From positions 1-51,787 of the forward strand of contig JBFXGO010000010.1 of NCBI GenBank assembly GCA_050239825.1: a stretch of DNA of 51,787 nucleotides, written 5' to 3'. The first letter of the stretch is position 1. Every line of letters starts with the position of its first letter. Position numbers and translations under genes: made by a program. This stretch comes from a bacterium. GTDB taxonomy: Bacteria > Hydrothermota > 32-111. Below, piece by piece: positions 1 to 51,787 of this stretch. The notes beneath the pieces are model-generated. The model saw nothing but the letters and a program-made list of their open reading frames with translations, had not been told where the DNA came from and made no database searches.

Positions 1-257
1 TTTATGAAGTTCGGATTTATCTTTATCCTATATTCATTCATGAAATATTCCATCGATGCTGTTTCAACATCATTTGTTTCAATTATGTTAGTTCCCGCAA
101 GCTCATAAATAAGATCTTTCATCTCATTCGTACCGCCGACTATCATCTCTCCATCATTTTCATTTCTCTTTGACCTCATAAAATCATCTACATTCTGATC
201 AAGAACTCTGTTTTTGTACATTGTGACATTGATTCTTTTTGTCAAATCAAAATCCAT
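1..257 (-). CDS. Partial CDS (runs off window); possible N-terminus of a DUF2201/VWA-associated metallopeptidase-like MoxR partner
   Basis: Manual translation from ATG at 257 (MDFDLTKRINV...ETASMEYFMNEYRIKINPNFI), open to position 1. AGAGG upstream; overlaps the stop of 247..1299. The TA...INPxF pattern resembles DUF2201 N-termini. Confidence 0.55.
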   Translation of the reverse strand, partial: MDFDLTKRINVTMYKNRVLDQNVDDFMRSKRNENDGEMIVGGTNEMKDLIYELAGTNIIETNDVETASMEYFMNEYRIKINPNFI

Positions 258-1299
258 TTGAACCTCTCTTCGGAAGGACAAGATATGCATAGTATGGCTC
301 ATCGTGACCCGTCACTCTCGCAATAGACATTGATCCATCCGGAAGATAATATTTTCCGGCGACAAACTTTGAATAGATGGCAGTAGCTTCCTCAGGGTCA
401 TCTATCAGAGTCGCATCCTTTGCAACATCCACATGAAACGGTTCATTGATTATGAAGTGCTTTTGTTTAATCGGCGGTCTCACGTTCTTTGCTATGCGCT
501 CAATGTTTTTGATTATGTAGCTCTTGGAAGGCACTTTCACTATGTATCTTGCTTCAAGGTGCGGCTTGGGAATGTAATCTGTTATGCTGTCCGTGTGAAA
601 AAGGAATCCCTCTTTGTCAAGCTTTTCAATGAAGTTGTCCGGAAAACTCCTGATAGCGTCATTCTGATAAAAATCACTTCCGTCGAAGGCAAAGTAAGCG
701 GGTCTGGAGTCATGTCTCGCATAGTATCTCCTGTCCGACATTGTTTTAAGCAGGTATTTGAGACTCTTCACTCTTGCACCTTTTATATCTCTCTCTCCTT
801 CAATTGCAATCACATACACAGCATCACAACAGCTTTTTACGAAGATTTTTCCTTCGCTTGAATTGTCATGAAGAACTACATCCTTTCTTTGAATGAGATT
901 CACTTCATTTATCATACCAAGTTCTTTTCCGGTTTCGTGAAACCCTCTGTTTTTCATGGTTTTCCTCTTTTCAAAGAAGTCCTCGCATTTTACAAGTAGT
1001 TCCGCATATTTTTTGTCCGAACTCAGCTTCTTCTGCTCACTTATGAAATTCATCAGTCCTCTTTTGTTTGAGTAAATGGCGGCTCCCTCCTTTATCATCT
1101 TCCTGTTTTTTTCCTTGACGCACATTTTCAGTTTGAAATGCTCATTCTTCGCATGATTTTTGAATCTGAAGTCGAACGAACCCAATCTCCCTTCAAACAT
1201 GAATAGATCGTCAATACTAACATCCGTTGTCTTCTCTTCGCACATGCTGACCTTGTTCTTGGAGTCATAATAAAATTCCAATAATCCCTTTACCTTCAT
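247..1299 (-). CDS. Hypothetical protein (350 aa) in MoxR operon
   Basis: Long ORF, AGGAGG RBS, tightly packed between co-oriented neighbours; no recognised family. Confidence 0.8.
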   Translation of the reverse strand: MKVKGLLEFYYDSKNKVSMCEEKTTDVSIDDLFMFEGRLGSFDFRFKNHAKNEHFKLKMCVKEKNRKMIKEGAAIYSNKRGLMNFISEQKKLSSDKKYAELLVKCEDFFEKRKTMKNRGFHETGKELGMINEVNLIQRKDVVLHDNSSEGKIFVKSCCDAVYVIAIEGERDIKGARVKSLKYLLKTMSDRRYYARHDSRPAYFAFDGSDFYQNDAIRSFPDNFIEKLDKEGFLFHTDSITDYIPKPHLEARYIVKVPSKSYIIKNIERIAKNVRPPIKQKHFIINEPFHVDVAKDATLIDDPEEATAIYSKFVAGKYYLPDGSMSIARVTGHDEPYYAYLVLPKRGSNGF

Positions 1300-1308
1300 T
1301 TTTCCTCC

Positions 1309-2664
1309 TTATAAAGAGCTTTCAATTTCCTTAACGAGGGCATCCCTCTCTCTCGCATCAATCTTTTCTCCCGGACGCTTGATGGATTCGCAGATGAATT
1401 CCGACATAATCATCTTCCAGTCATTTGCATCAATGCAGTATGAGGCGTAAAAAGAGTTGAATCCATTCGGCGGCTCTATCATGAGTTCATATATTGAATC
1501 CATCAACAGCTCATGCATCGTGCATGATATGTTAAGGTTCTTCTCTTGCATCAGGTTCAAAATCGCTTCGGCAACTTCCGCAAGAGAGGTTATGTCCTTT
1601 CTCTCCTTCGCTGTCTTGAACTCCTCAATGAACTTCTGCACTGTCTTGTCATTCTCAGGTCTCTCCCTCTTGCTGTTCTCCTTGATGAACTTTTCAGTTG
1701 TCTCTTTCATTGTCTTGCTGTTAAACACAAACTTCCTTTTGATCCCTGTCTTCATTGCATCTGTGATTTTTTCTCCGATGGCTTTTAGTTTTGTGTCGGA
1801 GATTCTTGACTCATTGACATTATGAGGGAGGGAGAACCTCAATGTTTCATTGACTCCCTCCCTCTCTTCCGTCAACCCGCACTTTTGCTCGATAAGAAGG
1901 CTCATTATCTTGTAATTCCTGAAGAGCATACCTATGCGTCTCCCATCAATCTGAAGGTTATCCTCTATGAGAATGTCTTTGGCTGATAGGATGAAATTCT
2001 GCGCTCTCTTTGTGAGATTATCATCTTCAAATCTCTCTGTCACATATCTGATTGTATCCTCTATGCTTTTCTTGGTGCTGTTGTTATGCGTATTTATTCT
2101 CTTCTCCCTTAAAAGCTTTGCATCATCATTGTTCTTTGCGCTTGCTATTTTAAGGATAACAGAGTCATCAAGCGTCTCTATTGAAGGCATCCTTATTATC
2201 GTGGCAAAGCGTCCAATGAGGGCTTCGTCAAGAGGCTCTGCTCCGGCATAGGAGAGGGGATTCATAGCGGCAAAGACATACTTAAGCGGTTCTACCCTCA
2301 CCCCCATCATTTTACGGGAACGAATGACCTCCAACCATTTGTTCTGCATTGATACTTGGGCTCTCGATATTTCATCAATCAGAATGAACTCCTTGTCCCA
2401 GATTGTCATGGGTGTCTTTATGTATTCTATGGTTTTGTTTTTTACTGACTCAGGGTCGGGAAATCCGACTATGTCCTCAAACATTGCTCTTGATGCGTCA
2501 TAAGCATGGTAATTCAAATGAAGGGCTACTGCAAGGTTTTCGCACAATGCTGTCTTGGCTGACCCATGCGCTCCAATGAGAAGCACAGGGTCACCCGAGA
2601 CAATACCGCAGAGAATTCCGAGTTCTATTGAATTGTAACCGTAAATTCCTATCTCTTCAAACAT
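1309..2664 (-). CDS. MoxR/RavA-family AAA+ ATPase
   Basis: Walker A GAHGSAKT, Walker B ILIDEISRA, AAMNP sensor-1 and PLDEALIGRF arginine-finger region; AGGAGG RBS. Confidence 0.88.
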   Translation of the reverse strand: MFEEIGIYGYNSIELGILCGIVSGDPVLLIGAHGSAKTALCENLAVALHLNYHAYDASRAMFEDIVGFPDPESVKNKTIEYIKTPMTIWDKEFILIDEISRAQVSMQNKWLEVIRSRKMMGVRVEPLKYVFAAMNPLSYAGAEPLDEALIGRFATIIRMPSIETLDDSVILKIASAKNNDDAKLLREKRINTHNNSTKKSIEDTIRYVTERFEDDNLTKRAQNFILSAKDILIEDNLQIDGRRIGMLFRNYKIMSLLIEQKCGLTEEREGVNETLRFSLPHNVNESRISDTKLKAIGEKITDAMKTGIKRKFVFNSKTMKETTEKFIKENSKRERPENDKTVQKFIEEFKTAKERKDITSLAEVAEAILNLMQEKNLNISCTMHELLMDSIYELMIEPPNGFNSFYASYCIDANDWKMIMSEFICESIKRPGEKIDARERDALVKEIESSL

Positions 2665-2681
2665 GATACCTCCTTTTTCAA

Positions 2682-3560
2682 TTAACTTATGAGCGGATAC
2701 TTTTCAGGATTCAGCTTGAAATTCTCTGTTTCAAGCACTTCAATCGATAGAAGGAACCTGTTCTCATAACTTACAGAACTTCTAAGCTCAATGGTGTTCT
2801 CGTAGAAGGCATTTCTCATGAGAGAGTCCCTGTTTCTTTCAGCAAAACTTCTGATGAAGTGCGCTGTCCTCTCATTCATCTCCTTGAATGTGATGACCCA
2901 TTGTTCCTCTACCCTATCAAGCTTTATGATTATCCAACCCTCGCTTACCGCTCTTTTCTCAAGCTCATTTTCACTCAGATTCTTTATTATTTCACCATCC
3001 ATCTTCTTATTTGACAACAGATACATCTCCTTCAACCAATCCATGTAATTGTTTCTGCTCACTCTCTCATAACGTTGGAAGATGAAATTCTTTGAACTTA
3101 TGAGTATTGTATCCGGCGCGAGAAAGGGAAACTTCTTGTACTGATATTTTAGATTTTCGATTACTCCTTTGATTTCTTTTTTTGTAAGGGCAAATTTTCT
3201 CCTGTATGTCATGGGAGTTCTCGATGGCTTTAGCTCATAGTCGAGATATATGGAGAAGTGGAACAGACCTTTTTCATCCTTACCAAGATAGCGGAAGAAA
3301 AGGCACGGCTCTATGAATGCTTTGTAATCCCTGCTCTTCTTTTCATTGAGCGCATTATCAAAAAATTCAACAAGTTCGCAGAGTTCATTTGTCTGAAGGG
3401 CTGGGTCTGTTTTCCTTATGCAAGACCCCTTTTCATCGACATCAACATGGACAGTCAACCATTCGCTGTCAAAGGAGAACCTCTCCTCCGGATAGGCATA
3501 ACCGGCTATTGTGATTGTGATTTTAGTGTTTTTTTCACATTTAAGCGTTAGTCCGTTCAT
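2682..3560 (-). CDS. Protein with N-terminal WapI-like (immunity-family) domain and unknown C-terminal domain
   Basis: GYAYPE..FDSEWL..DPALQTNEL..FIEPCLFF matches the pattern I recall for WapI-family proteins; AGGAGG RBS. Confidence 0.6.
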   Translation of the reverse strand: MNGLTLKCEKNTKITITIAGYAYPEERFSFDSEWLTVHVDVDEKGSCIRKTDPALQTNELCELVEFFDNALNEKKSRDYKAFIEPCLFFRYLGKDEKGLFHFSIYLDYELKPSRTPMTYRRKFALTKKEIKGVIENLKYQYKKFPFLAPDTILISSKNFIFQRYERVSRNNYMDWLKEMYLLSNKKMDGEIIKNLSENELEKRAVSEGWIIIKLDRVEEQWVITFKEMNERTAHFIRSFAERNRDSLMRNAFYENTIELRSSVSYENRFLLSIEVLETENFKLNPEKYPLIS

Positions 3561-3699
3561 ACTTTTCCTCCTTTGTTTATGTTATGCCGCGCCTCCTTGG
3601 TCAATTGAGGCGAACCACCACCCGCTCAAAAAGAGAGACAGAATGAACATTAGACTTCAAATCACTTGTATTTAACAAATTATTAAGAATACCGAGAGA

Positions 3700-3746
3700 A
3701 TTATACATATATTCTTTATATCTTGCGAATATTAACTTATTCGCAA
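3700..3746 (-). promoter_or_regulatory. Putative promoter (TATAAT at 3700-3705) with palindromic operator TTGCGAATA-N6-TATTCGCAA (3723-3746) over the -35 region
   Basis: Perfect 9-bp-arm inverted repeat read directly; -10 consensus downstream on the minus strand. Confidence 0.6.
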
Positions 3747-3817
3747 CGGTCTGGGTGTGGAAAATGTGTGATGGCACTTCATAATTCATGATTTCTCCCG
3801 TAATTAAATATTTTGAA

Positions 3818-3940
3818 TTCTCTTTCGACCTTCCGCTACTTACATTGCGTAATGCAATTTGTAGCAGAGCTCCTTACTCATCCCCGCAGTAGAATTTTCT
3901 ATCTTAAAAATAGAATCATGCGGGAAGAGAAAAGAGAGAA
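3818..3940 (-). ncRNA. Candidate structured RNA / 5' leader (multi-stem)
   Basis: Stems CCCGCA/TGCGGG (3883-3888/3919-3924) enclosing TTCTAT/ATAGAA; GCTAC/GTAGC (3835-3839/3861-3865) enclosing ATTGC/GCAAT; closing UCUCUUUU/GAAAGAGA stem. Lies just downstream of a consensus promoter. Confidence 0.4.
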
Positions 3941-3960
3941 GCTTTTTTAGAACTGAAGAT

Positions 3961-4009
3961 ATTATAACACAAAAATAGGAAATTGTCAAGCGAATAATTG
4001 AATATTCGC
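3961..4009 (-). promoter_or_regulatory. Consensus sigma70 promoter TTGACA-N17-TATAAT with adjacent operator GCGAATA-N6-TATTCGC (3990-4009)
   Basis: -35 at 3984-3989, -10 at 3961-3966, exact consensus with 17-bp spacer; the palindrome abuts the -35. Confidence 0.8.
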
Positions 4010-4017
4010 AATAGATT

Positions 4018-5469
4018 TTACTTGAACCTACCTAACTGACGGGAGAGTTCCCTGATTCTTTCTGAGATGGTATCAACGGATTTATTGAGTTTTTCTACTG
4101 TCTCTTCAATTTTCTGTGAGGGACTCAGGTTCGCATCAGGAAGATAATTTGATATGTTGAGGTTATAGTCATTGACTGCTATGGCATCCCTTGACACATT
4201 CCTGCCTGCATCATCAATTCTCCTTTTCAGTTCATAAGATGTCAGATTCTGTTCTTTTGTCAAAGCCACCATTCTCTTGAAGTTGGAGAAGAATACTTCT
4301 TTTTTGTTATTGTTCATCCTATCCCACACCATCATCACAGGATCAACATTTGCCCGCGAGTATGTCTCTCCGTAAATTGAATATGCCCTCGACAAAAGCC
4401 CTTCATCAACAAGGTTCTTCCTCAATTCGTAATAATTTTTGTAAGTCAGAAATGAAAAATTATCTATTATGTACGAAATGGACTTTTCATCCATGATTTC
4501 AAGAAGAAAATAATAGATATAATTCTCTTTTGGTATGTTGCTCTTTTTTTCAAGAATTTTTACGAATGATTTTAGAATCGTCACTGACTCATCATCAAGA
4601 AAATGCGCCTTTTCATCTGTGTCAATGTCAATAATGTTACCAAAAACAAGCTCGTATTTCTGCAAGCATCCTTTTTTGTCTGTAAAAGTATTTTTGTACC
4701 ATGGCTCTTTTATGCAGTTTACCTCAACATTTCTGTATCCGAGAAACCATGTCTTCATGAAAAAATAGGCAGGTTCATTGTTGTTGATTCCATTGAAGAA
4801 GAAGACTGCGCTTTTATTTGCATCCCTGCATTTTCTAACGATTCCGCTATACAATGATTCATTGGAGAATGACAGGTCATAGACAAGAACTTTGCTACCA
4901 AATCTTTTAAGCTCATTGCTTATTCCGGAGAGCAATTCACTTTCTAGCTCTTCCGACATTTCAGACCTGAGATACCTGGTTCCCATTCCCGTAAAATCCT
5001 TTGAGGGTTCATACTTGTTTTTTAGGTAGCGTGAAAACCCGTTTAATGTATTGAATTCTTCCTTTGAATTGATTGCATCTATCACTGTCTTCAATGACTT
5101 TTTCTTCAACCGTCTCTCCGTCCTGTCAAACTCGCCTGCTTCGCCTCTTTCAAACATGCATTGAAGTGATTTAAACATCTCGTTATTTTCAAAGAGATAT
5201 TTTATCTCATTATTAATTCTGCTTAAAATGTCTTTCTCTGACTTTGCAAAAGCAAAAAAGTCAAAATCAGGATTAAGCACTATGGAACTTTCAGAATTTC
5301 CCTTCAGATAAACATATTTGAGAAAGAAGGTTTTTGCCAGAAAATCATTCTTTCTCATCCAAAACCTCGCCTCAGAGTCCATTGACCTGCGGATCTTCCG
5401 CTCAAACTCGAACTCACTCTCTCGTTTTTTCGGCGGTTCGTCTCTAAAAAACTTTTTAGATAGAGTCAT
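4018..5469 (-). CDS. Degenerate Type I HsdM-like (N6-MTase fold) protein, predicted catalytically inactive
   Basis: HsdM hallmarks (C-terminal AIAVNDYNLNISNYL plus coiled tail; KGCLQKYELVF). Motif I reads VYDLSFSNESL instead of YDPxxGSG, and motif IV reads FGNIID instead of ANPPF. Start abuts the hsdS-like stop. Confidence 0.7.
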   Translation of the reverse strand: MTLSKKFFRDEPPKKRESEFEFERKIRRSMDSEARFWMRKNDFLAKTFFLKYVYLKGNSESSIVLNPDFDFFAFAKSEKDILSRINNEIKYLFENNEMFKSLQCMFERGEAGEFDRTERRLKKKSLKTVIDAINSKEEFNTLNGFSRYLKNKYEPSKDFTGMGTRYLRSEMSEELESELLSGISNELKRFGSKVLVYDLSFSNESLYSGIVRKCRDANKSAVFFFNGINNNEPAYFFMKTWFLGYRNVEVNCIKEPWYKNTFTDKKGCLQKYELVFGNIIDIDTDEKAHFLDDESVTILKSFVKILEKKSNIPKENYIYYFLLEIMDEKSISYIIDNFSFLTYKNYYELRKNLVDEGLLSRAYSIYGETYSRANVDPVMMVWDRMNNNKKEVFFSNFKRMVALTKEQNLTSYELKRRIDDAGRNVSRDAIAVNDYNLNISNYLPDANLSPSQKIEETVEKLNKSVDTISERIRELSRQLGRFK

Positions 5470-6075
5470 TCATTCCTCTTCCATCATGTTTACTATGTTT
5501 GAGGAGAGTGTTGAAAGAAGGTTCCTGCATCCCTCAATCTCCCTGTTTATATCCCTGTATATTGCAATAAGATTGCTGATTTTTGTTTGTTTTGCTTCAT
5601 CAAGAAGGGGAACTGTTATGTTGCGAAGTATCTCTTTCGTGAGAACAAGCATAGTTGAGGCATTGGAACTTTTGATTATCTCATTTGCGGCTCTTCCCTG
5701 CCTTATGTAAAGGTCAAGAATCTCCGAAGATATGAATTTTTTGAAATCTTCCTTAATTCTGATTGCAATGACATTTGAGTTTATCAGATATCCGTCCCTG
5801 TCAATGTCAACAACCGCGCTCTTTATCGACCTTCCGCGAGAATTGACTACTACATCACCCTCAATTACCTTGCAGTTGACTATCCTCTCTCCAACATCCT
5901 TTATCTTTTGAAAATCTCCTGTGAAAAAACCGTCACTATCAATGTTTGAAATTGAAATTATCTTTACTTCCCGTACTGAACTCGCGAAAGAGGATGAAAA
6001 TTCATCCTTGTAGTTGTTTATGTTGAGTCCGACAAAGACTTCTGCTATTTCACCTATACTCTTTTTTTCTACCAT
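5470..6075 (-). CDS. Half-size (single TRD) Type I HsdS-like specificity subunit
   Basis: IGEIAEVFVG..ISISNI..EGDVVVNSRG..NSNVIAIR..ITVPLLDEAKQTKI, the typical TRD plus conserved helix. Start reassigned to ATG at 6075, 6 nt after the -10. Confidence 0.82.
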   Translation of the reverse strand: MVEKKSIGEIAEVFVGLNINNYKDEFSSSFASSVREVKIISISNIDSDGFFTGDFQKIKDVGERIVNCKVIEGDVVVNSRGRSIKSAVVDIDRDGYLINSNVIAIRIKEDFKKFISSEILDLYIRQGRAANEIIKSSNASTMLVLTKEILRNITVPLLDEAKQTKISNLIAIYRDINREIEGCRNLLSTLSSNIVNMMEEE

Positions 6076-6081
6076 TCTCAT

Positions 6082-6110
6082 ATAATATTCACTTATTCGC
6101 CAAAAGTCAA
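6082..6110 (-). promoter_or_regulatory. Leaderless promoter TTGACT-N17-TATTAT containing an operator-like GCGAATAAGTGAATATT
   Basis: -35 at 6105-6110, -10 at 6082-6087. The spacer region matches 16/17 nt of the 3723-3746 operator. Confidence 0.7.
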
Positions 6111-6173
6111 GCATCTTTTCACATATTTGACGAATATCTTAATATTGACTATTTATAAAACTCAATTGTGATT

Positions 6174-6782
6174 ATGACTATGAAAAATATATTCTTAATA
6201 TTCATTTGTCTGGCGGCACTCTTTATGTCGGCAGAGGAGTCTGACACCTCAGTTGTATATTTCACTTCAGATATATCTTCAGAAGGGCTTTTGAAAGTTT
6301 ACAGAATGTTGGGTGTTACTGACACGGAAAAGGTTGCTCTCAAAGTTCACTTCGAAGAGGACGGAAATCAGAATTACATAAAGCATGTTCTTTATGAAGG
6401 GATAGTAAAAGCTACGAAGGGCACATTTGTGGAGACGAATGTTCTTTATGTAAGCAGAAGGAATTTTACCAACACGCACATCGCACTGGCTAAGGAGCAT
6501 GGGTTCGGATATGCGCCCATAGACATTCTCGATTCCGAGGGGGAGATGGAGATTGAGAATGAGAATCCTAAATATTTCAAGAAAGTCAAAATCGGCAAAG
6601 AAATGGACAATTATAGAATGTTCGTCATACTCTCCCATTTCAAAGGGCACGGACTTGCAGGTTTCGGCGGAGCGATAAAGAATATCTCAATGGGGTTCGC
6701 CTCTCCAAGCGGAAAGAAGGAGATTGAATTTGCCTATGACCGCAAAACGGGAAGTATAAATTACAAAATCATCAACATATGA
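6174..6782 (+). CDS. DUF362-family protein with signal peptide, shortened
   Basis: VYFTSDIS, KVALKVHFEE, ETNVLY, SHFKGHGLAGFGGAIKNISMGFAS motifs; only ~200 aa. Confidence 0.78.
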   Translation: MTMKNIFLIFICLAALFMSAEESDTSVVYFTSDISSEGLLKVYRMLGVTDTEKVALKVHFEEDGNQNYIKHVLYEGIVKATKGTFVETNVLYVSRRNFTNTHIALAKEHGFGYAPIDILDSEGEMEIENENPKYFKKVKIGKEMDNYRMFVILSHFKGHGLAGFGGAIKNISMGFASPSGKKEIEFAYDRKTGSINYKIINI

Positions 6783-7721
6783 TTACTGCCTTAAGATCAA
6801 GCCTATCTTCACTTCCAATCCGCTGTCCAAAAAATCTGTAAGCACCAGCCTGAATCCAGACTCCACATATGTCGAAAGATTGTAAGTGTTCATCATCAAC
6901 ATTCCAAGGCGGGGTTTAAAGAATATACCTCCAATTGATGCGTTCGGGTACATTTCTTTTCTGTTGTAAACATACTCTACTCCAATATCGCCGCCCCAGT
7001 AAGGCGAGAAAGTCGTCGGTTTTGCTATATAGATATATCCCGCGCTTAACGCAATTGATGCTGCCACAGGCAATTCAAAATTAATGTCCATTCTCGCGTT
7101 CTTGGAGACTTCCATAAGAATTGATCCGCTTAGCATCAGCACCTTCCTGTAATCGCCGGCATAGAGTCCATCTGTGGTCAAAGGAGATGTCCACATGTAT
7201 CCGAATGCACCTGTGAATCCCATAAGTCCGCTTCTTCTGTCAGATAATTCGCTTTTTATTTCATCCTGGCTTAAAAGCCCTACTTCTACAAGCTGGTCAA
7301 CAGTCTTATTCTGAGTAAAAACCAGCACAGCCCTTTTACATACCGGTTTCAATTCTTCCGGATTTTCCAGTGCGAATTCTTCGTTTCTTTCAAATTCAAG
7401 AGTCTTGAAATTGAAAACGCTCATTCTCATGATGAATCTTTCGCCGAAAACATAGTATTTGAATACTATCATTCTGTCATACTCTAGCGTACCGTATCTC
7501 TCGACAAGCAACTGCTTGTCATTCCAAATGTTCTGAATGTCATCGTCAAAGAGAACCATGGAGCTTATTTTGTATTTGGAAAGGTCATCAGAAAAAAGGT
7601 TAAGAAATGACTTTCTCTGAACTTCATCTATTACAGTTGAAGCGTAATCCACCAGAAGAACTCTTTCCGCGGATAAGCCCAAAAAGACAAAAAGCACTAA
7701 TATCAATGAAATTTTTTTCAT
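6783..7721 (-). CDS. Hypothetical exported / outer-membrane protein (C-terminal beta-barrel-like)
   Basis: Signal peptide MKKISLILVLFVFLGLSA; alternating hydrophobic strands in the C-terminal half. Confidence 0.7.
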   Translation of the reverse strand: MKKISLILVLFVFLGLSAERVLLVDYASTVIDEVQRKSFLNLFSDDLSKYKISSMVLFDDDIQNIWNDKQLLVERYGTLEYDRMIVFKYYVFGERFIMRMSVFNFKTLEFERNEEFALENPEELKPVCKRAVLVFTQNKTVDQLVEVGLLSQDEIKSELSDRRSGLMGFTGAFGYMWTSPLTTDGLYAGDYRKVLMLSGSILMEVSKNARMDINFELPVAASIALSAGYIYIAKPTTFSPYWGGDIGVEYVYNRKEMYPNASIGGIFFKPRLGMLMMNTYNLSTYVESGFRLVLTDFLDSGLEVKIGLILRQ

Positions 7722-7729
7722 CTTTCCTC

Positions 7730-8182
7730 CTATTGAAATAAGAATGGCATAAAAAGCAATGTAATGTAAGCTATCATGATGCCCGATACCACAATTGTGG
7801 CAAAATTTTTATAAGAATCATTTTTTTCAGAATCATCTGATGAAATTGTTTTTCCGTAATATCCGTCTTCAAACCCCTGTTGGTAATACTCGGATGCGCT
7901 CTTTTTTTTGGAAATTTTTCTTAAATCGTCAGGTTCCAAAAGAGGAGAATTTATGATATTGTTGGTTTCATTGGAACCATTCGACTTGGCATATAAGCGG
8001 CCGTCCGTATAACCGCTTTTGTAAAGGTCTCCTTCCGATGATGCTGAATCAACCAAAGAATCATTTGGCGAATCTTCATTCTTCTTTTCATACATTTTAA
8101 ATCTTTCAATTTGAGCAGTCAGCAAAAACGGCATTGCTAACAAAATGACAATTAAAATGATCTTCAGTCCTTTTTTTTCCAT
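7730..8182 (-). CDS. Hypothetical protein with signal peptide and C-terminal TM helix
   Basis: Hydrophobic N- and C-termini; repeated YxxGYxDG / YxxGFxDGY motif. Confidence 0.72.
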   Translation of the reverse strand: MEKKGLKIILIVILLAMPFLLTAQIERFKMYEKKNEDSPNDSLVDSASSEGDLYKSGYTDGRLYAKSNGSNETNNIINSPLLEPDDLRKISKKKSASEYYQQGFEDGYYGKTISSDDSEKNDSYKNFATIVVSGIMIAYITLLFMPFLFQ

Positions 8183-8188
8183 ATTGAT

Positions 8189-8217
8189 ATTTTATAACAA
8201 CAATTTTCTCATGTCAA
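8189..8217 (-). promoter_or_regulatory. Leaderless promoter TTGACA-N17-TAAAAT
   Basis: The -10 ends 6 nt before the ATG at 8182; no SD. Confidence 0.65.
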
Positions 8218-8293
8218 TAGATTAACAATAAGAATATCCTGTCAATTGACTTTTAGAAAAATTTAATTATCATTTATCGATTAGGAGGTCTTG

Positions 8294-10781
8294 ATGACAA
8301 AAAAAATGATTCTTTTTATTTCCACTTTTATGACAATAACACTCTTCTCGGGGACCCTGTGCGAAGGGATTCTTGATAACGGACTAAGATACTTCATTTA
8401 CTCTGATGAAGAGATGGCCACTTCAAGCTTTAATGTATATGTAAATACAGGCTCCAACACTGAGGAACAATACGGCGGCGCCGGCATATCCCATTATGTA
8501 GAGCACCTAATCGCCGGAGGAACCACCCCATTCAATGATGAGGACGGTTACAATGACACTCTTCAGGCAATAGGCGCATCAATGAACGCTTATACCTCAA
8601 ATGAAGTGACATGCTATTTCATCGCATCATCCGAAGAATTCAAAGAGACTGCAATCCGCACTCTCTCGGAATGGGTGCTTCACTGCTCATTTGATTCTGT
8701 GCAGGTAAACAGAGAGAAAGGAGTCATCGAGAAAGAGATAATAATGTACGACACTCCTGCTACGAACATCTACTATTCTTATGCGGATGAGGTATTCAAA
8801 GATTCTCCGGCATCCTACCCCGTAACAGGATATCTCAATGTGTTCAAAAAAAATAACCCGCGAAAACATACTTGATTACTACAACAGAAGATATGTGCCG
8901 GAAAACATGACTGTCGTCTTTGCGGGCAACCTTGATATAAATGAGACAAAAGCACTCATAGAAAAACATTTCAATACGGAAAGGAGATTTTTTCAAGAGG
9001 TGCAATTAACCGAGCCGGATTATTCAAGAGGCTCATTCGCTACTAAGAGAGATTATGACATTGAAAACAAAAAAATATATCTCGCTTACTATCTTGACTA
9101 CGATTCGCCGAAACAGAGGGCTGTCACTGATATTTTGTCATATATGCTTAATGGAAACAGCGAGATGATTCTTGACAGGGAATTGTGGGATAAGAGCAAG
9201 ATTGCCAATTCAATTGATATTTACATTGAAAATATGTCAAAACTGAGGAGCGTTTTTACTGTATATATGGAGACAGATTCGAGCGGAGAGAGAACCGCAT
9301 TAAAAACTGATTCTATTTTAAAAATGATTGGAAATAGCGAAAAATTCAAAAAGGATTTCAACAAGGCAAAGAGCGCTCTCATCGCTGATGAAAAATTCAA
9401 GACAATCAATTCATTCAACGCTGTAGGAATGATCTATGAAGGTTATATAAAATTTTCAGACCCTAAATACTTTCTTAAAACATCTGACCTTCTTGAAAGA
9501 GTGGAATACAAAGATGTACAGACTCTTGCGAAAGAATTTTTTGAAAAGCCCATGAGTCTTGTCGCAGAAAAGTTTTCTGATGAAACATACCCTGAAAGAA
9601 AGAACTTCAAAATAATTAATTTCCAGGATGAAACTCTGGCAAATGGCAATATCGTAAGGTTCTATGAAACATCAAACATTGATTATTCTCTTATTTTTGT
9701 TTCTTTCCCCTTCGGATACAAAGACGGAGTCAGATTGGGTTCCACTGCATTTATTCAAGGCATGCTTAACGATAAAATGGAGAAATCAGATTTTATAAAA
9801 AAGACACACAGCAGGCATTATGTAATGGTGAATGAAAATAACACAATAATCGGTTTGAAGGTCTTATCGGAAAACAGCAGAAACGCCATTGAATATATTT
9901 CAAAACTTCTTAAAGATGTTTCATTCAATGATGACATGTTTGAAAAACATAAGGCTACTTTGAAAAATACAGCTAAAAACAGAAAGGAAGACCCTGCGGA
10001 TGTTGCCTCCGATGATTTTCAGAGACTATTCGTACAAAACGGAGAATATACGATTTTTCCTTCGGAGAAGGATATAGAATCAGTGACCCTTGAGGACATG
10101 AAGAGAGACATTCAAAACATGCTTTCAGGGAATCAAAAAGTATATATCTGGGGCAATGTTGACAAGGAGTATGCAAGAACTTTTGCAAAAAACCTATATA
10201 GAGAGAATCAGCTGTTCACCCGAAAAACTGACGGATATAGAGAGTTTTCAAGAGACTCGAACAATACCGAGAATAATCAATCGAATATTTATATCGCCTA
10301 TTTCACTGATGAAAAATTTACAGAGAAGGAACTCTACGCCTTAACAATGTTTGCTTCATTTTTTAGGGGCAGTAAATCATTCATACATGAAGCATTGAGA
10401 GGAGAGAATGACCTTGTTTATTACGGATACGGATACCTTGCAGAAAAGGACATGGTTCCGGCATTCATAATGAATGCACAGACCTCTGAGGAGAAGACTG
10501 AAGAGGCGATTAAGGTGATGGAAGAGGTTTTCAATAAAATTTCCTCAGGAGATTTCAAGGATGATGAAATAACAAAGAGAAAGAATGAACAACTTTTGAA
10601 AGTAAGGTTTGAATTCAACAATCCCGAATGGACTCTAATGGGAGACATAAGCGGAAGCTACTCTCCATTTAAAGACAAAAAATACTATCTGAATGAAAAG
10701 ATAGGCTGGGTTACAAAAGATGACATGCTCTCAGCAGTAAAAAAGTTAACAAAATTTAAATCAACTTTGATTTATAAATAG
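8294..10781 (+). pseudogene. M16 (pitrilysin/insulinase) zinc peptidase, split by a +1 frameshift at an A8 run (pseudogene, slippage-prone gene or sequencing error)
   Basis: HYVEH zinc motif and NAYTS in ORF 8291..8875; continuation ITRENILDYYNRRYVPENM in ORF 8838..10781. Removing one A at 8846-8853 joins them into ~830 aa. Confidence 0.82.
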
Positions 10782-10905
10782 GGACGGTGGTTGCAAAAAT
10801 CACCACTATATAAAAAATGGTCATATTTATTCAAATACTATAGAAACATAAACTTGTGTCATTTTAAACTTATAAAAATGCAGCTTTTTGCAACCACCGT
10901 CCCTA
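10779..10905. mobile_element. 127-bp MITE/REP-like element with 21-bp perfect terminal inverted repeats
   Basis: TAGGGACGGTGGTTGCAAAAA (10779-10799) and its exact reverse complement (10885-10905) flank an AT-rich 85-bp core. Confidence 0.65.
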
Positions 10906-11811
10906 AGGTTTTACAGCACAGGAGGGGCGGAAGCCGGTGTGGAGGAAACCAAATTGAGGGTCGGAGCCGACTCTGAATGCTGAGCGAATAGAACTGAAAG
11001 AGAAATAGAATGAGCCGCCGCGAATTACTTTCAATTCTCCTTTTTGCGGCCCTTTGGGATTATCTTTCAAAGAGTTTCTGTATGCATCCCATCCGTACCA
11101 GTCAAAGCACCATTCCCACACATTTCCAGCCATATCATAACAGCCGTACGGGCTGACACCCCATTCAAATAGGCCTACGGGGCTTGTATATTCATATCCG
11201 TCATCCGCATAAACAACATACCTTTCATCATAATGATAATCCGATTCGTTGAATGTGTGATTGCAGTATCTTCCGTCTGAAGGGTCATCATCTCCCCAAG
11301 GATATGTGCGTGAATCGGAGCTCCTTGCCGCTTTTTCCCACTCCGCTTCTGTCGGAAGACGCATTCCGGACCATTTGCAATATGCCTGAGCATCATGCCA
11401 GGTAACCATCACAACAGGATAGTTGGGGTATTTGGTAAAATATTGTTCCATACCTTTGAACTCAGGGTCCTTCGGATACTCTCTCTTCGTCTCATCGCAG
11501 AATCTTTTGTACTGTTGGTTTGTCACTTCATATTTCCCAATGTAGTACTCGTCAAGATACACTTGATGCTTCGGCTCCTCTCCTATCTCATGCGCATCGT
11601 CACCCATCATAAAGTTTCCCTCAGGAACGAGTATCATCACACTGCTGTCTTTCTCGTTCAGATATTCTTCATATCCCCTCGAGTTTTCTCCTATGAACTT
11701 CATATCGGCTATCACGGGTTTGTTTTTATTCCTTGAAATGGAAACATTGAGCCCGAAGAGCAGTGCTACTACCAATGCGATGATGAGCGCTATCACATCC
11801 CGTTTATTCAT
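10903..11811 (-). CDS. Formylglycine-generating enzyme (SUMF1/FGE-sulfatase) family protein, membrane anchored
   Basis: GKYEVTNQQY, RLPTEAEWEKAAR, DMAGNVWEW, RGGSF, GFR. The catalytic Cys pair after RGGS is absent. Confidence 0.92.
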   Translation of the reverse strand: MNKRDVIALIIALVVALLFGLNVSISRNKNKPVIADMKFIGENSRGYEEYLNEKDSSVMILVPEGNFMMGDDAHEIGEEPKHQVYLDEYYIGKYEVTNQQYKRFCDETKREYPKDPEFKGMEQYFTKYPNYPVVMVTWHDAQAYCKWSGMRLPTEAEWEKAARSSDSRTYPWGDDDPSDGRYCNHTFNESDYHYDERYVVYADDGYEYTSPVGLFEWGVSPYGCYDMAGNVWEWCFDWYGWDAYRNSLKDNPKGPQKGELKVIRGGSFYFSFSSIRSAFRVGSDPQFGFLHTGFRPSCAVKP

Positions 11812-11816
11812 AATTT

Positions 11817-13064
11817 CTATAATCCGTATTGAATATAGAGTGAGTCAAGATACTCTGATAGCTGAGGGAATAGATGCGGTCCGCGTTTGTCGAGATTCTC
11901 CTTTATGAATTTCACAATCCCTTTCTGTTTCTTTGTCTGTTGGCTTATCCCGTATTGTTCATAAAGCTGCAGCAGTACAGAAATATAGTTTGCCAAAATC
12001 ATACTGCATCTCGGATAATCAAGGGAAAGAATTTCAGGATACTTTTCAAAACTCTTCTTATTCATTAGAATCTTCTCTGTGTTTTTTATATCTATTTTTT
12101 CATTTTCTTCAAGAATTTTCGGTGTCAGTTTCAACACAAATCCGCTTATCTGAAGAAAATCATTCATAGATGCGCGCCACTTTGCACTTGTTCCGAGAGT
12201 GAAGCAGATATCTCTCTCCCAATTATTCTCTCTTACCAAATCTATCAGAAGCATCGTGCCGGGCATCACAACCTTCTCACCATTATAATCAAAGTTCTCT
12301 TCAAGCTTCCATTTCATCATATAGTCGGCAGACAGTTTGTACTTCTTTCTTATTTCAGCTGATATTTTCACTATTTGCTCGGCTGTATCAAGTTTCATAA
12401 CAGACATTGAATCGATTTGCTCTTTTGTCCAGCTCGTTTTAACAGGAGGAAAATAATTTACAATGCCCTCCCTTATAAAATTCACAAAGAGCGGATATGA
12501 TAAAAGTCCGGTCGGCACGGCAGTGACATCTCTTCTGTAATTTTCGCACGCTTGCAGATACCATATTGAATTGAGCTCTGCATCGCCTCCTCCGAAGAGT
12601 ATCGCATTTTTGGCGCAGGAATTCAAAACATTCTTCGCATACTCCAGCATCCAGTCCGGGTACCCTTTCGCCTCGCGGCCTTTTAAAAATTCCGCCTTCG
12701 ATTTTACCGTATCACCGAATATGAACGCATAGTGCCCCCTCACGCCGTACTCTACTCCAAGATAGTAATATGCATTCCCTATTGTGTCGCTCTTTGAAAC
12801 TGCTTTATTCAGGTATTCAATCACCTTGTCGGATTTCTCCTCATCATAGCCTCGCCGTCCAGTATCGTACAATTTGTAATGGAGGTATCTTCCCAGGTAG
12901 AACCACCCCTCAGCATCATCAGGATTTTCCTCTGTGTACTTTTCCGTTATTTCCATGACCTCATCTATTTTATTCTCTTTGAACTTCTCGTGAGCCTCTT
13001 CAAGCTCTACTGAATAAGCAAAAGAAAAAGAGATACAGATGAGAGCAATCAGAAATTTTTTCAT
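11817..13064 (-). CDS. Exported TPR protein with DUF2723/TMEM260-like C-terminal soluble domain
   Basis: Signal peptide from ATG 13064; TPRs (AEGWFYLGRYL, AYYYLGVEY). NAILFGGGDAELNSIWYLQ..RRDV resembles the DUF2723 C-terminal region. Confidence 0.65.
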   Translation of the reverse strand: MKKFLIALICISFSFAYSVELEEAHEKFKENKIDEVMEITEKYTEENPDDAEGWFYLGRYLHYKLYDTGRRGYDEEKSDKVIEYLNKAVSKSDTIGNAYYYLGVEYGVRGHYAFIFGDTVKSKAEFLKGREAKGYPDWMLEYAKNVLNSCAKNAILFGGGDAELNSIWYLQACENYRRDVTAVPTGLLSYPLFVNFIREGIVNYFPPVKTSWTKEQIDSMSVMKLDTAEQIVKISAEIRKKYKLSADYMMKWKLEENFDYNGEKVVMPGTMLLIDLVRENNWERDICFTLGTSAKWRASMNDFLQISGFVLKLTPKILEENEKIDIKNTEKILMNKKSFEKYPEILSLDYPRCSMILANYISVLLQLYEQYGISQQTKKQKGIVKFIKENLDKRGPHLFPQLSEYLDSLYIQYGL

Positions 13065-13089
13065 TTTTTTTTGTCCTGTTATCGCCACT

Positions 13090-14415
13090 CTATGGTTTTG
13101 TTTTTTCGGTTAAAATGGTCAAGTCATATATCCTTGAACGGATTTCGGAATTTATCTTGTCTAATCTGTCAAGAAGGTCTGCGGCATTCTCCTTTGGTAC
13201 AGGCGGAGTTGAAGATATGTACTGAGAAACTGAAAGATTGAATCCATTCTCGGCAATTTTTTGATTTGAAACGAGCCTTTTTTTGCTCTCCTTGTCAAAC
13301 CTGAATACTGTCATATCCTTTATCTCGCGGCTTTTATTCATGTTTATCGAAACAAACGCCGCATCAACAGCTTTTCCGGTAAATACATTCATCGGAAGAT
13401 TCTCAATGTGGTAGAGTATGTCATTCTCTACAAGATACCTTCGCAAGTCGCTATCTCCTGCGGTGAGAAAAGAATATGGAACAATCATGTTCAGAATTCC
13501 ATCTTCTTTGAGTGATGAAAGAAGAAAACTGTATATAAGGTTTTTATATTCATTCAAATTCCCCACTTTGACAGTTAGAAGCTCTTGCAGTCTCTTCATT
13601 TTCTTTCTGTCAGGATTGTCATCAAAATAAAGAATCGGCAGAGCCGCAATCAAATCAAATTTCTTCAGTTTACCGTTTCCATCGAGAATCGGTTCATCCA
13701 AAAAAGATTTCTTTTTAATGCAAAAATCCATCTCAATGCAATCCTTGAAAAAATTATCCAGAAAAAGAAAAACTGTAAACTCATCATCAAAACACATGTT
13801 GCCATAGATTTTCACGGACTTCATCTCTCCTGATTCCAACACACTGGGAATTTCATACATTATGTCGCTCTTTGAAATAACAGGATTATATATTTCCTGA
13901 TTTTCCCTGTTGTTTGAGAATCTGAAAAGCATATTCCCTGAATGGCCGTCAATCTCCTCTTTGTCAATCTCCCCGGCATTCTTCCACAGGTAATATTGTT
14001 TCAGCTGTTTCAAAAGAACCCGCATGCTCTCAGGGATTTTCCTGACTTCAACATTCTTCTGTATGTCTGTCAAAATATCAAGAAAACCCTTTATGATTTT
14101 GTTCCTGCTCTCTTTGGTTCGTCCGATTTCAGTAAAATCAGAGCGTTTCACAAGCATATCCATTAAAGGATTGACGCTCTTGAAGTGAGACAGAAGAGAA
14201 TTTACCTCTTTGTCAAGATTTTCATTCAACCTCATCAAGTAAAAAAAATCTTTATTTGATTGGAAGTATTTTTTCTTGTTTTCATTTGAAAATGACAGAA
14301 GCTGAATGAGCATCAGGGAAAGGATGTAAAAGACATTATCTCTATCATCAGAACTCCTCAGGGTCTCCCAAAGTCTTCTTGATATTTTCCGCATCTCACT
14401 CAGATTCACTTTCAT
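13090..14415 (-). CDS. Second degenerate Type I HsdM-like protein, predicted catalytically inactive
   Basis: LWETLRS N-terminus, IGRTKESRNKII, PILDGNGKLKKFDLI, LRRYLVENDIL..LPMNVF, KIAENGFNLSVSQYI. Motif I reads IYNPVISKSD and motif IV reads AALPILY. Start at 14415 or 14394. Confidence 0.8.
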   Translation of the reverse strand: MKVNLSEMRKISRRLWETLRSSDDRDNVFYILSLMLIQLLSFSNENKKKYFQSNKDFFYLMRLNENLDKEVNSLLSHFKSVNPLMDMLVKRSDFTEIGRTKESRNKIIKGFLDILTDIQKNVEVRKIPESMRVLLKQLKQYYLWKNAGEIDKEEIDGHSGNMLFRFSNNRENQEIYNPVISKSDIMYEIPSVLESGEMKSVKIYGNMCFDDEFTVFLFLDNFFKDCIEMDFCIKKKSFLDEPILDGNGKLKKFDLIAALPILYFDDNPDRKKMKRLQELLTVKVGNLNEYKNLIYSFLLSSLKEDGILNMIVPYSFLTAGDSDLRRYLVENDILYHIENLPMNVFTGKAVDAAFVSINMNKSREIKDMTVFRFDKESKKRLVSNQKIAENGFNLSVSQYISSTPPVPKENAADLLDRLDKINSEIRSRIYDLTILTEKTKP

Positions 14416-15025
14416 ACTTCTCCAGATATTTTCCTTCAATTGTCTTTGCAAGCGTTAGAAATGTGTTTCTCTGCTCCACAAAAAGATTTTTTATCTCATT
14501 CATCGCCTTTATGGAATTCAACATTCTCTCTCTCTCTTCGGCATCTTCGAAAAGAGGCACTTCAAGCAAGCTTAGAACCCTTTGGTTGAGGTTGACTACT
14601 CCTTCCGACGACTCTGAAAGTTTTTTTAGCGCATTCTCTCCATATACAGACCTGAGAAAGAAATTGAGTATTTCGCTCGGGTAATCCGCCTTCTCTTTCA
14701 TCTGTATGCATATAAGATTTGAAGATATTAATGTGTTGTTTTTTACAGACATCGGCACAATAGCGGTTTTCAGTTTGGTTCCCCTCGAACTTATTAGAAT
14801 GTTATTGTATTTTACAAGATACTTGGTAACTCTGCTTGAATCATCAAGTTTAATCTCCATAAGTGATTTAGATATATTGGAATCATCGTCAATGTCCGAA
14901 ATGTTTATTATCCTATACTCTCTCTTTGGATTTTTTTCAAAAGGAGAATCAGGCAAATTTTTTTCTTTGGGAAGCACGATTCCTGTAAACATATCAGCTA
15001 TGTCAGTTAAAAGAATTTTCTTCAT
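14396..15025 (-). CDS. Second half-size (single TRD) Type I HsdS-like subunit
   Basis: LTDIADMFTG..INISDI..NNILISSRGTKLK..SSNLICI..LEVPL; paralogous to 5470..6075. Confidence 0.82.
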   Translation of the reverse strand: MKKILLTDIADMFTGIVLPKEKNLPDSPFEKNPKREYRIINISDIDDDSNISKSLMEIKLDDSSRVTKYLVKYNNILISSRGTKLKTAIVPMSVKNNTLISSNLICIQMKEKADYPSEILNFFLRSVYGENALKKLSESSEGVVNLNQRVLSLLEVPLFEDAEERERMLNSIKAMNEIKNLFVEQRNTFLTLAKTIEGKYLEKYESESE

Positions 15026-15031
15026 ATCATT

Positions 15032-15060
15032 ATAATAGGCATAGAAAACGCAAAAGTCAA
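15032..15060 (-). promoter_or_regulatory. Leaderless promoter TTGACT-N17-TATTAT
   Basis: -35 at 15055-15060, -10 at 15032-15037, ATG 6 nt later; same layout as 6082-6110. Confidence 0.7.
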
Positions 15061-15119
15061 GTATATACTTAAATATAGGAATATCTGATAATTCACATTT
15101 TTCACCCCCCGCCGCTCTG

Positions 15120-15148
15120 TTGACAAAATGAGAGGTTATGATTAATAT
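15120..15148 (+). promoter_or_regulatory. Putative sigma70 promoter TTGACA-N17-TAATAT
   Basis: Read directly upstream of the AAGGAG RBS of 15167. Confidence 0.55.
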
Positions 15149-15166
15149 AGTAAAAAAGGAGATATA

Positions 15167-16273
15167 ATGAAAGTGCGCACTGTTACATTTTTTTACAGGT
15201 TCAAAGATTTCTTCATAGGCAATGACTTTTTGAGATTCCTGTCGAATGCTAAATCGGTTGAGGAGGATTTCTCAAAAGCAGGATTCAAGCCACAGACGGT
15301 GAGAGTCACCACCAACATCTCCGATTTCATAAGCAGCGAAAGGGATGTTAAAAATTCACTTATTTTAGAGGATATCTGCGAAGATTTCGGATTCACATTC
15401 GTCAATTACGGAAAATTCAACAAAAACATACGCTTTCTTCCTCTTCTTTTTGACAGAACAAAAAATGTCTCCGCATCAAGCGAAATAAATTGTTCGTCAG
15501 AGATTGATTTCAATATGCTTGAACGAGCATCATCTGTTATTCCAGATATATCTGATTTGGGAAAGAACAAGAATTTCAACTACTCTGTTTCAATGAACAT
15601 CCGAGAGCATACTCCTTTTTATCCGGCATCCTATGCCTCCAAAGAGGGCTTCTCCATAGGATTTGAAAACGGCGACCTTCTCCAGAAATCCTTTTTCAAT
15701 GCGAAGAGTTTCACAACCGCAGGAAAGATTCTACTTGAAACGTTGAACAAGAATTACATCCCTGTTGAGGAGAGAGCAAAGATGCTCTCCAAGAAGCATA
15801 AAATAGCATACCTCGGCATTGATACATCTTTTGCGCCCGGTCTTAATAAAGATGACTCTGTCATGAAAAGTTTTGACATCCTTAAAAAAAACACGGGTGC
15901 AAATTATCTTGCAATTGCGGGACTCATTACGGATGCGGCAAAGAGAGCGGAAGTCAAGAGAGTCGGCTACTGCGGACTTATGCTGCCTGTGTGCGAAGAC
16001 ATTTATCTTGCAAAGGAAGCTGATGAAAGGAAAGTAAATATTGAAAGACTTCTTTTTCTTTCGACGGTGTGCGGATGCGGGCTTGACACCATACCTGTCT
16101 CAGGAAACATAGGCAAAAAAAGAATTTCAGCCATCCTTCTTGATACTGCGACTCTATCAAAGAAACTTCAGAAGCCCCTCTCAGTGCGGCTTCTTCCTGT
16201 CAAAGGGATAAAGAAGGGAGAAAGAACAAAATTCTCCTCAAAGTATCTCGTTGATTCGAAGGCAATGGAATAA
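15167..16273 (+). CDS. DUF711 (UPF0210, PFL-like) family protein
   Basis: GIDTSFAP, GYCGLMLPVCED, TVCGCGLDTIPV and KPLSVRLLPV motifs. Confidence 0.85.
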   Translation: MKVRTVTFFYRFKDFFIGNDFLRFLSNAKSVEEDFSKAGFKPQTVRVTTNISDFISSERDVKNSLILEDICEDFGFTFVNYGKFNKNIRFLPLLFDRTKNVSASSEINCSSEIDFNMLERASSVIPDISDLGKNKNFNYSVSMNIREHTPFYPASYASKEGFSIGFENGDLLQKSFFNAKSFTTAGKILLETLNKNYIPVEERAKMLSKKHKIAYLGIDTSFAPGLNKDDSVMKSFDILKKNTGANYLAIAGLITDAAKRAEVKRVGYCGLMLPVCEDIYLAKEADERKVNIERLLFLSTVCGCGLDTIPVSGNIGKKRISAILLDTATLSKKLQKPLSVRLLPVKGIKKGERTKFSSKYLVDSKAME

Positions 16274-16309
16274 GTGGACTGCCGAATAGCCAAGCGCCCG
16301 TTCGCATTT

Positions 16310-16333
16310 TAACTCGTAACCCGTAACTCGTAA
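16310..16333. repeat. Short tandem heptamer repeat (TAACYCG)x3
   Basis: TAACTCG TAACCCG TAACTCG TAA in a convergent intergenic region. Confidence 0.6.
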
Positions 16334-16423
16334 TGCATTTCGATTCGTGATTTTGGACTGGTGACTAGTGATGTCTTTTCCTATGACTCTCAATATTTAA
16401 CAGATTGTTATATCTTGGAATAA

Positions 16424-17530
16424 TCAGAATTGATACTTTATATCAAGGTAGGTGATAAAAGGCACTTTAAAAAACTCATCCCTTAAAGCTCCCGTTGTGC
16501 CGACCCCTCCTAAAGATATCTTCAAATATGATTTCGGAATGAAACTCAAAATCACACCTGCAATTGAAGAAAAATCATCAAGATTTGAAGCAGAGACTAT
16601 GCTTGCCTCAAACTTCTCTCCTCTGTTTAGGATGAGAGAGGAGAACAGATAATACTTTCCCATAAGAAAATCACCGTTTAGAAGCCGGTTTATATGCGAC
16701 AGGTCAGAGTAAGGCGCGCTGTTTCCCGCAAAATTCGCAAACACCTCGCCAAGAATATATACTCTGTCAAAGAATGTGTAATCGGCACCGGCGGTTAAAT
16801 AAAGCCTTTTGTTTCTCTCATCTCTGAAAACGACAGTCTCGCACCATAGCCCAGGTCCGAAATAATCGCTGATAAATGAGAAACTTCCCATGAAATTTTC
16901 CAGAGTGTCTGCGGCAAGAAGATTCACCTGCTCCCTGAACAGATGCGCGACGGAAACTTTTGCCGCTCCGTATAAAAACATATACTCAGCATACAGACCC
17001 TGCTTTGTATTTTCATACACATCTCCGTCCTGATAGACTGCAGAGAGGGTGAGATTGTCATAAGAGTAGGATGCGCTTGCGGCTTCAACTCCAGTCGCTA
17101 CAGAATATATATTGAACGGAATTTCGCGGGTGAATATATCTGCGGGAGAATAAATCTCCGAAATGCCCCATTTCAGAGGTATTCTGCCGACCTTTAGATT
17201 AAAACTGTTCATGTAAAAAGAAAGATACACCTGAGTTATGTCATAGTCATTCTTCAACTGAATGTATGCGGGCGGGACAAATCCTATGAGAGAAAGATCT
17301 ATGTCCGGATATGTTATGATATACCTTGAATCTCCATTGTAAAATCTTCCGTAAAACCTGCAATAGAATTTCACAAAATCGCTTTCATTTGACAATGTCC
17401 CGGTGAGTGTGTGCGCTGAAAAATAGTTCATCTTGTAGAAGTAAAAATAGTTGAAAGAATATTCGCCGGATGCGTCAAACCCAAAAGCCAAAAGTGGCAG
17501 AAACAAAATCAGAAGGAATGTCTTTTTCAT
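16424..17530 (-). CDS. Putative outer-membrane beta-barrel protein
   Basis: Signal peptide, LKVGRIPLKWG motif, C-terminal Y-x-F (KYQF). Confidence 0.75.
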   Translation of the reverse strand: MKKTFLLILFLPLLAFGFDASGEYSFNYFYFYKMNYFSAHTLTGTLSNESDFVKFYCRFYGRFYNGDSRYIITYPDIDLSLIGFVPPAYIQLKNDYDITQVYLSFYMNSFNLKVGRIPLKWGISEIYSPADIFTREIPFNIYSVATGVEAASASYSYDNLTLSAVYQDGDVYENTKQGLYAEYMFLYGAAKVSVAHLFREQVNLLAADTLENFMGSFSFISDYFGPGLWCETVVFRDERNKRLYLTAGADYTFFDRVYILGEVFANFAGNSAPYSDLSHINRLLNGDFLMGKYYLFSSLILNRGEKFEASIVSASNLDDFSSIAGVILSFIPKSYLKISLGGVGTTGALRDEFFKVPFITYLDIKYQF

Positions 17531-18246
17531 CTCTCCAGATATACTTTTGTAAAGTAAGAGTCGGGTATTTTTGTTGACATGTCTATGCTCTCGTAAGTAA
17601 TTTCGGTTGACATGTTTTTCTGAAGAAGGTCTCTCATAAGAACCTTTGTCGGAATATATATTCCGTTGATTTCCTTGTAATCCTCTATCTCGAATTCCTT
17701 CAGAAGTCTCTTTGATGAAGAGTATATCTCTTCCCTTCTCGGCAGATAATTATCTTTCGTCACATAGCTTTTTTTCATTTTATACGGCGCATTGTCTACC
17801 TTCGCAGTCATCGTAAGTATGTAATACAAAGAATCCTCTTCAAGTTCTATACTGTAAATGTCGCGTATCTTCCTTGCCTCAGAGATATCCTCATAGGAAA
17901 AATTACTGCCCATAAACCCCTCTTTGAGCATGTGCCCTTTTATAAGAACAGACCTTCCGGCAGAGGGTATGAAGAGCCACATTGCATCGTCCTTCTTCAA
18001 AAACCGTGACTTGCCGCCTTCGGAGGATTCAATCACTTCGACCAGAACATTCGCCTCGTCTTTGACATACATCTTCATCCGCATGGTTCTCACACCCTCT
18101 TCCGAGGAAACTTTCATAGTCGAAAGATATGTCACCTTTGTGCGCACCATGTTCTTCTCAACTCTCTCCATAACCTCATCTATCGTGGCTGAATAAGCTA
18201 CAAGGTATAAGAGAGTTGCAAGCAAAAAGAGAGATGTTTTTTTCAT
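17527..18246 (-). CDS. Outer-membrane lipoprotein-sorting (LolA-like) protein
   Basis: MWLFIPS..FMGSNFSYED signature; signal peptide. Confidence 0.88.
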   Translation of the reverse strand: MKKTSLFLLATLLYLVAYSATIDEVMERVEKNMVRTKVTYLSTMKVSSEEGVRTMRMKMYVKDEANVLVEVIESSEGGKSRFLKKDDAMWLFIPSAGRSVLIKGHMLKEGFMGSNFSYEDISEARKIRDIYSIELEEDSLYYILTMTAKVDNAPYKMKKSYVTKDNYLPRREEIYSSSKRLLKEFEIEDYKEINGIYIPTKVLMRDLLQKNMSTEITYESIDMSTKIPDSYFTKVYLER

Positions 18247-18249
18247 TAT

Positions 18250-19455
18250 TTACTCCCGCATTATTTCCGCCGGATTTATCTTTTTTATTCTCTTCAAAAC
18301 AAAGAGAGACGAGATCAGGGCGGATGCCAATCCCATCAGGAATCCCATAATGTTTGTTCCCCATGACATTACAGGATAAATTATCGGAGTTATCGGAAGC
18401 TCAACTGTTTTCATTGCTTCTGAATAATCAAAACCGACTCTTGCGCCTATAGCTGTTGCGGCGACTCCTATTACAAGCCCCATTGTAGAACCTATCAGTC
18501 CTATTATCAAAGCCTCATAAAAGAAGATTCTGAAAACATTCTCTGATTTAAGACCCATTGCCTTCATCATTCCTATCTCTTTCATTCTCTCGTAGAGAGA
18601 CATAACCATCGTGTTGACTATCGCAATTGAAGCAAGAAAGAAAATTACAACCGCCACAATAAACATAACGCTTGCAGATGCTTTTAAAGCCTGAAGAAGA
18701 GTCGTATCATCCTCCCAGTAAAGCATGAAATAATTTTTTCCTTCAAGATTCTTTTTCAATTTCTCGTAAGCAAACTTTGATTTGTAAAGGTCATTTGTAT
18801 AAACAAGCACTTCAGACGATTTATTTTTTGATAGAGCGAGGAGAGTCTGCGCATCTTCAATGTGAAGGAAGACCGTATAATTCGCTATGTACTCTATGTC
18901 AGTATCATAAAATTCATTTGCGACAAGAGAGATTCCGTTTAAGTATCCGTATGCTGTCTGAGTTATCAGCACTATCGTGTCGCCCTTCGATATTCCCTGC
19001 TTTGAGGCAAACTTTCTGGAGACTACTATCTCTCCCTTTCTGAGGGTGTTCTTTTTCAGTATTGCAAAATCCTTCTCTCTTTCGGGAAGCATTGCAAATC
19101 CGATCATTCCGTCGACTTCATTGTCGCCCTTAGCAACGAGAGTGCCGAATTTGATTCTCGGACGGATAAGTGTTATATCATCAATATTTTTTGAAGCTTC
19201 TTCAATTACCTTGAAGTCAACTGTCAAATTTACAGGCATCAGCCTCTCTTTCTCCTTGTAATCTTCATTGATTATCCTCATGTGTCCAGTCTGCATGTCG
19301 GTTACATTCTGAATTATCGGCACAAATTCGCCATCAATGAAAGATTTGCCGAATATCGTCGCGGCGACTGCAATCATTATACCCGTTGCAGTGAGTATCG
19401 TGCGCCTGTGGTTGCGGAATATATTCTTAAACGAGAGAAAGAAAAGAAATTTCAT
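18250..19455 (-). CDS. ABC transporter permease (FtsX/MacB/LolE family)
   Basis: KNIFRNHRRTILT, NTMVMSLYERMKEIGMMKAMG. Confidence 0.92.
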   Translation of the reverse strand: MKFLFFLSFKNIFRNHRRTILTATGIMIAVAATIFGKSFIDGEFVPIIQNVTDMQTGHMRIINEDYKEKERLMPVNLTVDFKVIEEASKNIDDITLIRPRIKFGTLVAKGDNEVDGMIGFAMLPEREKDFAILKKNTLRKGEIVVSRKFASKQGISKGDTIVLITQTAYGYLNGISLVANEFYDTDIEYIANYTVFLHIEDAQTLLALSKNKSSEVLVYTNDLYKSKFAYEKLKKNLEGKNYFMLYWEDDTTLLQALKASASVMFIVAVVIFFLASIAIVNTMVMSLYERMKEIGMMKAMGLKSENVFRIFFYEALIIGLIGSTMGLVIGVAATAIGARVGFDYSEAMKTVELPITPIIYPVMSWGTNIMGFLMGLASALISSLFVLKRIKKINPAEIMRE

Positions 19456-20681
19456 TTCAATGTCCTTATGATATTTTCTCTGACAACTCTGTATGCAGGA
19501 TAAAATGAAGCCATAATTCCAAGAAGAAGCCCGAAGAGCCCCGCTTTCACCGCAAGAAACAGGTCAAACTCACCCCTGAATACCGATTTTATGGGATATC
19601 CTATGTCAATGTCCTGGACCATCCCGCCTATGTTTATTCCCACAAATGATACGTAAGCCATGAGAGCAGTGCCGAAAACCATTCCTATTATTGCTGCGAT
19701 GAACCCCACAGATGCTCCCTCAAAGACAAACATTTTGACAATCGTTGAATTGGATGCCCCCATAGCCCTCATTGTGCCTATCTCTTTCATTCTCTCATAC
19801 ACAGAGAGAAGAATTGTGTTTGCTATTCCCACACCTCCGATTATGAGGACAATGAATATAAGCACTGAGGATGAATACTTTTTCACAGAGTCGATAGCAA
19901 CTATATCTACAGCCATATCTTCCCACGAAATAAGCTTCAGGTCGGGATGTTTGCCAAGTATTGGTTTTATTTCGTCTATGAATTTACCAAGATCTTTTAC
20001 ATTATTCAATTTAACGGCTATTGCAGAGACTTTATTGTTGAGATTCAGAAACTTATCCGCATCCTCAATATTCAGATAAACAGTCGTCCTGTCAATTTTG
20101 GGATTTCCCGTAACCACAAGTCCGTCAAAGTAAAGGTCGACTGCGTCAAATGTGCCTCCTCCGGTTCTTGATTGAAGTATGAAAACAGAATCATAAGGCA
20201 TCTCATACCATTTAAAAATATCCTCTCCGATAAGGAGCATGCCCTTTTCCAGATTCTTTATTTCAGGAAAGACCTTTTGCATGGTCATGAAGGTTTTTTT
20301 GTAGCTCTCATACTCAATGCCTCTGCATATCACAGACATTTTGTTTATTCCGTCAGAGAGGTTTCCTGTGAATATTACCTCATTTGCATGGGAGAAGACA
20401 AGCTTTGAATGGTTAAGAATTTCCATTATATCAGATGGTATATCAAAAGTTTCCTGCACTCCAAACCCTTTCTTATCAAGAGAAAAATCTCTGTGCACTA
20501 TCTTTAAATCGGCAGATTCATAGTTCCTCAGGTTGAGTTTTGAGTCATTGTTGATTCCGCCGAGCAGCGACAAAACAAATATCAATATCGCAGTGCCGAA
20601 TATTACAGGAAGCATTGTAAGAATCGTCCGCTGACGCTTCCTTAGGATGTTTTTTACAGCCAGTTTGATCCAGTATTTCAT
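19452..20681 (-). CDS. ABC transporter permease (FtsX/MacB/LolC family)
   Basis: KNILRKRQRTILT, NTILLSVYERMKEIGTMRAMG, SFYPAYR. Confidence 0.92.
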   Translation of the reverse strand: MKYWIKLAVKNILRKRQRTILTMLPVIFGTAILIFVLSLLGGINNDSKLNLRNYESADLKIVHRDFSLDKKGFGVQETFDIPSDIMEILNHSKLVFSHANEVIFTGNLSDGINKMSVICRGIEYESYKKTFMTMQKVFPEIKNLEKGMLLIGEDIFKWYEMPYDSVFILQSRTGGGTFDAVDLYFDGLVVTGNPKIDRTTVYLNIEDADKFLNLNNKVSAIAVKLNNVKDLGKFIDEIKPILGKHPDLKLISWEDMAVDIVAIDSVKKYSSSVLIFIVLIIGGVGIANTILLSVYERMKEIGTMRAMGASNSTIVKMFVFEGASVGFIAAIIGMVFGTALMAYVSFVGINIGGMVQDIDIGYPIKSVFRGEFDLFLAVKAGLFGLLLGIMASFYPAYRVVRENIIRTLK

Positions 20682-21361
20682 TGAACTGTGCTTCCTTCTA
20701 TTCTGCCGTCTCTCAGATGAACAACTTTTTCGGCATAATCCATTACAAGCTTGTCATGCGTCGAAAAGAGGAATGATGTTTTCAGCTCTTCATTCATTTT
20801 TTTCATTATCTCCATAATATTCTTCGCATTCTCCGAATCCAGATTTGCAGTGGGTTCGTCCGCAAGTATCAATGAGGGCTTCTTTACGAGCGCTCGGGCT
20901 ATTGCCACCCTCTGCTTCTGCCCTCCCGAGAGTTCCGAAGGAAATCTTTTTTTAAGTTCGGAAATTCCAACCATCTCAAGCATCTGCATAATGAGGGTTT
21001 CGTGTTTCTCTTTTACAAATGGATTTATTGCAAGAGCAAATTCAACATTCTCGTATACTGTCAAAACCGGAATAAGGTTGAAATCCTGAAATATGAATCC
21101 GATGTGTTTGTTCCTGAATACTGTCAGCTGATTGTCATTCATCGGCACAATATCTTGTTCGCCGAAAATAACTTGTCCGGCGGTCGGCTTGTCGAGGCAT
21201 CCAATTATATTCAGAAGAGTTGTCTTGCCGCTCCCCGACGGACCGGCGACTGAGATGAACGAACCCTGCTCTATAAACATGTCAATTTCTTTAAGCGCCT
21301 GTACGGATTGGGTTCCGACTTTGTAATCCTTGAAGAGATTTTCAATCCTAATATTTGCCAT
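20678..21361 (-). CDS. ABC transporter ATP-binding protein (LolD/MacB-like)
   Basis: GPSGSGKT, LSGGQKQR, ILADEPTANLD, STHD. Confidence 0.95.
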   Translation of the reverse strand: MANIRIENLFKDYKVGTQSVQALKEIDMFIEQGSFISVAGPSGSGKTTLLNIIGCLDKPTAGQVIFGEQDIVPMNDNQLTVFRNKHIGFIFQDFNLIPVLTVYENVEFALAINPFVKEKHETLIMQMLEMVGISELKKRFPSELSGGQKQRVAIARALVKKPSLILADEPTANLDSENAKNIMEIMKKMNEELKTSFLFSTHDKLVMDYAEKVVHLRDGRIEGSTVQ

Positions 21362-21490
21362 GCTACCTCCGTTTATAATGAAAATATTATATTACCTTTG
21401 ATGTATGTCAAGAGAAATCGGAATACCAAACCATCTGTTTTCTTATTATCATAATTTTGTTGAAAGCAACTTTATTCCGAGAATGCCTTC

Positions 21491-21518
21491 TTGACTAATA
21501 AAGTTTATCCAATATAAT
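21491..21518 (+). promoter_or_regulatory. Putative promoter TTGACT-N16-TATAAT for the yajC-fmt-purF operon
   Basis: Read directly from sequence. Confidence 0.55.
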
Positions 21519-21573
21519 GGTAAGGTGATTCAATGAAATTTTGATTTTTTAACAACAAAACAACGGAGTAAAA

Positions 21574-21903
21574 ATGTTTGCAAAGTTTTTCCCTTTCTCT
21601 CAGGCACAGGCTGCGCCGCAGCAAAACCCGCTTGTATCATTATTGCCCATAGTGATAATGTTCGTCGCGCTTTATTTTCTTTTCATTATGCCGCAGCAGA
21701 AGGCAGACAAAAAGCACAAAGAGATGCTGAAATCTCTCGATAAGGGAGCAAGGGTGCTTTTATCATCTGGAATAATCGGAGTTATAATGAATGTCAAAGA
21801 GGATATTCTTGTCGTTGAGATATCTCCCAAAGTAGAGATAAAGGTTTTGAAGACAACGGTGACAAAAGTTTTGGAAGGCGACCACGACATAAAAGATGCA
21901 TGA
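21574..21903 (+). CDS. yajC: Preprotein translocase subunit YajC
   Basis: YFLFIMPQQK..HKEMLKSL.KG.RV..SSGIIG. Confidence 0.93.
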   Translation: MFAKFFPFSQAQAAPQQNPLVSLLPIVIMFVALYFLFIMPQQKADKKHKEMLKSLDKGARVLLSSGIIGVIMNVKEDILVVEISPKVEIKVLKTTVTKVLEGDHDIKDA

Positions 21904-22828
21904 TTATGCATTTATAGGAAATGATCGGACATCGCTTCTTTTTCTTCAAAAGGTGTTTGAGAAGAGAAGACCTAAATATATAATAACCGGCGAGGACAGA
22001 ATTGAAGGAAGGGGCAGAAAACTCACACCCTCTATGCTTGCATCATTTGCAGAAGAGAAATCGCTGAAATGCTTCAAAACCAATAACCCGAACAGCGCAG
22101 AGTTTCTTCAAAAAATTTCTTTGGCAGGCGCGGTTGAATTTTTTCTTGTATTCTCCTTCGGATACTATCTTAAGAATGGTTTTCTAAAAACTCCGCAGAG
22201 GATGTGCGTCAACATACACCCGTCTCTTCTTCCTCTTTACAGAGGAGCCGCTCCATTGAACAGGGCGATTATGAATGGGGACAGTAAAAGCGGAGTGACA
22301 TTCTTCAAAATGGCTTCAAAAATGGATGCAGGCGAAATAATCGTATCGGAGGAGATTCCTTTAAAGAGAGATGAAACATCGTTAAGTTTGGGAATAAAAG
22401 CAGTGGAAAAAGCAGCAGATATTTTCATGAAATTCGACTGGAGCGCTGATTTTCCTTTGTTGCCTCAGGATGATTCAAGATCAACCGTAGCTCCCAAGGT
22501 AGATAAGAGGGAACTCCTTCTGGATTTGACGCTGAATGCAGATGAGATTAAAAACAGAATAAACGGCCTTTCGGAATACGGAATAAAATGCACTATCAAC
22601 GGTAGAAAATTGAAAATCCGTTCCTCATCACTTGAAGAATCCTTTTCCGAAAAAGATGCGGGTCTCATTGAAATAAAAGATAAAAGAATTATAATGTATT
22701 GCAGGAAAGGCAGCATATCACTGAATGAGATACAACCGGACGGAAAAGCTGTGATGAGTGCGGAAAGCTACATAAACGGATATAAATTAAAAAACGGAGA
22801 TAAAGTATGTGCGGAATTTTTGGAGTAA
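21896..22828 (+). CDS. fmt: Methionyl-tRNA formyltransferase
   Basis: GRGRKL, NIHPSLLPLYRGAAP, MDAG, QPDGK. Confidence 0.92.
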   Translation: MHDYAFIGNDRTSLLFLQKVFEKRRPKYIITGEDRIEGRGRKLTPSMLASFAEEKSLKCFKTNNPNSAEFLQKISLAGAVEFFLVFSFGYYLKNGFLKTPQRMCVNIHPSLLPLYRGAAPLNRAIMNGDSKSGVTFFKMASKMDAGEIIVSEEIPLKRDETSLSLGIKAVEKAADIFMKFDWSADFPLLPQDDSRSTVAPKVDKRELLLDLTLNADEIKNRINGLSEYGIKCTINGRKLKIRSSSLEESFSEKDAGLIEIKDKRIIMYCRKGSISLNEIQPDGKAVMSAESYINGYKLKNGDKVCAEFLE

Positions 22829-24225
22829 CCGGTTCGAAGAGCGCATTTATAGACCTTTACAAGGGACTAAAGATGATTCAGCACAGGGGGCAGGACACCT
22901 GCGGAATAGTCACTTATGACAACCATTTCAACATTAAAAGAGTCGAAGGCCTCGTAACAAATTCTTTTGACGAAAATGACATAAACAAACTCACAGGCAC
23001 TGTGGGAATAGCCCATGTGAGATACCCCACAATAGGAAAGGGCGGGGTTGAAAATGCGCAGCCGGTTTACACCAATACGCCTTATGGAATAATTATGGCT
23101 CATAACGGAAATGTGTCAAACTATTTCCAGCTTCATGAGCGTCTTCAGAAAAAATATCACAGGTATATAAATTCCGATGTCGATGTCCAGATAATACTTA
23201 ATGTCTTTGCATACCACCTCAGCATGCATCAAAATTTCACATTCGACATACTCTGTGATACAGTGCGTCAGGTTTTCAAGGAAGTAAAGGGCAGTTATTC
23301 GGTAATAGCATACATTGCAGAGAAGGGCTTTGTCGCATTCAGAGACCCGATAGGATTCCGGCCGCTTGTATTCGGAAGAAAGGATGGTGTGACGGCCTTC
23401 TCATCCGAAAGCGTCTCTCTTGAAGCAATAGGCATCAATGATTTTGAAGATGTGAAACCGGGTGAAGTCATATTCATTGATGAAAAGAACAGAATGATGA
23501 GAGAACGTCTCATAAAATCCGAGCAGAAAGCGTGTATTTTTGAATGGGTTTATTTTGCGCGCCCCGATTCCATAATAGACGGCATAGATGTATATAATGC
23601 AAGATACCGCCTTGGGGAAGAGCTTGCCGAAGAATTGATGAATAGAAAGAATGATTTTGATGTCATAATACCTGTGCCGGACACTGCGCGCACAGCATCA
23701 TTGGCATGCGCGACTAAACTTAATCTCCCGTACAGAGAGGGATTGATAAAAAACAGGTATATCGGACGCACCTTCATAATGCCCGGACAAAAGAAGAGAA
23801 TGGATGCAATTAGAGAGAAGCTTCATCCTATAAGAATCGAACTTGAAGGGAAAAAAGTTCTTCTGATTGACGATTCTATAGTCAGAGGCAACACATCCAA
23901 ATCAATTGTAAAACTTGTCAGAGATGCAGGAGCTAAAGAGGTTCATTTTGCAGTCTACTCGCCTGCTTTGAAATATCCGTGTTTTTACGGAATAGACATT
24001 CAGCATGCAGATGAGTTCCTTGCCAACAGGTGCGACGAGAAAAAAATAGCAGATGAGATAGGGGCTGATTCAATGCACTACCTGTCAATAAGAGGACTGA
24101 TAAAGGGAGTGGGAATCGACAGAACCGGTTTCTGCACGGCATGTTTCAGCGGGAAATATCCGCAGAAAGTCAACCGAGCGGATATAAACAAGATTCATGA
24201 TGACAGATCAACAGCCCACAGCTGA
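22807..24225 (+). CDS. purF: Amidophosphoribosyltransferase
   Basis: MCGIFG, QHRGQD, CIFEWVYFARPDS, DDSIVRGNT, CTACFSG. Confidence 0.97.
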   Translation: MCGIFGVTGSKSAFIDLYKGLKMIQHRGQDTCGIVTYDNHFNIKRVEGLVTNSFDENDINKLTGTVGIAHVRYPTIGKGGVENAQPVYTNTPYGIIMAHNGNVSNYFQLHERLQKKYHRYINSDVDVQIILNVFAYHLSMHQNFTFDILCDTVRQVFKEVKGSYSVIAYIAEKGFVAFRDPIGFRPLVFGRKDGVTAFSSESVSLEAIGINDFEDVKPGEVIFIDEKNRMMRERLIKSEQKACIFEWVYFARPDSIIDGIDVYNARYRLGEELAEELMNRKNDFDVIIPVPDTARTASLACATKLNLPYREGLIKNRYIGRTFIMPGQKKRMDAIREKLHPIRIELEGKKVLLIDDSIVRGNTSKSIVKLVRDAGAKEVHFAVYSPALKYPCFYGIDIQHADEFLANRCDEKKIADEIGADSMHYLSIRGLIKGVGIDRTGFCTACFSGKYPQKVNRADINKIHDDRSTAHS

Positions 24226-24239
24226 GAAGCAGAGGGCCC

Positions 24240-27200
24240 ATGCTCTTTTTTCAGGCATTGGTATTTTTTCTGAATTTTTCACTTGCGGCTGATACTCTCT
24301 CCGTAAGCGAAAAAACAGATACCGTTTTTTTCGAGAAGGCAATTTATGACAATTCCCTGATGATTCTCTCAGACAACTTCATTCTAAAATCCGACGAGGA
24401 TTATATATTTTCCAAGGGGAAATTGATATTCCTGAAGAATGTCTCTTTCCCGGTAAAAATAATCTTTGAAGAGGCAGAGCAGGATATTTCATACTCTTAT
24501 AAAAAATTTTCAATGACCGAAGCGGAGGACGATTCTTTTTTATTCAAGGAGACTGTTGATGATTCTTCGACTTTGTTTCTGAATGGATTAAAATCCTTTT
24601 TTGTCTCTACTCAGAGCGGAAATGTTGTTATGGACCAGTCTCTTGATGTTCTTATAGGAGGAAAACTTACCGATGATTGGAACGTTGAAGGAAGAATTTA
24701 CGATAATACTGCTGAAATGAATTCGGCGACAATAAACACTCCTATAAGCAAGCTTGAAAATCTCCGCATAGCGCTTTACGGCCCAAAAGAAGAGATAATA
24801 CTCGGCAGTTCGTCATTCAGCGGATTCTCAAATGAATTCTCTTCATTTTACAGAGAGATCTTCGGGATAAAAGCATCCGTGAAAATCAAAAATTATCCTC
24901 TGAGCATATCTGCGGCAGGACAAAAAGGAAGATTTTCATCAACATCATTCTACTGCACTGACGGAATACAGGGGCCTTACAAACTGCAGGAGAATTACCA
25001 GATGACTATGTACGCAGTGGCTCCGGAGAGCGAAAGAATCTTCCTCGACGGAGAGCTTCTCCGGAGAGGAGAAGACAATGACTATACTATCAATTATTTC
25101 ACTGGAGAGATAATATTCTCGCCTGTCATTATGGTTGATGGGAAATCATATGTGTATGCTGAATTCCAGACATATGAGGAACTGACTCCCGTGACAGGGT
25201 ATTTTCTTAAGGCAGGAGAGGACACTTCTGGGCTGACGGTTCTTTTCGGACATGAAGACCAGTCTGTCTCTGATGAAAAGACAATCGAACTTTTAAAAAA
25301 CATTGCATCAGATTCATCCGAATTTGTTATAAGCGGAGCAGTCTTCGTCGGAGCAGGCAACGGAAAATACATTTTGGATGATTCGGTTTTTGTTTTTGCA
25401 GGAGAAGGCAGAGGAGATTACAATGTGGAATTCTACTATGCAGGTTATGGAAACGGCGACTATATCTACTCACCTTCAAATTCATGCTATGTCTATGCGG
25501 GAGAATCTTCGGGAAACTATTCCGCGGAAAAAACACTGCTGATGCCATTCTCATCGGACTACCTCTCACTTTCATACAAGAAAACATTTCCTTTAGGCAA
25601 ATTGAATTTAGAAGGAAGCGGGGGTCTTTACAGCAATAACAGGTATTCGGAGTCAAGTGAAAGAAAAAGCAATCCGAGCTTCGGTTGCAGATATGAATCT
25701 CCGGTCTTCTCATTGGGAAACATTTCTTCTGATTTTTCAATTTCCGGCTTTTCAAGGTCGGAAATTTACAGGGAAAAATGGGGCTCATCAAAGATGTCTG
25801 ACGAGGAACTTTTCAAAATTCTTGACAAACGATCCGCAGGGAAAGAATTGAAATTCGGTTCAAATTTCGGATATGACACACTCTTCAAGGCAGGAGGTTA
25901 TTATTCCCTCCTTGACTCTTCACAAGACTCCCGTTTTTCGATTTCATCAGACACACTGTTTGGATTTTTTGCATCAACCTCCAAAAGAATTTCATATACT
26001 GCGGATTCACTCGCATACTCCTCCTCAGAAATAAAAGTAGGCAGGAGCTTCGCTTCGGGGGTGCTCTATGGTTTCTTAGAAGAGCAAAAGAGAGGTGATT
26101 TTATCTCTCTTGAAAGAGGCGGAGGCACTTTGCTCAAATTGATTCCGATTAAAATGGAGTATTCCGTCGAGGATGCTTTTGTTCTCTCATCCCTGACAAA
26201 GAAAACAGACATAGCCAGACTCGAGTTCGCAGGCTCATGGAGCAAAGCGGCGGCCTCAGTGGTATCAGAATACAGAAGCATTGAGGATATCTCATCAGCA
26301 TCTGCTTCAGACAGGCTGGGTCTCTCTTCAAACCTCTCTCTTCTCTTCGGACACTCATTCACTTCTTATTCTTCATTCTCTCTGACTTCTTTGTCCGCAT
26401 ATAGGGACATTGACTATTATGTCTATGCGGGTGAAGGGCGGGGCGACTACATCTATGACGATGCGACCGAGTCTTACATTTTCGATGAGGTATACGGCTC
26501 CTATATAAAGCTGACTGAGAGAGCTCAAAGCGATGAGCCCGCGATAGGAAGAAAATTCTCTTTCAATGCAAGGTCTCTTGTCGGACTGTTGGATATCAGG
26601 GCGGATATAATGTACGATGACCTCTGTAAATCATTCTTCAGCATAGACACAGTTTCATTCACCTCACAGGCATACTCTCTCTCTTTTGACGGAATATACT
26701 CTCTTAATAATGACTTGAAGCCTTTTAACAAATCATCCCTCTCCTCCGATTTCAGGGAATCCGTCTCTTCAGGCAATTCACTCTCAATACTGACCGGAAT
26801 AAAGGGAGACAAAGTCCTTCCATACTCGGCGGGTTTTCTATATACATCAGATAGCCAGAGGTATCAGACGGGATACTATCTCATTCATGCAAAAAAAGGC
26901 GTTGTATCTTTCAATGCATCAAATGAGAGAGCGGCCTATCTGTTTAATTTTTCTTTCGGCATATTTGAAGGAGAGTATGATTTTGAGAGTTACGACTCAT
27001 CCGGTATTGCAGGCCGCACACTTTCGGTTGAAATAACGACAAGACATGGACTATCGGGTGATTTTTCAATTTCTGCGTCTCCTTATGCGGCGTACAATGT
27101 TTTTTATCGGGGCGATTCATCGCCTCTTGTAATTCATTATAAGTATCCGGAAGGAGCATCGTTTTCAGGAAAGATTTCCCTGATTTTTTCAAATAATTCC

Positions 27201-27290
27201 GTAAATGCATCCCTCTCTTATGTGGGGGAGTTTGACGAGAAGTATTTATTCAACCAGAGAATCGAGGCTTCCCTACTCACTTATTTCTGA
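24240..27290 (+). CDS. Large exported/outer-membrane protein (1016 aa) with Gly/Tyr repeats
   Basis: Signal peptide; SERIFLDGELLRRGEDNDYTINYFTGEIIF motif; C-terminal Phe. Confidence 0.75.
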   Translation: MLFFQALVFFLNFSLAADTLSVSEKTDTVFFEKAIYDNSLMILSDNFILKSDEDYIFSKGKLIFLKNVSFPVKIIFEEAEQDISYSYKKFSMTEAEDDSFLFKETVDDSSTLFLNGLKSFFVSTQSGNVVMDQSLDVLIGGKLTDDWNVEGRIYDNTAEMNSATINTPISKLENLRIALYGPKEEIILGSSSFSGFSNEFSSFYREIFGIKASVKIKNYPLSISAAGQKGRFSSTSFYCTDGIQGPYKLQENYQMTMYAVAPESERIFLDGELLRRGEDNDYTINYFTGEIIFSPVIMVDGKSYVYAEFQTYEELTPVTGYFLKAGEDTSGLTVLFGHEDQSVSDEKTIELLKNIASDSSEFVISGAVFVGAGNGKYILDDSVFVFAGEGRGDYNVEFYYAGYGNGDYIYSPSNSCYVYAGESSGNYSAEKTLLMPFSSDYLSLSYKKTFPLGKLNLEGSGGLYSNNRYSESSERKSNPSFGCRYESPVFSLGNISSDFSISGFSRSEIYREKWGSSKMSDEELFKILDKRSAGKELKFGSNFGYDTLFKAGGYYSLLDSSQDSRFSISSDTLFGFFASTSKRISYTADSLAYSSSEIKVGRSFASGVLYGFLEEQKRGDFISLERGGGTLLKLIPIKMEYSVEDAFVLSSLTKKTDIARLEFAGSWSKAAASVVSEYRSIEDISSASASDRLGLSSNLSLLFGHSFTSYSSFSLTSLSAYRDIDYYVYAGEGRGDYIYDDATESYIFDEVYGSYIKLTERAQSDEPAIGRKFSFNARSLVGLLDIRADIMYDDLCKSFFSIDTVSFTSQAYSLSFDGIYSLNNDLKPFNKSSLSSDFRESVSSGNSLSILTGIKGDKVLPYSAGFLYTSDSQRYQTGYYLIHAKKGVVSFNASNERAAYLFNFSFGIFEGEYDFESYDSSGIAGRTLSVEITTRHGLSGDFSISASPYAAYNVFYRGDSSPLVIHYKYPEGASFSGKISLIFSNNSVNASLSYVGEFDEKYLFNQRIEASLLTYF

Positions 27291-27734
27291 AAATTTCTTT
27301 TCCACCTTGAATGGGAATTTATATGTGCCGAATGATGTCTTGAATTCAGCATCTCCGCGCACCTCAATTTTGGCATTCATATCCACAGTAAACTTCGTCA
27401 GAAAATCAGAAGCATCATTGTAACCTATTACAAGGGTGGTCGGATATATGGATGACTCTTTTTTTCTTATAACAAAGACATTCTCAGACATCCCTTCCGC
27501 CACTTTCATTTCATCGACAAAAATCTGATAAGAGACCTTGTTTAAAGTCACATCCGCTTTATTGGGGTTTGAAACCTTCATGTTTACTATGAACTTCATG
27601 CCTGAAAGCGTCGGCATCCCCACTTCAAAAGAATCATATTCATAATCAAGATTCTTTATCGCATTCATCTGATTAAAAACAGAGCATCCTGAAATAAATA
27701 AGACAACAAGCAACACTGCTGATATTTTTTTCAT
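27273..27734 (-). CDS. LEA type 2 (WHy) family lipoprotein
   Basis: Lipobox ISGC; VSNPN motif. Confidence 0.85.
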   Translation of the reverse strand: MKKISAVLLVVLFISGCSVFNQMNAIKNLDYEYDSFEVGMPTLSGMKFIVNMKVSNPNKADVTLNKVSYQIFVDEMKVAEGMSENVFVIRKKESSIYPTTLVIGYNDASDFLTKFTVDMNAKIEVRGDAEFKTSFGTYKFPFKVEKKFSEISE

Positions 27735-28999
27735 CTTATCATCCCCTTTAAGCGTCTTTCATACTCTTTGAAATCCACTGATTTTCCATTCACACCGTCA
27801 GCATGCGCCTGCTTCAGCACAGCAAGAGACTCATCGATGAATACCCGCCTGTCAAAAGGTTTTGGAATTATGTATTCCTTTGAGAATTTCAGATCTTCCC
27901 TGTAAAGTTTTTTCACATATTCCGGAACCCTCTTTCTTGCAAGTAGGGCAAGCGACATTGCGGCGGCGAACTTCATATTTTCTGTCACCCTTGAAGCTCT
28001 GCAATCCAGAACACCTCTGAAAATAAAGGGGAAGCCGAGTACATTGTTTATCTGATTGGGATAGTCCGACCTCCCGGTGCATATTACTGCATCTTTTCTC
28101 GCTCTTCTTGCCGCTTTAAAGTCAATCTCAGGGTCTGGATTCGCCAGAGCAAAAATAATCGGATTTTTTGCCATCTTTTTGATTATCTTTTCCGTCAAAA
28201 CGCCCTTCGCGGAAAGACCGAGAAACAAATCGGCGCCCTCTATTGCTTCACTTATCGTGATGGGTGATTTTTTTTGAGAGAACCTTCTGTTGTATTTGTT
28301 GGTATCCTTTCTTTTTAAATTCAGATGACCGTCTCTGTCAAATACATCTATTTTTGAAATATCTGCTCCGGCTTTGACGAACATATTTAAAGTGGGAAGA
28401 GCCGCGGCTCCGGCACCTGATGCAACAATTTTCATCGAAGAAATATCCTTTTGAAGAAGTTCGCTCGCATTGAGAAGCCCTGCGGTGGCTATGACTGAAG
28501 TGCCGTGCTGATCATCGTGAAAAACCGGAATTTTCATTTTTTCAATTAGTTTTTCCTCTATATAGAAGCAATCCGGACCTTTTATGTCTTCAAGATTTAT
28601 TCCGCCGAATGTGGGTTCAAGAGATGATACAATCAGCACAAACCTGTCAAGATCTTTTTCATTTATCTCTATGTCAAACGCATCCACTCCGGCGAATTTT
28701 TTGAACAGAACGCTCTTTCCCTCCATTACCGGCTTTGATGCAGAGGCACCTATATTTCCAAGCCCGAGAACCGCCGTTCCGTTGGATATCACTCCTACAA
28801 GATTTCCTCTGTTTGTGTAACTGTATGATGCAAGCGGATTCTTTTCGATTTCAAGGCAGGGAGCCGCAACTCCCGGGGTGTATGCAAGAGAAAGATCATC
28901 CTTTGATTCACATTTTTTTTTAATTGAAATTTCAATCTTCCCGGGAGTGGGAAAGGAATGGTAATCGAGAGATCTATCTCTAAGGGATTTTTTTATCAA
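27731..28999 (-). CDS. NAD(P)-dependent malic enzyme
   Basis: LSLAYTPGVA, KPVMEGK, INLEDI, FHDDQHGT, GAGAAA, GRSDYPNQINN; no PTA fusion. Confidence 0.95.
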   Translation of the reverse strand: MIKKSLRDRSLDYHSFPTPGKIEISIKKKCESKDDLSLAYTPGVAAPCLEIEKNPLASYSYTNRGNLVGVISNGTAVLGLGNIGASASKPVMEGKSVLFKKFAGVDAFDIEINEKDLDRFVLIVSSLEPTFGGINLEDIKGPDCFYIEEKLIEKMKIPVFHDDQHGTSVIATAGLLNASELLQKDISSMKIVASGAGAAALPTLNMFVKAGADISKIDVFDRDGHLNLKRKDTNKYNRRFSQKKSPITISEAIEGADLFLGLSAKGVLTEKIIKKMAKNPIIFALANPDPEIDFKAARRARKDAVICTGRSDYPNQINNVLGFPFIFRGVLDCRASRVTENMKFAAAMSLALLARKRVPEYVKKLYREDLKFSKEYIIPKPFDRRVFIDESLAVLKQAHADGVNGKSVDFKEYERRLKGMIR

Positions 29000-29463
29000 T
29001 TGATTTTCTCCGCCGGGTTCTCCGAATTGTTAAGTTTTTTACAAGCCATGAAGCCGCGCACCATAAAATAGATGGCAAATATGTGGAAGCCTACCCCAAG
29101 AAGGTCAAATGAAAATACAAATATAACCGCATCAAGAATGTAGAGGATGATTCCCGTCATGAACGCCTTTCTGCTTCCTCTGTTTGCGAATAGTCCGATA
29201 AGCACAAATACTGCGGAAAGCAGGATGTTTATAATGAGAGAGACATATTTCATGCCGGATGCTGTTGTCTCCGAGATAGACCTGCCGATGAAGTCGAGAA
29301 GTTGTGTGACTCCGAGCCCTATGACAAAATTCCAATCAAGGTTAAGCATGAAGATTATGGAATTGATTATCGAAAGAGCCGCTATCCAGAAGAACCATGA
29401 AGCCGCGCCCTTGACCTCTCCTTCAATCCTCAGTCTCTGTTCAATCGCCTGCTTTTCATCCAT
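28996..29463 (-). CDS. Hypothetical membrane protein
   Basis: Several TM helices; GASWFFWIAALS..NS; AAGGAG RBS before ATG 29463. Confidence 0.8.
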   Translation of the reverse strand: MDEKQAIEQRLRIEGEVKGAASWFFWIAALSIINSIIFMLNLDWNFVIGLGVTQLLDFIGRSISETTASGMKYVSLIINILLSAVFVLIGLFANRGSRKAFMTGIILYILDAVIFVFSFDLLGVGFHIFAIYFMVRGFMACKKLNNSENPAEKIN

Positions 29464-29587
29464 ACAGTCTCCTTTTCGGATTTGCATTAATTATAGCACA
29501 GAGCGCATTTCTTTCAAGGGATTATGCATCCGTTCTTTTTACATCCGGAGTATCAGAATTCAGAGGTATTTTTTACCGGCATTAATA

Positions 29588-30562
29588 TCATTTAAAGTAT
29601 TTTATGCCCTTCTCAGTGATTGAAACATAGTACTGCGATTCATGAAATTCAATTCTGACAAGATCTCTCTTCTCCGCATCCTGTAGATATGTTTTCAGCC
29701 GCGAGTAGCCGTATTTTTTTATGTCAATGTCTTTCTTTATGAGCATCTCATTGAGTTTTGTGAAGAGTATCATCTTTTCCTTTCTCTCCTTGTGAAGGCT
29801 GTTAAGCTCCTGAAGCATCGGATAAAAAGGATATGTTGTATACCCTATCGTCTTCTCTTTGTTCTGCACTGTCAGGAAAGTGTTTTTTTCCTCTTCAATG
29901 ATATCAACAAGACCGTCATTTTTCGCGGCTTCCACAAAAGCTCTCCAACTTGAAAAACCTATAGCTCTTTCGCTGAAATTCTCATTCAGAAGAAGCATCC
30001 TGACCTTCACCTCAGAAAACCCCGCCTTTCCCTTCTTTTCGGTTATGTTCTTTGTTGCTTCAACAAGGAGAGCGTAGCACTCTTCTTTTGTTGGCGCCTT
30101 GCTCTTTTCCTTATCGTCGGCATCAATGATCGTTCTGTAGTCAAAATACTCATCCGCTATCTGAAGCAGGTCTTCACTTGCGTTTCGCGCGTCGCAAATA
30201 ATAATAGTCCTGCATCCTCGTCTTCTAATACTCACAAGTAGCGGCCTGAAATCCACATCTCCCGTCACTATGATGAATGTTTCAATGTGCGGATAAATGA
30301 AGAGATACTCCATGCCGCTCGTCATAAGAGAAATGTCCGAACTGTTCTTTTTTGATATGGGCACATGTATCAGCTGAAAGGAATTCTTTGCAAATATTTC
30401 ATCGCAGTTTCCCATCGTCGCCTTACGCCAATTGGCGAATACCGCCGCCACCGAAAGCTGTCCGTACTTTTTAGCATACTCTAAAATCGCCTGCACAAGA
30501 CCTTCTTTCTGGTTTGGATTGACGTTTTCTGCGTCCCAAAGTATTGCAACGGAATTTTTCAT
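29588..30562 (-). CDS. NYN (PIN-like RNase) domain protein with OST-HTH/LOTUS domains
   Basis: WDAENV, KNSSDI, VTGDVDF, ADEYFDY; GFSSWRAF and YGYSRLK LOTUS-like motifs. Confidence 0.9.
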   Translation of the reverse strand: MKNSVAILWDAENVNPNQKEGLVQAILEYAKKYGQLSVAAVFANWRKATMGNCDEIFAKNSFQLIHVPISKKNSSDISLMTSGMEYLFIYPHIETFIIVTGDVDFRPLLVSIRRRGCRTIIICDARNASEDLLQIADEYFDYRTIIDADDKEKSKAPTKEECYALLVEATKNITEKKGKAGFSEVKVRMLLLNENFSERAIGFSSWRAFVEAAKNDGLVDIIEEEKNTFLTVQNKEKTIGYTTYPFYPMLQELNSLHKERKEKMILFTKLNEMLIKKDIDIKKYGYSRLKTYLQDAEKRDLVRIEFHESQYYVSITEKGIKYFK

Positions 30563-30595
30563 TCTTTTCCTCCGAATTTAAATATTGGTTGTTTT

Positions 30596-30624
30596 ATTAT
30601 ATGCTCAACAGCAAATTATTGCAA
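30596..30624 (-). promoter_or_regulatory. Putative promoter TTGCAA-N17-TATAAT for the NYN gene
   Basis: Read directly from sequence. Confidence 0.5.
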
Positions 30625-30735
30625 CAGAAAATAATACTCAGATATTCACATTCCGGATGATGCCTCTTCGCGGAATTCTGCCGACCATACTCCCTTGCTT
30701 GACTTTAATTTATAATTATATATAATATATAGTCT

Positions 30736-32754
30736 ATGGATAAAATCACACAAATTTTCGTTGAAGCGCAGAATGATTTGGATATCATAAGGGGCATATC
30801 GCAGCTTGAAGAGGATTTCGGTATATCAGATCTTCTCGTATGCCTCAATGTTCATAATAATTTCTTTTACTATTCGACAGTTTCGAACCGCTCGGCATTC
30901 GCAGAGACAAAAGACACCTTTGATTTCAGGAGAATTTCTGTCAGAGAGAGCGAATTCATTTATAGAATAGACTCCCTCCTCTATGATGTAAAATTCAATG
31001 ATGACATAGTGATAAAGCAGAATGCCAATCAGATTATTATAACCGACAAGTATGATGAAATGATTCTTGTTATTCACTACAAGAATGAAGTGTATGAGGA
31101 GAGGAGAAACAGACAGATACTTGAGCTGGCACCCGTCATTAAAACCGCAGTTTCAAAGCTCTACCTCACCAAGCGCCTCTCTTCCGAAAAGGATATTGAA
31201 GAGAGGATTGCGTCAATAAACAAAAAACTCTACACGCTTCAACAGCTTGCCTCACTGCTCCAGTCAACCTTGAATCTTGAGAAGATACTCGAAATAATAA
31301 CAAAGTCTATAAGCGATTCTCTCGGCTTTTCAGTTGTTCTTCTGAGCCTCTACGATGAGAAGACGGAAATGATGATTAGAGCGGCCCAGCACGGTCTCAA
31401 TGACAAGGTTTTTGAAAAACTCAAAAGGCAAAAGGTCGCATTTTCGGCTCTGAAGAATTTGATGCAGGACCAATACCGCATTTCGCGCTCTTATTACATA
31501 AACCACAAAGAGGCGACCAATGCCATTAATACCAACCTCAACGACATCACATATATACTTCCTGATGAAAAAGAAGAGCAGTATATAAACTGGCATCCGG
31601 AGGACATACTCATTATCCCGCTCTATTCAAAGGAAAACCGCATTCTTGGAATAATAACCGTCGATAAACCGGAAGATAAGTTTGTCAACATAGGAGAGTC
31701 GGTGGAGATACTTGAATCATTTGCCCAGACAGCTTCTCTTGCAATTGAAAACGCCAAGCTGTTCAACAAGATGGACACTCTCATCAAGAATCTCGAGAGA
31801 ATCAACGACATCTCCGCAGTGCTCACATCATTTGTAAATCTGCAGGAGCTTCTAAACCATCTGGTGACTGCCATAAGGGAGAAATTCAATTACTACAATG
31901 TTGCTGTTCTTCTCTTCAGCTCTTCAAGAGAGCTTGAAGTGAGGGCATACTCCGGCTTCAATGAAAAATACATCGACAGGATAGGAGAAATCATAAAAAT
32001 GGGTGAAGGAATTGTCGGATGGGTGGCGGAAAACGGAGTCTCGCTTCACATAAAGGATACGAGGACAGATCCGAGGTATATCGGCAGGCTTGACATCCCA
32101 TTCTCGGAAATAACAACACCTCTGAAGGTCTCAGACAAAATAATCGGAGTTCTCAATGTAGAGGCGGAGGGAACAAACGCGCTTGATGAAAATGATTTCA
32201 GGATAATTTCAATTTTATCATCCCACCTCGCCACAGCAATAGACAATACATTCAAATATGAGGAGAAGGAGAGGATCGCCGTCACAGATGCCATGACAGG
32301 CATGTATAATTACAGATTCTTCATGAACAAGCTGAAAGAAGAGATAGACAGGGCAAAACGGCTGTCAATTCCGATATCCGTGATTATGATTGATGTCGAC
32401 TTTTTCAAGGAAATCAACGACACTTACGGTCATATAGTTGGAGACAGCATAATAAAGGAGCTTGCAGAACTGCTCCAGAATATAACGCGCAAGGGCGACA
32501 TTGTCACAAGATACGGAGGAGACGAGTTCTTCATTATTCTTCCGGGAGCGGGAAAGACATTCACCCACACTCTTTCCGAGAGAGTAATCAAACAGGTGAA
32601 GGAGCACAAATTCATTCAAAACATAAAACTGACCATCTCTCTTGGCATTGTCACATATCCCGACGATGCAGACAACATTGAGGCGCTTTTAAAGTGGGTT
32701 GACGACGCTCTCTATGACGCCAAGAGAAAGGGCAGAGACAGAATTGACGGATGA
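30736..32754 (+). CDS. GAF-GAF-GGDEF diguanylate cyclase
   Basis: Two GAF domains; DVDFFKEINDTYGH, RKGD I-site, RYGGDEF. Confidence 0.93.
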   Translation: MDKITQIFVEAQNDLDIIRGISQLEEDFGISDLLVCLNVHNNFFYYSTVSNRSAFAETKDTFDFRRISVRESEFIYRIDSLLYDVKFNDDIVIKQNANQIIITDKYDEMILVIHYKNEVYEERRNRQILELAPVIKTAVSKLYLTKRLSSEKDIEERIASINKKLYTLQQLASLLQSTLNLEKILEIITKSISDSLGFSVVLLSLYDEKTEMMIRAAQHGLNDKVFEKLKRQKVAFSALKNLMQDQYRISRSYYINHKEATNAINTNLNDITYILPDEKEEQYINWHPEDILIIPLYSKENRILGIITVDKPEDKFVNIGESVEILESFAQTASLAIENAKLFNKMDTLIKNLERINDISAVLTSFVNLQELLNHLVTAIREKFNYYNVAVLLFSSSRELEVRAYSGFNEKYIDRIGEIIKMGEGIVGWVAENGVSLHIKDTRTDPRYIGRLDIPFSEITTPLKVSDKIIGVLNVEAEGTNALDENDFRIISILSSHLATAIDNTFKYEEKERIAVTDAMTGMYNYRFFMNKLKEEIDRAKRLSIPISVIMIDVDFFKEINDTYGHIVGDSIIKELAELLQNITRKGDIVTRYGGDEFFIILPGAGKTFTHTLSERVIKQVKEHKFIQNIKLTISLGIVTYPDDADNIEALLKWVDDALYDAKRKGRDRIDG

Positions 32755-33977
32755 GTATGAAAAGAAAGAATCCATTTTTTTTGAAATCATATTTTCTTGT
32801 GGCTCTGCTTGCTGTCTCTCTGGCATCATTCCTCTACATACAGGATATCATATTCAAGCTTGAAGAGACCTCTCTCATGCAGTCGAGAATTTTCGCAAGA
32901 TTTACATCGGAAGTATTCACAAAAAATAATCAGAAGCTGACCGATGAAATCATATTTGAGGAGATTATTCAAAACATAAAATTCCCCATAGTCGTCACCG
33001 ATTCTCTTGAAAATCCGGTTGCATGGAGAAATCTCGGATATCTCGACACTGTCTTCTCTCTCGACGAAAATCCGACATATCAGGCAGACATACGAAGAAT
33101 AATCGGACGCCTTAATTCTGAAAACAAACCCCTTGAGTTGAAATACAATGACAAAGTATTTGCGATAGTTTACACCGGAGTTGATCCTCTTTACAAGAGG
33201 CTTCAGTTCGCTCCATTCTTTCAGATAATCGTCTCTGCGATTTTTGTTCTCGTCGGAATATACGGCTTTCTCTTCTATAAAAAATCCGAAGAGAATATAA
33301 TCTGGGCAGGCATGGCCAAGGAGACTGCGCACCAGATCGGAACCCCGCTCACATCCCTCAAGGCATGGGTGCAAATACTGAGAGACAGAAAAGTGGATGA
33401 AAAAATTGTCAGCGGAATCAACGAAGATTTCATGCGGCTTGAGATAATCGCCAACAGATTCAATAAAATTGGGTCGCCTCTGACAATTGAACTGGCGGAC
33501 ATAAACAAAGAGATTTCAGAGATAATAAAATACTTCGAGTCGCGCGCTCCTCATGCCGAGAACCATAAAGTGACCTTTAATTTCATCGGCGGAGGAGAGA
33601 TCCTTGTTCCTGTCGACAAAGATTTGTTCAAATGGTCTGTCGAGAACCTTGTCAAGAACAGCATGGATGCCCTAGCAGGAAGAAAGAATGGAGAGATATC
33701 CATTGAGACAAAGCAGGAGCAGACAAGAGTTATGATAAAGGTGTCGGACAATGGAGTCGGAATAGAAAAAAAGAATCTTGAGAAGATTTTCGAAGTCGGA
33801 TTTTCAACGCGAAATTATGGCTGGGGAATCGGTCTTCCTCTGTCTAAAAAGATAATAGAAGAATTCCACAGGGGAAAGCTTGTTTTGGAATATACAATGA
33901 CAGGAAAGGGCACAAGATTTGCCATCGCACTCCCGCTTACAAGACAGGACAATGAAAAAGAGAATACTCTGGGTTGA
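32751..33977 (+). CDS. Membrane sensor histidine kinase
   Basis: ETAHQIGTP H-box, NLVKNS, DNGVG, GWGIGL; two TM helices. Confidence 0.93.
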   Translation: MSMKRKNPFFLKSYFLVALLAVSLASFLYIQDIIFKLEETSLMQSRIFARFTSEVFTKNNQKLTDEIIFEEIIQNIKFPIVVTDSLENPVAWRNLGYLDTVFSLDENPTYQADIRRIIGRLNSENKPLELKYNDKVFAIVYTGVDPLYKRLQFAPFFQIIVSAIFVLVGIYGFLFYKKSEENIIWAGMAKETAHQIGTPLTSLKAWVQILRDRKVDEKIVSGINEDFMRLEIIANRFNKIGSPLTIELADINKEISEIIKYFESRAPHAENHKVTFNFIGGGEILVPVDKDLFKWSVENLVKNSMDALAGRKNGEISIETKQEQTRVMIKVSDNGVGIEKKNLEKIFEVGFSTRNYGWGIGLPLSKKIIEEFHRGKLVLEYTMTGKGTRFAIALPLTRQDNEKENTLG

Positions 33978-35496
33978 CGACGAAGTCGACAATCTGCGCT
34001 CTCTTATGTACTTCCTCGAATCAGAGGGGTATGTCGTGGAGACTGCATCAAATGGCACGGATGGGGTGGATAGAATCGAAAAAGATTCTTATGACCTGAT
34101 ATTCCTTGACCAATACATGCCGGGAATGGATGGAATTGAAACACTCTCAAGAATGAGAGAGATATCCGGCAAAACTCCGATTATCATGGTAACCAAGGCT
34201 GATGACAAATCAATAATCGACGCCGCACTTTCTCAGAGAGTTGATGATTATCTCATCAAACCTGTAAGCCCCCTGCAGGTTCTCGCCACAATAAAGAGAA
34301 TTGTCGAAAAAAAGGCGAAGATAAAGGAGAACCTTGGGAAAAGCTACTCGCAGACAATGAGGCGGATTTCCGAAATGTTTTCGACATCTGAAGACACCGC
34401 TACATACGCAAAGATACACCATGCGATGAGCCAGTGGAACCTGAGCGTAAACAGGGAGATTGAGACTGACATAATGAATATGCATGCAATGCAGAAGAGC
34501 GAGTTGAACAGCGGGTTTGCCAAATTTGTAATGAAAAATTACAGGAAGTGGATAAAACAGCAGTCTGGTCCGGTAATGTCCCACACTCTCTTTTCCAACC
34601 ATGTCGATCCAATGATACGTGAAAACAAAAAAGTATTTTTTCTTCTGATAGATTGTATGAGGTATGACCATTATCTTCTTATGGAGACATTTCTCAGCGA
34701 TTCCTTCAAGACCGCTCTTCATTCATACTATTCCATTCTTCCCACCGCAACCCCTTACAGCAGAAATGCGATTTTCTCCGGAATGCTTCCGGTGCAGATT
34801 GCAAGGAATTATCCGGAAAAGTGGAATTTCTCAGATTCTCTCTCCCAAAATCAATATGAGGAGGAATTTTTAAAGATAAGAATGAGACAGTCACTCTCGA
34901 TGGAGGATGTCTCATACGCCAAAGTGTCGACAAATGAAAACCTAAAAAAATACATTCAGTCATTCTCGCGCCATGAAAGGAACCGCCTGAATGTTCTAAT
35001 AGTCAATATAATGGATGTCTTCACGCACTTCAGAAGCGAAAGCGAAATCCTGAAAGACATGCTTCCCGATGAGAACTCTCTTCTTGCATTCATATCAACA
35101 TGGTTCCGCACAAGCGAGCTTCTTGATTTCTTCTCCTATCTCATTTCCCGCAATTACTCCATTGTTATAACATCCGACCATGGCTCCATAATATCAAAGG
35201 ACCCTCTCCTGATGAATACCGGAAAGGATGTCTCCATAAATCTGAAATACAAATTCGGCTCCTCAATACAGCCCCAGTCTTCAGAAATTGCGATTCTCGA
35301 TGCCCCTGAGGAGTGGGGGCTCCCTGTGCCGAAGAAGACTGACAAGTGGTACCTTTCAACAGGCAACGGATACCTTGTCTATTCAACAAAATTCAATCAA
35401 TACAAGAGAGAGTATTATAACACCTTCCAACACGGAGGGATTTCAATGGAGGAGATGATTCTTCCAATAGGTATTGTGGAGGCTAAGAATGTTTAA
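33952..35496 (+). CDS. PorX-like response regulator (REC + PglZ/alkaline phosphatase domain)
   Basis: WVDDE..LDQYMPG receiver; IDCMRYD, SILPTATPYSRNAIFSG, TSDHG, TFQHGGISMEEM. Confidence 0.9.
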   Translation: MKKRILWVDDEVDNLRSLMYFLESEGYVVETASNGTDGVDRIEKDSYDLIFLDQYMPGMDGIETLSRMREISGKTPIIMVTKADDKSIIDAALSQRVDDYLIKPVSPLQVLATIKRIVEKKAKIKENLGKSYSQTMRRISEMFSTSEDTATYAKIHHAMSQWNLSVNREIETDIMNMHAMQKSELNSGFAKFVMKNYRKWIKQQSGPVMSHTLFSNHVDPMIRENKKVFFLLIDCMRYDHYLLMETFLSDSFKTALHSYYSILPTATPYSRNAIFSGMLPVQIARNYPEKWNFSDSLSQNQYEEEFLKIRMRQSLSMEDVSYAKVSTNENLKKYIQSFSRHERNRLNVLIVNIMDVFTHFRSESEILKDMLPDENSLLAFISTWFRTSELLDFFSYLISRNYSIVITSDHGSIISKDPLLMNTGKDVSINLKYKFGSSIQPQSSEIAILDAPEEWGLPVPKKTDKWYLSTGNGYLVYSTKFNQYKREYYNTFQHGGISMEEMILPIGIVEAKNV

Positions 35497-35818
35497 AGTC
35501 AAAATCAATGATATCAGACTTCAGATATATGCCGGAATAGCAAAAGAAGAGAGAAGCAAAAAAAACAGAATATTGATCAACATAGAGTATTTGGAGGAGA
35601 AAAAAAATATCATTGATTATTCAACCGTCTATGAAATAACTGTGAAAACAGCTCTATCAAAGAGATGGGATCTACTTGAAGACTTGGTTTGTGAGATTTA
35701 CAAAGAGATAAAAAAAAGACACAAAAAGATTATCTCTTTGAAAGTGAGCGCAAAAAAACTGAATCCCGTTAAAATGGAAAAAAGTTTGTCTGCAGAGGTT
35801 TCTTATGGCGCAGAATAA
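35489..35818 (+). CDS. folB: Dihydroneopterin aldolase
   Basis: G..EER, IDYSTVY, LLEDL, KKLNP; upstream of folK. Confidence 0.82.
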   Translation: MFKVKINDIRLQIYAGIAKEERSKKNRILINIEYLEEKKNIIDYSTVYEITVKTALSKRWDLLEDLVCEIYKEIKKRHKKIISLKVSAKKLNPVKMEKSLSAEVSYGAE

Positions 35819-36320
35819 CAAAATAATTCTCTGCCTCGGTTCGAACCTTGAGGACAGACATAAAAACATAAAGACCTCGATTGCACTTCTGAAGAGGCAC
35901 AAAATCAAGATTACAGGCTATTCATCCCTCTATGAAACAGACCCTGTGGGATTTGAAAACCAGCCGAAATTTTACAACATGGCGGTGACGGTTTCAACCG
36001 ACCTCTCCCCCGAACAGCTTTTAAGCGCAGTCAAAAGAATAGAATCTCTAATGGGGAGAAGGGAGGCTAAGAGATTTCATCCCCGCCTCATTGATATTGA
36101 TATATTGATTTACAATGATATAATTGTTGAAGTTGAAAATCTGAGCATTCCGCACAAGAGACTTTTAGAAAGACACTTTGCGCTTAAACTGCTCATGGAT
36201 ATTGATGAAAACATGCCTATTCCGGGTTCCGGCATGACCGTGAAGGAGGCTTATGAGAAAGTCGGAAAAGAGCATGCCGCAGTTAAACTCTCCGATAAGG
36301 AGCTGAAAGGGGTATTATGA
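35805..36320 (+). CDS. folK: 2-amino-4-hydroxy-6-hydroxymethyldihydropteridine pyrophosphokinase
   Basis: LGSNL, YETDP, PRLIDIDIL, IPH. Confidence 0.95.
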   Translation: MAQNNKIILCLGSNLEDRHKNIKTSIALLKRHKIKITGYSSLYETDPVGFENQPKFYNMAVTVSTDLSPEQLLSAVKRIESLMGRREAKRFHPRLIDIDILIYNDIIVEVENLSIPHKRLLERHFALKLLMDIDENMPIPGSGMTVKEAYEKVGKEHAAVKLSDKELKGVL

Positions 36321-36964
36321 TGAATCTGCCTTACAAATTCATCGCAGTCGAGGGTGTGATAGGAGTTGGAAAGACAACCCTCGCAACAAAACTGGCAAAA
36401 TACTACAGCGGCGAAGTGATACTTGAGCCTGTAGAGGAGAATCCCTTCCTTGAAAAGTTCTATAAGAACATCGAGGGCTTCGGATTTCAAACTCAGCTTT
36501 TCTTTCTCTTTGCCAGATACAAACAGATGAAGAATCTCAAGCAGACGAGGATATTCTTCGACCTATTGGTGAGCGATTATATGTTTGAAAAAGACAGGAT
36601 ATTCGCCAATCTTAACCTTGATGAAAATGAGCTTCAGCTGTATGAGCACATTTACAAATTCATAGAGCAGGAGATCACCTCCCCCGACCTTGTCATTTAT
36701 CTGCAGGCTTCCACTGAAACCATTATGGAGAGAATCAAGAAGAGGAATCGTTCCTTTGAGCACGAGATATCCCTTGAGTACATAAGTGAGCTTTCAAGGA
36801 ATTATTCTAATTTTTTCACTTACTACAAGTCATGCCCTGTACTGATTGTCAATGTAGATGATGCTGATTTATCGAAGGACCAGTCCTCACTGTCTCAGAT
36901 AATACAGGAAATAGAGAAGCCTTTCAGCGGAGTCAAGTATCTTAAACCAATCTCTGTGAAATAA
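36317..36964 (+). CDS. Deoxynucleoside kinase
   Basis: EGVIGVGKTT, NPFLEKFY, PDLVIYLQA, RNRSFE. Confidence 0.93.
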   Translation: MMNLPYKFIAVEGVIGVGKTTLATKLAKYYSGEVILEPVEENPFLEKFYKNIEGFGFQTQLFFLFARYKQMKNLKQTRIFFDLLVSDYMFEKDRIFANLNLDENELQLYEHIYKFIEQEITSPDLVIYLQASTETIMERIKKRNRSFEHEISLEYISELSRNYSNFFTYYKSCPVLIVNVDDADLSKDQSSLSQIIQEIEKPFSGVKYLKPISVK

Positions 36965-37800
36965 TGAAAATATTTAAAAAAATCAATGAAATAAGAAGAG
37001 AGTCCGAAAAACTCAGAGCCGCGGGAGAGACCATAGGATTCGTTCCGACTATGGGAGCGCTTCACGAGGGGCATCTTTCTCTTGTGAGAAGATCTGCCGG
37101 AATGTGCGGCAAAACAGTCGTCTCAATATTCGTGAATCCTATCCAGTTCGGTCCGAACGAAGACCTTTCCAAATACCCGAAGCCTCTGCAAATTGACAAA
37201 AATCTTCTTTTGAAAGAGAAAGCCGACATTCTCTTTATCCCCTCCTCGGAAGAAATGTACAGAAACAGAGAGACAGGAGTGACTTCCGGAAAGCATTCTT
37301 CGATACTGTGCGGTATGTCGAGAAAGAATCATTTTGACGGAGTTCTGACTGTTGTTTCAAAGCTTTTCAATATAATTTCCCCTGACTTTGCATTCTTCGG
37401 TGAAAAGGATTACCAGCAGCTCACTCTTATTAAAAAGATGGTTTTCGACCTTGATTTCAAAGTAAAGATTGTTTCCTGCCCCATAGTGAGGGAGAGAGAC
37501 GGGCTTGCTTTGAGTTCAAGAAACTCATACCTCTCCTTATCGGAGAGAACTGAAGCTCCGATAATCTACAACACTCTTAGTATCGCCGCAGATCTGTTCA
37601 GGAAAGGAGTTTCGCCGGAAGAGATAGAAAAACTATCCAAGAAAACAATTGAAGAGAATTCAAAAGGAAGAGTCGATTATATAAAAATCTACGATAACAA
37701 CCTCAACCAATGTACAATTGAAAGCAAAAAATGCCGGGTATTCGCCGCAGTCTTTTTCGGCAAAACCCGTCTTATCGACAACATGGAGGTATCCAAATGA
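36964..37800 (+). CDS. panC: Pantoate--beta-alanine ligase
   Basis: PTMGALHEGH, FGEKDYQQ, GLALSSRN, RLIDN. Confidence 0.97.
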   Translation: MKIFKKINEIRRESEKLRAAGETIGFVPTMGALHEGHLSLVRRSAGMCGKTVVSIFVNPIQFGPNEDLSKYPKPLQIDKNLLLKEKADILFIPSSEEMYRNRETGVTSGKHSSILCGMSRKNHFDGVLTVVSKLFNIISPDFAFFGEKDYQQLTLIKKMVFDLDFKVKIVSCPIVRERDGLALSSRNSYLSLSERTEAPIIYNTLSIAADLFRKGVSPEEIEKLSKKTIEENSKGRVDYIKIYDNNLNQCTIESKKCRVFAAVFFGKTRLIDNMEVSK

Positions 37801-38747
37801 CTTTAAATATTCTCATTCTTGCGGCCGGACTGGGCACAAGAATGAAATCGGAGAAGCCAAAGGTAATGCATGAGATTCTTGGGAAACCCATAGTGGAATA
37901 CATTCTGCAGACATCAGAGGAAATGCGTCCGTCGCGCACGATACTTCTAATCTCGCCTAAGCAGGATTCAATAAGAGAATATTTCAATGACAGAAATCTT
38001 TGTTTCGCCGTTCAGGAGAGACAACTCGGCACCGGAGATGCCGTAAAATCCGCTCTCTGTGTTGTGGAAGAGAATGCGGACCTGATGGTTTTAGCCGGGG
38101 ATGTGCCGATGATAAAAGCTGAGACCCTAAAGAGACTCTATGATACTCATGTTAAAGAGAAAAACTGCATAACCTTTTTAACAATGGTTCTTGCAGACCC
38201 CAAGGGGTATGGCAGGGTGAAAAGAAACGGAGGAAAAATTGAAGCGATAGTTGAAGAGAAAGATGCTTCAGACGAAATAAAAAAAATTCAGGAAGTCAAC
38301 AGCGGATTGTATGTTTTTTCTCATGAATTCCTGTTTAGAAGCATCGCCTCACTGACAAATGAGAATACGCAGAAGGAATACTATCTGACAGACCTAATCA
38401 AAGCGGCTTATAAAGAGAATGCAAAGACATCGGCAATTGTTATAAATGACGCTGACGAAGTGAGCGGAATAAATGACAGGAAACAGCTTTCCGATATTGA
38501 GCAGGCTATGCTGACAAAAAGACTGTCGGTTCTGATGCTTAACGGAGTGACCGTAAGAAGTCCTCAGACCGTCTATATGGATGACAGCGTCAAGGTTGAA
38601 CAGGGCGCTGAGATAGGAGCCAATGTCGTTTTGAAAGGCAGAACAGTCATAAAAGAGCGGGCGGTCATCGGCGATTTTTCATACATTAAAAATCATACTG
38701 TTGAAAAAGAAATGAAAATAAAACCGTTTACGATGCTGGATGAATGA
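37797..38747 (+). CDS. glmU: GlmU-like N-acetylglucosamine-1-phosphate uridyltransferase with truncated beta-helix
   Basis: LAAGLGTRMKS..PKV, QLGTGDA, GYGR, EYYLTD; ends after about 316 aa. Confidence 0.8.
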   Translation: MTLNILILAAGLGTRMKSEKPKVMHEILGKPIVEYILQTSEEMRPSRTILLISPKQDSIREYFNDRNLCFAVQERQLGTGDAVKSALCVVEENADLMVLAGDVPMIKAETLKRLYDTHVKEKNCITFLTMVLADPKGYGRVKRNGGKIEAIVEEKDASDEIKKIQEVNSGLYVFSHEFLFRSIASLTNENTQKEYYLTDLIKAAYKENAKTSAIVINDADEVSGINDRKQLSDIEQAMLTKRLSVLMLNGVTVRSPQTVYMDDSVKVEQGAEIGANVVLKGRTVIKERAVIGDFSYIKNHTVEKEMKIKPFTMLDE

Positions 38748-39127
38748 GAAGAAAGCTGTTTTTAACCGCGGTCTTTCTTTTTGTAATTCTATCCGCCTGC
38801 TTCATTATCTTTTTTTCCATGCAGACGGACAGGGAATTTGTGAGAGTGGAAATTCTGAATGCCACTGATACGCCGGATTTGGGCGAAAGGTTCGCCCTGA
38901 AACTTAAAAAGAACAATTGCGATGTTATAATGATTGCAAGAGTTCAATGCGATTCCTTTCCTCACACTGCGGTTGTTGAGAGGATGAGAAAAAACAAGGC
39001 AAATGCAAGGATTGTCTCTTCAATATTGAAATGCGGAAATATCTACACGGATATTGACTCCACTCTCAATGTTGACGCAACGGTTATAATCGGCGAGGAT
39101 TTTGAAAAATACTTAAAGCTAAAGTGA
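38744..39127 (+). CDS. LytR C-terminal domain protein
   Basis: N-terminal TM; VEILNAT..L; DATVIIGEDF. Confidence 0.85.
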   Translation: MRRKLFLTAVFLFVILSACFIIFFSMQTDREFVRVEILNATDTPDLGERFALKLKKNNCDVIMIARVQCDSFPHTAVVERMRKNKANARIVSSILKCGNIYTDIDSTLNVDATVIIGEDFEKYLKLK

Positions 39128-39128
39128 G

Positions 39129-39470
39129 GTGCAAGTGAATGAAAAAGTGAATGCCATCGTAGAGGCGATACGGGAAAAAAAAGGAATAGACATTTCCGTA
39201 ATTGATCTTACCAATATCTCTTCTTTTGCGGACTACTTTGTTATCGCCACAGGCATATCTTCTGTGCAGACGAATGCAATCAGGGAGAACATCGAAAAAA
39301 AGATGCGGAGACTCAGCAAACTGAAGGGAATTGAAGGAGAGAGAAGCGGAGTGTGGATTCTGATGGACTATTCGGAAGTGATTGTTCACATATTCCAGCC
39401 GAAAGAGAGAATGAAATTCTCTCTTGAAGATCTCTGGGCTGACGGAAAGACCGTTAGGATGGGTGATTAG
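39129..39470 (+). CDS. rsfS: Ribosome silencing factor
   Basis: KKGIDI, ADYFVIATG, WILMDY..VIVHIF, LEDLW. Confidence 0.95.
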   Translation: MQVNEKVNAIVEAIREKKGIDISVIDLTNISSFADYFVIATGISSVQTNAIRENIEKKMRRLSKLKGIEGERSGVWILMDYSEVIVHIFQPKERMKFSLEDLWADGKTVRMGD

Positions 39471-41083
39471 TGCTTATAGAAAGAACATTGGAAATCCTGA
39501 GGGAGAAAGTATCCTCAATGACAGAGAAGCATTTGAACATGGAGTCATTTCTGTCATTTACGGAACACGGAGATTTTTCCACAAACATCTCTTTTCCTGC
39601 CGGCAAGGAAATGAAAAAAAATCCTATGGAGGTCGCTGAATCAATAGCTTCATCTGTCTCTTCGCATTTCATTGAAAAGAGCAAGTGCGTCAAACCCGGG
39701 TTTCTGAATATCACATTCACAGACAGCGCTCTCATAGAGGAGCTTAAGGAAATAACTTGTTCTGCAGAGTGGGGGACGAAAGAAAAAACAAGCAAAAGAG
39801 TAAACATAGAATTTGTCAGCGCAAATCCCACAGGACCCCTCGTGCTTGTCAATGCAAGGGCGGGTATCGCTGGAAATGCTCTCTACAGAATCATGAACTA
39901 TTCCGGTTATGAAGCAATAAGAGAGACATACATCAATGATTCCGGTTCGCAGGTGATGAATCTCGGAGCGTCAATACTTTATCATCTGGCGCAAAACCCG
40001 GGCGAGTTCCCTGAAAACGGATACAGGGGGCAATACATTAAGGATATAGCCGAAATAATAGGAAAATCACACCCTTCTCTTGATTGGAGCGAGGAAAATA
40101 TTATTCTCTGCGCGGAGAAGGGAAAGAAGATCATCCTCGATTGGCAGAAAGAATCCCTTAAGAAATTCAACATAGATTTTGATTCATGGATTCTCGAGAG
40201 TTATGTGAGAAAAAATTATCTTGAAGAGACAGAGGCTCTTTTAAGGTCAAAGAACTATGTCTATGAGAATGAGGGAGCCGTGTATTTGAAAACGACTTTA
40301 TTTGGAGATGACAAGGACAGAGTCATCTACAAATCCAACAAAGAGATGACATACTTTCTACCTGATATTGCATACCATTTTTACAAATCCGAAAGGGGAT
40401 TTGACAAAATAATAGATATTCTCGGTCCCGACCATCACGGATACACTTCAAGGATAAAGGCTTCCATGATGATGCTTGATAAGAAGGTTGATTTCGACAT
40501 CATAATAGCCCAGATAGTCACTCTTCTGAAGAACAATGAAAAGTTTGAGATGTCAAAGCGCTCCGGAGATTTCATAAGCATGGATGAACTGGCAGAGGAG
40601 ATTGACCCTGATGTGATAAAATTTTTGGTGCTCTCCAGAAAGCTCTCCCAGCCCTTCAATTTCGACATTGAGAAGGCAAAAGAGACGACAATGGATAATC
40701 CCGTGTATTATGTGCAATATGCATATGCGCGGCTCTCATCTCTTATGAAGAATGCGGGTATAAATGATGAATCTGAGCTTTCATTCTCATTTGACAGTTT
40801 CAGTGACGAACCTCTCAGAAGGATAGCCTCAAAACTGCTGGAATTTCCCTACACGGTCTATTCAATTGCGGAAAACTATGAGCTACAGAAGCTACCCAAC
40901 TATATAGTCTCTCTGAGTTCTCTGATACACTCATACTATCACGATAACAGAATAATAACGGATGACAAAGCATCCACGGATAAAAAAATATCTGTCCTGT
41001 GCGCGGCAAGACGAATACTTAAGATGTCATTCGATATGATGGGAATAACAGTCAAAGAAAGGATGGAGAAGAATGAAGTATAA
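39470..41083 (+). CDS. argS: Arginine--tRNA ligase
   Basis: EFVSANPTGP, YINDSG, GPDHHGY, MSKRSG, YVQYAYAR. Confidence 0.95.
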   Translation: MLIERTLEILREKVSSMTEKHLNMESFLSFTEHGDFSTNISFPAGKEMKKNPMEVAESIASSVSSHFIEKSKCVKPGFLNITFTDSALIEELKEITCSAEWGTKEKTSKRVNIEFVSANPTGPLVLVNARAGIAGNALYRIMNYSGYEAIRETYINDSGSQVMNLGASILYHLAQNPGEFPENGYRGQYIKDIAEIIGKSHPSLDWSEENIILCAEKGKKIILDWQKESLKKFNIDFDSWILESYVRKNYLEETEALLRSKNYVYENEGAVYLKTTLFGDDKDRVIYKSNKEMTYFLPDIAYHFYKSERGFDKIIDILGPDHHGYTSRIKASMMMLDKKVDFDIIIAQIVTLLKNNEKFEMSKRSGDFISMDELAEEIDPDVIKFLVLSRKLSQPFNFDIEKAKETTMDNPVYYVQYAYARLSSLMKNAGINDESELSFSFDSFSDEPLRRIASKLLEFPYTVYSIAENYELQKLPNYIVSLSSLIHSYYHDNRIITDDKASTDKKISVLCAARRILKMSFDMMGITVKERMEKNEV

Positions 41084-42107
41084 GGATTCGGGAGTAAATA
41101 TTGATGCCGCGAACAGCACGGTAAAATCAATAAAGAAGATTGTAAAATCAACATTCTCTGATGCAGTGCTCTGCAACATAGGGGCATTCGGTTCAATGTA
41201 TGACGGCAAATTCAAGGGATTCAAGGAACCGGTTCTTGTCTCATCCGCCGATGGTGTGGGTACAAAGATGGTTCTGGCTGAAGAGGCAGACTATTTCGAG
41301 AGATGCGGAGAGGACATTGTCAACCATTCGGTGAATGACATTCTCTCTGTCGGAGCAAAGGGATTATACTTTCTCGACTATATAGGGATGGGTTGTCTTG
41401 AAAAGAAGAGAGTCGAAAGGATAATATCTTCAATGGCAAAAGCGTGCAGGGAGAATTCCGTCTCCTTGATAGGCGGAGAGCTGGCTGAAATGTCTGTTGT
41501 CTACAATTACACGCACTATGATGTTGTGGGTTTCATCGTGGGAGTGGCGGAAAAGAAGAACATTCTCTTCCCTGAAAAAATCAAGAAAGACAATGTCATA
41601 ATCGGACTTCATTCAAGCGGCTTCCATACAAACGGGTACTCCCTGATTAGAAAGATACTGAAAGACAACAAAGTAAATATCAAAAAGAGTTTTCCGTTTT
41701 CAAAAAAGAAGATTTATGAACTCCTTCTTGAACCGCACAGGTCATACTTCAAACCTGTTTGGCCTTTGATACAAAACAAAGCTCTAAACGGAATAGCGCA
41801 TATTACAGGCGGCGGCTTCATTGACAACATTGAGAGGATACTCCCCGACAATGTTGACGCAGTGATTGACTCTTCCGCATGGAATGTTCCTCCCCTCTTC
41901 AATAAAATCTGTTCCCTCGGAGGCGTGAGTTTTGAGGATGCTTACCGCACATTCAACATGGGAATCGGAATGGTCCTCATTACAGACAAAAAACAGCTTC
42001 CCCATATTGAAAATTCCCTAAAAAAAGTTAAAATAGGTTATAACATAATCGGAAAAACCTCTGCAGGAATAGGTTCGGTGTATCTCTTAAAAAGGAGTTT
42101 AAAATGA
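41073..42107 (+). CDS. purM: Phosphoribosylformylglycinamidine cyclo-ligase
   Basis: YKDSGVNID, DGVGTK, SSGFHTNGYSL, HITGGG, TFNMGIGM. Confidence 0.97.
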   Translation: MKYKDSGVNIDAANSTVKSIKKIVKSTFSDAVLCNIGAFGSMYDGKFKGFKEPVLVSSADGVGTKMVLAEEADYFERCGEDIVNHSVNDILSVGAKGLYFLDYIGMGCLEKKRVERIISSMAKACRENSVSLIGGELAEMSVVYNYTHYDVVGFIVGVAEKKNILFPEKIKKDNVIIGLHSSGFHTNGYSLIRKILKDNKVNIKKSFPFSKKKIYELLLEPHRSYFKPVWPLIQNKALNGIAHITGGGFIDNIERILPDNVDAVIDSSAWNVPPLFNKICSLGGVSFEDAYRTFNMGIGMVLITDKKQLPHIENSLKKVKIGYNIIGKTSAGIGSVYLLKRSLK

Positions 42108-42526
42108 AAGATGATTTTTTCATTGAAAAAACCAAGAAAGAGATGGATACCCTCATGGATGAAATTGTGGGCTTCTCAAGGATTTCATTCTACAGGAAAA
42201 CACACTTTTCTCCTCCTGTTGACATCTACGAAGCCAATAACAGATTCGTTATAATAACAGATGTCGCAGGAATAGACAAAAAACTGATAAATATAACCGT
42301 GTCCGATGATATACTCATTATAAAGGGCGAAAGAAAGCGCACGAATGCCATTGATGAAAACCTCTGCTACTATCACATGGAGATAGAGTACGGTCCCTTT
42401 GAGAGGAGAATACGGATACCGAGAAATATTGACATGGACAATATGGATATTGAGTATGACAACGGGCTTCTCAAGATCGAGATTCCTCTCATCACAAAAC
42501 AAGTAAGAAAAATTGAAATAGAGTAA
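42104..42526 (+). CDS. Hsp20/alpha-crystallin small heat shock protein
   Basis: PPVDIYE, IKGER, EIEYGPFER, YDNGLL. Confidence 0.92.
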   Translation: MKDDFFIEKTKKEMDTLMDEIVGFSRISFYRKTHFSPPVDIYEANNRFVIITDVAGIDKKLINITVSDDILIIKGERKRTNAIDENLCYYHMEIEYGPFERRIRIPRNIDMDNMDIEYDNGLLKIEIPLITKQVRKIEIE

Positions 42527-42537
42527 AAGGAGAATAG

Positions 42538-44928
42538 ATGGAGACGAAACCGGAAGAAAAGAATAACACACCAAAAGAGAATGAACAGCAGTACGACCTT
42601 TCCGAAACATTGAGCGTGCTTGCAAAAAATGAGGTCATAGTCTATCCCCTGCTTATACTCCCAGTGGCTATAATGGAGCAGAATTCAATAAAGCTGATAG
42701 ATGATGCTCTGGCAGGATCAAAAATAATATTCATGGGATTCACAAAAAATCAGGATTTAAATACCGTAAAAAAAGAGAATATAGAGCAGTACGGGGTGGC
42801 GGCAAACATAATGAAGATGCTCCGTTTTCCGGACGGTTCGGTAAGAATACTGATTCAGGGCATAAAACGCGCCAAGATTGAAGAGTTCATAGAGACAGAC
42901 AAACCATACCCTGTGGCAAAAGTAAAATACATTGAGGAGACAGAGGCAAAGGGACTCAAAGAAGAAGCATTGACACGCAACCTTAAAGAATCATTCAGGC
43001 AATACATAAAACTTTCACAGCAGTTCCCCGACGAGATATTCCAGATACTCGACAACATAGAGGACGGATGGAAGCTTGCTGATTTTGTCGCATCAAACCT
43101 TCCGATTGATATTGACCTGAGGTATGATATTCTTTCGACAAAAAATGCAGTAAAGAGAATGGAGAGGGTGAGCGAGATAATGCAGAAGGAAATTTCAATA
43201 CTTGAACTCGGACAGAAGATAAAATCAAAGGTAACCAATGAAATAAATGAGGACCAGAAAAAATTCTTTCTGAGAGAACAGTTGAGGGCCATAAAGAAGG
43301 AGCTGGGAGAGGATGACCCAAAGGATAAAGAGGTCAAAGACCTGAAAGAGAAGGCTGATAAGAAAAAAATGCCGGATCACGCAAAAGAGGTTTTGAGCAG
43401 AGAGATAGAGAAGCTTGAAATGATGAACCCGATGATGCCTGATTATAATGTCTCTCGCACTTATATCGACTGGATACTGGACCTTCCATGGAATGAAAGG
43501 TCTGATGACAATCTTGACATCAAGAGGGCAGAAAAGATACTCAATGAGGACCACTATGACCTTGAAAAAGTAAAGAAGAGAATCCTTGAATACCTTGCTG
43601 TCAGAAAGCTCAAGCCTGATTCAAAGGGTCCGATACTGTGCTTCGTCGGTCCTCCGGGAGTCGGAAAAACCTCCCTCGGAAAATCGATAGCCCGCGCACT
43701 CGGCAGAAATTTTGTCAGAATATCCCTCGGTGGAATGCATGACGAAGCTGAGATACGGGGACACAGGCGCACCTATGTGGGAGCGCTTCCGGGCAGAATA
43801 CTGCAGGAGATTAAAAAGGCAAAAACCTCAAATCCCGTTTTTATGCTTGACGAAATCGACAAGATAGGGTCAGACTTCAGAGGAGACCCTGCAAGCGCGC
43901 TTCTTGAGGTTTTAGACCCTCAGCAGAATGACACTTTTCAGGACCATTACCTTGACATTCATTTTGACCTCTCACAGGTAATGTTCATAACAACAGCCAA
44001 CACTCTCTACACAATTCCTCCCGCTCTTCTTGACAGGATGGAGGTCATATCACTACCCGGATATACGATTGATGAAAAGATGTTTATTGCAAAAAAATAT
44101 CTTATACCGAGACAGATAGAAGAGAACGGCCTCACTGAAAAATACATACAATTCAAGGATGACGGCTTAAAAGAGATAATCGACGGCTACACGAGAGAAG
44201 CGGGGGTGAGAAACATCGAACGCACGATTGGAGATGTGTGCAGAAAAGCGGCAAGGGATGTTGCTCAGGGCAAAAAAGTCTTTTTATCTGTCACCAAACA
44301 AAAAGTTCCGGCTCTTCTTGGCAAAAGAAAATTTGTCTCGGACAAAGCAGAAAAGAAAGCCGATGTGGGAATTGCAACCGGAATGGCATGGACTCCAAAC
44401 GGAGGCGAGATACTCTTCGTCGAAGCTATAAAAATGGAGGGAAAGGGAAACCTTATACTTACCGGTCAGCTCGGAGAAGTCATGAAAGAGTCTGCGAGGG
44501 CCGCTCTCTCATACATAAAGTCCAATTATAAAAAATTCAAAATCAATATTTCCGATTTTGAAAAATATGACATTCACATACACCTTCCTGAAGGAGCCAT
44601 CCCAAAGGACGGTCCATCCGCAGGAATAACTCTTGCAACAGCAATCGTCTCAGTATTGAGCGGAATACCTGTGAGGAGCGACCTTTCAATGACCGGCGAA
44701 ATAACCCTCCGAGGAAAGGTTCTTCCAATAGGAGGAGTTAAGGAGAAGGTCATAGGCGCAAGGATAGCAGGAATAATGAACATAATACTCCCCGAATTCA
44801 ATGCAAGAGACCTTGATGACATCGCTCCTGCGACAAAAAAAGGAATGAAATTTCATTTCGTGAAAAAATTTGATGAAGTTCTGGATATTGCGCTGGTAAG
44901 AAGCAAAAAACAAAAGGAGAAAAGATGA
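42538..44928 (+). CDS. lon: ATP-dependent Lon protease
   Basis: GPPGVGKTS, RRTYVGALPG, PKDGPSAG catalytic Ser, GGVKEK. Confidence 0.98.
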   Translation: METKPEEKNNTPKENEQQYDLSETLSVLAKNEVIVYPLLILPVAIMEQNSIKLIDDALAGSKIIFMGFTKNQDLNTVKKENIEQYGVAANIMKMLRFPDGSVRILIQGIKRAKIEEFIETDKPYPVAKVKYIEETEAKGLKEEALTRNLKESFRQYIKLSQQFPDEIFQILDNIEDGWKLADFVASNLPIDIDLRYDILSTKNAVKRMERVSEIMQKEISILELGQKIKSKVTNEINEDQKKFFLREQLRAIKKELGEDDPKDKEVKDLKEKADKKKMPDHAKEVLSREIEKLEMMNPMMPDYNVSRTYIDWILDLPWNERSDDNLDIKRAEKILNEDHYDLEKVKKRILEYLAVRKLKPDSKGPILCFVGPPGVGKTSLGKSIARALGRNFVRISLGGMHDEAEIRGHRRTYVGALPGRILQEIKKAKTSNPVFMLDEIDKIGSDFRGDPASALLEVLDPQQNDTFQDHYLDIHFDLSQVMFITTANTLYTIPPALLDRMEVISLPGYTIDEKMFIAKKYLIPRQIEENGLTEKYIQFKDDGLKEIIDGYTREAGVRNIERTIGDVCRKAARDVAQGKKVFLSVTKQKVPALLGKRKFVSDKAEKKADVGIATGMAWTPNGGEILFVEAIKMEGKGNLILTGQLGEVMKESARAALSYIKSNYKKFKINISDFEKYDIHIHLPEGAIPKDGPSAGITLATAIVSVLSGIPVRSDLSMTGEITLRGKVLPIGGVKEKVIGARIAGIMNIILPEFNARDLDDIAPATKKGMKFHFVKKFDEVLDIALVRSKKQKEKR

Positions 44929-45605
44929 GAAATTTTCTGCCGATACTCATGATTCTCTTTGCATTGTTTATCACAGCTGATGAACCGATGAAGACAGCCG
45001 ATGAGATAATAGCTCTCTTTGACGCCAATCTTGATACAATAAACGACTATACCTGCGTGCTCCATGATTATGTAAAGAAAGGAAAAAAAGTCTCGGACAA
45101 TTACTGGGATTACAGATTTCTGAAGCCCAAATACATAAGGATGGAGTCATTCAAGGGAGAGAGAGTCGGTTCAAAGGCATACTTTGACTGCGTAACCAAG
45201 AAAATCACTGGAAGACAAGGGGGCATTCTCTCAGCAGTCAAGCTGACACTTGACCTCTCAAATGCTCTGGTGAAGAACATAAGAGGCACAACCATAGCCG
45301 AGTCCGACTGGCCTTATGTTTCCCAGCGCACAAAGAATATCTTAAAGGAGAGCGGAGTAGAGTTTACGGTTTCAAAAACGAAGTTTCAGAGCACAGATGT
45401 GACGATGCTGCACATAAAAAACATTCCTTTTGAAAAGTACAATTTTGACGAAGAGAAGCTCTTCTTCACCGACAATGTCATGCTTATCGGTCTTTACAAT
45501 TATGAAAATAAAGAGATAATTCAAAATGTGCATTACTATGATATCAAGCTTAATACAGGGCTTGTGATAGATTCACTCTATACAAATAGGAGGAGAATAT
45601 GCTAA
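44925..45605 (+). CDS. Exported LolA-like/DUF1571-like protein
   Basis: Signal peptide; INDY.., FLKPKYIRME, Y.DIKLN.GL pattern. Confidence 0.6.
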   Translation: MRNFLPILMILFALFITADEPMKTADEIIALFDANLDTINDYTCVLHDYVKKGKKVSDNYWDYRFLKPKYIRMESFKGERVGSKAYFDCVTKKITGRQGGILSAVKLTLDLSNALVKNIRGTTIAESDWPYVSQRTKNILKESGVEFTVSKTKFQSTDVTMLHIKNIPFEKYNFDEEKLFFTDNVMLIGLYNYENKEIIQNVHYYDIKLNTGLVIDSLYTNRRRIC

Positions 45606-46465
45606 AAGGATGCTGTACAGCTTTAATAACTCCTTTCAACCCGGACTATTCTATCAATCTTGATACTCTAAAGAAACAGATTAAAAGGCAGGTTGAGAGT
45701 AAGGTTTCGGGAATACTCGCCTGCGGCACCACTGGAGAGGCGCCCTCTCTCAATGATAAGGAGTGGGCTGATGTTGTGAAGACTGCCGTCTCATTCAAAT
45801 CAGAGAGTCTGTATGTTATTGCCGGATCTGGAACAAACAATACGGAGAAGACAATAGAAAAGACAAGGGAGGCGAAGAAGCTCGGAGCAGATTTTGCCCT
45901 TGTGATAACTCCCTACTATAACAAACCAAACCAATCAGGGCTCTTGCTTCATTTTAAGAAGGTAGCGAAAGAGTGCGGAATCGACATCATCATTTACAAT
46001 GTGCCTTCAAGAACAGGAGTCAACATGCTACCCGAAACAGCGGCTGAACTATCGCATGAAAAGCATATAATAGGAATAAAGGAGGCATCGGGAAGTTTGA
46101 CTCAGGCGACCGAGATTCTAATGAAGTCAAAGAAAGGTTTTGTTCTTATGTCAGGAGAGGATGCGCTTACTCTTCCACTCATGTCAGTGGGAGCAAGCGG
46201 AGTGATATCGACAATTTCAAATGCAGTGCCGAAAGAAATGCAGTCATTGTTCGAACTTTACTTTGCCGATGAGGATGAAGAGGCGAGAAAAATGCATGAA
46301 CACCTTTACCCTGTTGCGAAATCCCTCTTTCTTGAAACAAATCCAGTGCCTGTCAAATACGCAATGAAGCACCTTCGCCTTGACACGGGAATTCTCCGCC
46401 TACCGCTTGGAGAGCTGTCGGAGAAGAACAAGACAGAAGTTGAGAAATCGTTAAGCAATTTTTAA
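45599..46465 (+). CDS. dapA: 4-hydroxy-tetrahydrodipicolinate synthase
   Basis: GTTGE, PYYNKP, YNVPSRTG, GIKEASG, ETNPVPVK. Confidence 0.96.
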   Translation: MLKGCCTALITPFNPDYSINLDTLKKQIKRQVESKVSGILACGTTGEAPSLNDKEWADVVKTAVSFKSESLYVIAGSGTNNTEKTIEKTREAKKLGADFALVITPYYNKPNQSGLLLHFKKVAKECGIDIIIYNVPSRTGVNMLPETAAELSHEKHIIGIKEASGSLTQATEILMKSKKGFVLMSGEDALTLPLMSVGASGVISTISNAVPKEMQSLFELYFADEDEEARKMHEHLYPVAKSLFLETNPVPVKYAMKHLRLDTGILRLPLGELSEKNKTEVEKSLSNF

Positions 46466-46478
46466 ACGGAGGCAAAAC

Positions 46479-47735
46479 ATGGGAAAAACTCTCATACAGA
46501 AAATAATCGAAAAAAACTCGGGCAGAGCAAATGTAAAGGTGGGAGAGATTGTCTTTGTGAAGCCGTCAGTAATACTTTCGCATGACAACAGCGCCGACAT
46601 TTCAAAGACATTTGAGAAGATGGGTCCCAAAAAGGTCTTTGATTCTTCAAAGATATTCATCGCTCTCGACCACGAAGTTCCGCCCCCGGATTCAAAGAAG
46701 GCGCTTAATCATTCCATAATCCGCGAGTTTGTGAAGAAATACGGAATAATCAATTTCTTTGACTGTGGCGAAGGAATATGCCATCAGGTGCTCCCGGAAA
46801 AAGGATTGGTTGAGCCTTCAACAGTTGTCTTCGGTTCTGATTCGCATACAACAACTCATGGTGCATTCGGAGCCGCAGGAATCCCCGTGGGGCGCACTGA
46901 AACCGCATCTCTATGGGCTTTGGGAGAGACATGGCTCAAGGTTCCCGAATCATTTAAAATTATCATAAACGGAGAGGCTCCCTCCAATGTATTTCCAAAG
47001 GATGTAATACTTAACATAATCGGTCAAATAGGAGCTGACGGAGCAACTTATATCTCAGTGGAATTTACCGGAGATTATGTAAAAAGAATGTCAATTGGCG
47101 GAAGAATGACATTCTGCAATCTTTCCGCAGAGATGGGGGCCAAGGATGCAATAATCCCCGTAGACGGCATAACAAGAGCATTTCTCAAAGACCGCCTGAA
47201 AAAGGATTTCGAACCGCTCTATGCGGATGATGATGCCGAATATGCAAGAGTAATTAAATTTGATGTTTCAAAGATGAAACCTCAGATTGCAAAACCGCAT
47301 AAGGTGGACAATGTCTCCGATGTCAGTGAAGTCAAAGGAAAGAAGATTGACTTGTTCTTTTTAGGCACCTGCACAAACGGACGAACCGAAGACCTTGAAA
47401 TTGCGGCGAAAATTCTAAAAGGCAAAAAAGTGAAATCCGGAAGCAGGCTTCTCATATATCCTGCATCAAAAGAGGTTCTTCTTGAATGTCTGGATAAAGG
47501 AATAATTAAAACTCTGGTCGAGGCCGGAGGAGAGATAAATACACCTGCATGCGGACCGTGTCTCGGAGCATACGGAGGAGTGATTGCACCCAATGAAAAA
47601 GCTCTCTCCACTGCCAATCGAAACTTCAAGGGAAGGATGGGATGCAGTGAAAATACGGAAGTCTATCTTGCGAGCCCTGCGACAGTGGCTGTTTCGGCTC
47701 TCTACGGAGAGATAACAGAGTATCAAGGAGAATAA
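46479..47735 (+). CDS. 3-isopropylmalate dehydratase/homoaconitase large subunit (LeuC type 2)
   Basis: GICHQV, DSHTTT.GA, GTCTNGR, CGPCLG, NRNFKGRMG. Confidence 0.9.
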   Translation: MGKTLIQKIIEKNSGRANVKVGEIVFVKPSVILSHDNSADISKTFEKMGPKKVFDSSKIFIALDHEVPPPDSKKALNHSIIREFVKKYGIINFFDCGEGICHQVLPEKGLVEPSTVVFGSDSHTTTHGAFGAAGIPVGRTETASLWALGETWLKVPESFKIIINGEAPSNVFPKDVILNIIGQIGADGATYISVEFTGDYVKRMSIGGRMTFCNLSAEMGAKDAIIPVDGITRAFLKDRLKKDFEPLYADDDAEYARVIKFDVSKMKPQIAKPHKVDNVSDVSEVKGKKIDLFFLGTCTNGRTEDLEIAAKILKGKKVKSGSRLLIYPASKEVLLECLDKGIIKTLVEAGGEINTPACGPCLGAYGGVIAPNEKALSTANRNFKGRMGCSENTEVYLASPATVAVSALYGEITEYQGE

Positions 47736-48251
47736 ATGGAAAAGATAAAAGGAAAGATCCATATAGTAAAAGATAATGATGTGAACACAGACCTCATATA
47801 TGCAGGCAAATACACATATGAAATTCTGACTCCGGAAGAGATGGGAAAGAAGACTCTTGAGGATTTTGAAAAGGATTATTATAAAAAGATAGGAGAGAAT
47901 GATTTTATAGTCTCCGGAACAAATTTCGGATGCGGTTCTTCGAGGGAACAGGCGGTAACCTGTTTCAAGGGATTGAAATGCGGAGGGATAATTGCAAAGT
48001 CTTTTTCACGGCTCTACTTCAGAAATGCAGTAAACAAAGCTCTTCTTGTTATCGAACAGAAGGAATTCGTAAACTACATTTTCTCCAGAGAGGACTGCGA
48101 AAATTTATCCATTGAGGTTGACCCTGAAGAGGGAATAATCTCATGCGAAGGAAAAATTTTCAGGTTCTCTCCCCTGACAGGTCAGGCAAAAGAGATATTT
48201 GACGCAGGCGGTCTCGCAGAATACACCAAAAGGAAACTGGCGGCTATGTGA
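47736..48251 (+). CDS. 3-isopropylmalate dehydratase/homoaconitase small subunit (LeuD type 2)
   Basis: DVNTDLI, NFGCGSSREQA, SFSRLYFRNA, AGGL. Confidence 0.9.
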   Translation: MEKIKGKIHIVKDNDVNTDLIYAGKYTYEILTPEEMGKKTLEDFEKDYYKKIGENDFIVSGTNFGCGSSREQAVTCFKGLKCGGIIAKSFSRLYFRNAVNKALLVIEQKEFVNYIFSREDCENLSIEVDPEEGIISCEGKIFRFSPLTGQAKEIFDAGGLAEYTKRKLAAM

Positions 48252-49087
48252 AGACAAGAGACTTTGTCCACGGAGGCAGATTCTATCCTGCAGATAAGGA
48301 ATCCATACTTCAGATGTTTGATTCCTACAAAGAGAGATTTGAAAGCAAAAAGATTAAAAATCTTATCCCAGCAGGCATTGTGCCGCATGCGGGTTATGTT
48401 TATTCCGGGTTTACGGCAATGCATTTTTATCTTGAAGCCGCCTCTCTTGATTTTGAAAGAGTCGTCATCATCGGTCCCTCACATCGTCATCTGTTTTCAG
48501 GATTCGCTCTCTCTGACACAGTTTCTTGGAACTCACCTCTTGGGGATGTTCCGGTCGATATAAAATTCAACAGGCTCCTTGAATCAAAATTCGCCCAATT
48601 CAACAACGAGATACACTCCGAGGAGCATTCCGTGGAAGTTCAGGTGCCATTTGTAAAATATGCGTTTAAAAGCAACATGAAGATAGTTCCGGTTATAATG
48701 GGCAGACAGAGCATTGGATCGGTCAGAGAATTTATCTCGGTTATCACTCCAGAAATGAGGGAAAAGACGCTCTTCGTTGCATCATCAGACCTTCATCACG
48801 GGTATGATTATGAAGAGGCGAAGATATCAGACCAGAAAACAATACGGGAAATCCTGAAGAATGATGAACACGGATTCATGAATTATTTTCAGACAGTTGA
48901 AACCGAAGGCGGCTGTGCAGCCTGCGGCGGAGGACCTATAGGAATAATTATATCATCAGTTAAAGCTCAAAATGGCCGTCTAACTCTTTTAACGCACACT
49001 ACAAGCGCTGACATCACTCAGGATTATGACGGATACACGGTCGGATATTCGGCATTTATAGGGGTAAAGGATGAAGAAAAAAAATAA
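48248..49087 (+). CDS. amrB: AmmeMemoRadiSam system protein B (MEMO1 family)
   Basis: GRFYP, PHAGYVYSG, GPSH, EHSVEVQVPF, ASSDLHH, ACGGGP. Confidence 0.92.
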   Translation: MKTRDFVHGGRFYPADKESILQMFDSYKERFESKKIKNLIPAGIVPHAGYVYSGFTAMHFYLEAASLDFERVVIIGPSHRHLFSGFALSDTVSWNSPLGDVPVDIKFNRLLESKFAQFNNEIHSEEHSVEVQVPFVKYAFKSNMKIVPVIMGRQSIGSVREFISVITPEMREKTLFVASSDLHHGYDYEEAKISDQKTIREILKNDEHGFMNYFQTVETEGGCAACGGGPIGIIISSVKAQNGRLTLLTHTTSADITQDYDGYTVGYSAFIGVKDEEKK

Positions 49088-49619
49088 AGAGCTCCTTCTT
49101 AAACTTGCAAGACAATCAATATCCGAATGCTTAAACAATAAAAAAACAGTTTTTTCTTCAGACGAAGCAGAGCTATCTATAAAAAGCGGATGTTTCGTGA
49201 CCCTCCACATGAATGGCGACCTCCGCGGCTGTATCGGCTATATAGAAGGAGTCGAACCTGTCGCCGATGCAGTGATAAGAATGTCTCGTGAAGCCGCTTT
49301 CAATGACCCGAGATTTTATCCTTTGACAAAGAATGAACTTGACAGTATAGAAATTGAAATCTCCGTCCTCACCCCTCTTGAAAGAGTAAAGAATCTTGAA
49401 GAAATAAAGGTTCCCGGAGACGGCCTTCTCATAAGAAAAGGCTACAACTCAGGGCTCCTGCTTCCTCAGGTTGCATCAGACTGGGGCTACAACAGAGAGC
49501 AGTTTCTAACTCAGACATGCATTAAAGCAGGACTTGATAAGAAGTGTTATCTTGCAGAAGAAACAAAAATATTTAAATTTCAGGCTGAAATATTTTCTGA
49601 AAAGGAGCTTTTTTCTTGA
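49071..49619 (+). CDS. amrA: AmmeMemoRadiSam system protein A (AMMECR1 family)
   Basis: FVTL..LRGCIG, DPRF, EISVL, GLLLPQV. Confidence 0.93.
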   Translation: MKKKNKELLLKLARQSISECLNNKKTVFSSDEAELSIKSGCFVTLHMNGDLRGCIGYIEGVEPVADAVIRMSREAAFNDPRFYPLTKNELDSIEIEISVLTPLERVKNLEEIKVPGDGLLIRKGYNSGLLLPQVASDWGYNREQFLTQTCIKAGLDKKCYLAEETKIFKFQAEIFSEKELFS

Positions 49620-50896
49620 AAAGAAATGCTTTGATTTTAGGAAACGGCGGAAGAGAATCGGCTCTTGCATACAAACTCAATTGTGAAAGAGTTTTGGTGC
49701 ATTCATATCCGTCAAATCCCACTCTGTCAAAATACTGCATCAATGCGCCTCTTGATAAAAATAACCTATTTGATTCTGCTTTAAAGTATATAAGAGATGA
49801 GGAGATTCAGTTGGTTTTGATAGGCCCTGAAGCATACCTTGCCGATGGATTGGTTGATTTTCTTGAAGCAAATAATGTAAATGTATTCGGACCTTCAAAA
49901 TCAGCCGCAAGGATAGAGACCGATAAATCCTATGCGAAGACTTTGATGATGGAAAACAATGTGCCGACAGCAGGTTATGACATAGCAACATCAAAGAACG
50001 AATGCATTGAGAAATCAAAGAGATACTCGTTTCCTCTTGTGTTGAAAGTCTCCGGGTTAGCCGCCGGTAAGGGCGCATTCGTGGTTAATGACAGAGCCGA
50101 ATTCGACAGAGCGATAAAAGAGATATACGACACCTCTCAATTTTTAAATTCAAATGCAAAAGTCATTATTGAAGAGTTCATGAATGGAGAGGAGGCATCA
50201 CTGTTTGTAATAACTGACGGAGAGAATGCTCTTCCTCTTCCTCCTGCTCAGGATTTCAAAAGAGTCGGCGACAATGACAAAGGACCGAACACCGGAGGCA
50301 TGGGTTCTTATGCTCCCTGCAAACTTCTCACTCCCGCACTTGAATCAAAAGCAATGGAGACTATCATCCGTCCTGTTTTATCGGCAATGAAGAGAGAAGG
50401 AAACCCTTTTAAGGGTCTTTTGTATGCGGGTTTGATGATTGACAAAGAGAGTGTGAAGGTTGTTGAGTTCAATGCAAGATTTGGAGACCCTGAAACACAA
50501 TCAATAATGTGCATACTCAGTTCATCTCTCTATGACATATTAATTGAAACTGCAGAGGGAAATCTCCGAACAATAAAAATAGAGACGACCGGCTTATCTG
50601 CTGTTACTGTTGTAATTGCATCAGACGGATACCCCGGAGATTATAAAAAATCAATCGAAATTTCACTTGATGAAAATAAACTTGATAGAAATACTCTTCT
50701 TTTTCACGCAGGCACAAAAGAAGATAATGGCAAAATTCTGTCGACAGGCGGCAGAATGCTTAATATAACCAGTTTTGATAAGGGGCTTGAAAAAACAATT
50801 GAGAGAGTTTATAGTAATATAAACAAAATAAACATAAAAGGGTCTTTTTATAGAAAGGACATAGGAAAGAAAGGCTTAAAATATGAAGTTTATTAG
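49616..50896 (+). CDS. purD: Phosphoribosylamine--glycine ligase
   Basis: GNGGRE, GPEAYL, GLAAGKG, GPNTGGMG, EFNARFGDPE, GGR. Confidence 0.96.
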   Translation: MKRNALILGNGGRESALAYKLNCERVLVHSYPSNPTLSKYCINAPLDKNNLFDSALKYIRDEEIQLVLIGPEAYLADGLVDFLEANNVNVFGPSKSAARIETDKSYAKTLMMENNVPTAGYDIATSKNECIEKSKRYSFPLVLKVSGLAAGKGAFVVNDRAEFDRAIKEIYDTSQFLNSNAKVIIEEFMNGEEASLFVITDGENALPLPPAQDFKRVGDNDKGPNTGGMGSYAPCKLLTPALESKAMETIIRPVLSAMKREGNPFKGLLYAGLMIDKESVKVVEFNARFGDPETQSIMCILSSSLYDILIETAEGNLRTIKIETTGLSAVTVVIASDGYPGDYKKSIEISLDENKLDRNTLLFHAGTKEDNGKILSTGGRMLNITSFDKGLEKTIERVYSNINKINIKGSFYRKDIGKKGLKYEVY

Positions 50897-51785
50897 AATT
50901 ATTATCTTTTTTATTATTTTTGCGCTCTTTATCGGCGTATATCCTTATACAATATATATTGTTCAGTCGGAAAATAATGAGATGTATGACAAGATGATTT
51001 ATTCTTTCAAGGAGAGGGCTGAGTTCGATTTTATACAATTCAATCTGAAGGGAAATGAGAAAGCCGCATCGGAGATTATTGCAAAGGCAAAAACAGAGAA
51101 ACCTGATGCGATTATTCTGATAGGATTTTTGGCAATAAAGGAAATTTCCGCTAAAATAGAGAACACACCTCTGATACTCTCAATGTCAAGTTCAATTCCC
51201 CAGAATATCAAGGATAAGAAAAATACCTGCGGCGTAATATTCGACCTTGAAGACGCGACAATAATTGAGTATCTCAAGACCGCGGTTCCTGATATGAAGA
51301 ATCTCGGAATAATCTTTTCCGTTGAGAATTCAATTGATTATGCCAAATCATTCAAGTCAAAATGCGAAGAGCTGGGTATATCAATGGAGCTCGGCAATAT
51401 TACATCTCTTGAGGAGCTTCCCCTTACCTGTAAGATGCTTAAAGCGAGCGGAGTCAAAGGCATCTGGCTCGGACGAGATAAACTTGTTGTATCAAAAGCA
51501 GGGTTTGAAACACTTCTCAAAATAACAAAGGATGAGGGACTCTCAATCATTGCTCCTTACACTACATTCACACAGAAGGGTGCGGCATTTTCAATTTCAC
51601 CTGACATATCCAATCACGGTTATATTGCAGGTAACATTGCAATAAGATTGAAAAATGGGGAGACTCCCTCTGAAATAGGATTTGTCAAAACCGAGAAGGT
51701 TTCATTCTCTTATAATAAAAACATGCTGAAACTCTTCGGAATAAATGTAATCTCCTCTGTCCTCGAAAAAGCCAAAGAATATTAG
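50883..51785 (+). CDS. ABC transporter substrate-binding protein (ABC_sub_bind-like)
   Basis: Signal peptide; periplasmic binding fold pattern (KNLGIIFS, KGAAFSI, GETPSEI). Confidence 0.8.
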   Translation: MKFIRIIIFFIIFALFIGVYPYTIYIVQSENNEMYDKMIYSFKERAEFDFIQFNLKGNEKAASEIIAKAKTEKPDAIILIGFLAIKEISAKIENTPLILSMSSSIPQNIKDKKNTCGVIFDLEDATIIEYLKTAVPDMKNLGIIFSVENSIDYAKSFKSKCEELGISMELGNITSLEELPLTCKMLKASGVKGIWLGRDKLVVSKAGFETLLKITKDEGLSIIAPYTTFTQKGAAFSISPDISNHGYIAGNIAIRLKNGETPSEIGFVKTEKVSFSYNKNMLKLFGINVISSVLEKAKEY

Positions 51786-51787
51786 TT

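Follow-up and report, generated by a model that had tools for sequence, protein, structure and literature searches.

Single-TRD specificity subunits are known from M.AhdI and from truncated HsdS of EcoR124I and EcoDXXI, in which each chain carries one TRD and pairs with another by way of its helical region; these enzymes recognise and methylate a target that is bipartite and symmetric. Controller (C) protein circuits of restriction-modification (R-M) systems use symmetric operators at or near the -35 element and are autoregulated. M.SsoII and M.Ecl18kI are described as methyltransferases that control the promoters of their own systems via an extra N-terminal region and stay active (PMC3978073, PMC3695355). 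Ronin is composed of hsdS and hsdM without hsdR, together with the small effector RonA, a 61-aa membrane protein (Silas et al., bioRxiv 10.1101/2023.04.06.535777). In that account, methyltransferase activity is dispensable, as seen with F287G in the NPPF motif, HsdMS is proposed to be a decoy for the anti-restriction proteins Ocr, ArdA and Aop1, and an upstream non-coding region is essential for reasons that are not understood. PrrC-EcoprrI, as presented in the same preprint (10.1101/2023.04.06.535777), is a Type I complex that guards a latent effector, which is freed when a phage product blocks the complex. MoxR-vWA ternary conflict systems encode in one operon a MoxR AAA+ ATPase, a vWA partner with a peptidase-like domain and a fast-evolving third component (Kaur et al. 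2020, eLife, PMC7159879; also PMC12839542); the relevant passages of PMC7159879 link no ternary system to a Type I S/M pair, and the term 'HsdS' is not in its main text.

The locus lies in a 51,787-nucleotide stretch of a Hydrothermota contig (JBFXGO010000010.1), referred to here as the window. An S/M pair and genes for a WapI-like protein, a MoxR ATPase, a 350-aa protein and an HExxH/vWA-like protein are all on the minus strand in that order, and each element of the half-hsdS/pseudo-hsdM pair and downstream WapI-like/MoxR/unknown operon described by the sequence-only reading was recovered. The start of the window is the end of the contig, and the last gene of the operon is cut at base 1. The features are:

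6082..6110, minus strand, promoter of the S/M unit: -35 TTGACT (6110-6105), 17-nt spacer, -10 TATTAT (6087-6082); scan score 10/12
6081..6100, minus strand, near-operator GCGAATA-AGTGAA-TATTATA, between -35 and -10 of the S/M promoter
5470..6075, minus strand, single-TRD (half) HsdS, 201 aa from ATG 6075; Pfam Methylase_S, PADLOC Specificity_I
4018..5469, minus strand, 483-aa HsdM homologue that lacks motifs I and IV and is predicted to be inactive; begins directly next to the S stop
3990..4009, minus strand, operator 1, GCGAATA-ttcaat-TATTCGC; begins 8 nt past the M stop and abuts the -35 of P1
3961..3989, minus strand, promoter P1, TTGACA-17-TATAAT with TG before the -10; scan score 12/12; conserved block
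3725..3744, minus strand, operator 2, GCGAATA-agttaa-TATTCGC; 20/20 bases the same in the sister genome
3700..3729, minus strand, promoter-like site P2, TTCGCA-18-TATAAT; scan score 10/12; -35 inside the right half of operator 2
2682..3560, minus strand, WapI-like protein, 292 aa; Pfam WapI E 6.1e-20
1309..2664, minus strand, MoxR-type AAA+ ATPase, 451 aa; AAA_5, AAA_3 and bpMoxR over cut-off
247..1299, minus strand, 350-aa protein in the middle of the MoxR triple; no match in Pfam, PADLOC or NCBIfam
3..257, minus strand, 5' part of the HExxH/vWA-like last gene, 85 aa; cut by the contig end

The half-HsdS matches Pfam Methylase_S above the cut-off (E 6.5e-6) with one TRD only, and its best PADLOC match is Specificity_I (E 3.1e-14). 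The longest S ORF spans 6114..5470, but its 5' extension is the promoter, and so ATG 6075 was taken as the start; the upstream ATG is missing from one sister genome. A half-S homodimer is predicted with an ipSAE of 0.56 against 0.00 for the best of three controls, a pass that may reflect the resemblance of half-S to solved full-length S subunits; among proteins of known structure, 20 of 30 that were solved as pairs reach the same mark, against 1 of 23 that were solved as single chains. Three runs share at least 95% of contacts, the partner pLDDT is 83, and the interface is the C-terminal helix. The half-S is thus predicted to pair into a symmetric homodimer.

The HsdM homologue falls under the cut-off for Pfam N6_Mtase (E 1.2e-3; 18.6 bits against 20.4). 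Its family profile matches solved HsdM chains at profile positions 326-487 (3lkd, 1.1e-14; EcoR124 M, 4e-9), and the homology to HsdM includes the C-terminal S-contacting region. When aligned with five relatives in which both motifs are intact, the window M has DLSFSNES in place of motif I (DPxCGSG) and NIID in place of motif IV (NPPF); the same positions hold IPYFKRGE and DIID in M from a second genus, and NPVISKSD and LPIL in a paralogous M in the window. With SAM motif I and catalytic motif IV both gone, M looks catalytically dead, in agreement with its earlier designation as a non-methylating pseudo-HsdM. As judged from substitution rates, S and M are under purifying selection despite the motif loss in M, which compares with its sister-genome orthologue at pN 0.195 and pS 0.717. 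A search for hsdR with TIGR00348 gave no match at E <= 0.01 in this genome, which is 98.97% complete, while the control search was positive in 9 of 14 named genomes; no further S subunit was found in this genome. The dead-M family is very rare, with two clusters at E <= 1e-30 among 1.84 billion representatives and four proteins, the window's own included, in a word-index protein search. Scans of genome and metagenome contigs yielded nothing beyond weak matches (18-36% identity) to the C-terminal portion of M, and a scan of viral contigs gave no relative.

Exact copies of GCGAATA-N6-TATTCGC are present in the window at 4009-3990 and 3744-3725, both beside strong promoters, and these are the only two copies in the whole genome of 2,115,113 bases; the same half-sites with any other spacer from 0 to 14 are absent from the whole genome. 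Eight matches with three or fewer mismatches are present in the window, whereas 100 shuffles averaged 2.35 and never exceeded 7. The near-copy at 6100-6081 has a perfect left half, and its three mismatches are confined to the right half, which also serves as the -10. The core GAATA-N6-TATTC was seen 11 times genome-wide against approximately 9.4 expected, and genome-wide core counts are 6-19 against 3-7 for a control pattern. With the exact form limited to two copies in this genome and the core at background, the palindrome is not the genome-wide motif of an unrelated regulator, an explanation that the sequence-only reading had named as its own possible undoing. Avoidance of the core, as expected if unmethylated sites were attacked, was not seen in the genome, where counts are at or above the control. 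Two further sites were treated as chance occurrences: a near-site at 6147-6132 upstream of the S promoter, which is not conserved in sister genomes, and an extra core site on contig C49 of sister genome G001, which has the same spacer as the copy on contig C54 of genome G000 but is located within a coding sequence and fails to align with C54.

A promoter scan of 1..6400 returned 22 promoter-like sites, the best three of which are those adjoining the three operator sites, confirming that the palindrome sits at both operon promoters and that a near-copy lies between the -35 and -10 of the S/M promoter; each promoter of the cassette carries the symmetric site. In three genomes, the S/M promoter is spanned by more than 30 consecutive invariant columns, and its upstream flanks diverge; the position of the near-copy inside the S/M unit's own promoter is a signature of autoregulation. 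All three sites are kept in the sister genome, where synonymous sites are saturated (pS 0.58-0.78), with one spacer change in operator 1 and with operator 2 directly abutting TATAAT. The operator half-sites are conserved but the spacers are variable, and every copy is fixed in position relative to a promoter hexamer. Because the sites are conserved where neutral sites are saturated, comparative evidence supports the palindrome as a real operator specific to this locus. In a check for a small membrane effector like RonA, the gap between M and the WapI-like gene proved to hold a single small ORF (3789..3601, 62 aa), of which the sister genome keeps only the operator bases. An Rfam search of 1..7000 gave two chance-level matches, none of them in the leader.

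The arrangement extends to a second genus, in which identity to the window is 36-37% for S, 26% for M and about 39% for MoxR. In all three loci of this genus, GAATA-N6-TATTC lies 3 nt upstream of the MoxR -35 and GAATA-N6-TATTA lies between the -35 and -10 of the S promoter (TTGACA-caattt-GAATA-ttaaaa-TATTA). The core is common to both genera and is extended to GCGAATA-N6-TATTCGC in the window's genus. Only S, M, MoxR, the 350-aa protein and the HExxH protein are common to both operator-bearing genera; the WapI-like protein is present only in the window's genus and is missing from the loci of the second. S/M is the only sequence-specific DNA-binding module that the two genera share. In the second genus, a six-gene cassette that includes S/M is present or absent as a unit and occurs in three of six genomes. 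Seven related MoxR loci without an intact S/M pair were inspected, and none of them contains the core. In one, M is truncated to 371 aa, and the other six have no S/M; the genomes of these six contain no dead-M family member at E <= 1e-8. The operator co-occurs with an intact S/M pair, and homologous operons that keep the operator without the pair, another outcome by which the earlier proposal could have failed, were not encountered in this small and related sample (seven loci of a single family, and the two genera that bear the operator), in which the counts are not independent. The window also holds a paralogous half-S/dead-M pair at 15025..13090; neither its promoter nor those of its two orthologues show a bipartite palindrome, and control by an operator is therefore not common to the S/M family as a whole.

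Downstream of the operators, the MoxR protein exceeds the cut-offs for AAA_5 (3.6e-12), AAA_3 (5.6e-11) and bpMoxR (1.9e-7), and orthologues are present in 16 of 272 genomes of the phylum. The MoxR/350-aa/HExxH triple also occurs alone in more distant genomes, and the 350-aa protein is always encoded between the other two; it has no fold match at E <= 0.001, with a mean AF2 pLDDT of 62. The 85-aa window fragment of the last gene is 72% identical to the first 85 aa of a 471-aa sister protein, and the remainder of the gene was not found in the window's assembly. The full-length sister protein exhibits an HExxH motif (CHEILH) and a DVSGS motif (DxSGS), both read by eye, and weak matches to DUF2201_N (E 0.037) and Peptidase_M48 (E 0.021), with no match to a vWA model. 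The label 'DUF2201-like' given to this gene thus persists only as a weak match in the full-length sister protein, where it is joined by the HExxH and DxSGS motifs.

The S/M unit may be seen as an HsdR-less, methylation-dead Type I module, in which a half-HsdS dimer would assemble with two inactive HsdM, and the locus as a composite, lineage-restricted cassette of conflict type that would join this unit to the MoxR/350-aa/HExxH-vWA-like triple. The S2M2 complex is tentatively the most likely candidate binder of the operator, although its probability is put somewhat short of an even chance; the symmetry of the operator fits, since half-S is predicted to dimerise. Bound between its own -35 and -10, S2M2 would repress itself, and by occupying sites that adjoin or overlap the -35 at both MoxR operon promoters it would hold the operon down. 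Release might come from titration of S/M, for example by a phage DNA mimic as in Ronin. The full scheme, in which a dead methylase is recast as a transcription factor that silences the MoxR module and is freed by a phage DNA mimic competing for its binding groove, is quite improbable as a whole. A role for S/M as repressor is complicated by operator 1, which lies upstream of the -35 in a position also used by activators. One TRD usually reads 3-5 bp, whereas the half-site selected in the window's genus is 7 bp, a length typical of HTH dimers, and two sister genomes possess a weakly HTH-like gene together with a third exact operator copy.

That gene, which encodes a 187-aa protein past the operon, gives rise to the best-surviving alternative, namely that this protein is a conventional repressor with a divergent XRE-type HTH N-terminus and that S/M is a sensor for, or a partner of, the MoxR machine that works only at the level of proteins; this is considered rather unlikely. 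The absence of an HTH regulator nearby, as claimed from the sequence, does not extend to these two sister genomes, and the impression was an artefact of the contig end: the protein was not found in the window's genome, the assembly of which breaks at that spot. In sister genome G001, the third exact 20-mer lies about 115 nt before the start of the gene, with a -35-like TTGCAA 2 nt after it, and a copy also precedes the homologue in G002. This homologue matches HTH_3 (E 0.055) and HTH_31 (E 0.29), language-model features of the 187-aa protein are nearest to HTH_3 clusters (0.87-0.88) with the ten best named matches in one clan, and AF2 places four short helices in residues 4-59. Half-sites of 7 bp with 13 bp between their centres suit an HTH dimer. 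However, every HTH signal is below threshold, atlas scores under 0.9 being treated as leads only, and the model has a mean pLDDT of 65, with 35-66 at the N-terminus, and no PDB fold match at E <= 0.001. Moreover, the 187-aa protein has no match at E <= 1 in any of the three second-genus genomes, which keep the core at the same positions. The positional counterpart in that genus, a 149-aa protein, is unrelated (hhalign probability 0.4%) and has no family, its atlas scores of 0.79-0.83 being at noise level.

Most bacterial operators are read by dedicated regulators, and another factor, encoded elsewhere or among the locus proteins (the 350-aa protein, the HExxH protein or the MoxR tail), might bind the operator, leaving S/M without a role in DNA control; the likelihood of this is rated as low. 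In favour of this reading, no fold is assigned to the 350-aa protein or to much of the remaining locus proteins. The site is, however, confined to the locus in each genome, which favours a locus-encoded binder, and the 350-aa, HExxH and MoxR proteins are also present in the seven operator-less loci. It is highly improbable that the palindromes are RNA hairpins, such as a terminator after M or leader structures, rather than protein sites: the two exact copies do fold, with energies of -8.5 and -9.7 kcal/mol and z of roughly -3.7 to -4.0, and operator 1, 8 nt past the M stop, is terminator-like on the opposite strand, but the second-genus element (-3.2 kcal/mol, z -1.0) and the S-promoter copy (-1.3 kcal/mol) form no hairpin, operator 1 is upstream of P1 and outside transcripts starting there, and half-sites are kept at a fixed position to a promoter hexamer while spacers vary.

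The S2M2 reading can be set against the described systems. In contrast to M.AhdI and the truncated EcoR124I and EcoDXXI enzymes, the M partner here has neither the SAM nor the catalytic motif, and an R subunit is missing from the genome. M.SsoII and M.Ecl18kI, as described, differ in that here the target-recognition apparatus would read the operator and catalysis appears lost. No C gene was seen in the window or in the loci of the second genus, unlike in C-protein R-M units, and the 187-aa gene lies outside the regulated unit and is only weakly HTH-like. EcoprrI, by the account cited above, is a complete active R-M enzyme with control by protein contact. The MoxR protein passes the bpMoxR model and in this respect resembles the ternary systems as described, but the third component matched none of VMAP, iSTAND, FtsH and beta-propeller, and the vWA assignment draws on a motif and weak matches. 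If the proposal is true, these poorly understood conflict systems would gain a defined input and a defined promoter switch. Even if the small HTH protein is the binder, the literature searched contains no description of a dead Type I methylase coupled to a MoxR triple in this tight and conserved manner.

Of the regulator reading first proposed, the operator, the apparently dead M and the predicted S dimer stand, while the paralogous S/M promoter without the operator and the HTH-like rival in sister genomes weigh against it; on the present comparisons, the inactive enzyme may have come to serve as the switch of its own cluster. If S2M2 reads the operator, it would be the first Type I S/M complex to have evolved into a pure DNA-binding regulator, none having been found in the literature searched, and if it also acts as a decoy, this would constitute transcriptional decoy immunity in a genome with no Type I restriction enzyme left to protect. 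The locus is like Ronin, in the form in which that system is described, in that an HsdR-less Type I S/M pair is tied to a non-nuclease effector module. It differs in that M lost motifs I and IV by evolution rather than by experiment, in that S is a single-TRD half and the linked module is a MoxR/350-aa/HExxH-vWA-like triple, and in that control is proposed to occur at promoters via a defined operator rather than by protein sequestration. If so, it would be the second HsdR-less Type I module, after Ronin, to serve as a sensor for a cell-autonomous defence effector, and would do so by a different mechanism.

The window covers the opening 51,787 bases of one contig. The locus lies on the minus strand of a 2.1-Mb genome (39.8% G+C, 67 contigs) and runs off its contig at base 1. 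A half-HsdS/pseudo-HsdM pair upstream of a WapI-like/MoxR operon had been proposed from the sequence alone, and this gene order was found:

Minus strand, first in transcription order: single-TRD HsdS (S; Pfam Methylase_S, E 6.5e-6; best PADLOC match Specificity_I, E 3.1e-14)
Minus strand, start abutting the S stop: HsdM-like protein (M), 483 aa, a homologue of HsdM
After M: gap of 457 nt, then the WapI-like gene
Minus strand, after the gap: WapI-like protein (E 6.1e-20)
Minus strand, after the WapI-like gene: MoxR AAA+ ATPase (AAA_5, AAA_3 and bpMoxR above cut-offs)
Minus strand, after MoxR: 350-aa protein of no family
Minus strand, at the contig end: last gene, first 85 codons present, the rest missing from the window

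The last gene is complete in the sister genome G001 (locus L008), where it encodes 471 aa with weak matches to DUF2201_N (E 0.037) and Peptidase_M48 (E 0.021). The copy in a second sister genome, G002, is 95.5% identical and carries an HExxH and a DVSGS motif, seen by eye; the label HExxH/vWA-like is used here in place of the earlier DUF2201-like.

Against Pfam N6_Mtase, M scores 18.6 bits, below the cut-off of 20.4, and the C-terminal third of the M-family profile matches solved HsdM chains (3lkd, 1.1e-14; EcoR124 M, 4e-9). An alignment was made with five database relatives that keep motifs I and IV. Motif I (DPxCGSG) is replaced by DLSFSNES in the window and by IPYFKRGE in a second genus, g5, and motif IV (NPPF) is replaced by NIID and DIID, respectively, which agrees with the designation of M as a pseudo-HsdM. 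Comparison with G001 gives pN 0.16 and pS 0.78 for S and pN 0.20 and pS 0.72 for M, indicating that the methylase pair is a relic that is retained, with both genes still under purifying selection. No match to hsdR was found in the genome, and no S subunits were found in it besides two within the window. Members of the dead-M family are very scarce: when 1.84 billion representatives were screened in full with HMMER, 684 proteins passed E <= 0.001 and two E <= 1e-30, namely the window's own cluster and a g5 cluster, and a word-index search of 5.8 billion clusters returned four proteins, the window's own among them and another, P0005, 52% identical. A survey first of 61 relatives and later of 272 phylum genomes found full-length members confined to two genera of one family, with carriers being the window's genome, G001 and G002 (cut by a contig end) in one genus and three of six genomes in g5.

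The palindrome GCGAATA-N6-TATTCGC, claimed earlier for both operon promoters with a near-copy in the promoter of the pair, is present exactly at 4009-3990 and 3744-3725, and all three positions were recovered:

Minus strand, P1: TTGACA-17-TATAAT (12/12), with operator 1 touching its -35
Minus strand, P2: TTCGCA-18-TATAAT, with its -35 within operator 2
Minus strand, S promoter: TTGACT-17-TATTAT, with the near-copy GCGAATA-AGTGAA-TATTATA occupying spacer and -10

A promoter scan of 1..6400 gave 22 sites, the top three being exactly those beside operator elements. Conserved non-coding blocks are informative here because synonymous sites are saturated between the window's genome and G001. Within the S promoter, more than 30 alignment columns in a row are invariant in three genomes, and the sequence upstream of it is unalignable; G001 also keeps the P1 block and operator 2 in all its 20 bases, but not the leader between them. 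This pattern of conservation argues that the palindrome is a real, operator-like element. The ATG upstream of the S promoter is missing in one sister genome, so the 6114 start of the longest S reading frame is spurious; S most likely starts at 6075, and its transcript is possibly leaderless. The G001 leader that separates operator 2 from the WapI-like gene (L008 12290-12445) holds short imperfect tandem repeats of ctcactaacctta-type units, a run that is absent from the window's leader.

The possibility that the palindrome is a genome-wide motif of an unrelated regulator was not borne out: the whole genome holds two copies with a 6-nt spacer and none with any other spacer from 0 to 14, and the core GAATA-N6-TATTC has 11 sites, where half-site counts predict about 9.4. 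In five other genomes the core occurs at 6-19 sites against 3-7 for a control pattern, and each g5 genome has exactly one exact core site within the locus. The core is not a regulon motif. Elsewhere in the window's genome, at 1404-1429 of contig C54 (locus L172), TTGACT is followed directly by GCGAATAAGTGAATATTCGT, a one-mismatch operator copy with the spacer of the S-promoter copy. It is flanked by convergent genes, one for a DUF6880 protein and the other for a DUF234 ATPase, with no reading frame downstream, and no counterpart was found at the matching place in G001.

The g5 loci contain genes for S, dead M, MoxR and proteins of 344, 428 and 149 aa, with no WapI-like gene. Their S shares 36-38% identity with its counterpart in the window, M 26% and MoxR about 39%. 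Before MoxR, each of the three loci has a TTGACT-17-TATAAT promoter with GAATA-TTTTAA-TATTC placed 3 nt ahead of its TTGACT, and at the S promoter each reads TTGACA-caattt-GAATA-ttaaaa-TATTA-T. The 5+5 core, its 6-nt spacer and both positions are retained between the two genera. The six-gene cassette is either wholly present or wholly absent in g5 (3/6 genomes in both the dead-M and MoxR searches), and its end appears to adjoin a tRNA-like sequence recognised by eye (L009 14545-14680, L011 14765-14900), suggesting that it was gained or lost as a unit at a tRNA-flanked spot. The convergent gene beside the cassette end in these two loci has an N-terminus resembling gyrB, also by eye.

MoxR orthologues at E <= 1e-15 are present in 16 of the 272 phylum genomes, and the loci of seven genomes outside the two operator-bearing genera were inspected. 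G007 is from a further, third genus in the family of those two; its locus holds a half-S, an M shortened to 371 aa by loss of the C-terminal part, 850 nt of non-coding sequence, MoxR and a 350-type gene, and lacks the core motif. In six loci from other families, MoxR occurs with an HExxH-type gene, and a gene of roughly 350 aa lies between them in the four loci long enough for reading-frame listing. None of the six has the core motif, and none has S or M by tblastn at E <= 1e-3, with two of the contigs reaching only 1.5-1.8 kb upstream of MoxR, where a more distant S gene is possible; no dead-M family member was found at E <= 1e-8 anywhere in these six genomes. The operator is absent from all seven loci lacking an intact S/M pair, and no homologous operon among them keeps it without the pair. 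The MoxR triple, occurring as it does without S/M, is a free-standing module. S/M and the operator are an add-on that accompanies the triple in one bacterial family, and because the genomes are related these presences and absences do not count as independent events. In one S/M-less locus (L164, contig C64 of G076, reverse strand 1008-3870), a reading-frame listing judged by eye shows an additional AAA+ ATPase gene and an additional HExxH protein gene directly upstream of the triple, which could be a tandem duplication of the module.

A complex of the pair, S2M2, is tentatively proposed, as the likeliest candidate, to bind the operator. The two operator-bearing genera have five proteins in common, and S and M are the sole sequence-specific DNA-binding module among these; a site lies within the pair's own promoter, and the twofold symmetry of the site suits a half-S dimer. 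Prediction of a half-S homodimer passed, with an ipSAE of 0.56 over three runs (best of three controls, 0.00); of proteins solved as pairs, 20 of 30 attain the mark, and of those solved as single chains, 1 of 23. Contacts were at least 95% alike between runs, with a partner pLDDT of 83 and an interface along the C-terminal helix. This pass may be due to likeness to solved two-TRD S subunits, and it bears on dimerisation, not on DNA. Against S2M2, the 7-bp half-site selected in the window's genus is long for one TRD, and a paralogous pair is kept in all three genomes of the genus with no bipartite palindrome in its promoter:

15025..14396, minus strand: paralogous half-HsdS, 209 aa
14451..13090, minus strand: paralogous dead HsdM, 453 aa (N6_Mtase 2.9e-10; motifs I and IV lost)

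This pair has no MoxR gene beside it, and GAATA-N6-TATTC does not occur in its S promoter (TTGACT-17-TATTAT). A conserved AT-rich near-palindrome is visible by eye immediately ahead of the -35 (about 15055-15075, minus strand; counterparts at about 4510-4530 of L008 and 2240-2262 of L012), reading TATACTTAAGTATA in G001 and showing one mismatch in the window and a larger number in G002. Its position is reminiscent of operator 1 at P1, though it has no spacer.

A credible but unlikely alternative is that a conventional repressor, an HTH-like protein of 187 aa, reads the operator in the window's genus. The sequence-only reading had recognised no HTH regulator nearby, which needs amending: in G001 and G002 a weakly HTH_3-like gene follows the operon, and ahead of it the 20-mer recurs exactly for a third time, within the last 50 codons of the 471-aa gene, as the reverse complement of operator 2. 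TTGCAA begins 2 nt beyond this copy in G001, and the weakly HTH_3-like gene about 115 nt beyond. The XRE-type signal is weak (HTH_3 E 0.055, G002 copy), language-model neighbours fall in the HTH_3 clan (0.87-0.88) and a poor model has four short N-terminal helices, but there is no fold match. No match at E <= 1 was found in three g5 genomes, whose 149-aa last gene is unrelated and has no DNA-binding signal. If the 187-aa protein were the binder in the window's genus, some other protein would need to recognise that core at the corresponding positions in g5, which is possible but less economical. The gene was not found in the window's genome, but the assembly ends exactly at its expected place, the rest of the 471-aa gene being missing also. 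The two copies (185-187 aa; with the third operator, L008 17188-17885 and L170 3306-4056) have a C-terminal domain of no known fold and are 56% identical, against 95.5% for the adjoining 471-aa proteins. About 2 kb past the operon in G002 lies a DUF6922/AbiEii-like gene pair (L170 5984-6876), and a pair resembling it by eye is present on C54 (L172 3252-4129); C54 may adjoin the broken end of the window, in what may be a defence island.

That another factor binds the operator is rather unlikely. It is highly improbable that the palindromes act as RNA hairpins, a reading that fails since neither the g5 element nor the S-promoter copy folds.

The mechanism proposed for S2M2 builds on three promoters each paired with a site, a dead but kept S/M pair and a MoxR triple able to stand alone. 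By covering the spacer and -10 of the S promoter, S2M2 would feed back negatively on its own expression. At P1 and P2 it would cover the -35 or the sequence flanking it, and would thus restrain a very strong promoter before a potentially harmful MoxR/peptidase module. More speculatively, a phage DNA mimic might compete for the DNA groove and cause release, by analogy with Ronin. In the open-access and bioRxiv literature searched, no description was found of a MoxR operon with a coupled Type I S/M pair, or of a catalytically dead HsdM acting as a regulator. According to the Ronin preprint, an HsdR-less HsdMS pair keeps the small effector RonA in check in the absence of Ocr, ArdA and Aop1, methyltransferase activity is dispensable, and the upstream non-coding region is essential for a reason not known (bioRxiv 10.1101/2023.04.06.535777). 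The MoxR triple is reminiscent of the MoxR-vWA ternary conflict systems described by Kaur et al. (PMC7159879; see also PMC12839542), although in family and fold searches its middle protein matches none of their four third-component types. The cassette is seen as related to two known kinds, namely HsdR-less Type I sensor modules and MoxR-vWA systems.
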